From Mycobacteriales bacterium (GTDB taxonomy: Bacteria; Actinomycetota; Actinomycetes; Mycobacteriales; QHCE01), in the NCBI GenBank assembly GCA_038260095.1, contig JBBSOC010000003.1:3518-67517 (forward strand): a DNA stretch of 64,000 nt, given 5' to 3'. Every line of letters begins with the position of its first letter. Position 1 is the first letter of the stretch. The position numbers and the translations under genes were made by a program. The notes beneath the pieces were generated by a model that worked only from the letters and a program-made list of their open reading frames with translations, was not told the DNA's origin and searched no databases. This document shows, one piece after another, positions 1 to 64,000 of the stretch.

Positions 1-1915
1 GGAGTCGACGCAACGACCCGAAATGGCGCAATAAGGCTGTCCTACGCGCTTGCCCGAGCCCGGGAATGTCATCAAGCTCTGAGCGTTGCAAACGCCGCGA
101 CCTTTTGGAGCGATGAAAAGAGATGGCGAAGCGGTGCGCCTCGTCGCGTACTCGCTGCAGTAAATACAATCCTTCGCTGTTACGCGGCAAGATCACCGGA
201 AAGGGTTCGGCAGGTAGCCAAACTTCTTCCAATCGCTTCGCAAGTCCACATAAGGCAACATTGTTAATTCCAAGGTCTTTCAGCACTCGCTCAGCCGCGG
301 CTACCTGCGGCGCGCCCCCATCTACCACCACCAGCTGCGGTGGATACGCGAAAGATTTTGGTGTCGGAGAATTTGGTGTCGGAGAATTTGGTGTCGGAGT
401 AGCGGAATCCAGCCCAGTTTCAGCGTCATCGTCTGCCTGACCCTGCATAGCAAGATAGCGGCTAAACCGTCGCCGTAACACCTGGGCAATAGCCGCGGTA
501 TCGTCGTGCCCGCGTTCGGCCAGCCTAGGATCGTCGCGCCCGCTGTCGCGGATCTCGAACTTACGATATTCAGACTTACGCGGTACCCCGTCCTCAAAGA
601 CGACCATGCTGCCGACGGGATCGCTGCCAGAAATGTGGGAGATGTCGTAGCACTCAATACGCAATGGCGCCTCGGGCAATCCCAAAAACTCCTGTAGTTG
701 GGACAGGGCTAGCGAGCGAGCGGTTAGATCGGTCGCTCGTTTGAGTTTGTGCTGGGCCAGCGCATGCTCGGCATTGCGATGCACGGTTTCCAGCAACGAA
801 CGCTTGTCGCCACGCTGCGGAATGCGCAACCGCACCTCGCAACCACGTTCAGCGCTGAGCAGCTCAGCAAGTGCGTCAACGTCCTCTGGCAGCTCTTCCA
901 GCAAAACTTCACGAGGAATCGCCTCATTCGAACCAATTGCCGAAGTAGAACCATTCACCGTGGATCCGTCCGGCTCGTAAACACCACCGTAAATTTGGAG
1001 ACAGAACTGCTCCGCCAACTCGCCAACACTGGCGTTATCAATCCGCTCCACCACCCAGCCCCGCTGGCCGCGCACCCGACCGCCCCGCACATGAAATACC
1101 TGCACCGCGGCCTCGAATGGGTCGGTAGCAAACGCCACCACATCCGCATCGGTACCATCGGGAAGCACCACCGCTTGCTTCTCCATCGCCTTGCGTAATG
1201 CCGCGACATCATCACGCAGCCGGGCGGCCTGCTCGAAGTCGAGCCGCTTCGCGGCGTCCTGCATCGCCCGATCGAGCCGCCGCGTCATACGGTCGGTCTT
1301 ACCCGCCATGAAGTCACAAAAGTCGTTGACGATGTCACGATGCTCGGCGGCACTGACCCGCCCCACACACGGCGCCGAACACTTACCGATGTCGCCCAGC
1401 AGGCATGGCCGGCCGATCTGGCGTGCCCGTCTGAAAACGCCGGAACTACACGTGCGGGCGGGAAACACTCGCAGCAGCAGATCCAGTGTCTCCCGGATCG
1501 CCCAGGCATGTGCGTACGGACCGAAATACCGCACGCCCTTCTTCTTCGGGCCTCGCATCACCTGCAACCGCGGGTACTCCTCACCCACCGTCACAGCCAG
1601 ACTCGGATAACTTTTATCGTCGCGGTAGCGAACATTGAACCTGGGGTCGTACTCCTTGATCCATGAGTACTCCAGCTGTAAGGCCTCTACCTCGGTGCTT
1701 ACCACCACCCAATCCACACTGCTCGCGGTGGTCACCATGCGTGCAGTGCGTGGGTGTAGCGCTGCCAGATCAGCGAAATAGGAGTTCAGCCGAGAACGTA
1801 GACTCTTGGCTTTGCCGACGTAAATCACCTGCTGTCCGGGACCCCGAAACCGATACACCCCTGGCGATTCGGGAATGCTGCCCGACGCCGGGCGATAGGT
1901 GGAAGGATCGGGCAC
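1..1915 (-). CDS. uvrC: Excinuclease ABC subunit C (3' end lies beyond window start)
   Basis: Absent from the ORF track because it runs off the edge. My minus-strand translation from GTG at 1915 is open down to position 1. It reads [47 protein letters not shown] (GIY-YIG), then [17 protein letters not shown] (UVR), [11 protein letters not shown] and [15 protein letters not shown]. Confidence 0.92.
357..399. repeat. 15-bp in-frame tandem repeat (about 2.7 copies) inside uvrC
   Basis: GGTGTCGGAGAATTT occurs at 360-374 and 375-389, with a partial third copy at 390-399. On the coding strand it encodes [15 protein letters not shown] in the UvrC linker. Confidence 0.9.
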
Positions 1916-1945
1916 CCCATAAGCCTATCGGGGCCAACCGGGCAG

Positions 1946-2479
1946 TCAGCTTGGCGCGCTGACCAGCAGACCATGCTCGCTTCTCTGAACTAAATCTCTT
2001 GACCCTGCTGGGATGTTGGCGAGTGGCCGCCGAAGTGAACTCTTCCCGAAAGAGTCAGCGCAGGGGCGAAGATCCTTAAGCCTATGTCGAGCTTGAAGGT
2101 CGAGATTGTTCCATCCTGGGCGGTCAGAGTGACCGCTCCGAAGGTGATGATCGGGATCGATGCGCTTCCGGTACCTCGGTAGAAGCCTGTTACCTGTTGC
2201 CTGGGTGATCCTCAGGGCGAGAGCGGCAAGGGTGGCGGTCTTGTCCGAGAATACCCAGGTGATCATGCCGGTGCGTTGATCGAGATCCCAGCGGTCCGCC
2301 GAGCCCAGTCCCCAGGACATGTGTGCCTGAGCCAGTTGGTCGATCATGTCGGTGCCCTGCAGGAGCATCGTGCCGAGATCGACGTGTTCGGGTTGCGCTG
2401 CAATGCCGTCTGGCCTGCTGTTTCGCTTGAACAATCCCATGCGGCGAAGTCTCCCAGAAGGGTTAGGAGAGACGCTCAC
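1946..2479 (-). CDS. Hypothetical protein; N-terminal half resembles DUF6882, C-terminal half may be out of frame
   Basis: 177-aa ORF. The segment MGLFKR...HMSWGLGSADRWDLDQRTGMITWVFSDKTA looks like the DUF6882 family as I remember it. The rest is Arg/His-rich junk-like sequence, while another frame reads more protein-like (GSASIPIITFGAVTLTAQDGTISTFKLDIGL...). Confidence 0.35.
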   Translation of the reverse strand: MSVSPNPSGRLRRMGLFKRNSRPDGIAAQPEHVDLGTMLLQGTDMIDQLAQAHMSWGLGSADRWDLDQRTGMITWVFSDKTATLAALALRITQATGNRLLPRYRKRIDPDHHLRSGHSDRPGWNNLDLQARHRLKDLRPCADSFGKSSLRRPLANIPAGSRDLVQRSEHGLLVSAPS

Positions 2480-2583
2480 CGCCTCAGCACATACGCCGGA
2501 TCGCCAGGGGGTGTCGGTGACAGTGAGCCGGTGCCGATGGCCGAAGGCTGACCAGGCCAGCGGTATCGAGGATGCGTCGCTAG

Positions 2584-2976
2584 TTAGCTCGGTGCGCGGA
2601 CCGGCAGACCATGTTCCTCCGCAGCAGCGGCCAGGCGCGTGTCGTAGGTGAGGAAAGCAGTAAGTTTTGTCCGGAGTAGCAACGCGGTAGCCAGATGGAT
2701 GGCGTCCAAAGACCTCAGGTAAGCACCAGGAAGACGGCTAGCGGATGCGACAATCCGCTCACTTACAGAGAAGTCTCCGACGTCAGCTAGCAACACATCA
2801 GCGCTGCTCAGCCGGGCAGGATCACTGCGAGCTACCGCTCTGCGAACCTCAATCATTAGCAGGGCGCTCGAGACCAAAGGCTCGTGCCGGTGCTCAGTAA
2901 GAAAGTCTTGCAATAATTGTGTCTCACGCTCGGGTAGCACAAGCTTGACAAATGCTGAGGAGTCTAGGTAGATCAC
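2584..2976 (-). CDS. vapC: PIN-domain toxin VapC
   Basis: 130 aa starting MIYLDSSAFVKLV, with conserved acidic residues (D5, E near 40, D in SLDAIHLATA, D in TYDTRL). Lies directly downstream of a small antitoxin ORF. Confidence 0.85.
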   Translation of the reverse strand: MIYLDSSAFVKLVLPERETQLLQDFLTEHRHEPLVSSALLMIEVRRAVARSDPARLSSADVLLADVGDFSVSERIVASASRLPGAYLRSLDAIHLATALLLRTKLTAFLTYDTRLAAAAEEHGLPVRAPS

Positions 2977-3260
2977 TAGCGTTCTTCATCTCGCATCTCT
3001 GCCAGCACCTCGCTCAACGGACGAGTACCGGGTGCTGCGGGAGGTGGGGGTAGATGGTCGAGGATGCTCCCTTGGGCAGGTCGGAACTCTCCTACTGCCT
3101 CTAGCTGATCCAATATGGATGAGGGTTCCGCCGCCGGAACTAGATAGGCCGCAAGCTTGCCGCGCTCGGTAACCGCCACGCGCTGCCCCGCCTTCGCCTT
3201 ACGAACATACTTCGAGGCGTTTTGCCGTAGCTCTCGTATACCAATCGATTCCATAGCCAC
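2976..3260 (-). CDS. Type II antitoxin (Phd/YefM-like N-terminus) of VapC
   Basis: 94 aa reading SIGIRELRQNASKYVRKAKAGQRVAVTERGKLAAYLVP ... LSEVLAEMRDEER. Overlaps the vapC start by 1 nt. Confidence 0.8.
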   Translation of the reverse strand: MAMESIGIRELRQNASKYVRKAKAGQRVAVTERGKLAAYLVPAAEPSSILDQLEAVGEFRPAQGSILDHLPPPPAAPGTRPLSEVLAEMRDEER

Positions 3261-3292
3261 AAGGGTAGCACTTGAAGTGCTACAGGCCTCGA

Positions 3293-3799
3293 CTACGCGG
3301 TGACAATATTTCCCCCGCTGACTTGCACCGCGATTGAGCCCAGCGGCGAGCGGGCTGGGCCGCGCAGCACTGAACCATCGGCCGCGTTAAATCGTGAGCC
3401 ATGGTTCGGGCAGGTCATTGCGCCGTCGGCCGGCTCGTCGACAATAGTGCTCTGGTGCGTGCATCGGGCGTCAAACGCTTTGATTACACCCTCCGATGGC
3501 TGGGTCAGCATGATGCGAAGCCCGCTCGGGTCAGTGACAAGTTTGCCGCCACCGACGGGCACATCAGAAACCTTCGCCAACGATGTAGCACTACGTGGTG
3601 CATTAGTTGCCGATTTGCCCGCTCCGGTATCTTTCGACGCCGCGGGGGTGCCGCATGCCGCCAGGCCTGCTCCTAGCGCTCCGACTCCGGCGCACGCGGC
3701 AGCCGCTACACACAGTGCTTGGCGTCGAGGAAGCCCCGCGACTTCGACTGTCCCCGCTGGCTGCATCCCGCTAGTCAGGTTCTCGGTCGATTCAGTCAT
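3293..3799 (-). CDS. Rieske [2Fe-2S] domain protein with Tat/lipoprotein-like signal
   Basis: CTHQSTIV...CPNHGSRF is the Rieske CxH...CxxH motif. RRQALCVAAAACAGVGALGAGLAAC is a twin-arginine/lipobox-like leader. I prefer the ATG at 3799 (preceded by AGGAG) over the track start at 3886. Confidence 0.8.
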   Translation of the reverse strand: MTESTENLTSGMQPAGTVEVAGLPRRQALCVAAAACAGVGALGAGLAACGTPAASKDTGAGKSATNAPRSATSLAKVSDVPVGGGKLVTDPSGLRIMLTQPSEGVIKAFDARCTHQSTIVDEPADGAMTCPNHGSRFNAADGSVLRGPARSPLGSIAVQVSGGNIVTA

Positions 3800-3926
3800 C
3801 TCTCGCTCCTGGTCGCCATCGGCGGGATAAGAACGTTTACCATTCACCGGGTATGTCGCGCGGCTCGTCCGCGACGTTGTGGACAAACAGCAACGCTATC
3901 GCTATCCACACAGGAAAGCGACGTAA

Positions 3927-6797
3927 TCAGCCAACTGCGGCCGCGAGTGCGGTGCGCAGAAACTTGCCCGTGTGGCTTTCGGCAACGCTTGCCACGTGCT
4001 CTGGTGTACCTTCGGCAACCACGATGCCGCCCCGATTCCCGCCTTCGGGGCCCATGTCAATGACCCAGTCCACTGTCTTGATCACATCGAGGTTGTGCTC
4101 AACCACGACGATGGTGTTTCCCGCCGCGACTAGACGGTCCAGCACACCAAGCAGTTTGCGGATGTCTTCAAAATGCAGCCCCGTTGTGGGCTCGTCGAGC
4201 ACATAGATGGTTCGACCGGTGGAACGTTTCTGTAGCTCAGTCGCCAGCTTTACCCGCTGCGCCTCACCACCGGAGAGCGTGGGTGCACTCTGCCCTAGCC
4301 GGACGTACCCCAGCCCCACGTCTACTAGCGTCTTCAAGTATCGATGGATCGTAGTGACGGGTTCGAAGAATTCCGCCGCATGCTCGATCGGCATTTCGAG
4401 CACTTCGGCGATCGTCTTGCCCTTGTAATGCACCTCCAGCGTTTCGCGGTTATACCGTGCGCCTTTGCATACCTCGCACGGAACGTACACGTCCGGCAAG
4501 AAATTCATCTCAATCTTGATTGTGCCGTCGCCAGCACACGCCTCACAGCGGCCACCCTTGATATTGAAGGAAAAACGCCCCTGCGTATAACCACGGACCT
4601 TTGCCTCTATCGTCTCGGCGAACAGCTTACGGATCCGATCGAAGACTCCGGTGTAGGTAGCGGGATTAGAGCGCGGGGTGCGCCCGATAGGCGACTGGTC
4701 AACTCCTACGACCTTGTCGAGTTGTTCGAGCCCAGTGATCCGTTGATGCCTGCCCGGGACCAAACGGGCTTTGTTGATCGTGTTGGCAAGTACCGAGTAC
4801 AAAATGTCGTTGACCAAGGTCGATTTTCCGGAACCGGAGACGCCAGTGACCGCAACGAAACAGCCCAGCGGAATCGCCACGTCGATTCCGCGCAAGTTGT
4901 GCTCCCGCGCTCCTTTGATCACGAGCTGCCGCTTCGGATCACGTGGTCGGCGTGTGGCCGGAACATCGATCCGTGCTCGGCCAGACAGGTAGGCCCCTGT
5001 CAACGACTCCTTTGATTCCAGCAACTGCGACACCGGGCCAGAAACCACGACTTTGCCACCGTGCTCCCCGGCGCCTGGACCAATGTCAACTACCCAGTCG
5101 GCGGTGCGAATGGTGTCCTCGTCGTGCTCGACCACGATGAGCGTGTTTCCCAACTCTTTGAGCCGGAGCAGCGTTTGGATCAACCGGCGATTGTCTCGCT
5201 GGTGCAGCCCGATGGATGGCTCATCCAGCACATACAGCACGCCGACTAGACCGGATCCGATTTGAGTCGCCAGCCGAATGCGCTGCGCCTCACCGCCAGA
5301 AAGAGTGCCCGCGGGCCGATCGAGCGACAGGTAGTCCAGGCCTACGTTGAGCAGGAACGCCAACCGCTCCCCGATCTCCTTAAGTACCCGCTCGGCGATC
5401 AAACGTTGACGTTCATCGAGGGAAATACTGCTTAGGTACTCCGCGAACTCACCGATGGACAACGCACAAACCTCGGCAATGTTGCGACCATCAATGGTCA
5501 CCGCCAGTACCTCAGGTTTGAGTCGCGCGCCATGACAGCTGGGGCACGCAATGTCGCGCATGTACCCCTCGTAGCGCTCTCGGCTGTAATCGCTCTCGGT
5601 GTCGGCGTGACGGCGCTCCAGGAACGGGATCACGCCCTCAAACTCGGCGTAATAGGAGCGTTCCCTGCCATACCGATTCTCATAGCGGACATGTACTTGG
5701 GTTTCGTGTCCATGCAGAATTGCTTTCTGCGCCCGCCCCGGCAATGCACGCCACGGCGTATTCACGTCGAATGCCAGCGCATCCCCTAGCCCACCGAGTA
5801 GCCGCAGAAAGTATTCACCGTTGTGTCCGGTAGCCCATGGGGCAATAGCACCCTCAGCCAAAGTGCGCTCCTCATCGGGTACGACAAGCTCGGGATCGAC
5901 TTCCTTTTTAGTTCCGATACCACCACATTCTAGGCAGGCGCCAAAAGGCGAGTTGAACGAAAACGACCGTGGTTCCATCGCTTCGAAGGACAAATCGTCG
6001 TCCAAACACGCTAAGTGTTCGGAGAAGGTGCGCTCCCGAGCGGGATCATCATCGTCAAGGTCTACACACTCGAGGATGAGCAGCCCGTCTGCTAGTAACA
6101 GCGCGGTCTCCACGGAGTCCGTGAGCCGTCGCTTGGCACTTACCTTGACACTGAGCCGGTCAACAACCACTTCAATACTGTGCTTTTCCTGCTTTTTCGG
6201 CTTGGGTGGATCGGTGAGCGAGTGCAACACGCCATCGACCCGCACTCGGGCATAGCCTTTGGCCTGTAGCTCAGCAAACAAGTCCGCGTACTCGCCTTTG
6301 CGCCCGCGCACCACTGGAGCAAGTACTTGGAATCGGGTTCCTTCATCCATCGCGAGCACGCGGTCCACAATCTGCTGCGGAGTCTGCCGACTGACGCGTT
6401 TGCCGCATTGTGGGCAGTGCGGCACGCCGGCGCGGGCGAATAGCAGACGCAGATAGTCGTACACCTCAGTAATGGTGCCGACCGTGGAGCGGGGATTACG
6501 GTTGGTGGACTTTTGATCGATAGAGACCGCCGGGGACAGCCCTTCGATGAAGTCCACATCGGGCTTATCCATCTGGCCCAGGAACTGGCGAGCATAAGCC
6601 GACAAAGACTCCACATAACGGCGTTGGCCTTCGGCGAAGATCGTGTCAAATGCCAAGCTTGATTTACCTGAGCCAGACAGGCCGGTGAACACGATCAGGC
6701 TGTCACGCGGAAGCTCCACACTGATGTCACGCAGGTTATGTTCCCGCGCACCGTGGACTACCAGTTTCCCCGATGAGACAGTGGATTGATCGACCAT
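3927..6797 (-). CDS. uvrA: Excinuclease ABC subunit A
   Basis: 956 aa with two ABC ATPase modules ([35 protein letters not shown] x2) and zinc-finger Cys clusters. Confidence 0.97.
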
Positions 6798-7070
6798 GGG
6801 CTGTGTTGCTCCAGATACTCAAGATGACAGTGCGTCCATCGTCAAATCTAGCGACTGCCTGTGACAGTTCGACGGCGTGGAGGCAGCTCGGGTGCACGGG
6901 CCCGGACATGCCCTTTCGGGAATGCTAGGTGCTACGGCCCCGATATGGCCGAAGACAGGCGGTAAACCCCTGGTGAGCTTAGCCTTGCTTTGGGGGGGCA
7001 CGGTGCTACCGATTGAACCTGCCAACGCGCCGGGAATGGATGAAAGACACCGAACGGTTACGCTGGGACG

Positions 7071-8110
7071 ATGGCCCTCGAAGTCGATCACAGTCACGCT
7101 CGCGAGACGCAGGACCGAAGCCACACTTTTACCCTTCTCGACGAGATCCGCTCGGCGTCATCGACAGCCGTGGCGAGGGATGTGGCGTTCCATACCTTGG
7201 CTTTCCTGGAGGATTACCGTTCGATCGGCCCCTTGACGGCGATGGTCGACGATGACCAGCTCTCCGACTCGGTGAGAGAAGCCGCATCCGAGGTTCTTCA
7301 GGAGCTTGATGACAGCACCACGACCGAACGTCGCCGTGGCTGGTGGGACAGTGGCGATCCAGTGACGATGGCGCACGCACTGCGCTTGATGACGCGCTCC
7401 GAGGCGGACATCGTTGCTGTGGTCGCTTGCGACGATGAGCATCCGTTGCAGGCACTCGCGCTGTATGCCATGACCTTCGGATTCGACGAGACAGAGTATT
7501 CGCCCCTCAAGATCCGCGCTTTGGGGCACCCTAACCCTGAGGTGCGAGTGGCGGCCGCGGAGATTCTCCTGTGGGATGAGCCGGTGGGCGCCGAGGGGCC
7601 TCTCCTGGCTGCCGGTCACGATCCCTCGAGTGAAGTGGCGACCGCTGCGGTCGACACGTTGCAGTACTACCCATCCCGGCGGGTCCTGCGTGCCCTGGCC
7701 GACTTCGCCAGTGCCGGAGACGATCGGGTGCGTGCAGCGGCGGCCAAGAGTTTCGAGAGCGTCCAAGACGATTTCGAATGCTTCGTCCGTTCCGGTCAAC
7801 CCGAGCAGGTGGCGTTGCTGCGAGACTGGATGAAGCCAGTCGCCGATCTCATCCGGTGGCCGGACACAATTCAGAATCGCCAGGCCTCGTCGTCGCCCGA
7901 ACTGCGGCGTCGTGTCGCCGTGTCCGAAGATGAGGTGTTGGCGCTCGTTCTCGACCCCGATGGCGAATGGGCGCCGCCCATGCACCTGCCGAGCAGGCGA
8001 GGGAGCGCCTGGCCGGTCTGGTCCGAACGGACGCAAGGGAGTGCGTGCGAACGACGGCGATCTCGGGTCTAGTCGGTCTTGGTGCACGTCACGAGATCGC
8101 AAGCCTGGCC
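7071..8110 (+). pseudogene. HEAT-repeat protein, frameshifted
   Basis: The 333-aa ORF carries HEAT-like repeats (HPNPEVRVAAAEILL, DPSSEVATAAVDTLQ, GDDRVRAAAAKSFE). After about 7965 the repeat pattern continues only in another frame (ERLAGLVRTDARECVRTTAISGLVGLGARHEIASLAPLL). A further upstream fragment (EWMKDTERLRWDDG) sits in a third frame. Confidence 0.5.
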
Positions 8111-8537
8111 CCGCTGCTCCGCGAACCACCCGGCGTTACCTGGGCTGTTCACATCGGGATCCTTGGTGGACTCGGCAAGTTCAGGCTCCCAGCCCCAGGA
8201 CGCGATGACTTGGCCGCCGTCGACAACCTCCACCTCGTCCACAGCGTGGTAGAACACCGCTGCATCTTGCGATAGTGAGACCAAGCGGCTAGCTGAGAAC
8301 CTCGCCCCAGAATCCCGTCACCACGTCAGTGATGACGGGATTCTGCGGAATGCGATCTCCTCCGTCGACGCAGCGGACGCAGGCAGACCGACCTTGCGTT
8401 GCTCACTGCTTCTCACCTGCGAAAACGCGACGGATCCCGACCCGAGTGATGCTGATCTCAGGATCTTCTGCCAACGCTGGGGTGCTCGGGTTGTACAACG
8501 TTAGACCCACCCAGCTGACCTGGGTAAACGGTTGTCA
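8069..8537 (-). pseudogene. Decayed small gene (several frame breaks); last 71 codons still open
   Basis: GGAGGAGAGGGG plus an ATG at 8537 opens MTTVYPGQLGGSNVVQPEHPSVG. Protein-like sequence then continues in shifted frames (EDPEISITRVGIRRVFAGEKQ; CVRCVDGGDRIPQNPVITDVVTGFWGEVLS) down to the 71-aa ORF at 8069..8284. Confidence 0.3.
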
Positions 8538-8696
8538 TTTGCTTCCCCTCTCCTCCGAATCAGCCACTTGGCCGTCTACAAGGGCTGGCGCACGCGCGCA
8601 TCCGGGCGCTTGCCGCACAGCTCGCCTGCGGCCCTACAATGAGGCAGTGGGTGCGCACAACACAGTCGTCATGGATATTGCGCTGGCCCGGCTCCG

Positions 8697-9107
8697 TTAT
8701 CTTTCCTCGAATTCAAGGACAGCTTGCTCTCGCGTGGCACTCAGTGCCGAAACTGCACCTGCTAATTCCTGGACGAGGTCGTCGTCATCAATGGCGTGCC
8801 GAGTGGCCAATTCGATGAGCATGTCCTCGCCTTGTGGATACACAACGCGCACTGATGACTCGATAGTCCATTCATCCTCGTCTAAAATGAGGTTCATCCC
8901 GAAACTCAAAGCAGCGCCAGATTCATGTTCAGCATCTGCGTACCATTCGATCCGGAGGCCACTACCTCTCCCCGTCTCGTATGAGTACTCATCTCGCCGT
9001 TGCTGCCTCGACATCCAACAGGGTTGGGACACGTCACTGAAACCCGGCGTATTCCTCAACCAACTCGCCAAACTGGAAAAGGCCTCACTGACCCTGACGA
9101 GAGGCAC
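8697..9107 (-). CDS. Hypothetical acidic protein
   Basis: 136-aa ORF with no motif I recognise. The likely start is the internal MSRQQRRDEY at 9014. It lies downstream of the HEPN-MNT pair on the same strand. Confidence 0.4.
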   Translation of the reverse strand: MPLVRVSEAFSSLASWLRNTPGFSDVSQPCWMSRQQRRDEYSYETGRGSGLRIEWYADAEHESGAALSFGMNLILDEDEWTIESSVRVVYPQGEDMLIELATRHAIDDDDLVQELAGAVSALSATREQAVLEFEER

Positions 9108-9223
9108 TTCCGCGCAATCATGCCGCTGTGGGGCGCCGTGGGCGAGGCATTCACGCTGCTTCCCAACGACAGTCGTGGCTAGGTCGCTTGACTCCGCGCG
9201 GTTTCGCCTCGATCTCTGGCAGC

Positions 9224-9628
9224 TCAGGTATCACTAACGATGACGGCCGCAGCTTCAACCAATCGGGCAGTTGCTCGTAGCGTCGCTTTCAATTTGCTAT
9301 CCCCGATAAAGTGATCACCATAGTGAGCCGAATCTTTAATTGTCAGCACGGCCGCTAGATCTGCAGCATGCTTGCCTCCGTCAGGTCTCACCAGACGGAG
9401 AACGCCAACTGCGCCCTGATGGTCCTGCCCTCGGTGCCGCTTTCCCAACCGAGCGCAGCAGATGGCATCGGATGCCGCAACAGCCGCCAGCACAGCGTTG
9501 CCTGCGGCTACGTTGCGCGCCTCCTCAATAAGTTCCTCGGCGGCGAGAGAGGCAACTTCTAGGTACGCACGGGCTACTTTTAGTCGGTTACGAGCCTCGG
9601 CTGCCCCACATGGAGACTGGCGGCTCAT
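9224..9628 (-). CDS. HEPN-domain protein (toxin of HEPN-MNT pair)
   Basis: The start ATG at 9628 overlaps the upstream stop (ATGA). It is helical, with AGNAVLAAVAASDAICCARLGKRHRGQDH providing an Rx5H-type HEPN motif. Confidence 0.7.
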   Translation of the reverse strand: MSRQSPCGAAEARNRLKVARAYLEVASLAAEELIEEARNVAAGNAVLAAVAASDAICCARLGKRHRGQDHQGAVGVLRLVRPDGGKHAADLAAVLTIKDSAHYGDHFIGDSKLKATLRATARLVEAAAVIVSDT

Positions 9629-10245
9629 GATGTTTTCCTCAGCATGGCGACGAAATCCTCGCCGGCTAGCCGTAGACCATCTCGGCGCCATTCCTCCATG
9701 ATTGGTTCGGCGGAATGAACAGCCCGTTGTAGATCGTCCACAGAAATATCGAACCAAGCAACGTCATTGCCAGAGGCTTCTCGTATCCGCATAGCTGTTT
9801 TCAGCAACTGAGTGGTCCACTGCTCGCTATCAACATCCACGCTCACTGGCCGAACGAGCAAGACGTCTAGATCACTGGAAGTACTACCGTCTCCACGAGC
9901 TGCGGAACCAAACAGTGAGGCATGGATAGGTGCTAACGACCAGGCAGCAATGTGATCAGCGAGCAGCTCAAACAAACTCTTTCTTACTTTCACCAAGTCG
10001 ATGAGAGCGTTAGCCATCAGGTGGGCCCGATTGAGGCGGCATAGCTTCGACCCCCCTCGCTCTTCTACCAGAACCAGACCGTGAGCAGCCAACCGGTCAA
10101 CTACTTTGGCCGCATGGGCATGAGAGACTCTCGCCATACGCGCCAGTTGACGACCAGTGAATGCATCATCGGCACCCGCCAATACCCGCAGTAGTGCGGC
10201 AGTGCTGAGTGGTAGCACTGCACTGGCTGGCTCGGTTAGATCCAT
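9625..10245 (-). CDS. Winged-HTH plus minimal nucleotidyltransferase (MNT antitoxin)
   Basis: 206 aa. The N-terminus is MarR-like (RQLARMARVSHAHAAKVVDRLAAHGLV). It is followed by the NTase signature LFGSAARGDGSTSSDLDVLLV. Confidence 0.8.
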   Translation of the reverse strand: MDLTEPASAVLPLSTAALLRVLAGADDAFTGRQLARMARVSHAHAAKVVDRLAAHGLVLVEERGGSKLCRLNRAHLMANALIDLVKVRKSLFELLADHIAAWSLAPIHASLFGSAARGDGSTSSDLDVLLVRPVSVDVDSEQWTTQLLKTAMRIREASGNDVAWFDISVDDLQRAVHSAEPIMEEWRRDGLRLAGEDFVAMLRKTS

Positions 10246-10709
10246 ATCTCCATTAATAACACTACTGAATGACGTCCTCTATTCGAAGACATATGTCAAC
10301 TAATAGAAGACACTAACAGATGGGGCTAGTTAAGTGCGCGGCTTAATCGCCCACGCACTCAGCTGACTTGCTTTAACCTCATGAAATTTGCCACGTCTCG
10401 CATGGCACGCAGATTTCTATTACAGCAGTAAATTATCGCCGTTAGCAGACCCGAGCAGCTACGCGCCGAAACTGAGCAGCGCGGCTACGCTACGGCAGGA
10501 AAGTAGTGATAGTTCTAGTGCCGCGTAATTGATGTCGTGGTAGGTCCTTAACGACAACTTGTGCCAAGTTGTCGATGGAAAACCCCAGCAACAGAGCGCT
10601 TTACACAGGACAAGCAATCAATTACACAACACTAGACACCTTCGCAGTGATCGCGCTCCGCCGAGATGAACCAGCGTTGAAGAAGTCGGGCAGCTGCACA
10701 CGTTATCGC

Positions 10710-11531
10710 TTAATCCGCATAATCGGATGGATCACCCAATGAGCTCACCAATTCCGCAAGCTCGTCGCACACGCCCGGCGCAGCGCAGATCAGCGATGGT
10801 TCTCGTAGCGTGAAAGCTCGCCCGTCCAGCGTTCGGTTACTCACACCTACCGCGCTCGCCATGCAGACACCCGGCGCTAGATCCCAGGGGTGCACCGAGA
10901 ACTGCACGCTTGCTCCGAACTGGCCGCTGGCCACCCAGGCCAGGTCCAGGGCGCATGACCCCAACAAGCGAACCCGAAACGCGCGGTCCAGTAGCTCCCC
11001 CAGCAATGCTCGCCGAAATCGCTTCGGGAAACGGTCGCTGCGTGTTTGCGGATTCCCAACCCCCACGATGACCTCCTCCAGCTTTACTGGCCCCTGCTGC
11101 GGCAGCAGCGTGTCATTGCAGCGCACCGAGCCGCCAGCAACAGCCAGGTAGCGCTGGTTGAGTGCGGGCAACCACGTCGCACCGATCACCGGCACGCCGC
11201 CTACCACTAGCGCGCAGTTCATCCCGCTCAGCGGAGAACGATGCATAAAATTAGCCGTGCCGTCGATGGGATCAATCAGCCAGACCGGATCACCGGCATG
11301 AATATCGACACCGCCGAGCTCCTCGCCAGCTACCCCGAACCCGGTTTGCTCGGCAAGCGCTCCCCCAATAAACCGCTCGAGCTCCAGATCGATAGCGGTC
11401 GCGTAGTCTCCCGGGCCTTTAGTCACTGCGGCCACCGCGCCCATACCATTGCGAAAAGTGGCTTCGGCACTGCGCAACACCGCACCCACGTGCCGAGCAA
11501 GCTCTTCGAGCGCGCTGGTCGGCAACGTCAT
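10710..11531 (-). CDS. Inositol monophosphatase family protein
   Basis: 273 aa containing WLIDPIDGTANF and other IMPase family motifs. Confidence 0.85.
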   Translation of the reverse strand: MTLPTSALEELARHVGAVLRSAEATFRNGMGAVAAVTKGPGDYATAIDLELERFIGGALAEQTGFGVAGEELGGVDIHAGDPVWLIDPIDGTANFMHRSPLSGMNCALVVGGVPVIGATWLPALNQRYLAVAGGSVRCNDTLLPQQGPVKLEEVIVGVGNPQTRSDRFPKRFRRALLGELLDRAFRVRLLGSCALDLAWVASGQFGASVQFSVHPWDLAPGVCMASAVGVSNRTLDGRAFTLREPSLICAAPGVCDELAELVSSLGDPSDYAD

Positions 11532-11541
11532 ACTGAACCCC

Positions 11542-12474
11542 TCAACAGACTGAGCCCATCAACAGACACTCCCCTTTGGCAACGATGGCCGCGGCGCCGG
11601 TGAGCAGCGCGGCCGATTCGGTGAGTTCTACCCGTAGCTGACCGCCCGGCAGCTCAACCAAGACGATTCCGGTAGGCGATCTCTGAGGATATGTCTGGGA
11701 TGCGGTCTCGGCCTGCGCCGTACATAATGCGACGGAGGCCGCCGCGACTGCCCCGCTACCACAGGAGCGAGTCTCACCAGATCCGCGTTCATGGACCCGC
11801 ATTCGCACGGTCCAGGCTGCTTCGCGGACAGAGGCTGATGCAGAGTCGGCAGCGCGCGGCGGCGTGATCAGCTCGATATTGACCCCTTCCGGGAAAATTG
11901 CGGCATCGTGCTGGGGTGGAACACTCAAATCGAACTGGTCCAGGGGCATAGTGACCACACAAACGGCGTGAGGATTACCCACGTTTACGGCGGTGGCAGG
12001 CAGTGCCACTCCGCCGATCCGGACCTCGGTGGCTACACCTAGCTGTGGCATCGAAAGTTCCGTGGTTGCGGACCCAACAGCTACCGTGTCGCTCGATGAA
12101 AGCGGGTGGACCCACACTCGTTTGACACCGTCCCGTGTCGCGATGGTGATCAAGCCAGACTCGGCCAGCCCTTCAGCAACCAGATAGTGTGCAAACACTC
12201 GTGTACCATTGGCGCACATTTGTGCCAGCGAGCCGTCTGAGTTGCGGTAGTCCATGAACCACTCAGCCTCATTCGCGTACTGCACACTATCGGCGTCTTT
12301 GGCCGCGGGCACTACTCGAAGCACGCCGTCGCCACCGATCCCAGCTCGGCGATCACAGACCGCTTGCACCTGCTCAGGACCCAGCTGAAGCGTCGCATCG
12401 AGATCGGGAAAGATGACGAAATCATTCTGAGTTCCGTGTCCTTTAGCGAACGGAACCCACATTGGCTGTGTCAC
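11542..12474 (-). CDS. dapF: Diaminopimelate epimerase
   Basis: 310 aa with FAKGHGTQNDFVIF, NPHAV, and the two catalytic Cys contexts (MCANG, SCGSGA). Confidence 0.9.
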   Translation of the reverse strand: MTQPMWVPFAKGHGTQNDFVIFPDLDATLQLGPEQVQAVCDRRAGIGGDGVLRVVPAAKDADSVQYANEAEWFMDYRNSDGSLAQMCANGTRVFAHYLVAEGLAESGLITIATRDGVKRVWVHPLSSSDTVAVGSATTELSMPQLGVATEVRIGGVALPATAVNVGNPHAVCVVTMPLDQFDLSVPPQHDAAIFPEGVNIELITPPRAADSASASVREAAWTVRMRVHERGSGETRSCGSGAVAAASVALCTAQAETASQTYPQRSPTGIVLVELPGGQLRVELTESAALLTGAAAIVAKGECLLMGSVC

Positions 12475-12479
12475 GATAC

Positions 12480-13454
12480 TCAGTCTACGACGCGCAACTG
12501 GGTCACCGAACCGCCTTGCCCAGGCGCCGCCGTGATGGGTCCGAGAGTAACCAGCTGTGCGGCCGGCTCCAACAATTCCTCGCGCGCACCGTCTAACCAG
12601 TTAATTCGCGTGTCTCGACGGAACCACGAACGCTGTCGGCGAACAAACTGTCTAGTGCGCAGTGCGGTAGCCGCGATCGCTTCAGCTTCGCTGAGCTCAC
12701 CATCGATCAGCTGCAGTACCTGCCGGTATCCCAGCGCGCGACCCGCTGTCGGACCCTCGCGTAACCCCTGCTGGATTAAGCTTTGCACCTCATCTACCAA
12801 GCCCGTGCGCCACATGCGCCTCACACGGGCATCAATTCGTTCATCCAGCACTGCCGACGCTGCATCTACCCCGAGATACACCGTGTCATATACCGGCTCC
12901 GGAGTACGCAACTTCGCCGGAAACGGTTTGCCGGTGAGCTCAATGACTTCCAGCGCTCGAACAATCCGCCGCCCATTGCTGGGAAGGATGACTAGCGCCG
13001 CCGCCGGATCGATCTGTGCCAGGCGCCGGTGGAGCGCATATGGGCCGTTTTCGGCGAGTTCGCGTTCGTAGCTGCGCCGAACCCGCGGATCGGTGCCCGG
13101 AAACTCCATTGCATCCAACGCTGCCCGCACGTACAGCCCGGAACCGCCTACCACAATGGGTGTGACGCCTGCAGCCAGCAGCGCATCTATGGCAGCGCGG
13201 GCCCGTTGCTGGTACTCGGCAACGTTTGCATTCTGCGTCACCGGCCAGATGTCAAGCAGGTGATGTACTACTCCAGCACGTTCACGCATTGACAGCTTAG
13301 CGGTGCCAATGTCCATGCCACGGTATAGCTGCATTGCATCGGCGTTGATCACCTCACCGCCCACTCGCTGGGCTAGCTGCACAGCAAGCGCGGACTTCCC
13401 CGCCGCTGTGGGCCCGACCAGCGCCACTACCCATGGCCCAGAAGGCGTCCGCAC
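12480..13454 (-). CDS. miaA: tRNA dimethylallyltransferase
   Basis: VALVGPTAAGKSALAVQLA P-loop and INADAMQLYRGMDIGTAK. The track ORF extends to 13655 and overlaps ctaB. The GTG at 13454, just after the ctaB stop, is the plausible start. Confidence 0.9.
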   Translation of the reverse strand: MRTPSGPWVVALVGPTAAGKSALAVQLAQRVGGEVINADAMQLYRGMDIGTAKLSMRERAGVVHHLLDIWPVTQNANVAEYQQRARAAIDALLAAGVTPIVVGGSGLYVRAALDAMEFPGTDPRVRRSYERELAENGPYALHRRLAQIDPAAALVILPSNGRRIVRALEVIELTGKPFPAKLRTPEPVYDTVYLGVDAASAVLDERIDARVRRMWRTGLVDEVQSLIQQGLREGPTAGRALGYRQVLQLIDGELSEAEAIAATALRTRQFVRRQRSWFRRDTRINWLDGAREELLEPAAQLVTLGPITAAPGQGGSVTQLRVVD

Positions 13455-13459
13455 GCGCG

Positions 13460-14425
13460 CTAAACCAACACGTCTATGGCAATAGCCGCAAACAATAACG
13501 TGAGATAGGTAATGGAAGCATGAAACAGCAGCATCGGACGCGGAGCAAGCTCCTGTCGGCGGATTGAGGCATGTAAACGGTAGGCACAAAACACGAACCA
13601 GCCGCCCAGCACGGTCGCGCTTACACCGTAAATCCAGCTCATCGCCAGCGGCCACAACACTAATGAACAGGCCACCATAGCCAGCGAATGCGCCATAATC
13701 TGTCGTGTGACCACCTGTGGCGCGGCCACCACCGGCAGCATGGGAACTCCAGCGCGGGCGTAATCATCGGCGTAACGCATGGCCAGCGGCCAGTAGTGCG
13801 GCGGCGTCCAGAAAAAGATCACACCAAATAGCGCCAACGCCGGCCAATCAAGGCTGCCGGTCACCGCCGACCAGCCAATCAACACAGGCATACACCCAGC
13901 CGCCCCACCCCACACAATGTTCTGCCGAGTGCGGCGTTTGAGCAGCATGGTGTACACCACGACGTAAAACACGATCGCGGTCAGCGCCAACCCGGCGGCG
14001 AGTAGGTTCGCCGCTACGGCAAGCAGCACCACGGAAAACACGCCCAGGCTTAGGCCAAAAAATGTCGCGGCTCGCGGCGTGACTGTGTGGCGCGGCAGCG
14101 GCCTACGTGCAGTGCGGTGCATAAGCTGATCGATATCACGGTCAACTACGCAGTTAAGAGCGTTAGCGCTACCCGCTGCTAGCGCTCCACCTAGCAACGT
14201 GGTCAGCACCAAATCTAGCGAAGGAATACCGCGGGCAGCCAGAAACATGGTGGGTAGTGTGCTGACCAAGAGCAGCTCAATGATGCGCGGCTTGGTCAGT
14301 GCCAGATAGCCGACCAGTGCGGTTTTAATGCGATGGCGACGCAGCTGCAAGCTGGGGGACGGGCCTACGCAGGCCTCAGATACGGCAGGCTGAGAGGCAG
14401 TCGCAGCATCGAGCAATGTCGTCAC
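13460..14425 (-). CDS. ctaB: Protoheme IX farnesyltransferase (heme O synthase)
   Basis: 321 aa polytopic UbiA-family protein with [20 protein letters not shown]. Confidence 0.9.
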
Positions 14426-14589
14426 GGACTAGGGGACCTCTCCAAGCAACTTCCAGCCGGCACGACCCGGCGCCTAGCCATGGTAACCAAGCACCTGGAA
14501 CAGGTTAGGAGCGGCGTCAGATCCGGCTACGAGAAGATGGGCTTGGGGTGTCGAGCTGCCTATTCAGCACTTGGGCATAAAGTGACCGC

Positions 14590-14871
14590 GTGTCTACCGT
14601 GTGGATAGGGTATATCGAAGTGCCGCCGAGCGTAGAGGTAAAGATTCGCGAACGGCGAGGAGTGACCGGCGATCAGGTCCGAGCAGCTTGTCAATGGCCG
14701 GCTACAGCGCTACGCGCCGTGTGGCATAACCATCCCGATCATGGTCGACGACTCATCGTGCTTGCGCGAGACGAACAGCATCGCTTATTGAAGGTTGCCC
14801 TTCAACCGATTGACATCGTCGACGGCACATGGCGGCTTCGCACTGTCATCATCAGCCGACAGGAGGCATGA
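14590..14871 (+). CDS. Hypothetical 93-aa protein, first gene of an overlapping pair
   Basis: The ORF stop overlaps the next start (ATGA at 14868-14871). The pattern KIRERRGVTGDQVRAA...HPDHGRRLIVLARDEQHRLLKVAL is loosely reminiscent of small toxin families. No secure family call. Confidence 0.5.
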   Translation: MSTVWIGYIEVPPSVEVKIRERRGVTGDQVRAACQWPATALRAVWHNHPDHGRRLIVLARDEQHRLLKVALQPIDIVDGTWRLRTVIISRQEA

Positions 14872-15176
14872 TGGACACCATGAAAGAGAATGAACTAGGC
14901 GAGATTGATATGACCGAGATTGAAATCGACGCCATGATCGCTGAAGGCGAACCCGCCAAAGTCACCGGTCCGTTCGATCCGGTTCGTCGTGTCCAATTCG
15001 AGCTCATTGGAAGCGGCCTGCACACATACCGTTGGCGGCTGATCGCGGCGAACGGCGAGGTCTTAGCAACCAGCGCCAATTCCTACCGCAGTCAGAATGA
15101 CGCTCACCAAGCAGTTTCCGCGCTAACCGCGGCTCTACAACAGGCTCCTATCGTCAGCAGCGCTGACACAGCTTAA
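14868..15176 (+). CDS. DUF1508 (YegP-like) domain protein with acidic N-terminus
   Basis: YRWRLIAANGEVLATSANSYRSQNDAHQAVSAL matches the DUF1508 pattern as I recall it. I chose the start at the ATGA overlap. Confidence 0.6.
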   Translation: MMDTMKENELGEIDMTEIEIDAMIAEGEPAKVTGPFDPVRRVQFELIGSGLHTYRWRLIAANGEVLATSANSYRSQNDAHQAVSALTAALQQAPIVSSADTA

Positions 15177-15179
15177 CGC

Positions 15180-15563
15180 TCAGCACGCTACAACCACAGC
15201 TTGGATACCTGCCGTCGCTACGAGGCGACCGATGTCATCGGGGTCACTGGTAATAATGCGATCTCCTGGTTGAGCAGCTAGGACTAGAGTGGCATCAATC
15301 GGGTCACTGGTACCCGCTTTGCCGATCAGAATTCCCGCTTGGCGGCCCTGTTGTTCGTCCACTGCCTGCACATCTACTCCCCGCAGCAGCCGAGCCAACG
15401 TGGCTTGACGGCCGCCGTCAGATCGCCAAACCTGAGCCACTACAACAGCATTGCTCCGTAACCCAATACCGTGCTGCTGCGCTGCGCGGAGTTTGGCCAG
15501 CATTGTCCGGTCATTACGGTCGACAGCTATAAAAGCCCCCGCATCCAAAACGAGAGCACTCAC
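15180..15563 (-). CDS. PIN-domain toxin
   Basis: 127 aa reading LVLDAGAFIAVDRND ... ITSDPDDI. Overlaps the upstream antitoxin ORF by 4 nt. Confidence 0.8.
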   Translation of the reverse strand: MSALVLDAGAFIAVDRNDRTMLAKLRAAQQHGIGLRSNAVVVAQVWRSDGGRQATLARLLRGVDVQAVDEQQGRQAGILIGKAGTSDPIDATLVLAAQPGDRIITSDPDDIGRLVATAGIQAVVVAC

Positions 15564-15814
15564 GCTGCCCCAACCTGATGCGCTACTACGTGTAGGCCTA
15601 GTTCGGATTCAGCTCGTGCAAGTTCGGCCGCGGTGAGCTGGCCATGAATATGTTCCCAATCATCCAAAAATTCACTCAATGCCTCGGTGCGGAGCTTTGC
15701 CGCGGCGGCCTGTGCTAACCACGTGGAAAGCCCGATGCCAGATTTGCGGGCGGCGCTTCGCACAGCTTCCCCTAGATCATCTACCAACGAGATACTCATC
15801 TTGTCCACCTTCAT
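15560..15814 (-). CDS. Ribbon-helix-helix-type antitoxin
   Basis: 84 aa starting MSISLVDDLGEAVRSAARKSGIGLSTWLAQAA (CopG/RHH-like), sitting upstream of the PIN gene. Confidence 0.65.
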   Translation of the reverse strand: MKVDKMSISLVDDLGEAVRSAARKSGIGLSTWLAQAAAAKLRTEALSEFLDDWEHIHGQLTAAELARAESELGLHVVAHQVGAA

Positions 15815-15977
15815 TCTACAATCCTACTACAGTAGGTGCATACCGCGGTAGGATCGTACAGTTTCTCTTTCACTACTCTTCCTAAATCACAGGAGCATGA
15901 AAGTGTCACGATGTGGGTAAGCCGATAGAATCAAAGCGGCAACATAGCCAGCCCAAGGCCAGCCAGATGGGGAACCC

Positions 15978-18146
15978 GTGAACAGCCCTGCTAAGAGCCA
16001 AAGATCTACGCACAACACCAATCCAAAGACTGAGCCGCAACTTGACTGGTCGGCTACCGACGAGCGTGCAGTGAACTGGATTCGCGTGCTCGCCATGGAC
16101 GCGGTGGAAAGAGCCGGTAGCGGACATCCTGGTACAGCGATGAGCTTGGCGCCTGCCGCCTACCTATTGTTCCAGCGTTTCTTGCGGCACGACCCTGCCG
16201 ACCCGAACTGGGTGGGACGCGACCGGTTCGTACTCTCGTGTGGCCACAGCAGCCTTACGCTCTACATCCAGCTCTACCTGTCTGGTTACGGGTTGACTAT
16301 GGAAGATCTGGGGCAGCTGCGGCAATGGGGTAGCCAAACCCCTGGACACCCCGAGTACCGGCACACTCCAGGAGTTGAGGTCACCACCGGTCCGCTCGGT
16401 CAAGGTGTTGGCAACGCCGTCGGGATGGCTATGGCAGCACGTCGCGAGCGAGGCCTATTCGATCCCGACGCCGTGGCCGGCAGTAGTCCTTTCGACCATA
16501 TGATCTGGGGCTTTGCCTCCGATGGTGACATGCAAGAAGGTGTGGCCAGCGAAGCGTCCTCCCTTGCCGGAAACCAGCAGTTGGGCAACCTCTGCCTACT
16601 GTGGGACGACAACCAGATCTCCATCGAAGACGACACGCGCATTGCCTTCACCGAAGACGTTGCCGCACGTTACGCCGCGTATGACTGGCACGTGCAAGAG
16701 GTCGACTGGCGGCAGGGCGAGCACTATCACGAAGACGTTGCCGCGCTGGCCGCCGCGTTCGAAGCGGCACGTGCCGAAACGGATCGACCGTCCTTCATTA
16801 AACTGCGTACCATAATCGGTTGGCCAGCACCTACTAAGCAGAACACTGGAAAGGCCCACGGCACGGCACTTGGCAGTGACGAAGTGGCGGCAACTAAGCA
16901 GTTACTGGGCTTCGACCCGCAGCGAAGCTTCCCCGTCGAGAGCGACGCGCTCGAGCATGCCCGTGCCGTAGCACGACGAGGCTCAGCCGCCCACCAACAC
17001 TGGAACTCCCAGTTCGAAGACTGGAAACACCACAACTCCGAACGCTACGAGCTGTGGCAGCGCCTGGCCGCTGGGCAGCTACCCTCCGACTGGAAGCAGC
17101 AGCTACCAGAGTTTGATCCTGCAAAGACCAACTCCATGGCTACCCGAACAGCGTCGGGCAAGGTTCTGGCGGCACTAGCCGATGCGCTACCCGAGCTGTG
17201 GGGTGGCTCAGCTGACCTCGCCGGCTCTAACGACACCAGCATGGCCGGTGAGCCGTCGTTCATCCCGGCGCAGCACCAAACGAAGGAATTTGCCGGCGGC
17301 CCCTACGGCCGCACACTGCACTTCGGGGTGCGGGAACATGCGATGGGCGCCATCATGAACGGCATGGTGCTGCATGGCCCTACCCGCCCCTACGGCGGAA
17401 CGTTCCTCGTCTTCTCCGACTACATGCGCCCATCAGTGCGACTTGCCGCATTGATGGGCATCCCCGTGACCTACGTCTGGACCCATGACTCGATCGGGCT
17501 CGGCGAAGACGGACCTACGCATCAACCGGTGGAGCAGCTCACCGCGCTGCGCGCAATCCCTGGGCTCGACGTGGTCCGCCCTGGCGACGCCAACGAAACT
17601 ACAGTGGCCTGGCAGGCGGCCATCGAGCGTACCGACGGGCCGACAGCGCTCTGTCTCACCCGGCAAAAGCTACCCGTGCTCGACCGCACGCAGTATGCAC
17701 CAGCTAGCGGGGCGCTCCGCGGTGGATACATTCTGGCCGAAGCCAGCACGGCCGACTCGCTACCCACCGTCATTCTGCTCGCCAGTGGAAGCGAGGTGAG
17801 CCTTGTGCTTGCTGCCCGTGATCGACTGGAGGCAGACGGCACACCGACTCGCGTGGTCTCCATGCCCTGTATGGAATGGTTCAGCGCCCAAGACACCGCG
17901 TACCGGGAGCACGTGCTGCCTCGAGCGGTGCACGCACGGGTAGCGGTTGAAGCCGGGATTGCCGCACCGTGGCGCCAGTTTGTCGGTGATGATGGTGAGG
18001 TCGTGAGCTTGGAACATTTCGGCGCCAGCGCGCCTTATGAAGTGTTGTACGAGCAGTTTGGCTTCACACCGGATGCGGTGGTGGCTGCGGCGCACGCAAG
18101 TCTGAGCCGCAACGCGGTGATCACTGGATCCACTACCGGAAACTAA
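15978..18146 (+). CDS. tkt: Transketolase
   Basis: 722 aa with GSGHPGTAMSLAP, GDGDMQEGV and the HDSIGLGEDGPTHQP motifs. Confidence 0.95.
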   Translation: MNSPAKSQRSTHNTNPKTEPQLDWSATDERAVNWIRVLAMDAVERAGSGHPGTAMSLAPAAYLLFQRFLRHDPADPNWVGRDRFVLSCGHSSLTLYIQLYLSGYGLTMEDLGQLRQWGSQTPGHPEYRHTPGVEVTTGPLGQGVGNAVGMAMAARRERGLFDPDAVAGSSPFDHMIWGFASDGDMQEGVASEASSLAGNQQLGNLCLLWDDNQISIEDDTRIAFTEDVAARYAAYDWHVQEVDWRQGEHYHEDVAALAAAFEAARAETDRPSFIKLRTIIGWPAPTKQNTGKAHGTALGSDEVAATKQLLGFDPQRSFPVESDALEHARAVARRGSAAHQHWNSQFEDWKHHNSERYELWQRLAAGQLPSDWKQQLPEFDPAKTNSMATRTASGKVLAALADALPELWGGSADLAGSNDTSMAGEPSFIPAQHQTKEFAGGPYGRTLHFGVREHAMGAIMNGMVLHGPTRPYGGTFLVFSDYMRPSVRLAALMGIPVTYVWTHDSIGLGEDGPTHQPVEQLTALRAIPGLDVVRPGDANETTVAWQAAIERTDGPTALCLTRQKLPVLDRTQYAPASGALRGGYILAEASTADSLPTVILLASGSEVSLVLAARDRLEADGTPTRVVSMPCMEWFSAQDTAYREHVLPRAVHARVAVEAGIAAPWRQFVGDDGEVVSLEHFGASAPYEVLYEQFGFTPDAVVAAAHASLSRNAVITGSTTGN

Positions 18147-18197
18147 AAAGACATTGCGACTACTGCTCAACAGCGTCTATTCGAAGAGGTGCAGCTC

Positions 18198-19382
18198 ATG
18201 ACGGACCCACTTGCCCGACTCTCCGCCGCCGGTGTAGCGATATGGCTGGATGACCTATCCCGCGAACGGCTGGACTCCGACGACACCCCAAAAAGCATCG
18301 CCACACTGAGCCGGACCCGGCATGTTGTGGGAATCACCAGTAACCCGACGATCTTCGCCGCGGCACTAGCGCCTGACTCGCCAGGAGCACATTCCTACAC
18401 CGACACCCTGACGCAACTGCGCCGTAGCGGTGCTAGCGTCGAGGAAGCTGTTCGTGAACTTACAACCTCGGACGTCCGACTGGCGTGTGACAAGTTACGG
18501 CGCATTTACGACCAGACCGAGCGACTGGACGGGCGAGTTTCCATTGAGGTCGATCCGCGGCTAGCCCACGACACTGACGCCACGGTGGCAGAAGCGGCCA
18601 CGCTCTGGAAGACAGTGGACCGTCCAAATCTATTCATCAAGATTCCTGCAACTTCCGCTGGGCTGCCAGCGATCACGCGCACGCTAGCCGCCGGCATCAG
18701 CGTGAATGTGACGCTGATCTTCAGTTTGCGGCGCTACGACGAGGTGATGGATGCGTTCCTAGACGGCATCGAGCAGGCACGCGACCACGGTCACGATGTG
18801 AGCAGCCTCGCTTCGGTAGCATCGTTCTTCGTCTCTCGGGTCGATACCGAAGTCGACCGACGCCTTGATGCGCTGGTAGATGCCGCCGAACACCCACGAA
18901 ACATGAGCGAGAACTTGATCGCTGGAGAGATGAACACCTCGGCCGCACAACAACTTCGTGGGACGGCGGCCATCGCTAATGCGCGACTGGCCTACCAGCG
19001 CTACCAGCATGTGTTCACCAGTTCGCGCTGGCTAGAGCTTGCCGCGGCGGGTGCCCGGCCGCAACGTCCGCTGTGGGCATCCACGGGGGTGAAGGATCCG
19101 GCGTACAGCGACACCCGCTACATCACCGAGCTGGTGGCTCCGGGCACAGTCAATACCATGCCCGAAGCCACGTTGCTGGCATTCGCCGATCACGGCGAAC
19201 TGCGCGACGACGTCGTTACCAGCGGTTACACCGAGGCTGCCGAGACCCTTGCGGAGCTGGCTACGCTAGGCATTGACTATGACGACGTCGTGACGACGCT
19301 GGAACGTGAAGGTGTGGATAAGTTCGCTGCTTCATGGCAGCAGCTATCAGAGTCAGTCGCACAGCAGCTGGGAGAGCAATGA
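18198..19382 (+). CDS. tal: Transaldolase (long actinobacterial type)
   Basis: [22 protein letters not shown] and NLFIKIPAT. The ATG at 18198 follows GAAGAGG. Confidence 0.93.
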
Positions 19383-21109
19383 GCAGCACCGTCAGACATG
19401 CCACATCTGCACGTGGAGCCCGAATCGAGTCCGATCAGTACAGCGGCCCCACAACTCTTGACGACAATTTCATGTTTGGCGGTGGGATCGCGGTAAGTGG
19501 TACCCGCGCAATAGCCAACCTTAATGAACGCATCGCCGAGTTGCTCATAAAAGACGTGCCGCACCGCCTCGCCGAGGGCGACCCAAACTTGTGGGGTGCG
19601 GCAGCGGCGGATGAGGCGCGCGATCGGCTGGGTTGGTTGACACTGCCGGCCACTTCGCGTCATCTCATCAGCGATCTTGCTTCCGTGCGTGAAGAACTGC
19701 GTGCAGAAGGGCTCGATCACGTGGTGTTGGCAGGGATGGGCGGCTCATCACTCGCTCCAGAGGTTATGGCGCGCACGCTGGGTGTCGACCTCACCGTGCT
19801 CGACACCACCGATCCCGCCCAGGTTCGCTCGGCGCTGAGTCAGCGGCTCGAGCACACCGTAGTCGTGGTATCGAGCAAGTCAGGTGGCACGGTAGAGACT
19901 GATAGCCACCGCCGGGCTTATTGGCAGGCGCTGCGAGATACGGGACTCTCCGACGATGAGGTGGCACGACGGTTCATCGTCGTTACCGATCCTGGCTCAC
20001 CACTGGATTTGATCGGAAAACAGCTCGGCGTCCGGGAAATCTTTTTGGCTGATCCACGTGTGGGCGGCCGCTACAGCGCGTTGTCGGCGTTCGGTCTGGT
20101 GCCGGCCGCGTTAGCTGGTGCCAGCGTGACCGAGCTGCTGGAAGACGCGGCGCGGCTGGGCACCACGTTGGGCTCAGACGGCCCAGCGCTGCGACTCGGT
20201 GTAGCGCTGGCGGTCGCGGCCCAAGCGGGCCGAGACAAGCTCGTCATCGCCGAGGACGGCACCGGAATGGTTGGTCTTGGTGACTGGGTGGAACAACTGA
20301 TCGCTGAATCCACTGGTAAAGACGGTAAGGGGATTCTTCCGGTCGTGGTAGAGCGACCCGATCACGTTGCGGATCCAGGAGAACGCGGTAGCGATGTGCT
20401 ACTGACCACAGTTGGTGGCGGGCTAAAACTTGGGCATACAGGTGTGATTCCGGGTGCGGCGATACAGCCAGACCTCACTGTAAACGGTCCGCTAGGCGCA
20501 CAGTTCCTCACCTGGGAATATGCCACGGCTATAGCCAGCATATTACTGGGCGTCAACCCGTTCGATCAGCCCAATGTGACAGAGTCCAAGCGCAATACCG
20601 CGACGATCCTCGAATCGGGAAAGCTCCCCGCCGATGAGCCATTCCTGCGCACTGAGCACCTAGAGCTCTACGGCGACTCGACACTGTTCAACGACGTCCG
20701 CAGCGTTAGTGGCGCCGTGGCGTCTTTGATCGGCGCGGTCCCCGAGCGTGGCTACCTAGCGCTCATGGCGTATCTGGATCGGTTCGGCAACTCCGCCGCG
20801 GCACAGCTGCGCGCTCTGGTGGCCCGGCGCACACAGCACGTGGTCACGTTCGGGTGGGGGCCTCGGTTTCTGCACTCCACTGGGCAGTACCACAAGGGTG
20901 GGCCGGCCACTGGCGGCTTTCTACAGATCACCGGCGCGGTAACGCAAGACCTATCCGTGCCTGACAAGCCCTACAGCTTTGGAGAGCTGCAAGCGGCACA
21001 GGCCGCGGGTGATCGCGTCGCGCTAAGTAGTCGGAACCTCCCGCTGCTTCGGGTGCACCTCACCGACCGCGCCAGCGGCCTTGATGAGCTTATGGAGGCG
21101 CTGCGGTGA
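19379..21109 (+). CDS. pgi: Glucose-6-phosphate isomerase
   Basis: [27 protein letters not shown] and [15 protein letters not shown]. The start overlaps the tal stop (ATGA). Confidence 0.85.
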
Positions 21110-22644
21110 GCAACCTCTCCGCTAGCTTGGTGAATCCGCTCCGGGATCCGGCGGACCGTCGACTCCCCCGGGTTCCTGGGCCCTGCGCACTAGTGATGTT
21201 CGGTGTTACTGGTGACCTAGCGCAACGCAAACTGATTCCGGCCGTGTATGACTTAGCTCACCGCGGACTGCTGCCGCCTAGCTTTGTCATGGTGGGCTTT
21301 GCCCGTCGAGACTGGGGTGAGGGTGAGTTCATCGAACTCGCTCGAAAGGCTGCGCAGGCAGGTGCGCGTACTCCATGGAGCGATCAAGTATGGCAGCGGC
21401 TTGCCGACGCCACCCGATTTGTCGGTGGCTCATTTGACGATGACTCTGCGTTTGACACACTCGCCTCCACACTCGATGCGCTGCGGCACAGCCATGGCAT
21501 TCCTGGAAACGCCGCGTTTTATCTCGCGATTCCGCCCGAGGCATTTCCGACAGTGCTGCGACAGCTGGAGCGCACCAAGATCGCCAGTAATGATGAGGCC
21601 GGCGGCTGGCGTCGAGTTGTGGTGGAGAAACCGTTTGGCACAGATGCCGAAAGTGCCCATACGCTAAATGCGCTGGTAGATGATGTATTCACCCCCCAGG
21701 ACGTGTTCCGGATCGACCATTACTTGGGTAAAGAGAGCGTGCAGAATCTGCTCGCACTGCGGTTTGCCAACACGTTGTTCGAACCGGTATGGAACTCGCA
21801 TTACGTTGATTCAGTACAGATAACCATGGCCGAAGACCTCGGGATCGGTAGCCGCGCGGGATTTTATGACCGCGCCGGGGCCACTCGCGATGTGTTGCAA
21901 AACCATCTTCTTCAGCTGTTGGCACTGACCGCGATGGAGGAACCGGTGAGCTTCTCCGCGGAGGCGATCCGCATTGAGAAGCTGAAGGTGCTGCGAGCCA
22001 TCAGCCTGCCAGAGGATCTAGCCAGCGGCACGGTGCGCGGCCAGTACGAGCGAGGTTGGTGCTTAGGCGAGCGGGTGCTGGGTTACCTCGACGAAAAGGG
22101 TGTACCGGCAGACTCGACCACCGAGACGTATGTGGCAGTTGAGCTGGGTATCCAGACACGACGTTGGGCCGGCGTGCCCTTTTACCTGCGAACAGGCAAG
22201 CGCCTTCCTCATCGGGTCACCGAGATCGCGGTGTCGTTTGCCAAAGCGCCGCATCTACCGTTCAGTCAGACCGACACCGAACAGTTGGGCCGCAACCAAC
22301 TAGTGGTTCGGGTGCAGCCCGACGAGGGAATGACGCTGAAGTTCGGTTCCAAGGTGCCTGGCAGTCAGATGGAGGTGCGCGACGTCGCGATGGACTTCCA
22401 CTACGGCGAAGTGTTCACCCAATCCTCACCGGAGGCATATGAACGGCTGGTGCTGGACGTACTGCTCGGCGATTCAACGCTGTTTCCTACCGCCGAGGAG
22501 GTCAATGCGAGTTGGTGCGTCGTAGATCCGCTGGAACAGCACTGGCAGGAAAGCTCGCCCAAAAAATATCGGGCTGGATCATGGGGGCCACAACAAGCTG
22601 ATGAGTTACTGGAGCGAACGGGACGGACGTGGCGGCGTCCATGA
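21106..22644 (+). CDS. zwf: Glucose-6-phosphate 1-dehydrogenase
   Basis: FGVTGDLAQRKL, RIDHYLGKE and DVLQNHLLQ. The start overlaps the pgi stop (GTGA). Confidence 0.95.
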   Translation: MSNLSASLVNPLRDPADRRLPRVPGPCALVMFGVTGDLAQRKLIPAVYDLAHRGLLPPSFVMVGFARRDWGEGEFIELARKAAQAGARTPWSDQVWQRLADATRFVGGSFDDDSAFDTLASTLDALRHSHGIPGNAAFYLAIPPEAFPTVLRQLERTKIASNDEAGGWRRVVVEKPFGTDAESAHTLNALVDDVFTPQDVFRIDHYLGKESVQNLLALRFANTLFEPVWNSHYVDSVQITMAEDLGIGSRAGFYDRAGATRDVLQNHLLQLLALTAMEEPVSFSAEAIRIEKLKVLRAISLPEDLASGTVRGQYERGWCLGERVLGYLDEKGVPADSTTETYVAVELGIQTRRWAGVPFYLRTGKRLPHRVTEIAVSFAKAPHLPFSQTDTEQLGRNQLVVRVQPDEGMTLKFGSKVPGSQMEVRDVAMDFHYGEVFTQSSPEAYERLVLDVLLGDSTLFPTAEEVNASWCVVDPLEQHWQESSPKKYRAGSWGPQQADELLERTGRTWRRP

Positions 22645-22675
22645 CGAATCAGATGATCTTCAGAGTCCGATATCC

Positions 22676-23665
22676 ATGACCGTACTCACTGACACTTCCG
22701 GTAAGGAAGTATTGGCCGCACTTAGCGCGGCACGCACGAGTAGAGGCGGCGGCGCGTCTGGACTTGCGTTAACGCTGGTTGTCGTCGCCGAAACCGATGC
22801 GGTTGACAGCGCCACGAGCTCGGCTTGTGTGGCCGCACAGGCACATCCGTGCAGGCTCATTATGGTCACTCGCGAATCTCCGACTGATGCCAACTATCGA
22901 TTAGACGCTGAGATCTGTGTCGACGGTCGGCTCGGCACCGGAGAAACAGTGATTCTGCGAATGCACGGTCGACTTGCCTTACACGCCGAGTCGATCACGC
23001 TGCCGCTGCTCGCGCCGGATGTTCCCGTGGTGGCTTGGTGGCAAGGGGTACCACCGGAGAAGATCGCCCGTGACCCGCTTGGGGTATTCGCCGACCGACG
23101 TGTCACCGACTGCTCGCAGCACCCCGATCCGCTGACAGCTCTGCACCAACGCGCGCAGGATTATCGTCCCGGCGACACCGATATAACGTGGACACGAACC
23201 ACGTCATGGCGGTCGCTACTGGCCGATGCCTTCGACACGATCGACGCGCAACCCGCCTCGATCGAGGTTCACGCGCCGGTCGGTAACGCTAGCGCCGCAT
23301 TGCTAGCGGGATGGCTGCAAAGCCGGCTGGGGGTCGTGGTGCGGTGTGGTCTGCCAGCCGATGATGAACCGGAGATCAGCGGAGTCACCGTGACGCTCCA
23401 CGACGGCTCAACACTGACCCTCAAGCGCGAATCACCAAACTCGGTTGTCGTCCAGCAGACAGGTGGCGCGGCACAGCAGCTACCGCTGGACCAACCCAGC
23501 GTCTGCGACGCTCTCGCCGAGGAACTGCGCCACCTTGACCCAGACCAGCCGTACGCGGCCGCGCTGCAAACAGCTACCGGCGTAGCGGTGGCCGGCGCTG
23601 ACTACAGCGCCGCGGCCCGGATACATGAGTGGCACGATCCCGAGTTATCGGCGCCGGCTTCATGA
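22676..23665 (+). CDS. opcA: Glucose-6-phosphate dehydrogenase assembly protein OpcA
   Basis: Position after zwf and general OpcA-like sequence (PDVPVVAWW). The start is uncertain; the track ORF begins at 22601, inside zwf. Confidence 0.85.
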   Translation: MTVLTDTSGKEVLAALSAARTSRGGGASGLALTLVVVAETDAVDSATSSACVAAQAHPCRLIMVTRESPTDANYRLDAEICVDGRLGTGETVILRMHGRLALHAESITLPLLAPDVPVVAWWQGVPPEKIARDPLGVFADRRVTDCSQHPDPLTALHQRAQDYRPGDTDITWTRTTSWRSLLADAFDTIDAQPASIEVHAPVGNASAALLAGWLQSRLGVVVRCGLPADDEPEISGVTVTLHDGSTLTLKRESPNSVVVQQTGGAAQQLPLDQPSVCDALAEELRHLDPDQPYAAALQTATGVAVAGADYSAAARIHEWHDPELSAPAS

Positions 23666-23700
23666 GTGCGGTGTCGTCATGAGTGCGGTGTCGTCATGAG
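23660..23700 (+). repeat. 17-bp tandem duplication at the opcA stop / pgl start
   Basis: TCATGAGTGCGGTGTCG occurs at 23660-23676 and 23677-23693, then TCATGAG again at 23694. Confidence 0.9.
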
Positions 23701-24490
23701 CGGCACCCACGTCGTAGTCCATCCGGACGGGCAGCTGTTGGCCGAAGCCGCGGCCGCACGGCTGCTGGCACGTCTAGCTGACGTACAAGCCGCACGCGGC
23801 GTAGCTAGCCTGGTATTAGCCGGGGGCGGCGTCGTTATTCAGAGCTTGGCGGCGATGAAAGCTAGCCCCGCTCGGGATGCGGTGGACTGGAGCCGCGTTG
23901 ACGTGTGGTGGAGTGACGAACGTTTTCTCGTCTCCGGTGATCCGCAGCGGAACGAGACCCAAGCTCGACGCGCACTGCTAGACGCAGTCGCACTCAACCC
24001 CGACCGAATACATCCGATGCCAGCTGCCGTGTCCAGCATGCCCGGCGCTCAGGGCACAGCACTCCATAACAGCTCGGCCGACGACGGTTCCGCCGCTTAC
24101 CGCGACGAGCTGGCCCAACAAGCATCGCCTGGCAAACAACTTCCACAGTTCGATGTCTTGCTGTTAGGAGTCGGTCCCGAGGGACACACCGCTTCGATCT
24201 TCCCCGAATCACCGGCGGTGCACGAACAGCGGCCAGTTGTCGCGGTACACGGCTGCCCCAAGCCGCCGCCGACTCGGATCACGATGACGCTGCCGGCGAT
24301 TCGAAGTGCGGAAGAAGTATGGCTGTTCGCCGCCGGAGAGTCCAAGGCTGCCGCGGTTGGAATGGCGCTGAGCGGGGCGGGCGAAGCGCAGATACCAGCG
24401 GCAGGGGCGCGCGGCCAACTGCGGACGTTATGGCTACTGGATCGAGCCGCGGCCGCCGAAGTTCCAGCCCAACTACGCACCCCGTGGTAA
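23696..24490 (+). CDS. pgl: 6-phosphogluconolactonase
   Basis: VLAGGG, WWSDERF and LLGVGPEGHTASIFP. An alternative in-frame GTG lies at 23666. Confidence 0.9.
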   Translation: MSGTHVVVHPDGQLLAEAAAARLLARLADVQAARGVASLVLAGGGVVIQSLAAMKASPARDAVDWSRVDVWWSDERFLVSGDPQRNETQARRALLDAVALNPDRIHPMPAAVSSMPGAQGTALHNSSADDGSAAYRDELAQQASPGKQLPQFDVLLLGVGPEGHTASIFPESPAVHEQRPVVAVHGCPKPPPTRITMTLPAIRSAEEVWLFAAGESKAAAVGMALSGAGEAQIPAAGARGQLRTLWLLDRAAAAEVPAQLRTPW

Positions 24491-24800
24491 CGCTGGCCGT
24501 GGCAGCAAGCTAACGCCTTGCGGGGCGCTCACAATTCCACAGTCGGATCGTCCATGCCACACTAGGAATTCACTCCAGGCAAAGAAGGTGCTCTTGTCCG
24601 CGGAGAAGATGCACGCCGACGAGGTGGCCGTACTACCAGAACACCAACCCTGCGAGCGCGATGAGTGCCAGGCACGTAATTGATGAAGTCCTCGCCGAGC
24701 ACCAGCACACCGCATGAAACGGATCCACCGCTTGGTAAGGGTTGGCTGGCCACGTTCGCAGGTGTTTGACTTGTTCTACTGCAAAATCAGGCTTTCTTGG

Positions 24801-24928
24801 TTACGAGGTGGTGCACGATAAAAATTTTTGCACAAGTTCTCTTAACTTGGCAAAAACACGCTGCCGCTGAACTCGTCGTTTCATCGACGATGATGGCAGT
24901 AGCTTGCAATCGTGCACCATGTCGTTAG
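24801..24928. repeat. 128-bp self-complementary element, copy A
   Basis: Differs from 26595-26722 at only 3 positions. Contains nested inverted repeats GGTGCACGAT/ATCGTGCACC, TTTTTGCACAAGTT/AACTTGGCAAAAA, CTGCC/GGCAG and TCGTCG/CGACGA. Confidence 0.9.
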
Positions 24929-24991
24929 GCAATCCGGGTTGATGTCCCTGACAAGGTGAATCATCGGCGTTCAATGAGATCGGAGATGAGC

Positions 24992-25558
24992 ATGGGTAGA
25001 GTCATTGTGACGGAGTTTGTTTCCCTCGACGGGGTCATGGAGGCTCCCGGTGGCGAGCCGGGATACGCACATTCGGGATGGACGATCCCCTACCACGATC
25101 CCGAGCAAATGAAGTACAAGCTAGACGAGACCCAGGCAGCACAAGTGCTGCTGCTAGGGCGAAAGACCTATCAGGGGTTCGCCGAGGCATGGCCCGAACA
25201 CGACGACGAGGCTGGATTCGCCCAGAAGATGAACACAATGCCGAAGTTCGTCGTCACCACTACCTTGACCGACCTCGAGTGGCAGAACTCGACTGTGCTC
25301 CCGGGTCCGATCCAGACTTCGATACCTCGGCTGCGGGAGGAGATCGACGGGGAAATCCTGGTCCACGGTAGCCGGACACTGGTGCACTCATTGCTCCGGA
25401 ACGGACTCATCGACGAGTTGCGGCTGATGATCTTTCCCGTAATCCTCGGCTCAGGTGCTCGGATCTTCCCGGACTCACCGGATGCGATCGCCCTCGAACT
25501 GGTCGATCACCGTCGATACGCCTCAGGCGTCGCGGTGCTCACCTATCACCCGCGATGA
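24992..25558 (+). CDS. Dihydrofolate reductase family protein (RibD C-terminal domain type)
   Basis: MGRVIVTEFVSLDGVMEAPGG ... LLLGRKTYQGFAEAWP ... ILVHGSRTL ... DELRLMIFPVILGSG. GGAGA sits 7 nt before the ATG at 24992. Confidence 0.8.
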   Translation: MGRVIVTEFVSLDGVMEAPGGEPGYAHSGWTIPYHDPEQMKYKLDETQAAQVLLLGRKTYQGFAEAWPEHDDEAGFAQKMNTMPKFVVTTTLTDLEWQNSTVLPGPIQTSIPRLREEIDGEILVHGSRTLVHSLLRNGLIDELRLMIFPVILGSGARIFPDSPDAIALELVDHRRYASGVAVLTYHPR

Positions 25559-25642
25559 CCTGTCGCTCGCCCCGCGGAGTGCTAGCGTGGTTGAAATCTT
25601 AACTGTAGATACCGAGCCGGAAGGCTCCGTAAGGAAAATGCT

Positions 25643-26275
25643 ATGCCGGACGGACCAGACGACAAAGAGTGGGTCCGTAAGTTTGTTTGTGACCTTTGGG
25701 GGCCAGAGGTCACAAACAGTTTCACCAACAATCAGCTCCCGCTCCTAAGATTCTATGACAGCGTTCGTGACGGTGACATACTTCGCGGCGACCGCGTGGG
25801 AGTTTGGCATGTCATCTATAACCGTTATAACGAGGATAAGGATAGGGCTCCGAATCCAATATGGGATGCGGCTGTATGCGTGAGCGGACGACGCAGCTGC
25901 GCCGTAGTATTTCCAGACCTTGTAGGTTCCACCCTTACTGTGGATGATGTCGGCTGCCAGGTTTACGTCCTAGGAAGGGTCCATAACAGCGAGATAAAGG
26001 CGACGGGCCGTGACTCGCAGGTCCATCTATTAGGACCGGTGAGCGGCACTTCTAGGATTCGGGTCGACCGTTACACCACCCTCCATGACAAGGAACCGGG
26101 CGTGATCTTCCGAGGCGAGCGAGAGCCAACGCCTGGCCATCTGCGGGAGCTTGTGCTGCCGCCCCTACGACCGCTTTTTTCAGCTGCCGATCTGCCCCCA
26201 AAACGGCCACGTTCGCCGTTACCCTCCGCGGCGTGGCGGCTGTTATCTGGAGGAAACCATGGGCGGCGCCGCTAA
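25643..26275 (+). CDS. Orphan hypothetical protein (210 aa)
   Basis: AAGGAAAA lies upstream of the ATG. No recognisable motif. The middle part looks beta-rich and repetitive, and the tail is Pro/Arg-rich. The region looks lower in GC than its surroundings. Confidence 0.55.
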   Translation: MPDGPDDKEWVRKFVCDLWGPEVTNSFTNNQLPLLRFYDSVRDGDILRGDRVGVWHVIYNRYNEDKDRAPNPIWDAAVCVSGRRSCAVVFPDLVGSTLTVDDVGCQVYVLGRVHNSEIKATGRDSQVHLLGPVSGTSRIRVDRYTTLHDKEPGVIFRGEREPTPGHLRELVLPPLRPLFSAADLPPKRPRSPLPSAAWRLLSGGNHGRRR

Positions 26276-26335
26276 GGAACGTGGCTTGTCCATTTCACGG
26301 GTTGAGCTGTGATGTCAGGTCGTTGCAGCGCTGGA

Positions 26336-26385
26336 GTTCCAACGCGCAGCTGCGCACTCCGCGGTAGCGCTGGCCGTGGCAGCAA
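26336..26385 (+). pseudogene. Relic of a second pgl 3' end
   Basis: GTTCCAACGCGCAGCTGCGCACTCCGCGGTAGCGCTGGCCGTGGCAGCAA aligns with 24461-24508, the real pgl end plus 18 nt. It translates ...NAQLRTPR* against PAQLRTPW* in pgl. Confidence 0.65.
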
Positions 26386-26594
26386 ACCCCGAACTAAGCC
26401 TTCTCAGGCTTTAGAAGCTGTCGGGAAATCTCGCGTACCTGCTGCACAGCGGCAGGTACTGGCATGGCGGCGTTTTCTGGTGGCGCCGATGGTGGTGTTG
26501 TGCCAGATGGCGACAGCCATGCTAGGAGTCGCTGGCCGATGCGGGCAATAGACTGGCGACCAGCGCTGTATACCTCTGTTTGTGGACGTTGCCC

Positions 26595-26722
26595 TTACGA
26601 GGTGGGGCACGATAAAAATTTTTGCACAAGTTCTCTTAACTTGGCAAAAACACGCTGCCGCTGAACTCGTCGTTTCATCGATGATGATGGCAGTAACTTG
26701 CAATCGTGCACCATGTCGTTAG
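26595..26722. repeat. 128-bp self-complementary element, copy B
   Basis: Same unit as 24801-24928. Its right end overlaps the abiEii stop codon (26719-26721). Confidence 0.9.
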
Positions 26723-27639
26723 ATCGAAAGTGCTGACCAACAGCGGCTTGTGGGATTCCAGGTTCCCGGATCAGCATGGCTCAATAGTGGAGTGACGAAC
26801 GCATCGGCTGCTACGGTTGCATCATGAAGCGTTTGACAACCCCGTAATCCGACTACATCTGCAGCCGCAGCGGGATAGTTCTGTCTCCAAGAAGAAAGGG
26901 CGGGAATCTCAAACCGCCTTGGCATTCGCAAATCGGTGCCGATACCGATTCGTCGTCTCTGCTCACTATTCAGGGCAACTTGTACAGCGCGACCAATGAT
27001 AGGTTCCTGTTGCGAGATCAGCAGTAGATCGGCCAGATCTCGGTATCGAGTAGACGGGCTGGCGCCGTAAGAACGCCAGTGCCACTCATACATTGCACAG
27101 ATCTTGTCAGCAAGGTGGTCCGGGAGCGGATATAGCAGTATCTTGGGCCAATCATTCGGCCAAGGCAGCGGTACAGTCGGTTCAAGCTGCACGGCCATGG
27201 GTTCCGCAGTCGGCATACGACGAACAACCAGGTCCACGTTGGCTGTGTCCATCTTCCGGTTCCCGAGTAGGACATCAAACGTCATCTGAGCGCAGTCGGC
27301 TTCATCTGCGTGACGCGCCGGCCGCGTCTCGGCGAACGCAAAGTAGTCGCCCAGATCTCTATAGGCTGCGCACCGGAGCGCGTCAATTGCCTCGTTCAGG
27401 TCGTTAAGTCCAGGCCTAATTAGGTCGATGTCTCGGCTATAGCGCGCCTCACCCGGATAGCGCACCAGCAGCGCCTGGCCACCTTTCAACATCCAGCCTG
27501 GTTCTTGAAAGACTCGGGCCAGTAAGCGTTGAAAGTAGAAGCGTCGCGTCACATCTTGGGTGCTTACCCCGAGCCGGCGAGCAACGTCTTGTGCCCGAGA
27601 CTTCAGCGCCGCTTCTAATGCCGATGGCGTCTCGTACAT
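26719..27639 (-). CDS. abiEii: AbiEii/AbiGii-family nucleotidyltransferase toxin (DUF1814)
   Basis: 306 aa. LKGGQALLVRYPGEARYSRDIDL matches the AbiEii NTase motif as I recall it. It follows an AbiEi-like gene. Confidence 0.85.
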   Translation of the reverse strand: MYETPSALEAALKSRAQDVARRLGVSTQDVTRRFYFQRLLARVFQEPGWMLKGGQALLVRYPGEARYSRDIDLIRPGLNDLNEAIDALRCAAYRDLGDYFAFAETRPARHADEADCAQMTFDVLLGNRKMDTANVDLVVRRMPTAEPMAVQLEPTVPLPWPNDWPKILLYPLPDHLADKICAMYEWHWRSYGASPSTRYRDLADLLLISQQEPIIGRAVQVALNSEQRRRIGIGTDLRMPRRFEIPALSSWRQNYPAAAADVVGLRGCQTLHDATVAADAFVTPLLSHADPGTWNPTSRCWSALSI

Positions 27640-27644
27640 GTTCG

Positions 27645-28661
27645 CTACTGACCAATCTTGTCTTCGGACCTGTTCCCCTGTGGCTGTTTTCCGGGCCTAA
27701 CCGCAATGGGCGCGATGCTGGGCATCGCTGAAGCTGCTATCCGCTGGATGTTAGAAACCATAAGTTGAGATCCAAGGTTGCGGGTTACTTCCGCAAGAGC
27801 TGGGATAAAAGCTAACTTCTGGATTGTTTCCATGGTGGAAGGGATAGTCACCGAGGCGCTGATTCTGCGGATTGCCTCAGTAAACGCGGGATCGTCGCCA
27901 ACAGAACGGAGAGCTTTAAGATCCGGGCTGTCTACTAGCGCGAGCCTGAAGCCCTCAATGAGTCCGGTGAGGGCGGCCATGCCGGTGCTCTCGCGAACAC
28001 TATCGCGCTCAAGCCGCCGACCGGCTTGCTCGACCAGGGCACTCAATAGCTCGTCTCCCGAGGCTCCAGCAAGCGCGTACTTGGGGGCGAACTTAGAAAT
28101 CTGCTCTGCTAGCGAATCTAGCTCTACTAGGTTTCGGCGCTCTGCGTCGGCGATGACGCCGCCGATATGCCCACCGTCAGCGCGAGTCTGCATCAAGTCC
28201 ACTACAGTCCGTGGCACCGTCGTGACCGGTATACCATCGATGATCGTCACATCCTCGGGGTCAAGCCGCCCAACATGTAGCCGGACCCCGAGTTCACGGG
28301 TCGTTCGCCGGCGTGGAACCGTCAACTCAGTTTCCGGGGCTGGAATGTCTCCCAACTCGTGCACTAAGCAGGCCGACCGATGCGAGACTACCCCATCATC
28401 GGCACCCAGCCCAGTCCGTTTCCACGCTGGTCGTTTCGGATCAAGACGCAGCCAGGCCACCCGGCTCTCCAGATGCGGGGGCGGTGACGCACCTGCTACT
28501 CGGTACACACCTCTGCCGACGTTCTGCAGTAGCTGCGCCTGGCATAGCCGCAGCTGAGTCACCCGGTCGACGCTATGAGCGGCAGCTTGCGCCGCCGTGA
28601 CTAGCCCGGCCTGATCCGCAGCCATTTCAGCTAACGCTCGGAATGCTTCATCTCGCTTCAT
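27645..28661 (-). CDS. abiEi: AbiEi-family antitoxin / transcriptional regulator
   Basis: 338 aa. The N-terminus has the winged-HTH pattern (QAGLVTAAQAAAHSVDRVTQLRLCQAQLLQNVGRGVYRV) typical of AbiEi. It sits 5 nt upstream of abiEii. Confidence 0.8.
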   Translation of the reverse strand: MKRDEAFRALAEMAADQAGLVTAAQAAAHSVDRVTQLRLCQAQLLQNVGRGVYRVAGASPPPHLESRVAWLRLDPKRPAWKRTGLGADDGVVSHRSACLVHELGDIPAPETELTVPRRRTTRELGVRLHVGRLDPEDVTIIDGIPVTTVPRTVVDLMQTRADGGHIGGVIADAERRNLVELDSLAEQISKFAPKYALAGASGDELLSALVEQAGRRLERDSVRESTGMAALTGLIEGFRLALVDSPDLKALRSVGDDPAFTEAIRRISASVTIPSTMETIQKLAFIPALAEVTRNLGSQLMVSNIQRIAASAMPSIAPIAVRPGKQPQGNRSEDKIGQ

Positions 28662-28681
28662 GCAGCAAGTATAACACTTAT

Positions 28682-28722
28682 TTACAGCAATAGTTACGGG
28701 CTAAATGAAACTATTGCTGTAA
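28682..28722. promoter_or_regulatory. Perfect 14-bp inverted repeat in the abiEi leader (candidate operator)
   Basis: TTACAGCAATAGTT (28682-28695), a 13-bp spacer, then AACTATTGCTGTAA (28709-28722). It lies 21-61 nt upstream of the abiEi ATG, and a TATACT box sits between it and the ATG. Confidence 0.5.
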
Positions 28723-28921
28723 GCAGTTTGGTTGGCTTCCTAGCATCAAATTCCGGTGACCAGCTTGCCATCCCCGAGGTTGTGGTAGGGATAGCCGAAC
28801 CTCTGCCGAGACGCAGAATACTAGAGTTATCAAGGACACTATATGGTGAATCCGGAGGACACCGGCCATGCAGCTATCAGACTTACAGGAAATAGGCCGA
28901 TTCGGGTCCTCAGGCTAAACG

Positions 28922-29269
28922 TTAAACCTTTCCGCTGCGGCGAGCACGCAAGTTAGCCAGTGCCTCTTCCAATAGGGCTTTGCCGTCAGCATCACTGCGC
29001 CGTTCCCGCACGTAAGCCAAATGGGTTTTATACGGCTCGTTACGTGGGATCGGTGGGGGCGCCGTAGCGTCTTTACCAGCCGGAAGTCCACAGCGCGCGC
29101 AGTCCCAAGAGTCTGGCTCCGACACATCAGCGGCAAACGATGGCCGGGTTATATGGCCGTTAGCGCAATAGAAATCGATGCGGCGCCGCGGAGCGGAGTC
29201 ACCACGCTCAGACTCGCCCATGGGGCCCGCGCCGACGCGCGTACCCCGAATAGCAGTACCACCTGCCAC
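28922..29269 (-). CDS. rbpA: RNA polymerase-binding protein RbpA
   Basis: 115 aa with IRGTRVGAGPMGESERGD, the Cys cluster YCANGH...WDCARCG, and C-terminal KTHLAYVRERRS. Confidence 0.9.
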   Translation of the reverse strand: MAGGTAIRGTRVGAGPMGESERGDSAPRRRIDFYCANGHITRPSFAADVSEPDSWDCARCGLPAGKDATAPPPIPRNEPYKTHLAYVRERRSDADGKALLEEALANLRARRSGKV

Positions 29270-29337
29270 GATCAGGTTCTCCTTTACTCAGGTATTTCAG
29301 CCGCAAAGGGCCGATTGCTGGGACTGCTAGCGCTGAT

Positions 29338-29577
29338 TTATGCGGCTTTCATCAGCAGCCCGAGACCGATCACACTCGCGGTCCAAATTAACGCCACGGC
29401 AACGGTAAACCGGTCAAGGTTTTTCTCCGCGATCGAGGAACCGGAAAGGTTGGAACCCATACCTCCACCAAACATGCTGGACAGTCCGCCGCCCTTACCG
29501 CGGTGCAGCAAAACGAAGAGCACAACCAAAGCGCTGGACACAATCAGTGTCACAGTGAGCACGGAAACCATGTCCAC
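29338..29577 (-). CDS. secG: Preprotein translocase subunit SecG
   Basis: 79 aa with two TM segments and a Gly-rich loop (HRGKGGGLSSMFGGGMGSNLSGS). Confidence 0.9.
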   Translation of the reverse strand: MDMVSVLTVTLIVSSALVVLFVLLHRGKGGGLSSMFGGGMGSNLSGSSIAEKNLDRFTVAVALIWTASVIGLGLLMKAA

Positions 29578-29699
29578 AGAATACGTGAGGCCACCGGAGC
29601 CGGACGTACCGCTCCCCTACCGGCGTGCTCCCACAGCATGAATCGACGACCTGTTCCTGCCCCTGAAACTCGATAATAGTAGCTACCAACTCTAAATGT

Positions 29700-29852
29700 G
29701 ATAGCTGTGGACAAGCTCATTCGCGATGGAGAACTAACCCGGCCAGCAATCCCGGCGGGATAGCCGCGCTCCTCGCGATCGAGCCCACTCCAGCCAGCAA
29801 TGACCTAGCCACCGCGGCTATTGTGGAGCAGCTTCGCGAGGATCGAGTGTGA
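29700..29852 (+). pseudogene. Truncated and frameshifted VapB-type antitoxin remnant
   Basis: VDKLIRDGELTRPAIPAG*, then in a shifted frame IEPTPASNDLATAAIVEQLREDRV*. This aligns with the C-terminal halves of the antitoxins at 2976..3260 and 47188..47496. The N-terminal DNA-binding half is absent. Confidence 0.55.
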
Positions 29853-30259
29853 TCTATTTAGACAGTTCCGCAATCGTTAAACTCGTCCGCTCCGAAGCCG
29901 AGACTAGCGCGCTTCGAGCTTGGTTAGCCAAAAATCCTCAGCCGCTCGTTACTTCCTCGCTAGCTCGCACTGAGGCGGCGAGAGCGCTCACCCGAAGTGA
30001 GCCGACTGCGCTTGGCAAGCTCTCAGCAGTGCTCGCAACTTTTCATCAGAAATCAGTGACTGACGCAATCCTCGATGCTGCTGCGATGCTCCCGGACCCA
30101 TACATCCACAGTCTGGATACCATCCATCTCGTGACAGCCGAAGCTCTGGGAACAGCGTTGACTACATTTGTCGCGTACGACAGGCGGCTTGCCGCACTTG
30201 CCCAGAAACGGGGCTTACTTGTGGAATCTCCTGGCATGCAACGCAGCCCAAGTAAGTAG
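29849..30259 (+). CDS. vapC: PIN-domain toxin VapC (intact)
   Basis: 136 aa starting MIYLDSSAIVKLV. All four acidic PIN positions are present (D5, E in ARTEAARA, D in SLDTIHL, D in AYDRRL). Confidence 0.85.
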   Translation: MIYLDSSAIVKLVRSEAETSALRAWLAKNPQPLVTSSLARTEAARALTRSEPTALGKLSAVLATFHQKSVTDAILDAAAMLPDPYIHSLDTIHLVTAEALGTALTTFVAYDRRLAALAQKRGLLVESPGMQRSPSK

Positions 30260-30267
30260 TAACGAGA

Positions 30268-32247
30268 TTACTGCGCGGACACTACGCTGTCGGTCTTAGC
30301 CAGCTGCAGCACCCATTCAGTGATGGTGCGAGCAACCTGCTGAGGGGTGAGGCCAAGCTCGGTGAGGATCTGCGCACGGCTTCCGTGTGGCACAAAGCGA
30401 GTAGGTACACCTAGACACCGCACGGGCGTGGTGACCTGCGCATCGGCCAGCTGCTGGGCGATCGCTGTACCCACCCCGCCGCAACGTAAGCCATCTTCGG
30501 CAGTCACTACCACTCGATACTGCCGTGCCAGCTCAATCAGCTCGGTTGGCGGTGGGATTACCCAGCACGGATCAACCACGGTGACGCCGATGCCTTGCTC
30601 GCCAGCGCGCTGTGCTGCCTGCACTCCAAGCTCTCCGAATGCACCCACCGCCACGAACAGCACATCGGGCTGTCGATCACGGTGCAGCACGTCGAGCTGT
30701 CCAATTCGATCGACCGCAGGCAACTCCAGCGGAGTGCTCCCCGTGGGAAACCGCAGCATCGTGGGCCCGTCGGTGACCGCGACCGCCTCGGCTAGCTGTT
30801 CGCGCAGTCGCACGGCATCGCGTGGTGCGGCGATCCGCAACCCCGGTACGGTCGAGCCGATCGCCAGATCCCAGATCCCGTAATGGCTAGGCCCATCTGG
30901 ACCGGTGATCCCCGCGCGATCCAAAACAAAGGTAACCGGGAGCCGATGCAGCCCAACATCAAGCAGTAGTTGATCGTAAGCGCGATTCAGGAACGTGGCG
31001 TACACCGCTACCACTGGATGCATGCCGCCCATAGCCAAACCGGCCGCCGACGTTACAGCGTGCTGCTCGGCGATACCAACGTCGAATGCGCGCTCAGGAT
31101 AGGCACGCATCAACTGCTCGATGCCGGTGGGTCCCGCCATCGCGGCGGTGATGCCGACCAAGCTCTCCCGCTTACTCGCGAGGTTGACTAGCTCCTTAGC
31201 AAATACCGATGTCCAGCTCACACCCAAACTGCCGTTGGAAATGGCCTTGCCAGTCTCGGGATCAAACGCCGAGGAGCTGTGCAGGCAATCTGCCTCATCA
31301 TATTCGGCGGGCTGATAGCCGTAGCCCTTGCGCGTAATGGCATGCACGATCACCGGATGGCCGTACCCAGCTGCTAGCCGAAGCGCGGTCTCCATGGCCA
31401 CTACATCGTGCCCATTGACCGGGCCGACGTATTTTAGACCAAGGTCTTCAAACATCGCTGGGCCAAGTAGGGCATCTTTGAGTCCTCGCCGAATACCGCG
31501 GAGCACATCGCGCACGCTATGTCCGACCAGCGGGGTCCGCAGCAGCGCGCGGTGGATCGCGCTCAATGCCCGCTCGTAGTTAGGGCTGAGCCGCAACGAG
31601 GCTAAATGATCAGCCAAACCACCGATGGTTGGAGAGTAGGAGCGGCCGTTGTCATTCACCACGATGATCACCGGACGGTCAGGACCCGCGGCGATGTTAT
31701 TCAGCGCTTCCCAGCACATTCCCCCGGTAAGCGCGCCGTCACCGACAATCGCAACGACCGCACGGTCGCGCTCCCCCCGCAGCGCATACGCTTTGGCAAG
31801 CCCATCGGCATAGGACAGCGCGGTGGAGGCGTGCGAGTTCTCCACAAGGTCATGGCAAGACTCGGCTCGGCTCGGGTAGCCCGAGAGCCCGCCGCGGCGG
31901 CGCAGTTCCTCGAAGCCGGCTTGGCGCCCCGTAAGCATTTTATGCACGTACGTCTGATGCCCTGTGTCAAAAATGAGTCGATCCTTGGGTGAGGCGAAGA
32001 CTCGGTGTAGGGCAAGCGTCAGCTCAACCACGCCCAGATTGGGGCCCAGGTGACCGCCAGTACGGGACAGCTTCTCAATCAAGAAGTCTCGAATCTGAGC
32101 AGCAAGGTTTCCCAGCTGCTGTGCGGGTAGCAGCTTAAGTCGCTCCGGGGTATCCACCTCTGTCAGCAACGGCCAGCTCTGCCGTTCCGCCGCCGATTCG
32201 GAAACTAACGGCTCAGAGGCTAAAGGAGTTGGGAGCTCAGAATGCAT
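30268..32247 (-). CDS. dxs: 1-deoxy-D-xylulose-5-phosphate synthase
   Basis: 659 aa with [14 protein letters not shown], the GDGALTGGM ThDP motif and AEQHAVT. Confidence 0.95.
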
Positions 32248-32271
32248 AACGGTCAGGTTACTACCGAACTC

Positions 32272-34329
32272 CTACGAGCGTAGGTCAGTCGGCTCCCGCA
32301 AACCCCGTCGAACGTCACCAGGGCGCGATCTGCGTTCCTTATTGTCCACCCGATCGGCAAGCTGCGCAGAAGAGCTCAGCTGATAGGGCACGCTCGTCAC
32401 CATAACGCCGGGCTCGAACCGGAGCCGACTTTTAAGCCGAAGGGCGCTCTGGTTATGCAGCAGATTTTCCCACCAGTGACCGACCACGTACTCGGGCACG
32501 AAAACTGTGACCACATCTCGGGGACTTTCACGACGGATATCCTTGACGTAAGAAACCACGGGGTGAGTAATTTCACGGTACGGCGAGTCGATCACTGTGA
32601 GCGGTATCGGGATCTCACGCTGCGCCCATTCACGCTGCAGTCGCACGGTAGCGGCTTCGTCGACGCTCACCGTGACTGCGCTGAGAGTGTCGGGCCGAGT
32701 CGCACGGGCATAAGCGAGCGCGCGTAACGCTGGCTTATGCAGGGTGGAGACGAGCACGATGGTGTGGTTGCGCGACGGCAGCAAACCACGCTGCTCTGGC
32801 GGAATCAGCTCCGCGGAAACTCGATCATAGTGACGACGGATTCCCAACATGACCAGATAAACCATCGCCATCAGTACCAAGGCGATCCAGGCGCCTTGGG
32901 TGAACTTAGTAATTAGCACCACAACCAGTACGGAACCGGTCATGCTCAGGCCGACCGCGTTGATCGCCTGGCGGCGACGCATGCTGCGGCGTAGTACCTG
33001 ATCCCGCTCCATAAACAACAGACGCTGCCAGTGCCGAACCATGCCGAGCTGACTGAGGGTAAAGGAGGTGAAGACACCCACAATGTAGAGGTGAATCAGG
33101 GCGCTGGGGCTGGCGTCGAACACCACTAGCAGAACCCCGGCTGATACCGCCAGAAACAAAATGCCGTTGGAGAAAGCCAGTCGGTCCCCGCGGGTATGCA
33201 GCTGCCGAGGCAGGTATCGGTCCTGCGCGAGAATGGACCCCAGCACCGGAAAGCCGTTGAACGCGGTGTTGGCGGCCAGCACCAGGATCAGCGCAGTCGT
33301 AATAACCACAAGGTAGTAGGCCAGCGGAAAACCGGAGAACACTGCTTCAGCGAGCTGCGCCATCACGGTCTTCTGCTGATAACCTTCGCCGGCGCCAACG
33401 AGCTGTCTCGTGGGATCCTCCACGTACCGCAGCCCAGTCTTGCTGGCCAGTAGCAGTATCCCCCCCATCATCGTGCTGGCGACTACCCCCAGCAGCAGCA
33501 GCGTGGTTGCGGCGTTGCGGCCCTTAGGTTTACGGAAGGCGGGCACACCGTTACTAATCGCTTCGACGCCGGTAAGCGCCGCAGAGCCCGCAGAGAACGC
33601 TCGCAACAGCAAAAACACCAGCGCAACGCCGGTGAAGGAGCCTTCGGCGGCGAGCTTGAAGCTGGCACTTTCGGTGCGCACTTGATCGCCTAGCAGGAAA
33701 ATGCGCACCAGTCCGTACCCGATCATCCCCAGCACCGCGATCATGAAGCCATAGGTTGGGATAGCGAATGCGATACCGGATTCTCGCACCCCACGTAGGT
33801 TCATCGCGGCCAGTAGCACTACCACTGCTACCGCTATTACAGCTGGCCGTTCGGCAAGCCAGGGCATCAACGAGCCAAGGTTCTCCACGCCAGCAGCCAC
33901 AGAGACGGCTACCGTGAGCACGTAGTCCACAAGCAGCGAACTGGCGACGACCAAGCCGTAGCGCTGCCCCAGATTGGTGGTGACAACTTCATAGTTGCCG
34001 CCACCTGATGGGTATGCCTGCACATTCTGTCGGTAAGACGTAACCACGGTGAGCAGCACCACCACGACTGCCGCGCCCACCCATGGCGAGAGGTGGTAGA
34101 TGGCCAGACCGGCCACGCTCACAGTCGCCAGGATCTCCGCTGGCGCATAGGCGACGGAGGAGAGCGCGTCGGAGGCGAAGATTGGCAGCGCGAGGCGTTT
34201 GGACAGCAGGGTTTCCCGAAGTCGCTCGGTGCGAAAGGGGCGTCCTAAGAGCAGCCGCTTTATCAGCGTTGCAGATGATGGCACGTCTGACACCGTACTG
34301 GTGAAGTATCCGGCGGCGGCTGGCGACAC
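32272..34329 (-). CDS. APC-superfamily permease with large cytoplasmic C-terminal domain
   Basis: 685 aa with about 12 TM segments and a soluble tail. Its position next to the trkA pair matches M. tuberculosis Rv2690c-ceoB-ceoC as I recall it. Confidence 0.8.
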   Translation of the reverse strand: MSPAAAGYFTSTVSDVPSSATLIKRLLLGRPFRTERLRETLLSKRLALPIFASDALSSVAYAPAEILATVSVAGLAIYHLSPWVGAAVVVVLLTVVTSYRQNVQAYPSGGGNYEVVTTNLGQRYGLVVASSLLVDYVLTVAVSVAAGVENLGSLMPWLAERPAVIAVAVVVLLAAMNLRGVRESGIAFAIPTYGFMIAVLGMIGYGLVRIFLLGDQVRTESASFKLAAEGSFTGVALVFLLLRAFSAGSAALTGVEAISNGVPAFRKPKGRNAATTLLLLGVVASTMMGGILLLASKTGLRYVEDPTRQLVGAGEGYQQKTVMAQLAEAVFSGFPLAYYLVVITTALILVLAANTAFNGFPVLGSILAQDRYLPRQLHTRGDRLAFSNGILFLAVSAGVLLVVFDASPSALIHLYIVGVFTSFTLSQLGMVRHWQRLLFMERDQVLRRSMRRRQAINAVGLSMTGSVLVVVLITKFTQGAWIALVLMAMVYLVMLGIRRHYDRVSAELIPPEQRGLLPSRNHTIVLVSTLHKPALRALAYARATRPDTLSAVTVSVDEAATVRLQREWAQREIPIPLTVIDSPYREITHPVVSYVKDIRRESPRDVVTVFVPEYVVGHWWENLLHNQSALRLKSRLRFEPGVMVTSVPYQLSSSAQLADRVDNKERRSRPGDVRRGLREPTDLRS

Positions 34330-34393
34330 TCAGTCCCGCGTCCAATATGGGTAGTTCGCGCCACAGGTACATAGAGCCGTGTAGCCTGCGCAC

Positions 34394-35074
34394 GTGCATG
34401 TGGTGATTCTGGGATGCGGGCGCACTGGCGCCACGCTCGCGTACGACCTACTGCAGCGAAGTCATACCGTGGCGATAATTGACCGCGATATCGCTGCGTT
34501 TCGGCGGCTGGGCAACGGATTCGAAGGTCGGGTTGTAACTGGCAATGGCTTCGATAAAGGTGTGCTGCTGCAGGCCGGGATCGAGCAAGCTGAGGCGTTT
34601 GCCGCGGTGGCACACGGTGACAATTCCAATATTATCGCCGCCCGAGTAGCTCGGGAAACGTTCGGTGTGTCGCGCGTAATTGCCCGGATATACGACGCGC
34701 GCCGCGCGGAAGTATACGAGCGGCTGGGTATCCCGACGATCGCCACGGTGCGCTGGGCGACGCATCGGATGCTACGCGCGCTCTGCCCCAGCGAGGACCC
34801 GGAGATCTGGCGCGATCCGACCAGCACGGTGGGGCTAATCACCCCGACACTGCATCCAGATTGGGTAGGCCGTCGGCTCGCCGAATGGGAAATCCAGACC
34901 GGGGCACGAGTCGCCTACGTCACCCGGTTCGGTATCGCCACCTTGCCCACCCCATCGATGGTACTGGGTGATGGCGACCAGCTCGCAGCGCTGGTTACTG
35001 ATGACATCGCGGACCGAGTCGTTTCCCTCGCGAACAGCTCACCAGTCGAATCCAGCATTTCAAGAGCTCAGTGA
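34394..35074 (+). CDS. trkA: TrkA-family potassium uptake protein (RCK domains)
   Basis: VVILGCGRTGATLA Rossmann motif. 226 aa. Confidence 0.85.
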   Translation: MHVVILGCGRTGATLAYDLLQRSHTVAIIDRDIAAFRRLGNGFEGRVVTGNGFDKGVLLQAGIEQAEAFAAVAHGDNSNIIAARVARETFGVSRVIARIYDARRAEVYERLGIPTIATVRWATHRMLRALCPSEDPEIWRDPTSTVGLITPTLHPDWVGRRLAEWEIQTGARVAYVTRFGIATLPTPSMVLGDGDQLAALVTDDIADRVVSLANSSPVESSISRAQ

Positions 35075-35727
35075 TGCGCATAGCTATCGCCGGAGCCGGC
35101 AACGTAGGACGTTCCATTGCCGGGGAGCTGCTCGACCACGGCCACGAGGTAATGATTCTAGAGCAGAACCTGGCACAGATGCGGGCGCAGCTGGTACCAG
35201 GCGCGCGCTGGGTGCTGGCCGATGCGTGCGAAATGGCCGCGCTAGAGGATGCGCAGCTGGAAACTTACGATGTGATGGTCACCGCCACCGGGGACGATAA
35301 AGCAAATCTCGTGGCGGCGTTTCTGGCCAAGACCGAGTTCGCAATTACCCGGGTGGTCGCCCGAGTAAACCGCGCCGAGAACGAGTGGTTATTCACACCA
35401 GCCTGGGGCGTTGACGTTGCGGTAAGCAAACCGCGGCTACTGGCGGCGCTGGTGGAAGAGGCGGTTAGCGTTGGTGATGTGGTGCGGCTGATGACACTAC
35501 GCCGCGGCCAGGCCAACTTGGTGGAGATCACGCTGCGGCCAGATACCAGCTACGCCGGAACCGCGGTACGCGATGTGACGTTGCCTCGTGACACCACGTT
35601 GGTAGCCATTGTGCGGGGTCCGCGCGTGATCACACCGAGCCCAGATGAGCCCTTGGAGCCAAGCGATGAGCTGATGTTCCTGTGCGCACCAGAGTTCGAG
35701 GACGCACTACACGAAGCACTGTCATGA
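35071..35727 (+). CDS. trkA: TrkA-family potassium uptake protein (second paralog)
   Basis: IAIAGAGNVGRSIA Rossmann motif. 218 aa. Overlaps the upstream gene by 4 nt. Confidence 0.85.
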   Translation: MMRIAIAGAGNVGRSIAGELLDHGHEVMILEQNLAQMRAQLVPGARWVLADACEMAALEDAQLETYDVMVTATGDDKANLVAAFLAKTEFAITRVVARVNRAENEWLFTPAWGVDVAVSKPRLLAALVEEAVSVGDVVRLMTLRRGQANLVEITLRPDTSYAGTAVRDVTLPRDTTLVAIVRGPRVITPSPDEPLEPSDELMFLCAPEFEDALHEALS

Positions 35728-35765
35728 GGACGGTTTCAGGGAAAATGTCCTCAATCCTGCATGAA

Positions 35766-37205
35766 TCACGACGCTTTCGGGGAAAATTCTGCAAGTAGGG
35801 TTTGCAGTTGGTGGTGGAAATCATGCAGCTGAGAGGTGTTCTTCGCCGCTGGATGCGCGGCAAGCTCGGTATCAAGTATGCGTAGTTGCGCGACTGAGCG
35901 CGGAGAGCGCACTGCGGATGGGGCAAGAGCGGGCAGCGCAGTGTGTAGTGCTGTGTCGATGTCGCCCAGCCACATGTGGCTGCGAGCCAGCCACACCCGG
36001 TTGTACAGCGCCTCGCGGGGAAAGTGCACATCATCAAGGGCGCAGCTCGGGGCGAGCAGCCGGGCTGCCTCGACAAGCCGATGTTGCTGTGGCGCCTTAG
36101 TCGCCCTCGCCAACGTCAATAACCCGTGCCCCCGACGAACCTTGCTCTGCGTGGGTCCAAACCAATACATCCAGCTAGGCTGGCCCTCTACCGCACCCGG
36201 CTCCTCTATCAGATCCTGCGCGGTTGCCATATTGGTTTCAAAACCGTAGGCGTTGCCCTCCAGCGCTTCGGTGTGTGCAACCAAGCCACCCACCAGTGAC
36301 CGTAGTGCTGGCGGACCGCCCTTGGCCGCCCGTACTGTGGCATCAGCTAGCGCACGAGCTTCCCGGACCTTTCTACAATAGATTGCCTGGTGAGTCAGCC
36401 TCGCAAGTAGGTAAGCACCGTAAGTGCGGTCCCTAATACTATGTGCAGCGCGCAGCCCAGAGTAGAAATACCGTTGCGCCAGGCCGTGTTCCTCAGCGTC
36501 ATAGGCCATCCAGCCCGCGACCTGACACAAAGACATCCACACCCGAAATAGCTTCCCCAACACAGTGCTATCCACAGCGTCACCGGATCGAATCTGCTCA
36601 CCAATGCTAAGGAAGTACTGATGCACGAAACGCAGGTTCTCCAGACTGCCGCCTTCAGTGTCATCAAGCCGACGCATCCGCTCCACCACCACCGAAGCGA
36701 TGCTGGTCATAGAGGCAGTGATCATGCGCCCATCACGGGCCCAGTTGCGGTACCGGACCAACTGCAGCGGAGTAGCCGGATGCTCTAGATAGGATAAGGC
36801 TGGCCCGACCAAAGCCTCGCCCCACACCGGAAAGAATGTACGGTGGCTGAAATCAAGCACCGTTTCCCCATGCTCCTGCCAGCATTCCAGCGCCCCCACA
36901 GTACCCGAATGACACCATGGGCCAGCCATGCCATCAAGCGCCGAAAGCCACAGCTGCGACCGTTTCGCCCGGCCTTTCCACAACTCATCCAGTGTGACGG
37001 TGCGCCCTAGCTCCTCCGAAAGCACATGTGCGACCACCGTAGGCACCGGATCACGCGGAACACGCTCCTGATTCACCCATTCAGCCACCGTCGAACGGGA
37101 TACGTATCCAGCACCAAGTACCTCGTTGAGGCGACGTGCCAGCCGCGACTGTGACCAGCCCAGCTCCTGTAATAACTCAAGCAACACCAGGTTTTTGTTG
37201 ACCAC
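35766..37205 (-). CDS. XRE-type HTH regulator with long TPR-like helical-repeat C-terminal domain (paralog 1)
   Basis: N-terminus LLQELGWSQSRLARRLNEVLGAGYVSRSTVAEWVNQERVP, followed by about 400 aa of helical repeats (GWMAYDAEEHGLAQRYFYSGLRAAH...). I place the start at the GTG at 37205, 5 nt after GGAGG. The track start at 37337 is the TTG of a TTGACA box. Confidence 0.7.
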   Translation of the reverse strand: MVNKNLVLLELLQELGWSQSRLARRLNEVLGAGYVSRSTVAEWVNQERVPRDPVPTVVAHVLSEELGRTVTLDELWKGRAKRSQLWLSALDGMAGPWCHSGTVGALECWQEHGETVLDFSHRTFFPVWGEALVGPALSYLEHPATPLQLVRYRNWARDGRMITASMTSIASVVVERMRRLDDTEGGSLENLRFVHQYFLSIGEQIRSGDAVDSTVLGKLFRVWMSLCQVAGWMAYDAEEHGLAQRYFYSGLRAAHSIRDRTYGAYLLARLTHQAIYCRKVREARALADATVRAAKGGPPALRSLVGGLVAHTEALEGNAYGFETNMATAQDLIEEPGAVEGQPSWMYWFGPTQSKVRRGHGLLTLARATKAPQQHRLVEAARLLAPSCALDDVHFPREALYNRVWLARSHMWLGDIDTALHTALPALAPSAVRSPRSVAQLRILDTELAAHPAAKNTSQLHDFHHQLQTLLAEFSPKAS

Positions 37206-37391
37206 CAAAACCTCCAACACAGTGCTCTTGCGGTCAGCGCAAAGGCTCAATCGAAAAAATGCACGCAGCCCCAAAGGCACATGACAGTCGTCATCTATCA
37301 GTCTGACAACCCATACGTTACCGCCACAGGCTGTCAACCGCCGACTCCGGCTCTAAAAATCCACAAGTCGGCGATTAGGGGATTGTGGCCA

Positions 37392-37421
37392 CTGAATTCA
37401 GGCTATGCTGGCTGAATTCAG
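37392..37421. promoter_or_regulatory. Two copies of the 10-bp palindrome CTGAATTCAG, 20 bp centre to centre
   Basis: Copies at 37392-37401 and 37412-37421. They lie between the stop of paralog 2 (37441) and the TTGACA box (37337-37332) upstream of paralog 1. Confidence 0.4.
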
Positions 37422-37440
37422 TCAGTGCTGAGGCGATTCG

Positions 37441-38889
37441 TCAGGCAGCAAGCGCCGGCCGCAGCTGCTTACGCAGCTCGCGGACCTCGGGCAGATTTCG
37501 ATCGCTCCGCAGATTCGCTAAATCCTTATCCAGATCGAACAAAACCTGCCGAGATCTCGGGGATGCCACAGCGGGGACACGGTCGATAGCAGCTTGAGCA
37601 AGGTTCAAGCCTTGATGTAAGTCGCCACGCCTGACATGCACCCGTGCCAGCCATGCGCCAAAAAACACCGCATCCCGAGGGCGGTCGGGCCCTTGTTGAT
37701 GCACTTCAGAAGCAAGTAGGCGCTCAGCTTCAGCGAGCCGTGCTTTAGCTTGCTGCGGTCGCGCCAGCGTCATCAGCAACATGCTGTGACCCTGGTAGGT
37801 ATCAGCCGCGGTTGGATCAAGCCAGTACAGGTACTCCGGACCTCCCCCCGCGCGTTGAGCCTGCTCGAATAACCGGCGCACCTGGGCTGAGGCCGTCTGA
37901 AAACCGTATAAGTCGCCTACTGCCGCATGTGCGTGTGCCACCCGAGTCATCGCAACGGTCTGCACCAGCGGATGCGCCTTAGCGGCGGCGCGAACCGAGG
38001 CATCAGCGAGGTCTCGGGCCTCGGTGAGTTGCTGTCGGTGAGTCGCTTGGTAGGACATAAAGGATAAAATATGCGCGCCCAAACCATGATCACCAACATT
38101 ATGTGCTGCTTGTAATCCAGTTCGAAAATAGAGTTGTGCAAGTCCGTGACGCTCTGCATCAAAAGCCATCCAGCCCGCGATTTGCGATAGCTTCGCCAGC
38201 ACTTCCAGTAGAGTCCGAGCGATTCCAGGATCAGTAAAAGAACCCGCATCGAGGTACTGCATGACCGTCTCTATCGCACCGCCAATCTGGCGAAGGTTCT
38301 CCGCACTGCCACCTGCGATGTCGTCCATGCGACGGAACGCGCCAATTAAAGAGTGAAAATACTCCAATGACGCCGAAGATACCTTGGGTGAAGAGAAATC
38401 CGATGCTCCCAACACCTGCTCGAACATCCCCCTAGCAGGCACGTCTTTTACGTGATTTACGTACTGCCACGCCGGCGCGGTTAACGCCACACCCGATAAC
38501 GCCATAAAACTGCGGCGATCTCCCTCGAACACCGTGCCTCCACTTGGCAGCCAACTATTGATCAGTGCTTTCGTGCCCTGTAGATCCCATGACACTTGGG
38601 TGCCGGCATCAGCAGGCAACCAGTCAGAAGAACTCGCAGCCCTAGGCCACAACTGCTTTACCGCTACAACCCGGCCAGCCGCCTGAGACAACACGTAGGC
38701 AATCACTGTGGGTAGTGGCGGACGCGGCACTCGCGACATATTCACCCACTCCGACGCAGTCGTCCGAGACACATACCCCGCACCCACTTCGCGATTCACC
38801 TCATGAGCAAGACGTGAAATAGACCACCCAACTTGGTCCAACAGCCCGGAGAGCTCATCATGATGTCCACCACGACAACCAACCATCAC
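37441..38889 (-). CDS. XRE-type HTH regulator with TPR-like C-terminal domain (paralog 2)
   Basis: 482 aa. It has the same architecture as paralog 1 and is roughly 35-40% identical to it by eye (LLDQVGWSISRLAHEVNREVGAGYVSRTTASEWVNMSRVP; GWMAFDAERHGLAQLYFRTGLQAAH). Confidence 0.75.
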   Translation of the reverse strand: MMVGCRGGHHDELSGLLDQVGWSISRLAHEVNREVGAGYVSRTTASEWVNMSRVPRPPLPTVIAYVLSQAAGRVVAVKQLWPRAASSSDWLPADAGTQVSWDLQGTKALINSWLPSGGTVFEGDRRSFMALSGVALTAPAWQYVNHVKDVPARGMFEQVLGASDFSSPKVSSASLEYFHSLIGAFRRMDDIAGGSAENLRQIGGAIETVMQYLDAGSFTDPGIARTLLEVLAKLSQIAGWMAFDAERHGLAQLYFRTGLQAAHNVGDHGLGAHILSFMSYQATHRQQLTEARDLADASVRAAAKAHPLVQTVAMTRVAHAHAAVGDLYGFQTASAQVRRLFEQAQRAGGGPEYLYWLDPTAADTYQGHSMLLMTLARPQQAKARLAEAERLLASEVHQQGPDRPRDAVFFGAWLARVHVRRGDLHQGLNLAQAAIDRVPAVASPRSRQVLFDLDKDLANLRSDRNLPEVRELRKQLRPALAA

Positions 38890-39060
38890 ACCACCACCTA
38901 GGCATCACCGGACTACACGGTGATACTAGCCCGCCACTAGATCCGCACATAGGAAATGCCACAAAATTGTATATACACAAGCAATTTTGGCATGCTTTCA
39001 CCCGAAACGGCATACGCGGCGCTATCGGCTCAAGCTCACGAACTCACAGCAACGTTGTGC

Positions 39061-39804
39061 TTACTGGTGTGGAGACGACTCAGAAAGCCGATCGCTGCCC
39101 TGGTCAATGATCGGCCCTGCTTCATTGAGCTGCTCGCGTGCTACCACTTTGCCGCCATAATAGACTGTGAACGCGAACGCGGCTGCATATGGCGCCACGC
39201 CCAAAATCCGGGCGATGCCCAATCCTACGGTCAACCCCGACAGGTAGAGCCATAGCTGCACACCTCCGCGGAGAAAGAACACTCCGCACCACAGCACCGA
39301 TAACCAGCTAAACGCCTTCAGCAAAGCTGGCCGGGATTGCCAATCAGCGAAACTGCCGGTCAATACTGACCAGGCATAGCCGATCAGCGGGCGCCTCACC
39401 CCGACCGACACTGCAAACGCCGCCCCATACACAAAATTCGTGATGATGCCCGGCAGAAAGAAATCTTGTGCGCGGCCCGTCTTGGCCGCGATCAGCGCGG
39501 CAAGTCCTACGCCCAACAGCCCAGTGAGCGCATGGCGAGGTGAATCCCGCTGTAGTAGCCGGTAGGCAGCAATAAGTACTGCGGCGATAACTGCGGCCCA
39601 GATGGAGAACTTCAGCGACGTGAACACATAAGCCCCGACAAATACCACTACCGGAAGGCTGCTCTCGACCGTGCCTCGCACCCCACCAATCTGATCAGTG
39701 ACAGCTTCTCGGAGCGAAGGCAGCGAAGGCTCGGTCACACTGGAAGGTTTCTCATCGAGTGGTCGCTGCGGTGCGGGATGGGATGGTTGCACAGAGTTGG
39801 TCAC
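39061..39804 (-). CDS. DUF3159-type membrane protein (Rv2693c-like)
   Basis: 247 aa polytopic protein. The call rests on position and composition, and the family assignment is from memory. Confidence 0.7.
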   Translation of the reverse strand: MTNSVQPSHPAPQRPLDEKPSSVTEPSLPSLREAVTDQIGGVRGTVESSLPVVVFVGAYVFTSLKFSIWAAVIAAVLIAAYRLLQRDSPRHALTGLLGVGLAALIAAKTGRAQDFFLPGIITNFVYGAAFAVSVGVRRPLIGYAWSVLTGSFADWQSRPALLKAFSWLSVLWCGVFFLRGGVQLWLYLSGLTVGLGIARILGVAPYAAAFAFTVYYGGKVVAREQLNEAGPIIDQGSDRLSESSPHQ

Positions 39805-40364
39805 GATCCGCTGGCCTCCAGCGCGTAGTTCGGGTTGTACATCACTCTACGACCTTCCCGCATCGCGATACGGCCGCGCACCCGCAGTTGCCTACCCGCC
39901 ATGATTCCGAGGATCACCGCTCGCCCCAACCACACCAGCGTGACGCTGCCGCTGCCGTCAAACAGCTCAGCCTCCACAGTGGGGCTGCTCAGCAAGCCCC
40001 AACCCGGTATGTGCTGCACCGAACGGAGTCGGCCGTAAAGTTCAATCAGCTGGCCACGCAGACAACTATCTACCCGGGTGGCACCCGACTCTGCGGCTGC
40101 CCGGCACAATTGCGCCGCTTCCAACTCATCATCGGAGGTCGTAATGCGGCGTAGTAGACTCAGAGGTCGCGCGGATTGGTGCTGTTCCACTGCGGTGTCC
40201 CCTGGCACATGCGTCTCGGCTGCAGCCGAGGATATTGTCGTCGTCGCCCATGCATCCAGCATGAACTCCTCCTCCGCCTTGCCATACTCGACCAGGCACC
40301 ACCTCGCAACGAACGACCAACCCGCGCGACCTCTATCCTCAATGGCAGAGGGCTGTTTAGTCAT
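39801..40364 (-). CDS. OB-fold nucleic-acid-binding domain protein (Rv2694c-like)
   Basis: C-terminal VTLVWLGRAVILGIMAGRQLRVRGRIAMREGRRVMYNPNY. The start is uncertain (alternative ATG at 40262). Confidence 0.65.
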   Translation of the reverse strand: MTKQPSAIEDRGRAGWSFVARWCLVEYGKAEEEFMLDAWATTTISSAAAETHVPGDTAVEQHQSARPLSLLRRITTSDDELEAAQLCRAAAESGATRVDSCLRGQLIELYGRLRSVQHIPGWGLLSSPTVEAELFDGSGSVTLVWLGRAVILGIMAGRQLRVRGRIAMREGRRVMYNPNYALEASGS

Positions 40365-40399
40365 GGCTCCCAGCCTTAAACTGTCAGTACGCTCTTACT

Positions 40400-41332
40400 C
40401 TAATGGGTTAGGGCGAGCTCATCCTCATTGAGGAAAGGTAAGCCACGGATCTCGATGGTCTCGTCGGCCACTGGGCCATATCGCTCACGATACGTGGCAT
40501 CAGCGAGATACGACGAGCGTGCTGGAATTCGCTCGCGCGGCGGCCTAGATTCGCCAGCTAACCTCGTCTCGCGAGCTACCTGCGAGGCAACTCGCGCGAT
40601 GGGCTGCTCGGGCGCCACCGGTTTGGTAGTGGCCGGCTCCGGCATGCGCATGGGTAGCGGGTCGCGTACTGGGCGTGGCTCGATACCTCGTACCACAATA
40701 GTGTTACGCAGCACGTCGAGAAGAATTTTACTCGCTGCTGGATCGCTGGCTGCCGCTCCGGTAAACATCGCACGAATAAACCAACGCGGCCCATCTATTC
40801 CGAGGAAGCGCACAAGTTGGCGACCATTTTGAGTCGGCAGGTTCGCTAGCAGCTCCAGGTCAAACTCCCCCTCGCATTCGCGTGGCGCGTAGTTTTCAGC
40901 TTCCAGCTTGATTCGTAAATCATGTCGGATGTCATCCCATGCCCCATCCTCGCGGGGTGCGGCGAACGGTATGACCTGCAGCGCACTGTTGCCCTGCACT
41001 AAAACGATTGCGCTGATGTGGTCATCTTCCACCTGCGGGTGGATATTTACACCGGGCAGTACTGGGACCCGAAGTGCGCCAAGGTCGACGCGGGTCAGGT
41101 TATCTATGGGGAGCGCGCCTGAGTCGAATGGACCGCTGGTCGAAACAGAAAGAGGCGCCAACTCATCATCTGAGATCAAGCTCCGCGACGCGGAGGCTGA
41201 TGTCACATCATCTCTAGCAGGTGCATTGTTTGCTTCCAGGTAGTTTCCGGTGGGGTCATCAAGGCCATCAAAGCCGCGATCAGCTCGCTCGGCCTCAATA
41301 CGGGCATGTCTACCCCCTCCTCGACGAAACAT
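40400..41332 (-). CDS. DUF3710 protein (Rv2696c-like)
   Basis: 310 aa with GPFDSGALPIDNLTRVDLGALRVPVLPG. Lies next to dut, as in mycobacteria. Confidence 0.7.
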   Translation of the reverse strand: MFRRGGGRHARIEAERADRGFDGLDDPTGNYLEANNAPARDDVTSASASRSLISDDELAPLSVSTSGPFDSGALPIDNLTRVDLGALRVPVLPGVNIHPQVEDDHISAIVLVQGNSALQVIPFAAPREDGAWDDIRHDLRIKLEAENYAPRECEGEFDLELLANLPTQNGRQLVRFLGIDGPRWFIRAMFTGAAASDPAASKILLDVLRNTIVVRGIEPRPVRDPLPMRMPEPATTKPVAPEQPIARVASQVARETRLAGESRPPRERIPARSSYLADATYRERYGPVADETIEIRGLPFLNEDELALTH

Positions 41333-41492
41333 CGTTTGCTCTTCTCCCTTCGGCTGACTGTTCAGTCAACCATGCCGGCACCCCCATTGTGGCTGCCGGG
41401 GCTCTGGTTGGCAAACACACCAGCGCTACTCCAACGGCTACTCATGAGCGGCACCGTGTCGTTCTTGCAGCTCATTACTGCCCACTCATGTA

Positions 41493-41939
41493 TCAGTGAA
41501 CGCCGGTAGAACCATGTCCGCCGGTACCTCGGGTTGATTCGGGTAGCTGGTCCACCGGCATAAATTCCGCGTGCGCTACCGATTGGATCACTAGCTGCGC
41601 GATCCGGTCGCCACGCGCGATGTGCACAACAGTTCGCGGATCAAGGTTGATCAGGTTCACCAAAACCTCGCCCCGATAACCGGCATCGATTGTACCTGGT
41701 GCGTTCACCATGGAGATACCGCAACGAGCCGCCAACCCTGAGCGAGGGTGAACAAAGGCGGCATAGCCCATCGGAACCGCTATCGCTATGCCAGTAGGCA
41801 CTAGCGCGCGCTCTCCAGGGTGAAGTGTGAGATTCTTTACAGATATTAAATCAGCACCAGCGTCGTCGGCATGTGCATAGGTTGGCAATGGCAGTTCTGG
41901 ATCTAGTTGCTTGATCAGCACCGAAATGTGTTGCGTCAT
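41493..41939 (-). CDS. dut: dUTP diphosphatase
   Basis: 148 aa with [21 protein letters not shown] and GDRIAQL. Confidence 0.93.
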
Positions 41940-42004
41940 GGCAGCACACTAGCCACTCGCCAGCTACCTATCGCTGCCTGTCTCGATAGCCATACGCTCA
42001 TATC

Positions 42005-42517
42005 ATGACGTCACTAATTCCCAGCGCACGGCAACTACGCCCAAATCCCACAGGAGATTACGACCTCTTTGCTGAGCGCTGGCGCGCACCCTGGTGGTAT
42101 TGGTTAGCAGGGCTGATTCTGGCGGCGGCCGTGGCAGCCGCCGTACACCTTGGCTATCCTGGCCTACGCGCCGTTGTTCCTTACGCGGTGACGGTGCCGT
42201 TTGTGATCGGATTGCTATGGTGGCTCAGCCGAGTTGAAATTCGGATCACTGTTAAGGCTTTATACGTCGATGACGCGTGGCTGGCGCGGGAGTTCATCGC
42301 TGACGCGATGCCGCTGTCACGCGAGGCATACCGAGCTGCACTCGGTCCAGGCTTTGACCCGCTCGCGTTTGTAGTGCGACGACCTTGGATCACGAAAGCA
42401 GTGCTCATAACGCTGCGTGATCCAGACGACCCCACGCCGTACTGGATCATCAGTAGCCGACGTCCCGCCGCCCTTGCCGCCGCGCTGAGCAGCAAGGGCG
42501 GAGCTTCCATAAAGTAG
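42005..42517 (+). CDS. DUF3093 membrane protein (Rv2698-like)
   Basis: 170 aa with two TM segments. Diverges from dut. Confidence 0.7.
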   Translation: MTSLIPSARQLRPNPTGDYDLFAERWRAPWWYWLAGLILAAAVAAAVHLGYPGLRAVVPYAVTVPFVIGLLWWLSRVEIRITVKALYVDDAWLAREFIADAMPLSREAYRAALGPGFDPLAFVVRRPWITKAVLITLRDPDDPTPYWIISSRRPAALAAALSSKGGASIK

Positions 42518-42550
42518 TGCTCTCTATTGAACGTGGAGCCGCCGCTCCCG

Positions 42551-42850
42551 TCAGGCGCATTCGGTGCATATCCACTGGCCCCCACGTTCCCCGGCTAGTT
42601 GACTGCGATGGTGCACCAGAAAACAGCTGGAACAACGGAACTCGTCGTTTTGCATCGGTAGTACTTTAATAGTGAGCTCTTCGCCTGACAGATCTGCTCC
42701 AGGAAGCTCGAAACCTTCGGCTACTTCAGCCTCATCGACATCTACGCTGCCAGACTGTGCTTCAGTACGCCGAGCTTTGAGTTCCTCGAGACTGTCCTCT
42801 CCCAGGTCAGAGTCGTCGGTGCGACGCGGTGCGTCGTAATCGGTGGCCAT
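42551..42850 (-). CDS. DUF4193 protein (Rv2699c-like)
   Basis: 99 aa starting MATDYDAPRRTDD, then an acidic stretch, ending with C-terminal FRCSSCFLVHHRSQL...ICTEC. Confidence 0.75.
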   Translation of the reverse strand: MATDYDAPRRTDDSDLGEDSLEELKARRTEAQSGSVDVDEAEVAEGFELPGADLSGEELTIKVLPMQNDEFRCSSCFLVHHRSQLAGERGGQWICTECA

Positions 42851-43045
42851 GCTGGTTTATCTCCTACGCAAGATTTTTTTGACCACATAGTTCGTGATAT
42901 TAGTGTGGGCGCGAAACCTTACCGCTTCGCAGTAAGTCATACACATTCGGCACCGTAAGTGTTCCCGTTGTGACGCAATCGAACCTATTTCCATAACCGC
43001 TAAGCTGCTAAACATGTAACGCAGATGGCGCTAGAGGAGTAACGG

Positions 43046-43561
43046 ATGACGTTAAGCAGAGCTCGCGCTCTAGGAGTGCTGGGCATCATGGCTCTGGTGG
43101 CGGTCATCGCCGTAGCGTGGACCATAACGCGGGATCACCATGGCAGCTCGGCTGCGGGAAAGCAAGCCTGCACAGCGACGGCGGTGGTCACTAAGATTCC
43201 ACAGCCCAATGAGGTACAGCTGCGGATCCTGAACGCCACGAACAAGCCGGGCCTTGCCACGGCCATCGCCAATCAGTTCAAAGCGCGCGGATTCAACGTG
43301 TTAGAGGTTGGCAACTCTTCCGACGCCCCTACTGGCACGGCCGAAGTGCAATTCGGTCCCAAAGCTGTTGGAGCAGCCCATCTAGTTCGGGCGCAGGTAC
43401 CACAAGCTCAACCGATTGCCGACAATCGGAAAGACGACGTGGTGGTGCTGGTACTCGGGCCAGAGCTCGTTGAGCTTACGCCAAAGGCGAGTGTGGGTAG
43501 CACAATTAAGGCTCTGGGCGAGCCAGTGCGGCCTAAGCCAACGTGCGAGAAGAACACCTGA
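43046..43561 (+). CDS. LytR C-terminal domain protein (Rv2700-like)
   Basis: 171 aa with a signal anchor and ILNATNKPGLATAIANQFKARGFNV. Confidence 0.7.
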   Translation: MTLSRARALGVLGIMALVAVIAVAWTITRDHHGSSAAGKQACTATAVVTKIPQPNEVQLRILNATNKPGLATAIANQFKARGFNVLEVGNSSDAPTGTAEVQFGPKAVGAAHLVRAQVPQAQPIADNRKDDVVVLVLGPELVELTPKASVGSTIKALGEPVRPKPTCEKNT

Positions 43562-43563
43562 TA

Positions 43564-44358
43564 CTACGCCAGCGGGTCATGGTCGGCACCTAGCTGTGCC
43601 AGAACATCGTGTAGCTGGGCGTGAATACCCTCCCCCGCCGCCAGCGTCATTGTGGAATTCTGTACGGCTCCGCGCAGCCCCGTGACCCGCCCTCCGGCTT
43701 CATTGACGATGAGACTTCCGGCAGCAAAGTCCCACGACTGGCACCCTTGTTCGTAGTAGCCATCCAAGCGGCCTTCGGCCACGTAACATAAATCCAGAGA
43801 GCAAACGCCGGTGCGCCGGATGTCGCGCACCTGGGGTAGTAGCGCCGCAACCGTTTGCCCTTGGTGGAGGCGGCGTTTGGCGTCGTAGCTAAATCCAGTA
43901 GCGATCAGAGATTGGGCCAGCTCCGTTTGATGCGAACACGCCAGTCGATTCCCATCACGCCACGCACCTTTACCTGCGACTGCGTGCCACTGTTCTCCTG
44001 TAGCCGGGTTACGCACGACACCTACCGCGGGCTCACCGTCTATTTCGACCGCAATGGAAACCGCGTAGTGGGGGTGGCCGTACAGGTAATTTACGGTGCC
44101 ATCGATAGGGTCGATTACCCAGCGCACGCCACTGCGCGACGGCCGTTGGCCACCCTCCTCACCGAGCACCCCGTCGTCGGGGCGTGCCGCGACGATCCCA
44201 GCAATAATCAGCTGCTCAACCGCCCGATCCGCCGCTGTTACTACATCAGTGGGGGTGGTTTTAGTGTCAACACCATGTCGCGCATGCTGTCGAGCCGTCA
44301 GCGCGAGGGCTCCTGCCTCGCGGGCAAGCTGACTGGCCAGGGATAACAATTCACACAT
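43564..44358 (-). CDS. Inositol monophosphatase family protein (SuhB-like)
   Basis: 264 aa with WVIDPIDGTVNY and WDFAAG. Confidence 0.85.
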   Translation of the reverse strand: MCELLSLASQLAREAGALALTARQHARHGVDTKTTPTDVVTAADRAVEQLIIAGIVAARPDDGVLGEEGGQRPSRSGVRWVIDPIDGTVNYLYGHPHYAVSIAVEIDGEPAVGVVRNPATGEQWHAVAGKGAWRDGNRLACSHQTELAQSLIATGFSYDAKRRLHQGQTVAALLPQVRDIRRTGVCSLDLCYVAEGRLDGYYEQGCQSWDFAAGSLIVNEAGGRVTGLRGAVQNSTMTLAAGEGIHAQLHDVLAQLGADHDPLA

Positions 44359-44531
44359 TTTTTCCGTCTCAACAGTTGACTTTTGGCTGATTAGTAGGTT
44401 GGTGCGCCGTACCGCAGAAAATCACAGCGGTACAATTGGGGCGACATCACTACGCCATTGCAAGGCATTGCGAGTTTTGCCTGCTTGTCGGTCGTATTAA
44501 TCGCCGCAATACCTATTGGAGAAGGTCGTTC

Positions 44532-46028
44532 GTGACAGCCGCTGACCACACCCATACTGGGTCTGACGCCATTCGTTACATCGTCGACTCATTGGCTAGC
44601 CACGCTCAGCCTACCGGCACTCTTTCGGCCACCAAGGTAGCGACCGTGCTTGGCGAAGCAAATATGACGCCTGCTCAGGGCAAGAAAGTGCTCAAGCAGC
44701 TTGCGGCTTCAGGCGTCACACTTTCGGTTGACGATTCTGGTGCCGCCAAACCACGCAAACGGGTGCTTGCATCCAACGCCACTGTCACACCAGCATCGCA
44801 AGCCACCACAGTGAGTGCAATCCCAGCAACGAAAACCACCCCATCAAAAAGGGCAGGCAAGAAAACCAGCGATAAAGCGGCCGTGGGCAAGAGTAAGGAA
44901 AAGGGTAAAGCCGGTATTGAAGCTGGCGTGAACATCGGCGACCCTACAGATTCTGGACCCTCTGACGCCGAAATCGCCGCAGGCGCTGTGCCTGCGGAAG
45001 GTCTGGCGGTGGACGAGGAAATCGAACTTGCCGACAGCGAGGACTTTGACTGGGACGACGAAGATTCCGAGGCACTACGCCAGGCCCGCAAAGACGCCGA
45101 GCTCACCGCGTCCGCCGATTCGGTACGCGCGTATCTCAAGCAGATTGGCAAGGTACCGCTACTCAACGCCGAAGAGGAGGTTGAGCTGGCCAAACGGATC
45201 GAGGCTGGGCTGTATGCCGCAGAACAGCTTAGGCTCGCCGAGGACGACGGCGTCGAGCTGGAAGTGCAGTTGTGGCGCGACCTCAACTGGGTAATGCGCG
45301 ACGGTGAGCGAGCCAAGAACCACCTGCTTGAGGCCAACCTCCGTCTGGTGGTAAGCCTCGCAAAGCGCTACACCGGGCGCGGCATGGCGTTCCTGGACCT
45401 GATCCAGGAGGGCAACCTCGGTCTGATCCGCGCCGTCGAGAAATTCGACTACACCAAGGGCTACAAGTTCTCCACCTACGCCACGTGGTGGATTCGCCAG
45501 GCCATTACACGTGCCATGGCCGATCAGGCCCGTACCATCCGCATCCCGGTGCATATGGTGGAGGTCATCAACAAGCTGGGGCGCATCCAGCGCGAACTGC
45601 TGCAGGATCTGGGCCGCGAGCCTACCCCCGAAGAGCTGGCCAAGGAGATGGACATCTCCCCAGAGAAGGTGCTGGAGATTCAGCAGTATGCCCGCGAGCC
45701 GATCTCTCTCGACCAGACGATTGGTGATGAGGGCGACTCTCAACTGGGTGACTTCATCGAGGACTCTGAGGCCGTGGTGGCTGTGGATGCGGTGTCGTTC
45801 ACGCTGCTGCAAGACCAGCTGCAGTCGGTGCTACAGACGCTGTCTGAGCGCGAGGCCGGAGTAGTGCGGCTACGGTTTGGGCTCGCCGACGGGCAACCCC
45901 GCACGTTGGACGAGATCGGCCAAGTCTATGGGGTCACCCGGGAGCGGATTCGGCAGATCGAATCTAAAACCATGAGCAAGCTTCGTCACCCATCGCGGTC
46001 ACAGGTGCTGCGCGACTACTTGGATTAG
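44532..46028 (+). CDS. sigA: Primary RNA polymerase sigma factor
   Basis: Regions 1.2-4.2 are present ([74 protein letters not shown]). The GTG at 44532 follows GGAGAAGG. Confidence 0.93.
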
Positions 46029-46085
46029 GCAGCGGGATTCGACAACAATGCCCTAGAAATCGTTGCTGGTACGTAGGCTGGGCAG

Positions 46086-47101
46086 ATGTCTGCGTCCAGC
46101 CACAGTGAGCCATATATGCCCGTCCCCAATTTCCGTCTCCGGCAAGCAGCACGCGAGACCGCAGCGGCGCTCGCGGATCCAACGACTCCGGTGCGAGCTC
46201 TGGCTGCCGTGCCCACCGTTGCCGCACGGCTGGGAATCGACTCGACGCGTATACATCCCAAGGCTCAAAGGTACGCGGTGGGCGCAGCAGTCACGGGTAT
46301 GTTCATGAGTGAGCTGCTAGAAGGAGACGGTAGAGATTCCCGGTTCCGCAGCTTGCCTCGCAGCTGGTACTCCCGGCTCCATCCGAGGCGGGATCCCTAC
46401 ACGCTGTTCATCTACGACATGTGGGCGGCATCTAAGAACGCGAAACACCGGCTCGTGGGACGTGGTTCGCGCCGCCGGGAGCGGGTGCGATGGCTGGCGA
46501 GCGAGTATGATCGTCTCACCCTGGAAAGTTCAGCACCCCTACATACAAACGAGCCAGTTCTCACCGAGGAGATATTCAAAAGTTCTGAGGGGCCGTACGA
46601 AATGGCGAACTTCGTACTGTACGTCGCCTATGTGTGCTCACAGCACCCCGATCTGAAGGATGCCTCAGCACAGGCATGGCGTGATATTGCGTTCGATAAC
46701 GCCAATCGTGTCGTGATAGGAAGAGCAGCGTCGAACGTAGCAGCCTTCGCCAGCAGGCCCCTGTACAAAGTGGATTGCGCCCGCATGAGGTTGCGGCGCC
46801 GTGGCGAAACCTACGTGCTCGACACCGACGGGCAGTTCTCCCACCAACCTTTAGGCGACGATCCCCCCCCTTCTCTCCTACCCTGAAGTGTCTTGTGCAC
46901 TTGGCGAAAAAGGAGCCGGAAGATTCCCACACCGCGTTGCAGAACTTTGTCTACGCGAGCATCAACGCCGCGCATCAACAGGGGCTCTTCGACGGACAGA
47001 CGGCGCAGAAAGTCTGGGACCAACGTGTGCGGGACGGTTGGCAGGCCGGGAAGCACGCCTGGCGAAGGCCTAAGGAGGGAACTCGCCCGACCGGCCTGTA
47101 G
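46086..47101 (+). pseudogene. Orphan gene split by a frameshift in a C8 tract
   Basis: A 266-codon ORF ends at 46886. A protein-like frame continues from the C8 run (46863-46870) to 47101 (SPTLKCLVHLAKKEPEDSHTALQNFVYASINAAHQQGLF...). One extra C would fuse them into about 338 codons. Confidence 0.5.
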
Positions 47102-47187
47102 CAGTAGGGCTGCCAAAACCAGTCACTAGCCCCCTCGCTCACGTCGCCACTCTCGACGTAAAGTCATTAGAGCACTAAGCTAGTGAC

Positions 47188-47496
47188 ATGACCTCAGTGA
47201 CAGTGACTGTATCGGATCTCATCCACCACACAAAGCGAGTCTTCGAGCAACTGAAAACCGAAGACCGGCTTGTGATCATGCGCAACGGCGAAGTGGCGGG
47301 CATACTTACCGCGCCTGACCCCGATGACGTGCTGCTGGACAAGATGGCAGCAGCAGGCGAGGTTCCGGTTGATTGGCGGGAGCGGCAGGCGCGCCTGCGA
47401 GAGCTACTTTCGGCGGGCCCTCTACTCCCAGCCGAGCCGGGGAAGCCTTCGCTGTCAGAGACCTTGACCGCGATGCGGGACGAGGAAACCCGGTGA
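47188..47496 (+). CDS. Type II antitoxin of VapC
   Basis: 102 aa reading VTVSDLIHHTKRVFEQLKTEDRLVIMRNGEVAGILT ... LSETLTAMRDEETR. The stop overlaps the vapC GTG (GTGA). Confidence 0.75.
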   Translation: MTSVTVTVSDLIHHTKRVFEQLKTEDRLVIMRNGEVAGILTAPDPDDVLLDKMAAAGEVPVDWRERQARLRELLSAGPLLPAEPGKPSLSETLTAMRDEETR

Positions 47497-47891
47497 TATA
47501 TCTCGACTCGTGTGCCCTGGTCAAACTCCTTCGATCCGAGGACTACAGTGCGGATATCGCAACGCATGTCAGCTCGGCAACCACTGCGCTGATCTCTAGT
47601 GAACTAGCACGAACCGAAGTACACCGAGCCCTATGGCGAAATCAAGAACCACAATCCGTGCACGAAACAGCAGATACGCTGTTGACGCACATAGCAACAC
47701 TTCCGCTAGCAGCGATCATCGACGATGCCAGTAGGCTCCCTCAGCAGCATCTGAGAAGCCTCGACGCACTGCACCTAGCCACGGCGCTGCGCCTAGGCGA
47801 TGCCGTGCATCAGTTCATCACGTACGATCAGCGACTGGCGCAGGCAGCCCACGAGTCAAACCTTAAGGTGCTTTCCCCTGGCGCGGATTAG
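47493..47891 (+). CDS. vapC: PIN-domain toxin VapC
   Basis: Starts VIYLDSCALVKLL, with SLDALHLATA and TYDQRL. It is a paralog of 2584..2976 and 29849..30259. Confidence 0.85.
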   Translation: MIYLDSCALVKLLRSEDYSADIATHVSSATTALISSELARTEVHRALWRNQEPQSVHETADTLLTHIATLPLAAIIDDASRLPQQHLRSLDALHLATALRLGDAVHQFITYDQRLAQAAHESNLKVLSPGAD

Positions 47892-47907
47892 CGGTTACTA
47901 TACCGAC

Positions 47908-48370
47908 GTGCGCATAAGCCTCAAGCCATCCGAAGGCGCCTTCCACGGCTTCTTCATGTCAGGCCGCAAACAACCTGGTTAAAGGAGCTGCTGTCCTTAA
48001 CGAGTTCGCCAACGACTCCCCCGATTATGCCCGCATATCGCGGCGTCTGGTGGATATCGAGCACGAGACCGACGATGTCACCCGCGCCATATTGAGCAAG
48101 CCCGCCGATCGGTGGCCTGGTCGGCGCCGCGCTCGCCGCGGCCGCAAGCGTGCACTGGGCAAGCATCACCGAGAAGGTGATCGTCCCGATGATCGCGTCG
48201 CCACTGATCGGTTTCGTGCTGGCGTACTTGCTGATGATCGCAATCCTGTGGATTTTCCGGCACCGCAATCCCGAGAAGCTCTCGAAGGGGTTCCGCTGGG
48301 CGCAGATCGGGCCGCTGCCAGTTATCTCCTGCTGCGACCACTGCTGCTGTGATCACTCTCGCAGTCGATA
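47908..48370 (+). pseudogene. Fused remnant of a DUF47 (Pit accessory) gene and a PitA-type phosphate transporter
   Basis: The DUF47 N-terminus reads VRISLKPSEGAFHGFF, then after a frameshift AANNLVKGAAVLNEFANDSPDYARISRRLVDIEHETDDVTRAILSK. It joins directly to a PitA internal piece (GLVGAALAAAASVHWASITEKVIVPMIASPLIGFVLAYLLMIAILWIFRHRNPEKLSKGFRWAQI), and the sequence is then lost. Confidence 0.6.
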
Positions 48371-48694
48371 AGGCCGGCACACAAGCTTTAGGAGAATCAG
48401 ACAAAACATCTCATACTTATAGCTCGCCAGATATCAGACATGGCGCTATTTTTGGTGCAAAACCTGTGAAGTAGCGCAGTATTTTGTCAGCTCAATGGGC
48501 AAAGGGGCGGCGCGGATGGCAGAGTAGGTATCAGCACCTCACAGAATTGCCAGCAAAAGAATTTCGAGGGAGTGTTACACCCACCACGCCAGGGAACGAT
48601 GTCGTAGTAACAACAGTTGCACAGTATGGGAAGCTAAGCTAGTGCTCATGAGCCTCAGCAAAATGCAGCAACCCACACGTAAGCGACAGGAGGA

Positions 48695-48913
48695 GTGCCG
48701 ATGACCCCGACCCTCACCCCACCCGCCGACAGCATGTTGCTTTCCTCAGGCGACCGCTGTGACAGGTGCGGCGCTGCTGCAAAAGTGCGTGCTGTGCTTC
48801 CAGGCGGAGGGGATTTGGTGTTTTGTGGCCACCACGCCCATGAATACGCCGACAAATTAGAAAAGGTAGCCATTTCCATCAAGTGGTCAGACGACACGCA
48901 AACTTCCACCTAG
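48695..48913 (+). CDS. Small conserved Cys/His protein
   Basis: 72 aa. DRCDRCGAAAKVRAVLPGGGDLVFCGHHAHEY is a pattern I recall from a conserved actinobacterial small protein near sigma-factor genes. Confidence 0.6.
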   Translation: MPMTPTLTPPADSMLLSSGDRCDRCGAAAKVRAVLPGGGDLVFCGHHAHEYADKLEKVAISIKWSDDTQTST

Positions 48914-49051
48914 ACCTATCGACAGCCTTCCAGCTGCTCGAGTACGTGAAGGGCTTTGCCGGTACCGCAAAGCCCTTCACTATGCCCGGTGTACCCGAAA
49001 AACCCTGCGATAGTATGTGCCAACTTGCCGATAAAGGATGCGATGCTCCAG

Positions 49052-49570
49052 TTAAGGCAAAGCGGATGTCTCACCAATTGGTGAGGGAATATCAGCTCCG
49101 GGAATCAAACCTTGAGCTGGCAAGTCGACAACCGCGCGCATGCGTTCATGGCCACGCTCCACGCTTGAGAGTGTGCGCCGAAGTAACTGCTCGATGTTTG
49201 CCAACGCCGTCTCGCATAACTGATTTGTCTCGTCTCGAAGCGCAGCGGTTGCAACCTTGGCTTCCGCCTGTACGCGAGCTGCCTCACGCTTGGCCCCCGA
49301 CACAATCTCGTGCGTGGCAATTAGCTGGGTACGTTCCACCTGCGCGTCAGCCATAATCTGATCGGCCTCCTGCCGGCCCGTAGCGATCACTTCATCGCGA
49401 TGCTGCAAGATGTCACGCGCTGCAGCCAGCTCGCTGGGATAATCTGCTCGCAGCGCAGACAACGCGGCTAGCAATGCTTCTCGGCTAATTACGCAGCTGG
49501 TGGACATGGGAACCGAACGAGCTGACTCCACCATCTCGACCATGCGATCAATATGCGTGAGGGGGTCCAC
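49052..49570 (-). CDS. Coiled-coil protein of unknown function
   Basis: 172 aa, helical, Ala/Glu/Arg-rich. Downstream of coaD on the same strand. Confidence 0.5.
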   Translation of the reverse strand: MDPLTHIDRMVEMVESARSVPMSTSCVISREALLAALSALRADYPSELAAARDILQHRDEVIATGRQEADQIMADAQVERTQLIATHEIVSGAKREAARVQAEAKVATAALRDETNQLCETALANIEQLLRRTLSSVERGHERMRAVVDLPAQGLIPGADIPSPIGETSALP

Positions 49571-49659
49571 AATCTACTCCGTCCTGACAGGGGTATCGAG
49601 TCAACCGCGCCCGGTGGTACTGCATAGATCCGTCGTCGGTCGCAGTGTCGCCAGCCGTG

Positions 49660-50142
49660 CTACGGCGAAGCAGCAAGCCTGGCCAACAGCGCGGCATGAA
49701 CAGTTTCGGGTACGTGAGCAGAAACATCGCCACCGTAGCGGGTGACTTCCTTCACCAAGCTCGACGACAAAAACGAATACAGCGGATTGGTTGCCAAAAA
49801 CACGGTCTCGGTGGAACCGAGTTCGCGATTCATCTGCGCCATCTGCAACTCGTAATCAAAGTCAGTTACTGCCCGTAGCCCCTTGATAATCACCGAGATG
49901 TCATGGGCGCGGCAATAATCCACCAGTAGGCCCCGAAATGAATCCACTCGCACATTCGAATACTGAGTGGTCACCGCGCGCAGTAGCTCCTGTCGCTCAG
50001 CGACGCTGAATAAGCTCTCTTTGCTCTCGTTTACCAGCACGCCAACAACCACCTCATCGTAAAGAACGCTGGCGCGGGCAATAATGTCAAGATGTCCATT
50101 CGTTACTGGGTCGAATGATCCTGGGCAGATTGCTCGCTTCAC
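49660..50142 (-). CDS. coaD: Phosphopantetheine adenylyltransferase
   Basis: 160 aa with CPGSFDPVTNGHLDII and GLRAVTDFDYE. Confidence 0.92.
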   Translation of the reverse strand: MKRAICPGSFDPVTNGHLDIIARASVLYDEVVVGVLVNESKESLFSVAERQELLRAVTTQYSNVRVDSFRGLLVDYCRAHDISVIIKGLRAVTDFDYELQMAQMNRELGSTETVFLATNPLYSFLSSSLVKEVTRYGGDVSAHVPETVHAALLARLAASP

Positions 50143-50720
50143 GATGATTTACCTGCCTGCTCTTTTTGCCCTGCTCGGCCGTACCAGAGCGTAGCTTCGC
50201 CGTACTGGCGGGACCGCAAAGGCTCCCACGATTGTGGCCACCCCCATGCAGCATCCCGGCTAGAGCGTTCAACTACGACCACCGCTTTCTCGGCAAACCA
50301 TCCCTGGTGCTGCAACTGCGCCAGCACACTGGCCAGCGCTTGCGCCGGGAGCTGATATGGCGGATCAGCAAACGTCACATCATAGGCGGCATCCGCTGCA
50401 ACACATGCCAGTCGCTCAACCGCATGTCGGCGCAGCAGCGCGCCAGGAAGTGCAACCGATTCAATGTTGCTCGCGATGGCCGCAACGGCTTTGGGATCTG
50501 ACTCCACTAATAATGCATGGCCAGCGCCTCGAGACAACGCCTCCAAACCCACTGCGCCCGAGCCAGCATACAAATCCAGTATGCGCGCACCCCGTAAATC
50601 CAGCAGCGAGTCCAGCGAAGAGAATAGTGCCTCTCGGGCTCGATCGGACGTGGGACGGGTTGTGCTTTCGGGCACGATCAATCGCCGTCCACCGGCAACC
50701 CCCGCAATGATCCTCGTCAT
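50139..50720 (-). CDS. rsmD: 16S rRNA (guanine966-N2)-methyltransferase
   Basis: 193 aa with MTRIIAGVAGGRRL, LDLYAGSGAVGLEALSRGA and FADPPY. Confidence 0.88.
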   Translation of the reverse strand: MTRIIAGVAGGRRLIVPESTTRPTSDRAREALFSSLDSLLDLRGARILDLYAGSGAVGLEALSRGAGHALLVESDPKAVAAIASNIESVALPGALLRRHAVERLACVAADAAYDVTFADPPYQLPAQALASVLAQLQHQGWFAEKAVVVVERSSRDAAWGWPQSWEPLRSRQYGEATLWYGRAGQKEQAGKSS

Positions 50721-50732
50721 GGAGCTGCTGTT

Positions 50733-51185
50733 CTACAGATCTTTGACCAGCTGTAGTCGGCCGAGTACGCCATTGATGAACCCAGGCGAGTCCTCGGTAG
50801 ACAGCTCCTTGGCCAACGACACCGCCTCATCAATAGCCACCGGATCAGGGACGTCTTCACACCACATCAACTCATACACCCCTAGACGCATGATGTTTCG
50901 GTCCACAGCTGGCATCCGAGACAACTGCCAGCCCTCTGCATAGGTGCTCAGTAATTCGTCAATCCGTGCCCGATGATCGCAGACACCCTCCACTAGCACC
51001 ACGGTATAGTCCGCGATTGGCGGTTCGGCTCGCTGCCGTCGAAACGCTACGACGTCACGTGGATCAACACCTCGAATATCGGATTCGTATAGCACATCTA
51101 GCGCACGTTTACGCGCCTTACCGCGAGCCGAGCTGTGCCGCCAACGCGCGGGAGGCTGCTGGGGTGCGGTCGCGTCATTACTCAT
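50733..51185 (-). CDS. nusB: Transcription antitermination factor NusB
   Basis: 150 aa with ARKRALDVLYESD and VAIDEAVSLAKELS. Confidence 0.9.
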   Translation of the reverse strand: MSNDATAPQQPPARWRHSSARGKARKRALDVLYESDIRGVDPRDVVAFRRQRAEPPIADYTVVLVEGVCDHRARIDELLSTYAEGWQLSRMPAVDRNIMRLGVYELMWCEDVPDPVAIDEAVSLAKELSTEDSPGFINGVLGRLQLVKDL

Positions 51186-51206
51186 ATCAGCAAACCACGC
51201 TCGGCA

Positions 51207-51767
51207 CTAGTTGACTCGGCCAAGATAATGCCCGTCGCGTGTGTCAACCTTGATTCTCTCCCCGGTGCTGACAAACAGCGGCACCTGTACCACCGCGCCC
51301 GTTTCTACGGTCGCCGGTTTTGTGCCGCCGGTGGAGCGGTCACCTTGCAGCCCCGGATCAGTGTGCGAAACAGTGAGCTCCACGCTAGCTGGCAGTTCTA
51401 GATACAGCGGGGTGGATTCATGCACCGCAACCATGGCTTCAGCGTTTTCCAATAAGAAGTTCGCTGCTACGCCCACAGTGGATTCAGGGATAGGGAGCTG
51501 ATCGTAAGTGACGGTATCCATAAACACGAAATCCGTACCGTCTCGGTATAGGTAGCTCATGGTCCGTTTGTCGACGTTGGCGGTCTCCACTTTCACGCCG
51601 GCATTGAAAGTCTTATCCACCACTTTGCCGGTGAGTACATTTTTCAGCGTGGTACGCACGAATGCCCCGCCTTTACCGGGCTTTACGTGCTGAAATTCCA
51701 CCACATTCCACAACGCCCCGTCGAGGTTGAGCGTCATACCGTTTTTCAGTTCGTTAGTCGTCGCCAT
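51207..51767 (-). CDS. efp: Elongation factor P
   Basis: 186 aa with [31 protein letters not shown] and [11 protein letters not shown]. Confidence 0.95.
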
Positions 51768-51812
51768 GATGGCTGAGTCTAGCGACGGGACGCGGCGTGC
51801 CCTGCGTGGGCA

Positions 51813-52070
51813 CTAGCGGCGGTAGATGTGCGCTCGATATCCAATTCGCAGCACGGTGACACGATCATCATCTACCGAGAAAATGACACGGTAGGAACCA
51901 CGACGCGCCGAGCGGCACCCAGCCCACTCGTCACTGAGCGGTTTGCTCAGCCGGAGCGGATTCTCAGTCAACGAGCCAAGCATAAATTCCACGATAGCTA
52001 CAGCAACACGCTCGTGGAGACGACTCAACATCCGTTCAGCAGTAGCTGTCACAACCAGCCGATACTTCAT
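51813..52070 (-). CDS. RelE/ParE-family toxin
   Basis: 85 aa ending RSARRGSYRVIFSVDDDRVTVLRIGYRAHIYR. Overlaps the antitoxin by 4 nt. Confidence 0.8.
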   Translation of the reverse strand: MKYRLVVTATAERMLSRLHERVAVAIVEFMLGSLTENPLRLSKPLSDEWAGCRSARRGSYRVIFSVDDDRVTVLRIGYRAHIYRR

Positions 52071-52348
52071 GAGGATTGGCTACGCAGATACTTCTCAGCT
52101 AGCTGCTCCGCGGTGAAGATCCGGCCTTTGTGCACATCTTCTCTTGCCTGCTCGAGCTCCTCAAGCGCTCCTGGCGTAGCTGTGAGCTCGTAAGTTTCTT
52201 CTAAAGAAGCAAAATCGTCGATCCCAATGAGCATCGCTGCCGGTTTGCCGTGACGAGTTATAACTACACGTTCGTGCACACGTTCAGCTTCACTCACCAG
52301 TTCGCTAAGTCGATTTTTAGCCTCACCTAGAGCTATTTCCATAGCCAA
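52067..52348 (-). CDS. Phd/YefM-family antitoxin
   Basis: 93 aa with LGEAKNRLSELVSEAERVHERVVITRHGKPAAMLIGIDDFASLEET. Confidence 0.8.
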   Translation of the reverse strand: MAMEIALGEAKNRLSELVSEAERVHERVVITRHGKPAAMLIGIDDFASLEETYELTATPGALEELEQAREDVHKGRIFTAEQLAEKYLRSQSS

Positions 52349-52389
52349 AGACTAGTCGCAGTCCACTGGCTCGGCAAGCTCCTACCTAT

Positions 52390-53259
52390 TCAGTTTGTTG
52401 GAAAGGCTTCCGCTTGCTCCAACGCACGCGTTACCAGCTCAGGCAGCACGGTGCCTATCGGTTCGCGCAGCCGCACCGCGGCTAACTCGTCATAGGAGGT
52501 GGCCTCGGCGCTGATAAGCACAAGCTTGGCATCGTGCCGCACGGCCGTTGTGACCAAACTGGACACTGGCTGCACCGTCAGGGAGGTCCCCACAGCCAGA
52601 AATAGGTCGCAATCAGTTGCGGCCTGTTCCGCGGCCGCCAACACAGCAGGATTCAATGGCTGACCGAACGAGATGGTGCCGGCTTTTAAGATACCCCCAC
52701 ACCGAAGGCAGGCCGGATCTTCCTCGCCTGCGGCCACCCGCTCTAACGTGTCGGACATAGCTGTGCGTGCGCCACACGAGACGCATTCCACCTCATACAA
52801 CGAGCCGTGCACCTCGATGACGAGATCTTCGTTGCTGCCAGCCATTTGATGTAGACCGTCAATGTTCTGTGTGATTAACGCCCGCAGTTTCCCCGCGGCC
52901 TCTAACTCCACCAGCGCGTAATGTGCCGAGTTCGGGCGGGCAGTCCATGCGGCATGTTCTCTACGGATCCGCCATGCTTCCCGGCGCACCCATGGGTCAG
53001 TTAGGTAGTCGCGTAGCGTGAACAACCGCTGCGCCGCTGGATCAAGCGTCCATATCCCGTTGGGGCCCCGAAAATCAGGAATGCCACTGTCGGTGCTGAT
53101 ACCGGCGCCCGTCAGCACAGTTACCCGCTGGGCGGCCGCAAGCAACTTCACAGCGTCTTTCAGGGCATCGTTTACGGCATTACCCACGTTATCTTCCACG
53201 CCATTCATCATAGTTTGCGGTGAACCACAGTCGATGCAGTGCATCCTGGTGTGCCGCAC
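52390..53259 (-). CDS. NAD-dependent protein deacylase (Sir2 family)
   Basis: GAGISTDSGIPDFRGPNG, QNIDGLH and Zn-binding CxxC...CxxC. The start is uncertain (alternative ATG at 53211). Confidence 0.88.
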   Translation of the reverse strand: MRHTRMHCIDCGSPQTMMNGVEDNVGNAVNDALKDAVKLLAAAQRVTVLTGAGISTDSGIPDFRGPNGIWTLDPAAQRLFTLRDYLTDPWVRREAWRIRREHAAWTARPNSAHYALVELEAAGKLRALITQNIDGLHQMAGSNEDLVIEVHGSLYEVECVSCGARTAMSDTLERVAAGEEDPACLRCGGILKAGTISFGQPLNPAVLAAAEQAATDCDLFLAVGTSLTVQPVSSLVTTAVRHDAKLVLISAEATSYDELAAVRLREPIGTVLPELVTRALEQAEAFPTN

Positions 53260-53301
53260 AGCAATGTGCGTTGTAGCTCGGGAGTCCTAGGAATGGATTG
53301 T

Positions 53302-53425
53302 CTAGGCGCGGCGAACCAGCCCGGTCTCGTAAGCTAGGACGACAGCCTGGACCCTATCCCGCAACGCAAGTTTAGTGAGGACTCGCCGAGTTACGCAGGG
53401 GGCTACCACAGTGTCTCCTGCCGCT
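53302..53425 (-). pseudogene. Relic of a LuxR-type response regulator 3' end (internally deleted)
   Basis: 53302-53385 equals 54778-54861 apart from 1 nt. It is followed by a segment homologous to 55047-55093. It translates AAGDTVVAPCVTRRVLTKLALRDRVQAVVLAYETGLVRRA*. Confidence 0.7.
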
Positions 53426-53581
53426 AGCCAGGTAATACCCGGGGCTGGGCTCATGCCACCCGACGCTAGCTGACGGCTCAGTGACACGTGACGTCGTCCG
53501 CGGGCGTCCAATGAGGCCTCCTTTCGGGACCGCCAACCCGTTTGTTCACGGCCACGACCGGGGCCTACGCTCGATGGCGGT

Positions 53582-54724
53582 TTGTATCGTTCGCTGGGGA
53601 CGCTGGGAGAACTTGTGCGCGGAATCAGTGTGTTCGTCGGGTTCGTGGCGATCATCGTGGCCGTCGTGCCGGCCACAGTGATCATTCGGGGCGATGGGGA
53701 ACGGCCGAACGACGTCAGCTGGGTACCGGTGATCATCGCCGCGGTCGTCGCCGTTGTCGGGTTCGTCGTGTGCCGCGTGTTGCGTTTTGCGGCGTCGCGT
53801 CGGTTCGTCGACGTCTCGCTGCAGCGAGGGCAGTACCAGCCATATCGGTCGCCTGCCTTCCCCTTCACGCTCGTAGCCTGGGTCTTGATCGTAGTCGCGG
53901 GGTCAACGGCGTTCGCCAGCTTCAATGTCTCCGAGCGGGCCAAGGGGCCCAGCGCCGAGGATCCCTTTCGGAGTCACACGTTCACCGACTGGCTGCCAGC
54001 GCTCGTGATCCTCGCGGGGGTCGTAACGGTCGGGGCGGCCTCCTACTACTCTTGGGACTTCCGACGCCGCCACGAGATCCCGGTGCTCGAAGCCCACGGT
54101 GTGGCGACGTTCGTGGAACCGCCGCGGCAGCTGTCGAAGACCGAGGCGGCGAAGCTGCGCACGTGGATGTGGTTGCGCGGCACGACGATCGAGGGCTTGT
54201 TCCTGGCAGGCGCGCTGCTACCGCGCCTGCTGCCGGGTGCTGACCGGCCCTCCGAGCAGGAAGCCGAGCTCGGCCTGGCCATGCTGGTCGGCGGACCTGG
54301 CGTGATCAGTTTCACGCTGCTGCTGATCATGTTCGTGCTCGCGCCGACCCGCCGCTCCGCGTGGGACGCACTGCGCCAGCGGTCCTCACTGCTGGCCATT
54401 GGAGTCGGCACGGTCGGCGCCATCCTGGATTCGAACGGCCAGGAAATCACCGGCGGCCTGACTACACTCGCCGCCCTCCTGTTTGCCTCGGTGACCTGCC
54501 TGAACATCATGGATCGCGGCGCCCAGCCCTGGCTAGGGCTAGCATTCCTCATGTTCAGTTACCTCCTCGGCTATCTCGCCGCGCCGGACGGCCATCCGTC
54601 GCTGCCCAGCGGGATTGCCGGCTGGGCCGTCGCCGTGCTCGCGCTCGGATACACCACCTACCAAGCACGCAGCCACTGGCGCGCCTGGTATGCCCTCGTA
54701 TCGCCGATCTCTATGCCCAGGTGA
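53582..54724 (+). CDS. Polytopic membrane protein of unknown function in a GC-rich insert
   Basis: 380 aa with roughly 8-10 hydrophobic segments. The TTG start is uncertain. Several other frames across this stretch are also open, as expected for very GC-rich DNA. Confidence 0.55.
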   Translation: MYRSLGTLGELVRGISVFVGFVAIIVAVVPATVIIRGDGERPNDVSWVPVIIAAVVAVVGFVVCRVLRFAASRRFVDVSLQRGQYQPYRSPAFPFTLVAWVLIVVAGSTAFASFNVSERAKGPSAEDPFRSHTFTDWLPALVILAGVVTVGAASYYSWDFRRRHEIPVLEAHGVATFVEPPRQLSKTEAAKLRTWMWLRGTTIEGLFLAGALLPRLLPGADRPSEQEAELGLAMLVGGPGVISFTLLLIMFVLAPTRRSAWDALRQRSSLLAIGVGTVGAILDSNGQEITGGLTTLAALLFASVTCLNIMDRGAQPWLGLAFLMFSYLLGYLAAPDGHPSLPSGIAGWAVAVLALGYTTYQARSHWRAWYALVSPISMPR

Positions 54725-54777
54725 AGCGAGTCAGGCGGAACATCGATGGCTCCGATTGGCTGAGGCCAGCGGGTGAA

Positions 54778-55446
54778 CTAGGCGCGGCGAACCAGCCCGG
54801 TCTCGTAAGCTAGGACGACAGCCTGGACCCTATCCCGCAACGCGAGTTTAGTGAGGACTCGACTTACATGAGTCTTTACGGTGGCTTCAGAAAGCATAAG
54901 GGCCGCAGCTATCTCCGCGTTGGATAAACCTTGCGCGACATGCATCAGCACTTCACGCTCCCGATCTGTGAGCTGGCTAAATATCGAAGCTAATGTGGAA
55001 TTGTGGTCGCGTGAAGACGGTAGCTTGTGGGCGAATTTATTGAGGAGTTCCCGAGTGATGCGAGGGGCAACCACAGCGTCTCCTGCCGCTACGGCTCGAA
55101 CGCTATTGACCAACTCAGCGGGCTCGACGCTCTTGAGAAGAAACCCGCTAGCGCCGGCACGAAGACCAGCAAACGCATATTCATCAAGATCGAATGTCGT
55201 CAAAATGAGTACCTTGGCGCTGCTATCTGCTGCGGCGATGCGTTCTGTAGCAGCGATTCCGTCCATGCCTGGCATTCGGACATCCATCATGATGACGTTC
55301 GGGCGAAGTCGCGCGCATAGCCGGACCGCTTCGGCACCACTGGAAGCTTCACCGACTACGAGAATACCTGTCTGCGCCTCCAGCACCATTCGGAAACCCA
55401 GTCTCAACAATGGCTGATCATCCACTAACAAGACTCGGATAGTCAT
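54778..55446 (-). CDS. NarL/LuxR-family response regulator
   Basis: 222 aa with IRVLLVDDQPLLR, the receiver Asp context VIMMDVRMPGMDG, and a C-terminal LuxR HTH (LTDREREVLMHVAQGLSNAEIA). Confidence 0.9.
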   Translation of the reverse strand: MTIRVLLVDDQPLLRLGFRMVLEAQTGILVVGEASSGAEAVRLCARLRPNVIMMDVRMPGMDGIAATERIAAADSSAKVLILTTFDLDEYAFAGLRAGASGFLLKSVEPAELVNSVRAVAAGDAVVAPRITRELLNKFAHKLPSSRDHNSTLASIFSQLTDREREVLMHVAQGLSNAEIAAALMLSEATVKTHVSRVLTKLALRDRVQAVVLAYETGLVRRA

Positions 55447-56708
55447 TGTGCTTCAGTCTCCGGCTTTAACTCCAGCACTGTGTGGACTCGCCAGCCACGA
55501 TCAGGCAACGGCTCCGCTTGGACATGACCGCCATAAACTGCGGCTCGTTCGCGCATTCCCATGATCCCATGTGGTGTCAGTACCGCCTCAGTGGAGAGCT
55601 CATGCGCTTGATTACGGTACGCACCAATCGGTGTGGTACCTCCATCGTCGGTGATCTGCACATCAATGCCCCCGTCGATATAGCACAATCGCACGCACGC
55701 GCTAGCTCCTGCGCCTGCGTGCTTTCGAGTATTGGTAAGGGCCTCCTGAATCAGGCGGTAGATGGTGAGCTGCGCACCAGCTGGCACGGGAAATGCTTCC
55801 CCGAGCACAACCAGCTGAACGGGGAGCCCGGCGGCGCGAACCTGTTCCAGGAGCGCATCGAGTTGGTCCAATCCCGGCTGCGGTTGGCGTGCACTGTGGA
55901 GGCCATCCTCACGCAGCACTCCAAGAAGCCGCCGCATCTCGGTAATCGCCTGGCGCCCGGTGCTAGCTACCTGCAGCATGGCCCTGCCAGCCTGTTTCGC
56001 CGGCTCCTCCCCTGGAGAGTTTTGCACCGTGAGTGCGGCTCCATCGGCGAGCACTACCATCACTGAGAGACTGTGCGCGACGACGTCATGCATCTCTCGG
56101 GCTATTCGGCTGCGTTCATCGGCGGCCGCAAGTTGGGCCTGTTGATCGCGCTCTCGTTCCAAACGAGCCGCGCGGTCTTCCAATGCGGATAGGTATGCGC
56201 GCCGAGTACGTATGTTGATACCGATCACGGTGGCGGCAGTGATCATGCTCGAAAGCACGATGAACGTCCGAGCACCATGATCCGACGATGCCCATCTCTG
56301 TGAGATGAGCCCCGCCCCGAACTCCGCGATGCAGACAGCAAATAGTGTGTAGCGCCAAGGCCGGAATGCCGCCACAGTATAGAGGGCGATGAGCAACCCA
56401 AAATTTACGACAGATATTTCACCCAGAACCCACTGCGCATAAGCGAAGGTGGCGATTACGCAGAACACTGAGAGCGGGGCTCTGCGGCGTAACGCCAGTG
56501 GGAGCACTAACCCCAATTCCAGTAGCCACCACCACGCCGCTACAACATGCGAACGCCGATGGAAAACTGCTAACAGCAGCAACGCAATCATGGTATCGAT
56601 GACCATCGGATGGCTGGCGATCCGCGCCCGCAGAGCGGCGATGAGTATGCGCCAGGGACGCAGGGCTGAGCCCGGAAGCCCAGAGCCAACTGCAATTACG
56701 TTAGGCAT
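55443..56708 (-). CDS. Sensor histidine kinase (HisKA_3 type)
   Basis: 421 aa with an N-terminal TM bundle, the H-box ERSRIAREMHDVVAHSL, and an ATPase domain. Confidence 0.88.
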   Translation of the reverse strand: MPNVIAVGSGLPGSALRPWRILIAALRARIASHPMVIDTMIALLLLAVFHRRSHVVAAWWWLLELGLVLPLALRRRAPLSVFCVIATFAYAQWVLGEISVVNFGLLIALYTVAAFRPWRYTLFAVCIAEFGAGLISQRWASSDHGARTFIVLSSMITAATVIGINIRTRRAYLSALEDRAARLERERDQQAQLAAADERSRIAREMHDVVAHSLSVMVVLADGAALTVQNSPGEEPAKQAGRAMLQVASTGRQAITEMRRLLGVLREDGLHSARQPQPGLDQLDALLEQVRAAGLPVQLVVLGEAFPVPAGAQLTIYRLIQEALTNTRKHAGAGASACVRLCYIDGGIDVQITDDGGTTPIGAYRNQAHELSTEAVLTPHGIMGMRERAAVYGGHVQAEPLPDRGWRVHTVLELKPETEAQ

Positions 56709-57540
56709 CGCGGCGCTTCATCAATACGGCGGAGGCGGCCAGAACCGTCATCGTATACAGAGCGAAGACCGCCAGACCGGTCCAAGGCGCAAGGTGGAAA
56801 ACATGCGTTTTAACGTCCATGATGGCCTCCCCCGCGCTGGTAGGCAGGTACGGGAGCACGTTCGGTTGCCAAGTTTCGGGCACCGCATAACTGAGCAACG
56901 GTAGTACTAGCACAATCCCAAACAGCGTTGCTATGCCACCAGCGGTGTTGCGAATGAGCGCGCCTAACGCTACACCAAGCAGACCAACGAGGGTTAGATA
57001 CAAAGCTGCCCCAACCACCGCTCGTGCCGCGCCCGGATCGGAGATAGCTGCCTGGATGTGCTGGGAGGACAAGAATGCTTGGCCGCCGAAGAACGCGATA
57101 AAGGAAGCCAAAAGCGTCAAAACCAGAGTGACCGACCCGAATACCGCAGCCTTGGCCCATAACACCGGCAGGCGCGGGGGAACAGCACTGAGGGTGGCCC
57201 GAATCATGCCGGTCGAATATTCGCCACTGATTACCAACACGCCTAGTACACCGATCGCCAGCTGCGCCAAACTAAATCCCGACAAGCTGGCCGTGATCGC
57301 GCTAAAGCCGGCTTTTTCCTGTGGGGCCGTTGTCGCCCAACTCATCGCGGTCGTTAGGCAGGACAACAGCCCAATCGCGGTCATGAACCCAATACCGACA
57401 ATCATAGTAAAGAACGTGGAGCGCAACGAGCGCAGCTTTATCCATTCGGAGTGCAACACACGGCCTTGAGTGACTCTGAGGCCTCTATGTGCAGGGTGGC
57501 CCAGAGCGACTGAGCCTTTGTGGAGAATAGCGCTGGTCAT
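56701..57540 (-). CDS. ABC-2 type transporter permease
   Basis: 279 aa with six hydrophobic segments. Lies between the ABC ATPase and the kinase. Confidence 0.8.
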   Translation of the reverse strand: MTSAILHKGSVALGHPAHRGLRVTQGRVLHSEWIKLRSLRSTFFTMIVGIGFMTAIGLLSCLTTAMSWATTAPQEKAGFSAITASLSGFSLAQLAIGVLGVLVISGEYSTGMIRATLSAVPPRLPVLWAKAAVFGSVTLVLTLLASFIAFFGGQAFLSSQHIQAAISDPGAARAVVGAALYLTLVGLLGVALGALIRNTAGGIATLFGIVLVLPLLSYAVPETWQPNVLPYLPTSAGEAIMDVKTHVFHLAPWTGLAVFALYTMTVLAASAVLMKRRDA

Positions 57541-58499
57541 CGAGGGCTCCTTGCCGGATTAGTGAGCTCGCCGGCCGTGCTTGCCCGATACTGGACGGCG
57601 TCTCGGGTTAACTCCATGAATGCCTCTTCCAGCGAGGCCTGCTGCGGCGCCAGCTCGAACAAGGTCAGCGAATGAGCAGCGGCGATCTCTCCGATCTGGT
57701 CGCAAGTCAGGCCGCTCACTTCCAGCACACCGGTCGAATCGCTGGCAACGCTGATATCTGGCCCGACCAACAGATCACGGAGGCCGCCTGCCTGTGGTGA
57801 CCTCACCCGCACTGTGGTGGCGGAGGCCGCCTGTGTGAAGTCAGCTATGGGAACATCAGCGATCAACTTGCCACGGCCGACCACGATCACATGCTCGGCG
57901 GTGAGTGCCATCTCGCTCATCAGGTGTGAGGAGACGAACACGCTTTTTCCTTCTGCTGCCAGATCCTTGAGAAGGTTGCGAATCCATAGGATTCCTTCGG
58001 GATCCAGCCCGTTCGCTGGCTCGTCCAGGACCAGGATTTTAGGGTCACCTAGCAGAGCCAAGGCAAGACCTAGACGCTGCCCCATCCCGAGCGAGAAGCC
58101 GCCGGCCCGTTTTTTAGCTACCTCACGGAGCCCGACTAGGTCGATTACTTCATTGACGCGTTTGCGCCCAATTCCCGTAGTGGCAGCGAGCGCCCACAGA
58201 TGGTTGTACGCCGTACGTCCAGTGTGGATCGCTCTGGCCTCTAACAGCGCCCCAACCTCACACAGCGGCGCCGTATGTTGGGCGTATGGGCGGCCGTTCA
58301 CGGTGACCGCACCAGCGGTCGGGGCATCCAGACCCAAAATCATCCGCATGGTGGTGGATTTTCCGGCGCCGTTAGGGCCTAAAAACCCAGTGACAATACC
58401 GGGTTTCACCGTAAAAGATAGATTGTCGACAGCGATCTTCTCGCCATACCGTTTCGTTAATCCTCGGGCTTCGATCATCGTGATACCTCTACTCCACAT
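57537..58499 (-). CDS. ABC transporter ATP-binding protein
   Basis: GPNGAGKSTT Walker A, the FSLGMGQRLGLA signature and ILVLDEPANGLD Walker B. The start is possibly at 58478. Confidence 0.9.
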   Translation of the reverse strand: MWSRGITMIEARGLTKRYGEKIAVDNLSFTVKPGIVTGFLGPNGAGKSTTMRMILGLDAPTAGAVTVNGRPYAQHTAPLCEVGALLEARAIHTGRTAYNHLWALAATTGIGRKRVNEVIDLVGLREVAKKRAGGFSLGMGQRLGLALALLGDPKILVLDEPANGLDPEGILWIRNLLKDLAAEGKSVFVSSHLMSEMALTAEHVIVVGRGKLIADVPIADFTQAASATTVRVRSPQAGGLRDLLVGPDISVASDSTGVLEVSGLTCDQIGEIAAAHSLTLFELAPQQASLEEAFMELTRDAVQYRASTAGELTNPARSPR

Positions 58500-58637
58500 G
58501 TCAGGGACATCCGAACATCCCTGACGCTACGCACAACCCGGAGCAATCGAATCAGCCCGAAGAGTGAAATTGCGACTCCTGGTATGCATCCAGCGATGTA
58601 GGTGACTACACCGCTGGAGGTAGCCGCTCCGCATGCA

Positions 58638-60569
58638 CTACGGCGCGGAAGATCGAGTGTGACGTGATACAGCGGGTGTTGGACGAGGGTCGAGTCGCCG
58701 CTCAACAAAAATGGCATGCCAGATGCAGAACACCAGCACCGTCCACACTTTGCGACTGTGGTCAGCCTCGCCTCGGCGATGCGACTCCAGCAGCGTGAGT
58801 ACATACGGCAGATCTAACAGCTCATCGGCGCCGGAGGATTTCAGAATGTCTCGCGCCCACGGATACATCACGTCGGCGAGCCAGACCCGCGTCGGAACCG
58901 GGAAGCCGAGCTTAGGTCGGTTCACGATCTGCGGCGGCACAATTTCTTCCAGTGCGCGGCGTAGCGCATACTTCGTGGTGCCCTTATGCACTTTGAGTTC
59001 AGGTGGAATGGTGCGAGCCACATCGAAAACGCCGGTATCCAGAAACGGTACCCGAAGCTCCAAGGAATGCGCCATAGACATCCGGTCCGCCTTGACCAGA
59101 ATGTCGCCGCGCAGCCAGGTGAACAAGTCCACGTACTGCATCTGAGTCATGGGATCGACGCCGGCGCTCGCGGCATAGTGCGGCGCCGTGACATCGGTAT
59201 AACGCACCGCCGGGTCGTACTGCTTGAGTAGTCGCTCCTTGTCAGTTTCGGTGAAGATACGAGCGTTGCCGCAATAGCGTTCGGTCAGCGGCGTGGTGCC
59301 GCGTTCCAGGAAGCTCTTGCCCCGCACCCCTTCGGGTATCAGCGCCGAGACTGCGCGGAGCCCTCGCTGGAGCGATCTCGGCAGGCCGCTCAGCGCTCGC
59401 AGCGAGGATGGCTCTTGGTAGATGGTGTAGCCGCCGAAGAACTCGTCGGCGCCCTCACCGGAAAGCACTACCGTAACGTGTTCGGCGGCTTTCTTCGCCA
59501 CAAAGTACAGTGGTACCAGCGAAGGGTCAGCTATTGGGTCATCCAGGTGCCAAATGATGCGCGGCAGCGACTCCATCATGTCGGTGGCACTGATCAGCGT
59601 GGGAATAGTGGTGACGTCCAACCAGCTCGCCGAGGTTTGGGCCACGGTAACCTCGGAATAGCCGTCGACTTCGTATCCGACCGTGAACGTGAGAATATCG
59701 GGCTTATGGCGGCGAGCAAGCGCCACGATTGCTGTCGAGTCGATGCCGCTAGACAGAAACGCCCCCACTGGCACTTCAGACTGCAAATGTAGCTCTACCG
59801 ACTCCTCAAGGGCCTGCCGAATGCGCCGGTACAGGGCCTCTGGGTCATCGGTAGTTGTAGGCACGAACTCGGGGCGGAAGTACCGTTGCCGGCGCAGGGG
59901 TTCATCGATAGCTTCCGGGTTGTACGTGAACGACTCACCAGACTCGATTCGGCTGATTCCCACGTGCAATGTGTGGGGTTCGGGTACGTACTGCAGAGTC
60001 AGATAGTGTGAGAGCGCGGCGCGATCGATGCCTGCATCCCCCGAGTCTGCTGACGGCGCGAATGGCAGCACCGATTTCTTCTCACTGCCCAGATACAAGC
60101 CATCGTTGGTGAGTACGTAATGCAGTGGCTTTATCCCGAACTGGTCTCGCGCGCCGAATGCGACGCGCTGCTGCCGGTCCCAAATAACGAACGCGAACAT
60201 GCCTCGCAAGCGGCGCACACAATCGGCGCCCCAATGGTGGTACGCGGCGGCGACGACCTCGCTGTCGCCCTCGGTGGCGAACTCGGCGTCGTGCTGCTCA
60301 ATCAGCTCTTTGCGCAGCTGTAGATAGTTGTAAATCTCGCCGTTGAACGTGATGACGTACCTGCCATCGGCGTACTCTAACGGCTGGTGAGAGTGCACCA
60401 CGTCAATGATGGACAGCCGTTTGAAGCCCAGCACCACGTCATCACCACAAATGGAGACTCCGGTCTCGTCCGGGCCCCGGTGGTGAATCAGCTCCAGCGC
60501 CTCTGCGATGGAGTTTCTATGCTTTTGCGCCTGACCCTGGGAACTGATGAAAGTGAGCAATCCACACAT
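58638..60569 (-). CDS. asnB: Asparagine synthase (glutamine-hydrolysing)
   Basis: 643 aa with an MCGL N-terminal nucleophile and the SGGIDS-like PP-loop (LSSGIDST). Confidence 0.93.
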   Translation of the reverse strand: MCGLLTFISSQGQAQKHRNSIAEALELIHHRGPDETGVSICGDDVVLGFKRLSIIDVVHSHQPLEYADGRYVITFNGEIYNYLQLRKELIEQHDAEFATEGDSEVVAAAYHHWGADCVRRLRGMFAFVIWDRQQRVAFGARDQFGIKPLHYVLTNDGLYLGSEKKSVLPFAPSADSGDAGIDRAALSHYLTLQYVPEPHTLHVGISRIESGESFTYNPEAIDEPLRRQRYFRPEFVPTTTDDPEALYRRIRQALEESVELHLQSEVPVGAFLSSGIDSTAIVALARRHKPDILTFTVGYEVDGYSEVTVAQTSASWLDVTTIPTLISATDMMESLPRIIWHLDDPIADPSLVPLYFVAKKAAEHVTVVLSGEGADEFFGGYTIYQEPSSLRALSGLPRSLQRGLRAVSALIPEGVRGKSFLERGTTPLTERYCGNARIFTETDKERLLKQYDPAVRYTDVTAPHYAASAGVDPMTQMQYVDLFTWLRGDILVKADRMSMAHSLELRVPFLDTGVFDVARTIPPELKVHKGTTKYALRRALEEIVPPQIVNRPKLGFPVPTRVWLADVMYPWARDILKSSGADELLDLPYVLTLLESHRRGEADHSRKVWTVLVFCIWHAIFVERRLDPRPTPAVSRHTRSSAP

Positions 60570-60661
60570 GGCGGTAATCTTGTCACCGCAGCGCGAGGTT
60601 ACTGCTTTCGGACCCTAGGGCACTCGCATCCAGGAGCATAGGGCTGGATGAGAGGAGTACA

Positions 60662-60961
60662 ATGACGGGTATGAATAACCCTACGGGGGTACTATCCGCC
60701 GACGATCTTCATAGCGCCGTCACCCATGCGGCATGTTGGGAACAGGCAGTCCTGCGCGTCGCAGGTGGAGAGACCGTTCCAGTAATAGCGCATGGCAAAC
60801 ATGTCGCTGATGTCGTTCCATCGGGCACTCTTGAACAGCTTCGGGAGACCATTGAGGTGTTGTCTGACACCGAGGCGATACGCGCACTTGGCGATACTGA
60901 AACTGTCGCTGTCGGTCGCCAAGAACTCCGCGCTTTGATGGCTGACCGAGCTAGTGAATGA
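60662..60961 (+). CDS. Phd/YefM-like antitoxin
   Basis: 99 aa with VPVIAHGKHVADVVPSGTLEQLRETIEVLSD. Directly upstream of a RelE/ParE remnant. Confidence 0.6.
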   Translation: MTGMNNPTGVLSADDLHSAVTHAACWEQAVLRVAGGETVPVIAHGKHVADVVPSGTLEQLRETIEVLSDTEAIRALGDTETVAVGRQELRALMADRASE

Positions 60962-61237
60962 AAAATTCCCATACGAGGTCGCCCTCAACCGGACAACGCG
61001 TCACGCACTTGCTGAAGTTCTGCCATCCGATGTGGCCTTTAAAGCAGCCGAGTTTATAGCTGGCCGCTAGGTGACAATCCCTATCGAGTCGGCAAGGAGC
61101 TGAATCCTCCGTTAGAGGGCATCTTTTCTGCTCGCATAATGCGCGATTGGCGGCTCCTATATGTGATTGATGAGGATAATCGGCGCGTCACCGTACGCGA
61201 CATACGGCATCGTCGCAATGCTTACCACACGTCCTGA
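60958..61237 (+). pseudogene. RelE/ParE-family toxin with a 1-nt frameshift
   Basis: VNEKFPYEVALNRTTRHALAEVLPSDVAFKAAEFIAGR* stops at 61068-61070. The next frame continues PLGDNPYRVGKELNPPLEGIFSARIMRDWRLLYVIDEDNRRVTVRDIRHRRNAYHTS*. Confidence 0.6.
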
Positions 61238-61265
61238 ATCGTCAACGAACAGATACGGTAGAACC

Positions 61266-62696
61266 GTGCCAAAACGTAAGCTCCCCGCGCCGCTCACCGA
61301 GCTGATGTCACGCGGCTGGACCGAGCCAAGCAGCTCCGACACCACGCTGGTGAGCGGCGCTGACCACCATGCAAGGGCCCGCGTAGCGCTCTGCGCGGCG
61401 TTTGAGGGCTGGGCGTTGGTAATTCCCACCGGAGGTTCGAAAGTACGCAATAACGATGCCGAATACGACTTTCGACCCGGCTCAGAGTTTGCTTACCTTA
61501 CCGGCCACTACGAGCCTGATGCTGTGCTAGTGCTCTCCCCTGTCGACAACGGTCATGAGGCCACGCTGTACCTGCGGCCCCGTGCCGACCGGAGCAAACC
61601 CGAATTTTTCACCAGCTACCACGGTGAGCTATGGACTGGACCACGGCTCACGCTAGCGCAGCAGCAAGCTCGGCTAGGCATGCTATGCGCGGACCTTGTG
61701 GACCTACCGGATGCGCTGGCTAAGCTCGATCCGCATTACACCGCGGTGTTGCGCGGCTTGGACGATCAGATCGATACCGCGCTCACAGCGATCGAAAGTT
61801 CAGACGGTGGCCGGGACGGCGAGCTTACCCAAGTGCTCGCCGAGCTGCGATTGGTTAAAAATGAGTGGGAGATACAGCAGCTCGGCGACGCGATCTCAAC
61901 CACGCTGCGCGGGTTCGCTGATGTGGTGCGAGCGCTACCAGCTGACCAACCCAGCCCCGAGCGCTTGGTGGAAGGGATATTCCGGCTGCGGGCCCGACTC
62001 GACGGAAACACCGAAGGTTACGGCACGATCGCAGCTGCAGGAGCCCATGCCTGCACGTTGCACTGGGTGCGCAACACTGGCCTCTGCCGCCCCGGCGAGC
62101 TATTACTGCTGGACGCTGGTGTAGAGAACGCCCACTTATACACTGCCGATATCACCCGCACTCTTCCGATCAGCGGCGAATTCACGCCTGCGCAGCGGCA
62201 GATCTACGACATCGTGTACGCAGCGCAGCAGACTACTATTGCCGCTATTAAGCCCGGCGCACGGTGGTCGACTGTAGCGAGGACCTGCGCTCGCGTGCTC
62301 GCTGAGGGGCTTGCGGGACTCGATATCTTGCCAGTGCCTCCTAAGCAGGCACTGCGCTCAGACAACCAAACCTATCGCCGGTGGACGCTGCATGGCTTCG
62401 GCCACATGCTTGGGCTCGACGTGCACGACTGTGATCACGCGCGCAAGGAGATTTACCGAAGCGGAAAACTCAAGGCGGGCTATGTGCTCACCGTGGAGCC
62501 GGGACTATATTTCCAACCCGACGATGAACTGGTGCCACCTCAGTATCGGGGCATCGGCGTACGGATCGAAGACAACGTTCTGGTGACTGTTGAAGGCTGC
62601 CGGGTGCTCTCGAGTGCATTGCCCAGCGAACCGGAGGCACTGCTGGCGTGGATGCGCGAGCTGCGTGCCCAGCCGACAGCACTTCCTATTTACTGA
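61266..62696 (+). CDS. Xaa-Pro aminopeptidase (M24B family)
   Basis: HGFGHMLGLDVHD, VLTVEPGLY and GIGVRIEDNVLVT. I chose the GTG at 61266 because the track start at 61167 overlaps the toxin remnant. Confidence 0.85.
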   Translation: MPKRKLPAPLTELMSRGWTEPSSSDTTLVSGADHHARARVALCAAFEGWALVIPTGGSKVRNNDAEYDFRPGSEFAYLTGHYEPDAVLVLSPVDNGHEATLYLRPRADRSKPEFFTSYHGELWTGPRLTLAQQQARLGMLCADLVDLPDALAKLDPHYTAVLRGLDDQIDTALTAIESSDGGRDGELTQVLAELRLVKNEWEIQQLGDAISTTLRGFADVVRALPADQPSPERLVEGIFRLRARLDGNTEGYGTIAAAGAHACTLHWVRNTGLCRPGELLLLDAGVENAHLYTADITRTLPISGEFTPAQRQIYDIVYAAQQTTIAAIKPGARWSTVARTCARVLAEGLAGLDILPVPPKQALRSDNQTYRRWTLHGFGHMLGLDVHDCDHARKEIYRSGKLKAGYVLTVEPGLYFQPDDELVPPQYRGIGVRIEDNVLVTVEGCRVLSSALPSEPEALLAWMRELRAQPTALPIY

Positions 62697-62780
62697 AACC
62701 GCGCACAGCAATCTGTGTATACCAGTGCCAATTGTGGAAAGACAGTGACGCTATTTCGGCCGGCACTACCCTCCGTATTC

Positions 62781-62969
62781 GTGAAGGTCAGGGATGTGCT
62801 CACTCTGTTGAGAACACATGGATGGCACGTCGTTCGCACAAGAGGAAGCCATCGTCAGCTGCATCACACGGCTCAAAAAGGTACAGTTACTGTGGCTGGG
62901 AAGCTAAGTGTCGACGTGCCGCCCGGAACCCTGGCGAACATTTTGCGCCAAGCCGGGTTGAAGAGATAA
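62781..62969 (+). CDS. hicA: HicA mRNA interferase toxin
   Basis: VKVRDVLTLLRTHGWHVVRTRGSHRQLHH...GTLANILRQAGL. The GTG at 62781 gives the usual length of about 62 aa. Confidence 0.8.
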   Translation: MKVRDVLTLLRTHGWHVVRTRGSHRQLHHTAQKGTVTVAGKLSVDVPPGTLANILRQAGLKR

Positions 62970-62986
62970 AGGTTTGGTGACCGACG

Positions 62987-63217
62987 ATGAATAGACCCCA
63001 CTACCTTGCAGTGATCGAGGAAGGCCCCTCTAGTTTTGGGGCCTACTCTCCAGACCTACCTGGCGTTGTGGCTGTTGGAGAAACTCGACAAGAATGTGAG
63101 CGGCTCATCAGCGAAGCAATTGCTTTTCATATAGAGGGAATGGTCGAACTCGGCGAATCTGTTCCGAAACCGCATAGTAGGACCATTAACGTTCCCTACA
63201 GTCAACCAGTTGCTTAG
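62987..63217 (+). CDS. hicB: HicB antitoxin
   Basis: 76 aa with YLAVIEEGPSSFGAYSPDLPGVVAVGETRQECERLISEAIAFHIEG. Confidence 0.8.
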   Translation: MNRPHYLAVIEEGPSSFGAYSPDLPGVVAVGETRQECERLISEAIAFHIEGMVELGESVPKPHSRTINVPYSQPVA

Positions 63218-63274
63218 CACACCATTGCTTATCGTCTGAAGCCTGCGGCAACCCATGTGACACAGGAGATCTCG

Positions 63275-64000
63275 ATGAGCACAGCGATATCCGCTCTCCG
63301 TGAACGTAGCGTGATCGGGGCGGTCAACAAAAACCTCTATGTTGGTGGGGCGTGGCGGCCAGCTAGCGATGGTGGCACGCTGCCGGTGTATGACCCTTCT
63401 ACAAATGCGGTGCTCTGCGAAGTCGCCGACGCCACTCCCGCTGATGGTCGGGCCGCGCTGGAAGCCGCAGTACGCGTCCAGCGGGACTGGGCTGCCCATC
63501 CGCCCCGCGAACGCGGCGAAATCCTGCGCCGCGGCTACGAGCTCATGATGCAACGCCAAGACGACCTCGCGCTACTGATGACGTTGGAGATGGGCAAACC
63601 GCTCACCGAATCCAAAGCCGAGATCACCTACGCCGCAGAGTTTTTCCGCTGGTTTGCCGAAGAAGCCGTACGCATCGATGGCGGATACGCCACCGCCCCT
63701 AACGGCGCCGGACGGCTCCTAGTCATGCGCCAACCGGTGGGACCGGTCGTCCTGATCACACCGTGGAATTTTCCTGCGGCCATGGGGACCCGCAAGATAG
63801 GCCCAGCCGTCGCCGCCGGTTGCAGCATGGTGATGAAACCAGCTGCTCAGACCCCGCTATCGATGTTGGCTCTAGCCGAGATTCTCGCTGAAGCCGGACT
63901 GCCCGACGGCGTGCTCAACGTGATCACCACCAGCAACCCCAGCGATGTCATATCGCCCCTCCTTGCCGACGGGCGGGCACGCAAACTTTCCTTCACTGGC
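63275..64000 (+). CDS. gabD: NAD(P)-dependent succinate-semialdehyde dehydrogenase (5' part; continues past window end)
   Basis: Not in the ORF track because it runs off the edge. AGGAGA lies upstream of the ATG at 63275. My translation reads MSTAISALRERSVIGAVNKNLYVGGAWRPA...ITPWNFPAAMGTRKIGPAVAAGCSMVMKPA. Confidence 0.88.
   Translation, partial: MSTAISALRERSVIGAVNKNLYVGGAWRPASDGGTLPVYDPSTNAVLCEVADATPADGRAALEAAVRVQRDWAAHPPRERGEILRRGYELMMQRQDDLALLMTLEMGKPLTESKAEITYAAEFFRWFAEEAVRIDGGYATAPNGAGRLLVMRQPVGPVVLITPWNFPAAMGTRKIGPAVAAGCSMVMKPAAQTPLSMLALAEILAEAGLPDGVLNVITTSNPSDVISPLLADGRARKLSFTG

Follow-up and report, generated by a model that had tools for sequence, protein, structure and literature searches.

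Two tandem NsdA-family regulator genes at a trkA/DUF3159 junction in an uncultured Mycobacteriales-like actinobacterium

The gene pair and its upstream regions

Two adjacent minus-strand open reading frames are present at the positions given by the initial annotation of the window, by which we mean the whole stretch of 64,000 nucleotides that was analyzed; the source organism is uncultured and known from metagenome-derived sequence only. The upstream gene (geneB) and the downstream gene (geneA) lie between a trkA/ceoC-like gene and a DUF3159 gene (Table 1), and their products share 39% identity across 469 residues (E = 9e-101). The database copy of the geneB product (P0001, 481 aa) begins one codon later, at the ATG at 38886, and a protein identical to that of geneB is found on two Logan contigs with its neighbors unchanged.

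Table 1. Features of the gene pair and its surroundings (window coordinates)
Feature	Position	Strand	Description
trkA/ceoC-like gene	35071..35727	+	One edge of the insertion; Pfam TrkA_N and TrkA_C
geneA	35766..37205	-	Downstream NsdA-family regulator, 479 aa from GTG 37205; NF053720 225.2 bits
TPR-like domain of geneA	35769..36713	-	Residues ~165-479; end-to-end alignment with the modeled geneB domain
XRE-type HTH of geneA	36981..37193	-	Residues ~5-75; Pfam HTH_3 sub-threshold, phrog_8 and phrog_3
Intergenic region geneB/geneA	37206..37440	-	235 bp; geneA leader and probable promoter; 20-bp tandem duplication
geneB	37441..38889	-	Upstream NsdA-family regulator, 482 aa; NF053720 240.9 bits; AlphaFold2 pLDDT 90.2
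TPR-like superhelical domain of geneB	37447..38376	-	Residues 172-481, 14 helices; AlphaFold2, Foldseek
Diverged geneB segment	37617..38416	-	Far more diverged among close relatives than the surrounding DNA
XRE-type HTH of geneB	38650..38862	-	Residues ~10-80; AlphaFold2 model, alignment
AT-rich inverted repeat upstream of geneB	38962..38989	-	CAAAATTG-C-TTGTGTATATACAA-TTTTG; candidate operator/promoter element
DUF3159 gene	39061..39804	-	Other edge of the insertion; Pfam DUF3159 E = 2e-53

The longest open reading frame of geneA (35766-37337, 523 aa) opens with a TTG codon at 37337. Judged from the sequence, translation almost certainly begins instead at GTG 37205, because (i) a conserved GTGTTGGAGG (GGAGG) precedes that GTG, (ii) the ortholog at locus L004 begins there, right after an in-frame stop, and (iii) the changes between the window and its close relative L003 in the upstream "extension" are mostly non-synonymous. 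The stretch between the two codons is probably a 5' leader and not coding.

The initial annotation had credited the pair with palindromic boxes and leader mini-ORFs of its own. The palindrome CTGAATTCAG does occur twice, at 37392-37401 and 37412-37421, both copies being the product of a 20-bp tandem duplication (37392-37431), of which L003 carries one unit, the window two, and L016 two, the second with one mismatch. It is absent from L004, L017, and L018, the window holds no further copy outside the duplicated site, and, with one mismatch allowed, at least two matches turned up in 44 of 100 shuffles. The boxes exist, but as evidence they are weak, the repetition being a local duplication confined to the closest relatives. 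The AT-rich inverted repeat upstream of geneB overlaps the sole sigma-70-like promoter match and is kept with small changes in L003 and L016; it is not conserved in L004, and the intergenic regions of the window hold no second repeat of this kind, a single near-match to its core lying inside a coding region; in the spaced form of the pattern, the spacer is 12. The candidate palindromes are, in sum, single-locus features, conserved no further than the closest relatives.

The mini-ORFs fared no better, lacking conservation across lineages: the small ORFs of at least 10 aa adjoining the genes in the window, L004, L017, L018, and L019 gave matches at noise level only and none is conserved, and the reading frame of a 51-aa ORF upstream of geneB is broken in L003 and L016, even though these relatives are 88-95% identical. 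No terminator was predicted between geneB and geneA, and an Rfam search of positions 34000-41000 (E <= 1) returned nothing. Each of the two genes would probably be transcribed from its own promoter, and autoregulation would be plausible.

Family membership and fold

Both proteins are members of the NsdA family. The NCBIfam model NF053720 ("NsdA family TPR-like regulatory protein," curated cut-off of 75 bits) matches residues 8-461 of geneA and 12-474 of geneB, the precomputed Pfam annotation in the database is PF27520, and phrog_10886 ("transcriptional regulator") matches both window proteins over their full length (E = 1e-53 and 1e-57). The family comprises at least 2,500 clusters at 50% identity (2,565 at E <= 1e-3) and is marked by strongly conserved polar motifs (RRxF, RRMDDxxGG, GWMAFDAxxHGLAQ, and SPR). 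With scores of 225 and 241 bits, a Pfam family in PF27520, and a place in existing catalogs, the pair lends no support to the proposal of a new, unrecognized actinobacterial module. The PADLOC defense models gave no match. Pfam searches on their own left the proteins unassignable, and it was NCBIfam and PHROGs that settled their identity.

The founding members, NsdA and NsdB, have reportedly been studied in Streptomyces from 2006-2007 onward, and deletion of nsdA is a common means of raising antibiotic yields. In the NCBIfam equivalog models, NsdA is described as a transcriptional repressor and NsdB as a DNA-binding protein; the window proteins reach 109-122 bits on the former (NF050130, cut-off 830) and 81-88 bits on the latter (NF050135, cut-off 700). 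By this comparison, geneA and geneB are not orthologs of NsdA or NsdB, and, since the scores fall far under the equivalog cut-offs, neither targets nor phenotype can be transferred to them. Sequence-specific DNA binding and repression within the family are known for S. rimosus NsdA only, which binds promoter DNA (ChIP-seq and EMSA) and represses its targets (PMC12243394).

At the N terminus, Pfam HTH_3 reaches 20.2 bits on geneA (E = 6e-4), under the cut-off of 23, and does not match geneB; weak phrog_8 and phrog_3 matches cover the same stretch of geneA, and the two HTH stretches align at 51% identity. An AlphaFold2 model of residues 1-95 of geneB finds solely XRE/Cro/CI-type matches in the PDB (TM-score up to 0.82, rmsd 1.8 A). 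The geneB HTH is atypical in comparison with the canonical XRE-HTH members P0044 and P0045, as 7 inserted residues separate its helix 2 from its recognition helix. On the strength of the model, the N-terminal domain of the family is a bona fide XRE HTH.

The remainder of geneB was modeled with high confidence (pLDDT 90.2, pTM 0.91) as 14 helices forming about seven TPR-like hairpins over residues 172-481, so that the TPR call of the initial annotation, and with it the picture of two old paralogs, each with an XRE-type HTH ahead of a TPR-like superhelix, is upheld by the predicted structure and by the 39% identity between the proteins. A Foldseek search of the PDB with the geneB C-terminal domain returned TPR/SUPR solenoids as the best matches (probability 1.00), with MalT domain III, LGN, and the kinesin light-chain TPRs in the top ranks and RapH at rank 37; none of PlcR, NprR, Rgg, and AimR is among the top 50. 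PDB searches by single sequence and by profile gave nothing meaningful, and no homolog of solved structure is detectable by sequence.

An HTH joined to a TPR-like domain had suggested an RNPP- or AimR-like quorum-sensing pair, in which the TPR groove would bind an imported oligopeptide, derived from a small secreted propeptide, and thereby toggle the HTH. The architecture is identical, RapH is among the Foldseek matches, and NsdA-family members are carried by temperate phages (near the integrase), plasmids, and conjugative elements, just as RRNPP systems reside on mobile elements (PMC10075063). Against this stand several observations: (i) a Pfam scan of 40 family members yielded generic TPR and HTH families only, with 0 of 40 matching an RNPP-specific family, and no RNPP protein emerged when the PDB was searched with a sequence profile; (ii) generic TPR proteins rank above RapH in Foldseek, and a Foldseek search against BFVD contained no identifiable AimR among its viral matches, the named ones being generic TPR, Sel1, or SNAP repeat proteins; (iii) no adjacent small ORF is conserved across lineages, the nearest candidate being frame-broken in close relatives; and (iv) the family's polar motifs are strongly conserved. 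The RNPP/AimR-specific reading is accordingly not supported, given the absence of RNPP Pfam matches, the precedence of generic TPR solenoids, and the lack of a conserved adjacent small ORF; we consider it very improbable, and an RNPP-like mode of action for the window pair is unproven. A wider version, in which the NsdA family would be the actinobacterial functional counterpart of RRNPP proteins, made up of ligand-gated HTH-TPR switches, with sensor allele classes as signal specificities, HTH-less paralogs as decoys, and the window pair as a two-input decision module, appears highly doubtful.

Insertion, divergence, and pairing

Five further lineages of actinobacteria (L006-L010: Kineosporiaceae, Micrococcales, one unclassified Actinomycetota MAG, and two MAGs of Nanopelagicales) have an empty junction, with the DUF3159 gene directly adjoining a convergent trkA gene. 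In the window, L003, and L016, the junction is filled; in L004, the pair also follows DUF3159. The view that the pair was inserted at a conserved trkA/DUF3159 junction is thus confirmed, and the survey of relatives shows that the genes do not belong to a ubiquitous core at this site.

In an alternative reading, the pair would be the cargo or the remains of a phage, an AICE, or a plasmid, made of immunity- or lysogeny-type regulators with little present function in the host. Family members are indeed found in SV1 and Raleigh, two temperate phages of Streptomyces, where they lie between lysis genes and integrase, on 143 actinobacterial plasmids, and beside a Replic_Relax (replication-relaxation) family protein and a TraD-like protein in a setting that resembles an AICE; the pair sits within a conserved junction, the GC3 of geneB (0.557) is the lowest locally, against 0.63-0.70 in most neighbors, and geneB has undergone allele replacement. 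The 3.3-kb insert, however, lacks an integrase, att-like flanking repeats, a tRNA, and any other mobile-element gene, purifying selection acts on both genes, and the arrangement is kept across lineages whose DUF3159 proteins are merely 75% identical and recurs at a second chromosomal locus, all of which makes this alternative unlikely.

Divergence within the pair is uneven. In comparison with L003, the diverged segment of geneB has 53-63% nucleotide identity, against about 90% in the flanks, and residues 301-420 are only 47% identical to L003, yet 73% identical to the more distant L004. The dS of geneB is 0.56, compared with 0.06-0.10 in the flanks, while dN/dS is 0.11-0.21 across both genes and about 0.1 in the diverged segment despite the raised synonymous divergence. 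Hence, the allele at geneB is far older than the flanking DNA and is under purifying selection, which is a new but modest point; positive selection as the cause of the divergence is ruled out, dS being raised as much as dN. Deeply diverged alleles of the sensor part of geneB among close genomes recall pherotype loci and to that extent would suit a peptide-sensing pair, but the divergence is synonymous as well (dN/dS 0.11), which speaks against diversifying selection on a binding groove.

The pairing itself follows a rule: in seven loci, spanning three genomic contexts, an A-type gene always lies directly downstream of another family member, and the A-type genes form one clade (100/100 bootstraps). 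Furthermore, HTH-less NsdA-family genes of 356-370 aa stand beside full-length ones in L017, L018, L019, and L024, the two overlapping by 4 bp in L024. That the A-type gene always follows another family member, at times accompanied by HTH-less paralogs, is likewise new but modest. The rule lends itself to a reading in which A and B constitute one heteromeric or hierarchical unit, either through TPR-like pairing or through control of A by B, with the HTH-less paralogs titrating the DNA-binding forms. The fixed position of the A-type gene directly 3' of a family member, the adjacency of HTH-less and full-length genes at these four loci, and the frequent role of TPR-like domains in protein-protein contacts are consistent with such a unit; single-copy B-type genes in L011 and L022, the absence of an HTH-less partner within the window, and the separate upstream regions of geneA and geneB, 235 bp apart, are not, and we put it forward tentatively, as a possibility that falls short of the probable. 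It refines the explanation given below and does not replace it.

The explanation that we regard as likely is that the locus comprises two paralogous NsdA-family regulators, each composed of an XRE-type HTH, a structured linker, and about seven TPR-like hairpins, which would probably act as repressors and were inserted between DUF3159 and trkA and kept by purifying selection. The N-terminal HTH would bind DNA and be joined by the short structured linker to the hairpins, which would most likely serve in oligomerization and in the sensing of a partner or a ligand; by analogy with NsdA, both proteins are most likely repressors. The pair entered the ancestral junction within a single lineage of Mycobacteriales-like Actinomycetota that are uncultured, and purifying selection has maintained it there since.

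The locus itself matters little, as what it contributes to an already catalogued family of regulators is two divergent members of an uncultured lineage; the NsdA family is known already, and what is new here, its divergent tandem members, is of low to moderate interest. The by-products of the analysis concern the family more than the window locus: (i) tandem arrays of family members, HTH-less paralogs included, persist; (ii) one family member (geneB) acts as an allele-replacement hotspot; and (iii) in a high-confidence model, an XRE HTH is joined to a seven-hairpin TPR-like solenoid.

Relation to known systems

The RNPP/RRNPP proteins (PlcR, NprR, Rap, PrgX, and Rgg/ComR) and AimR have a TPR-type superhelix after an XRE-type HTH, as the window proteins do, and, like the NsdA family, they occur on both chromosomes and mobile elements. 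They belong to a different phylum and have no detectable sequence or profile relationship to the window proteins, in which about 90 residues of structured linker, bearing conserved motifs, lie between the HTH and the repeats and whose genes have no adjacent propeptide gene. The arbitrium system (AimR-AimP-AimX) is phage-borne, with aimP immediately downstream, whereas the window genes lie on a chromosome without phage genes in their vicinity; for the distant homologs near the integrase in phages SV1 and Raleigh, the downstream genes, counting annotated genes only, are on the opposite strand.

MalT domain III (1hz4) is the best Foldseek match to the geneB C-terminal domain (E = 1.6e-3), and three NsdA-family members weakly match Pfam TPR_MalT. 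The window proteins, in contrast, have neither the NB-ARC/STAND ATPase nor the LuxR-type HTH of MalT, and the likeness amounts to that of a generic alpha-solenoid (TM-score 0.33-0.41).

The family also has members on mobile elements: SV1 gp24, Raleigh gp25 (407 bits on NF053720), phrog_10886, and the regulators of Frankia AICEs belong to the same family, NsdA-like regulators having been noted previously in these conjugative elements (PMC3218068). Identity between the window proteins and those of the phages is only about 25%, and, unlike the mobile-element relatives, the window genes lie in a chromosomal housekeeping neighborhood with no mobile-element genes.

Among the closest parallels are NsdA (SCO5582) and NsdB (SCO7252) of S. 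coelicolor, which are of similar length (about 480 aa), have an N-terminal XRE-like HTH and a C-terminal TPR-like domain in common with the window proteins, match the family HMM end to end as these do, and likewise come from Actinomycetota. No link with sporulation or antibiotic production is to be assumed for the window genes, which form a lasting tandem pair in an uncultured Mycobacteriales-like lineage, whereas NsdA is a single gene beside amtB-glnK-glnD (PMC9739823).

Family membership and predicted fold

The two adjacent minus-strand genes, geneB (upstream) and geneA (downstream), almost certainly encode members of the NsdA family: NCBIfam NF053720 ("NsdA family TPR-like regulatory protein", cut-off 75 bits) aligns over its full length with geneA at 225 bits and with geneB at 241 bits, and both proteins stay far short of the cut-offs of the equivalog models, 830 for NsdA and 700 for NsdB. 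The precomputed database Pfam annotation of the proteins is PF27520, and phrog_10886, "transcriptional regulator", also matches them (E = 1e-53 and 1e-57). An exhaustive HMMER scan of clusters made at 50% identity retrieved 2,565 of them at E <= 1e-3; at E <= 1e-10 there were 836. Homologs are carried by 143 actinobacterial plasmids and by temperate Streptomyces phages, in which they lie between the lysis genes and the integrase/repressor region, and one is found in AICE-like surroundings that also encode a Replic_Relax (replication-relaxation) family protein and a TraD-like protein. In phages Raleigh and SV1, the gp25 and gp24 genes have the lysis cassette on one side and, on the other, the region with integrase, repressor and cro. 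The AICE-like element of contigs L012/L013, with its TraD-like coupling protein, holds two NsdA-family genes, one encoding P0018 and one of 442 aa (244 bits, the match confined to the TPR-like part, residues 114-411), with a NUDIX hydrolase gene next.

Sequence-level support for an HTH is thin: the Pfam HTH_3 score of geneA is 20.2 bits, under the cut-off of 23, and the Pfam scan of geneB gave no HTH_3 match. It is structure prediction that settles the question. GeneB was modelled with AlphaFold2 from a 40-sequence alignment (mean pLDDT 90.2, pTM 0.91), and residues 1-95 were modelled separately (pLDDT 77). The PDB matches of the latter model were exclusively XRE/Cro/CI-type domains, including a lambda-repressor-like protein (TM-score 0.82, rmsd 1.8 A), CylR2, the CapH N-terminal domain, TP901-1 CI, C-proteins, SinR and ImmR. 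When aligned with family members having a canonical Pfam HTH_3 or HTH_31, both proteins carry seven extra residues separating helix 2 from the recognition helix. For the full-length model, Foldseek returned TPR-type solenoids, the best being MalT domain III (E = 1.6e-3), LGN/Pins, kinesin light-chain TPRs and the anti-sigma factor DdvA; RapH stood at rank 37, every E-value was > 1e-3, and PlcR, NprR, Rgg/ComR, PrgX and AimR were not among the top 50. Named matches in a BFVD structure search were generic TPR, Sel1 or SNAP repeat proteins. These predicted-model matches uphold the "HTH plus TPR-like" call of the initial annotation, but the likeness of the modelled protein to peptide-sensing RNPP receptors is one of architecture only.

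Features of the locus and of comparison loci (L numbers; L020 and L021 are phages Raleigh and SV1). The HTH-less paralogs of the NsdA family, 356-370 aa long and consisting of the TPR-like domain alone, directly adjoin full-length members.
Feature	Location	Strand	Description
geneB	37441-38889	minus	ORF, 482 aa
geneA, longest ORF	35766-37337	minus	523 aa, TTG start
AT-rich inverted repeat	38962-38989		upstream of geneB; overlaps sole sigma-70-like promoter match
Flank, one side			dxs, amino-acid permease, two trkA genes
Flank, other side			DUF3159, 187-aa gene without family match, DUF3710
geneB product, predicted	residues 10-80		five-helix bundle (AlphaFold2 model)
geneB product, predicted	residues 81-170		structured linker with short strands (AlphaFold2 model)
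geneB product, predicted	residues 172-481		14 helices (AlphaFold2 model)
HTH-less paralog	L017 9502-10614
HTH-less paralog	L018 10391-11494
HTH-less paralogs	L019 497-1567, 3102-4190
HTH-less paralog	L024 7485-8564
Raleigh gp25	L020 4989-6341	opposite to structural genes	407 bits on NF053720
SV1 gp24	L021 4611-5960	opposite to structural genes	NsdA-family regulator

Insertion of the pair and gene starts

The junction between DUF3159 and trkA was surveyed with the DUF3159 protein as query, taking one genome per species and mapping the window proteins onto the loci found. In five lineages (Kineosporiaceae, Micrococcales, an unclassified Actinomycetota MAG and two Nanopelagicales MAGs), the two convergent trkA genes and the permease gene come directly after DUF3159. 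The junction is occupied by the pair in the window, in the Antarctic MAG L003 (DUF3159 88% identical) and in L016; the pair is a lineage-specific insertion. In L004 (DUF3159 75% identical) the pair also follows DUF3159, but thyX instead of trkA lies beyond; in L005 (60% identical) this position lacks both the pair and trkA. The initial annotation described the flanking genes correctly, and the direct trkA/DUF3159 neighbourhood that it gave for M. tuberculosis is borne out by the adjoining genes of the five lineages. A 23-nt direct repeat (35724-35746 and 35765-35787; 19/23 identical, 41 bp apart) straddles the convergent trkA and geneA stop codons; it may be a vestige of the insertion junction, or coincidence.

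The database copy of geneB (P0001, 481 aa) is identical to it apart from a start one codon later and is encoded on two Logan contigs, where its neighbours are the same. The longest ORF of geneA is probably too long, its true start being the GTG at 37205 (479 aa), since (i) GGAGG within the motif GTGTTGGAGG, kept in the window, L003, L016 and L004, precedes this GTG; (ii) the L004 ortholog has the same start position, directly past an in-frame stop; and (iii) changes in the 5' "extension" between the window and L003 are mostly non-synonymous. On the other flank, identity to L003 falls to 53%, with indels, at 40146-40345, the 5' part of the 187-aa ORF (39801-40364), of which tblastn aligns only 129/187 residues; its annotated start is probably too far upstream.

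Tandem paralogs and divergence of geneB

Over 469 residues the two proteins share 39% identity, in line with the earlier estimate for these paralogs. With geneA as query, genes resembling it (A-type) have another family member on the same contig; single genes resembling geneB (B-type) also occur (L011, L022). A MoxR/DUF58/VWA operon in L017 and L018 is followed by a family member, an A-type gene and then a third gene (367-370 aa) for an NsdA-family protein without HTH; L019 has four tandem family genes adjoining trkA, two of them HTH-less, and in L024 a full-length and an HTH-less gene overlap by 4 bp. The HTH-less paralogs may be partner or decoy proteins. A neighbour-joining tree of 337 shared columns groups the A-type genes in a single clade (100/100 bootstraps) and leaves their upstream partners non-monophyletic. 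We read the tandem genes as a paralog family that is expanding locally and whose members may plausibly hetero-oligomerise.

Nucleotide identity between the window and L003 is about 90% over most of the region, reaches 100% in dxs and the permease gene, and drops to 53-63% at 37617-38416, inside geneB. In the geneB protein, residues 301-420 match L003 at 47% identity but the more distant L004 at 73%, the B-clade topology conflicts with that of the A clade, and the geneB tree is discordant with the neighbouring genes. Relative to L016, dS is 0.06-0.09 for flanking genes, 0.10 for geneA and 0.56 for geneB. Since dS itself is raised and dN/dS is 0.11, positive selection was rejected as the source of the geneB divergence, which points to old variation, recombined in or maintained as distinct alleles. 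GeneB may thus be an allele-replacement hotspot with an allele much older than its surroundings; because only three or four genomes were compared, we treat both proposals as leads rather than results. At 31000-34400 (dxs and the amino-acid permease), the window is 99-100% identical to L003 contig QHCE01000080, falling to just about 90% beyond trkA, which suggests either that two related populations recombined or exchanged DNA very recently, or that the MAG assembly is chimeric.

Regulatory elements and comparison with known systems

The palindromic box CTGAATTCAG noted initially is indeed present twice in the window, solely at 37392-37401 and 37412-37421, but the copies lie within a 20-bp tandem duplication; L003 has one copy of the unit, the second L016 copy carries a mismatch, and the motif is absent from L004, L017 and L018. 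By our arithmetic, a perfect 10-bp palindrome should turn up roughly once in every kilobase, which gives the box little weight by itself. L003 and L016 retain the AT-rich inverted repeat that precedes geneB, but with uncompensated changes; it may reasonably be taken as a candidate operator or promoter element, nothing more. The proposed leader mini-ORFs are not supported: the 51-aa ORF that overlaps the start of geneB falls into different frames in L003 and L016, and no sORF conservation was found between lineages. An Rfam search of the locus gave no matches. The geneB-geneA spacer (37323-37389) contains an imperfect inverted repeat with 24-nt arms (71% complementary), including a perfect 8-bp pair, CGCCGACT/AGTCGGCG, around a 19-nt loop, with no U-tract after it. 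Upstream of the geneB ortholog in L004 (about 8880-9010) are two direct copies of a segment of about 40 bp (...CTACTTTCGGGCTGACTTAGTAACGATCGGCTCAG... and ...CTACTTTTCGATTGACCTAGTAACGATCGATTCAG...), both with TTGAC-like and TAGTAA-like elements, which looks like a duplicated promoter.

We consider it likely that the pair encodes two NsdA-family regulators that would bind DNA, probably as repressors, each gene having its own promoter and the TPR-like domains mediating oligomerisation or the sensing of an input. That the pair is instead an RNPP/AimR-type system, as the initial annotation proposed, seems very improbable: the common HTH-plus-TPR architecture, the presence of the NsdA family on mobile elements and the geneB allele pattern would suit it, yet no profile homology was found, the top 50 Foldseek matches showed no preference for RNPP folds and no propeptide gene adjoins. 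Nor is an actinobacterial HTH-TPR regulator new, as had been supposed, since these proteins match NF053720 and the literature already covers the NsdA family: nsdA acts pleiotropically in several Streptomyces species, negatively regulating both differentiation and antibiotic synthesis (PMC12243394, PMC5567329, PMC7105598), NsdA and NsdB have been described as TPR-domain proteins (PMC7160387), NsdA-like XRE regulators have been noted in Frankia AICEs (PMC3218068), and promoter binding by S. rimosus NsdA has been demonstrated by ChIP-seq and EMSA (PMC12243394).
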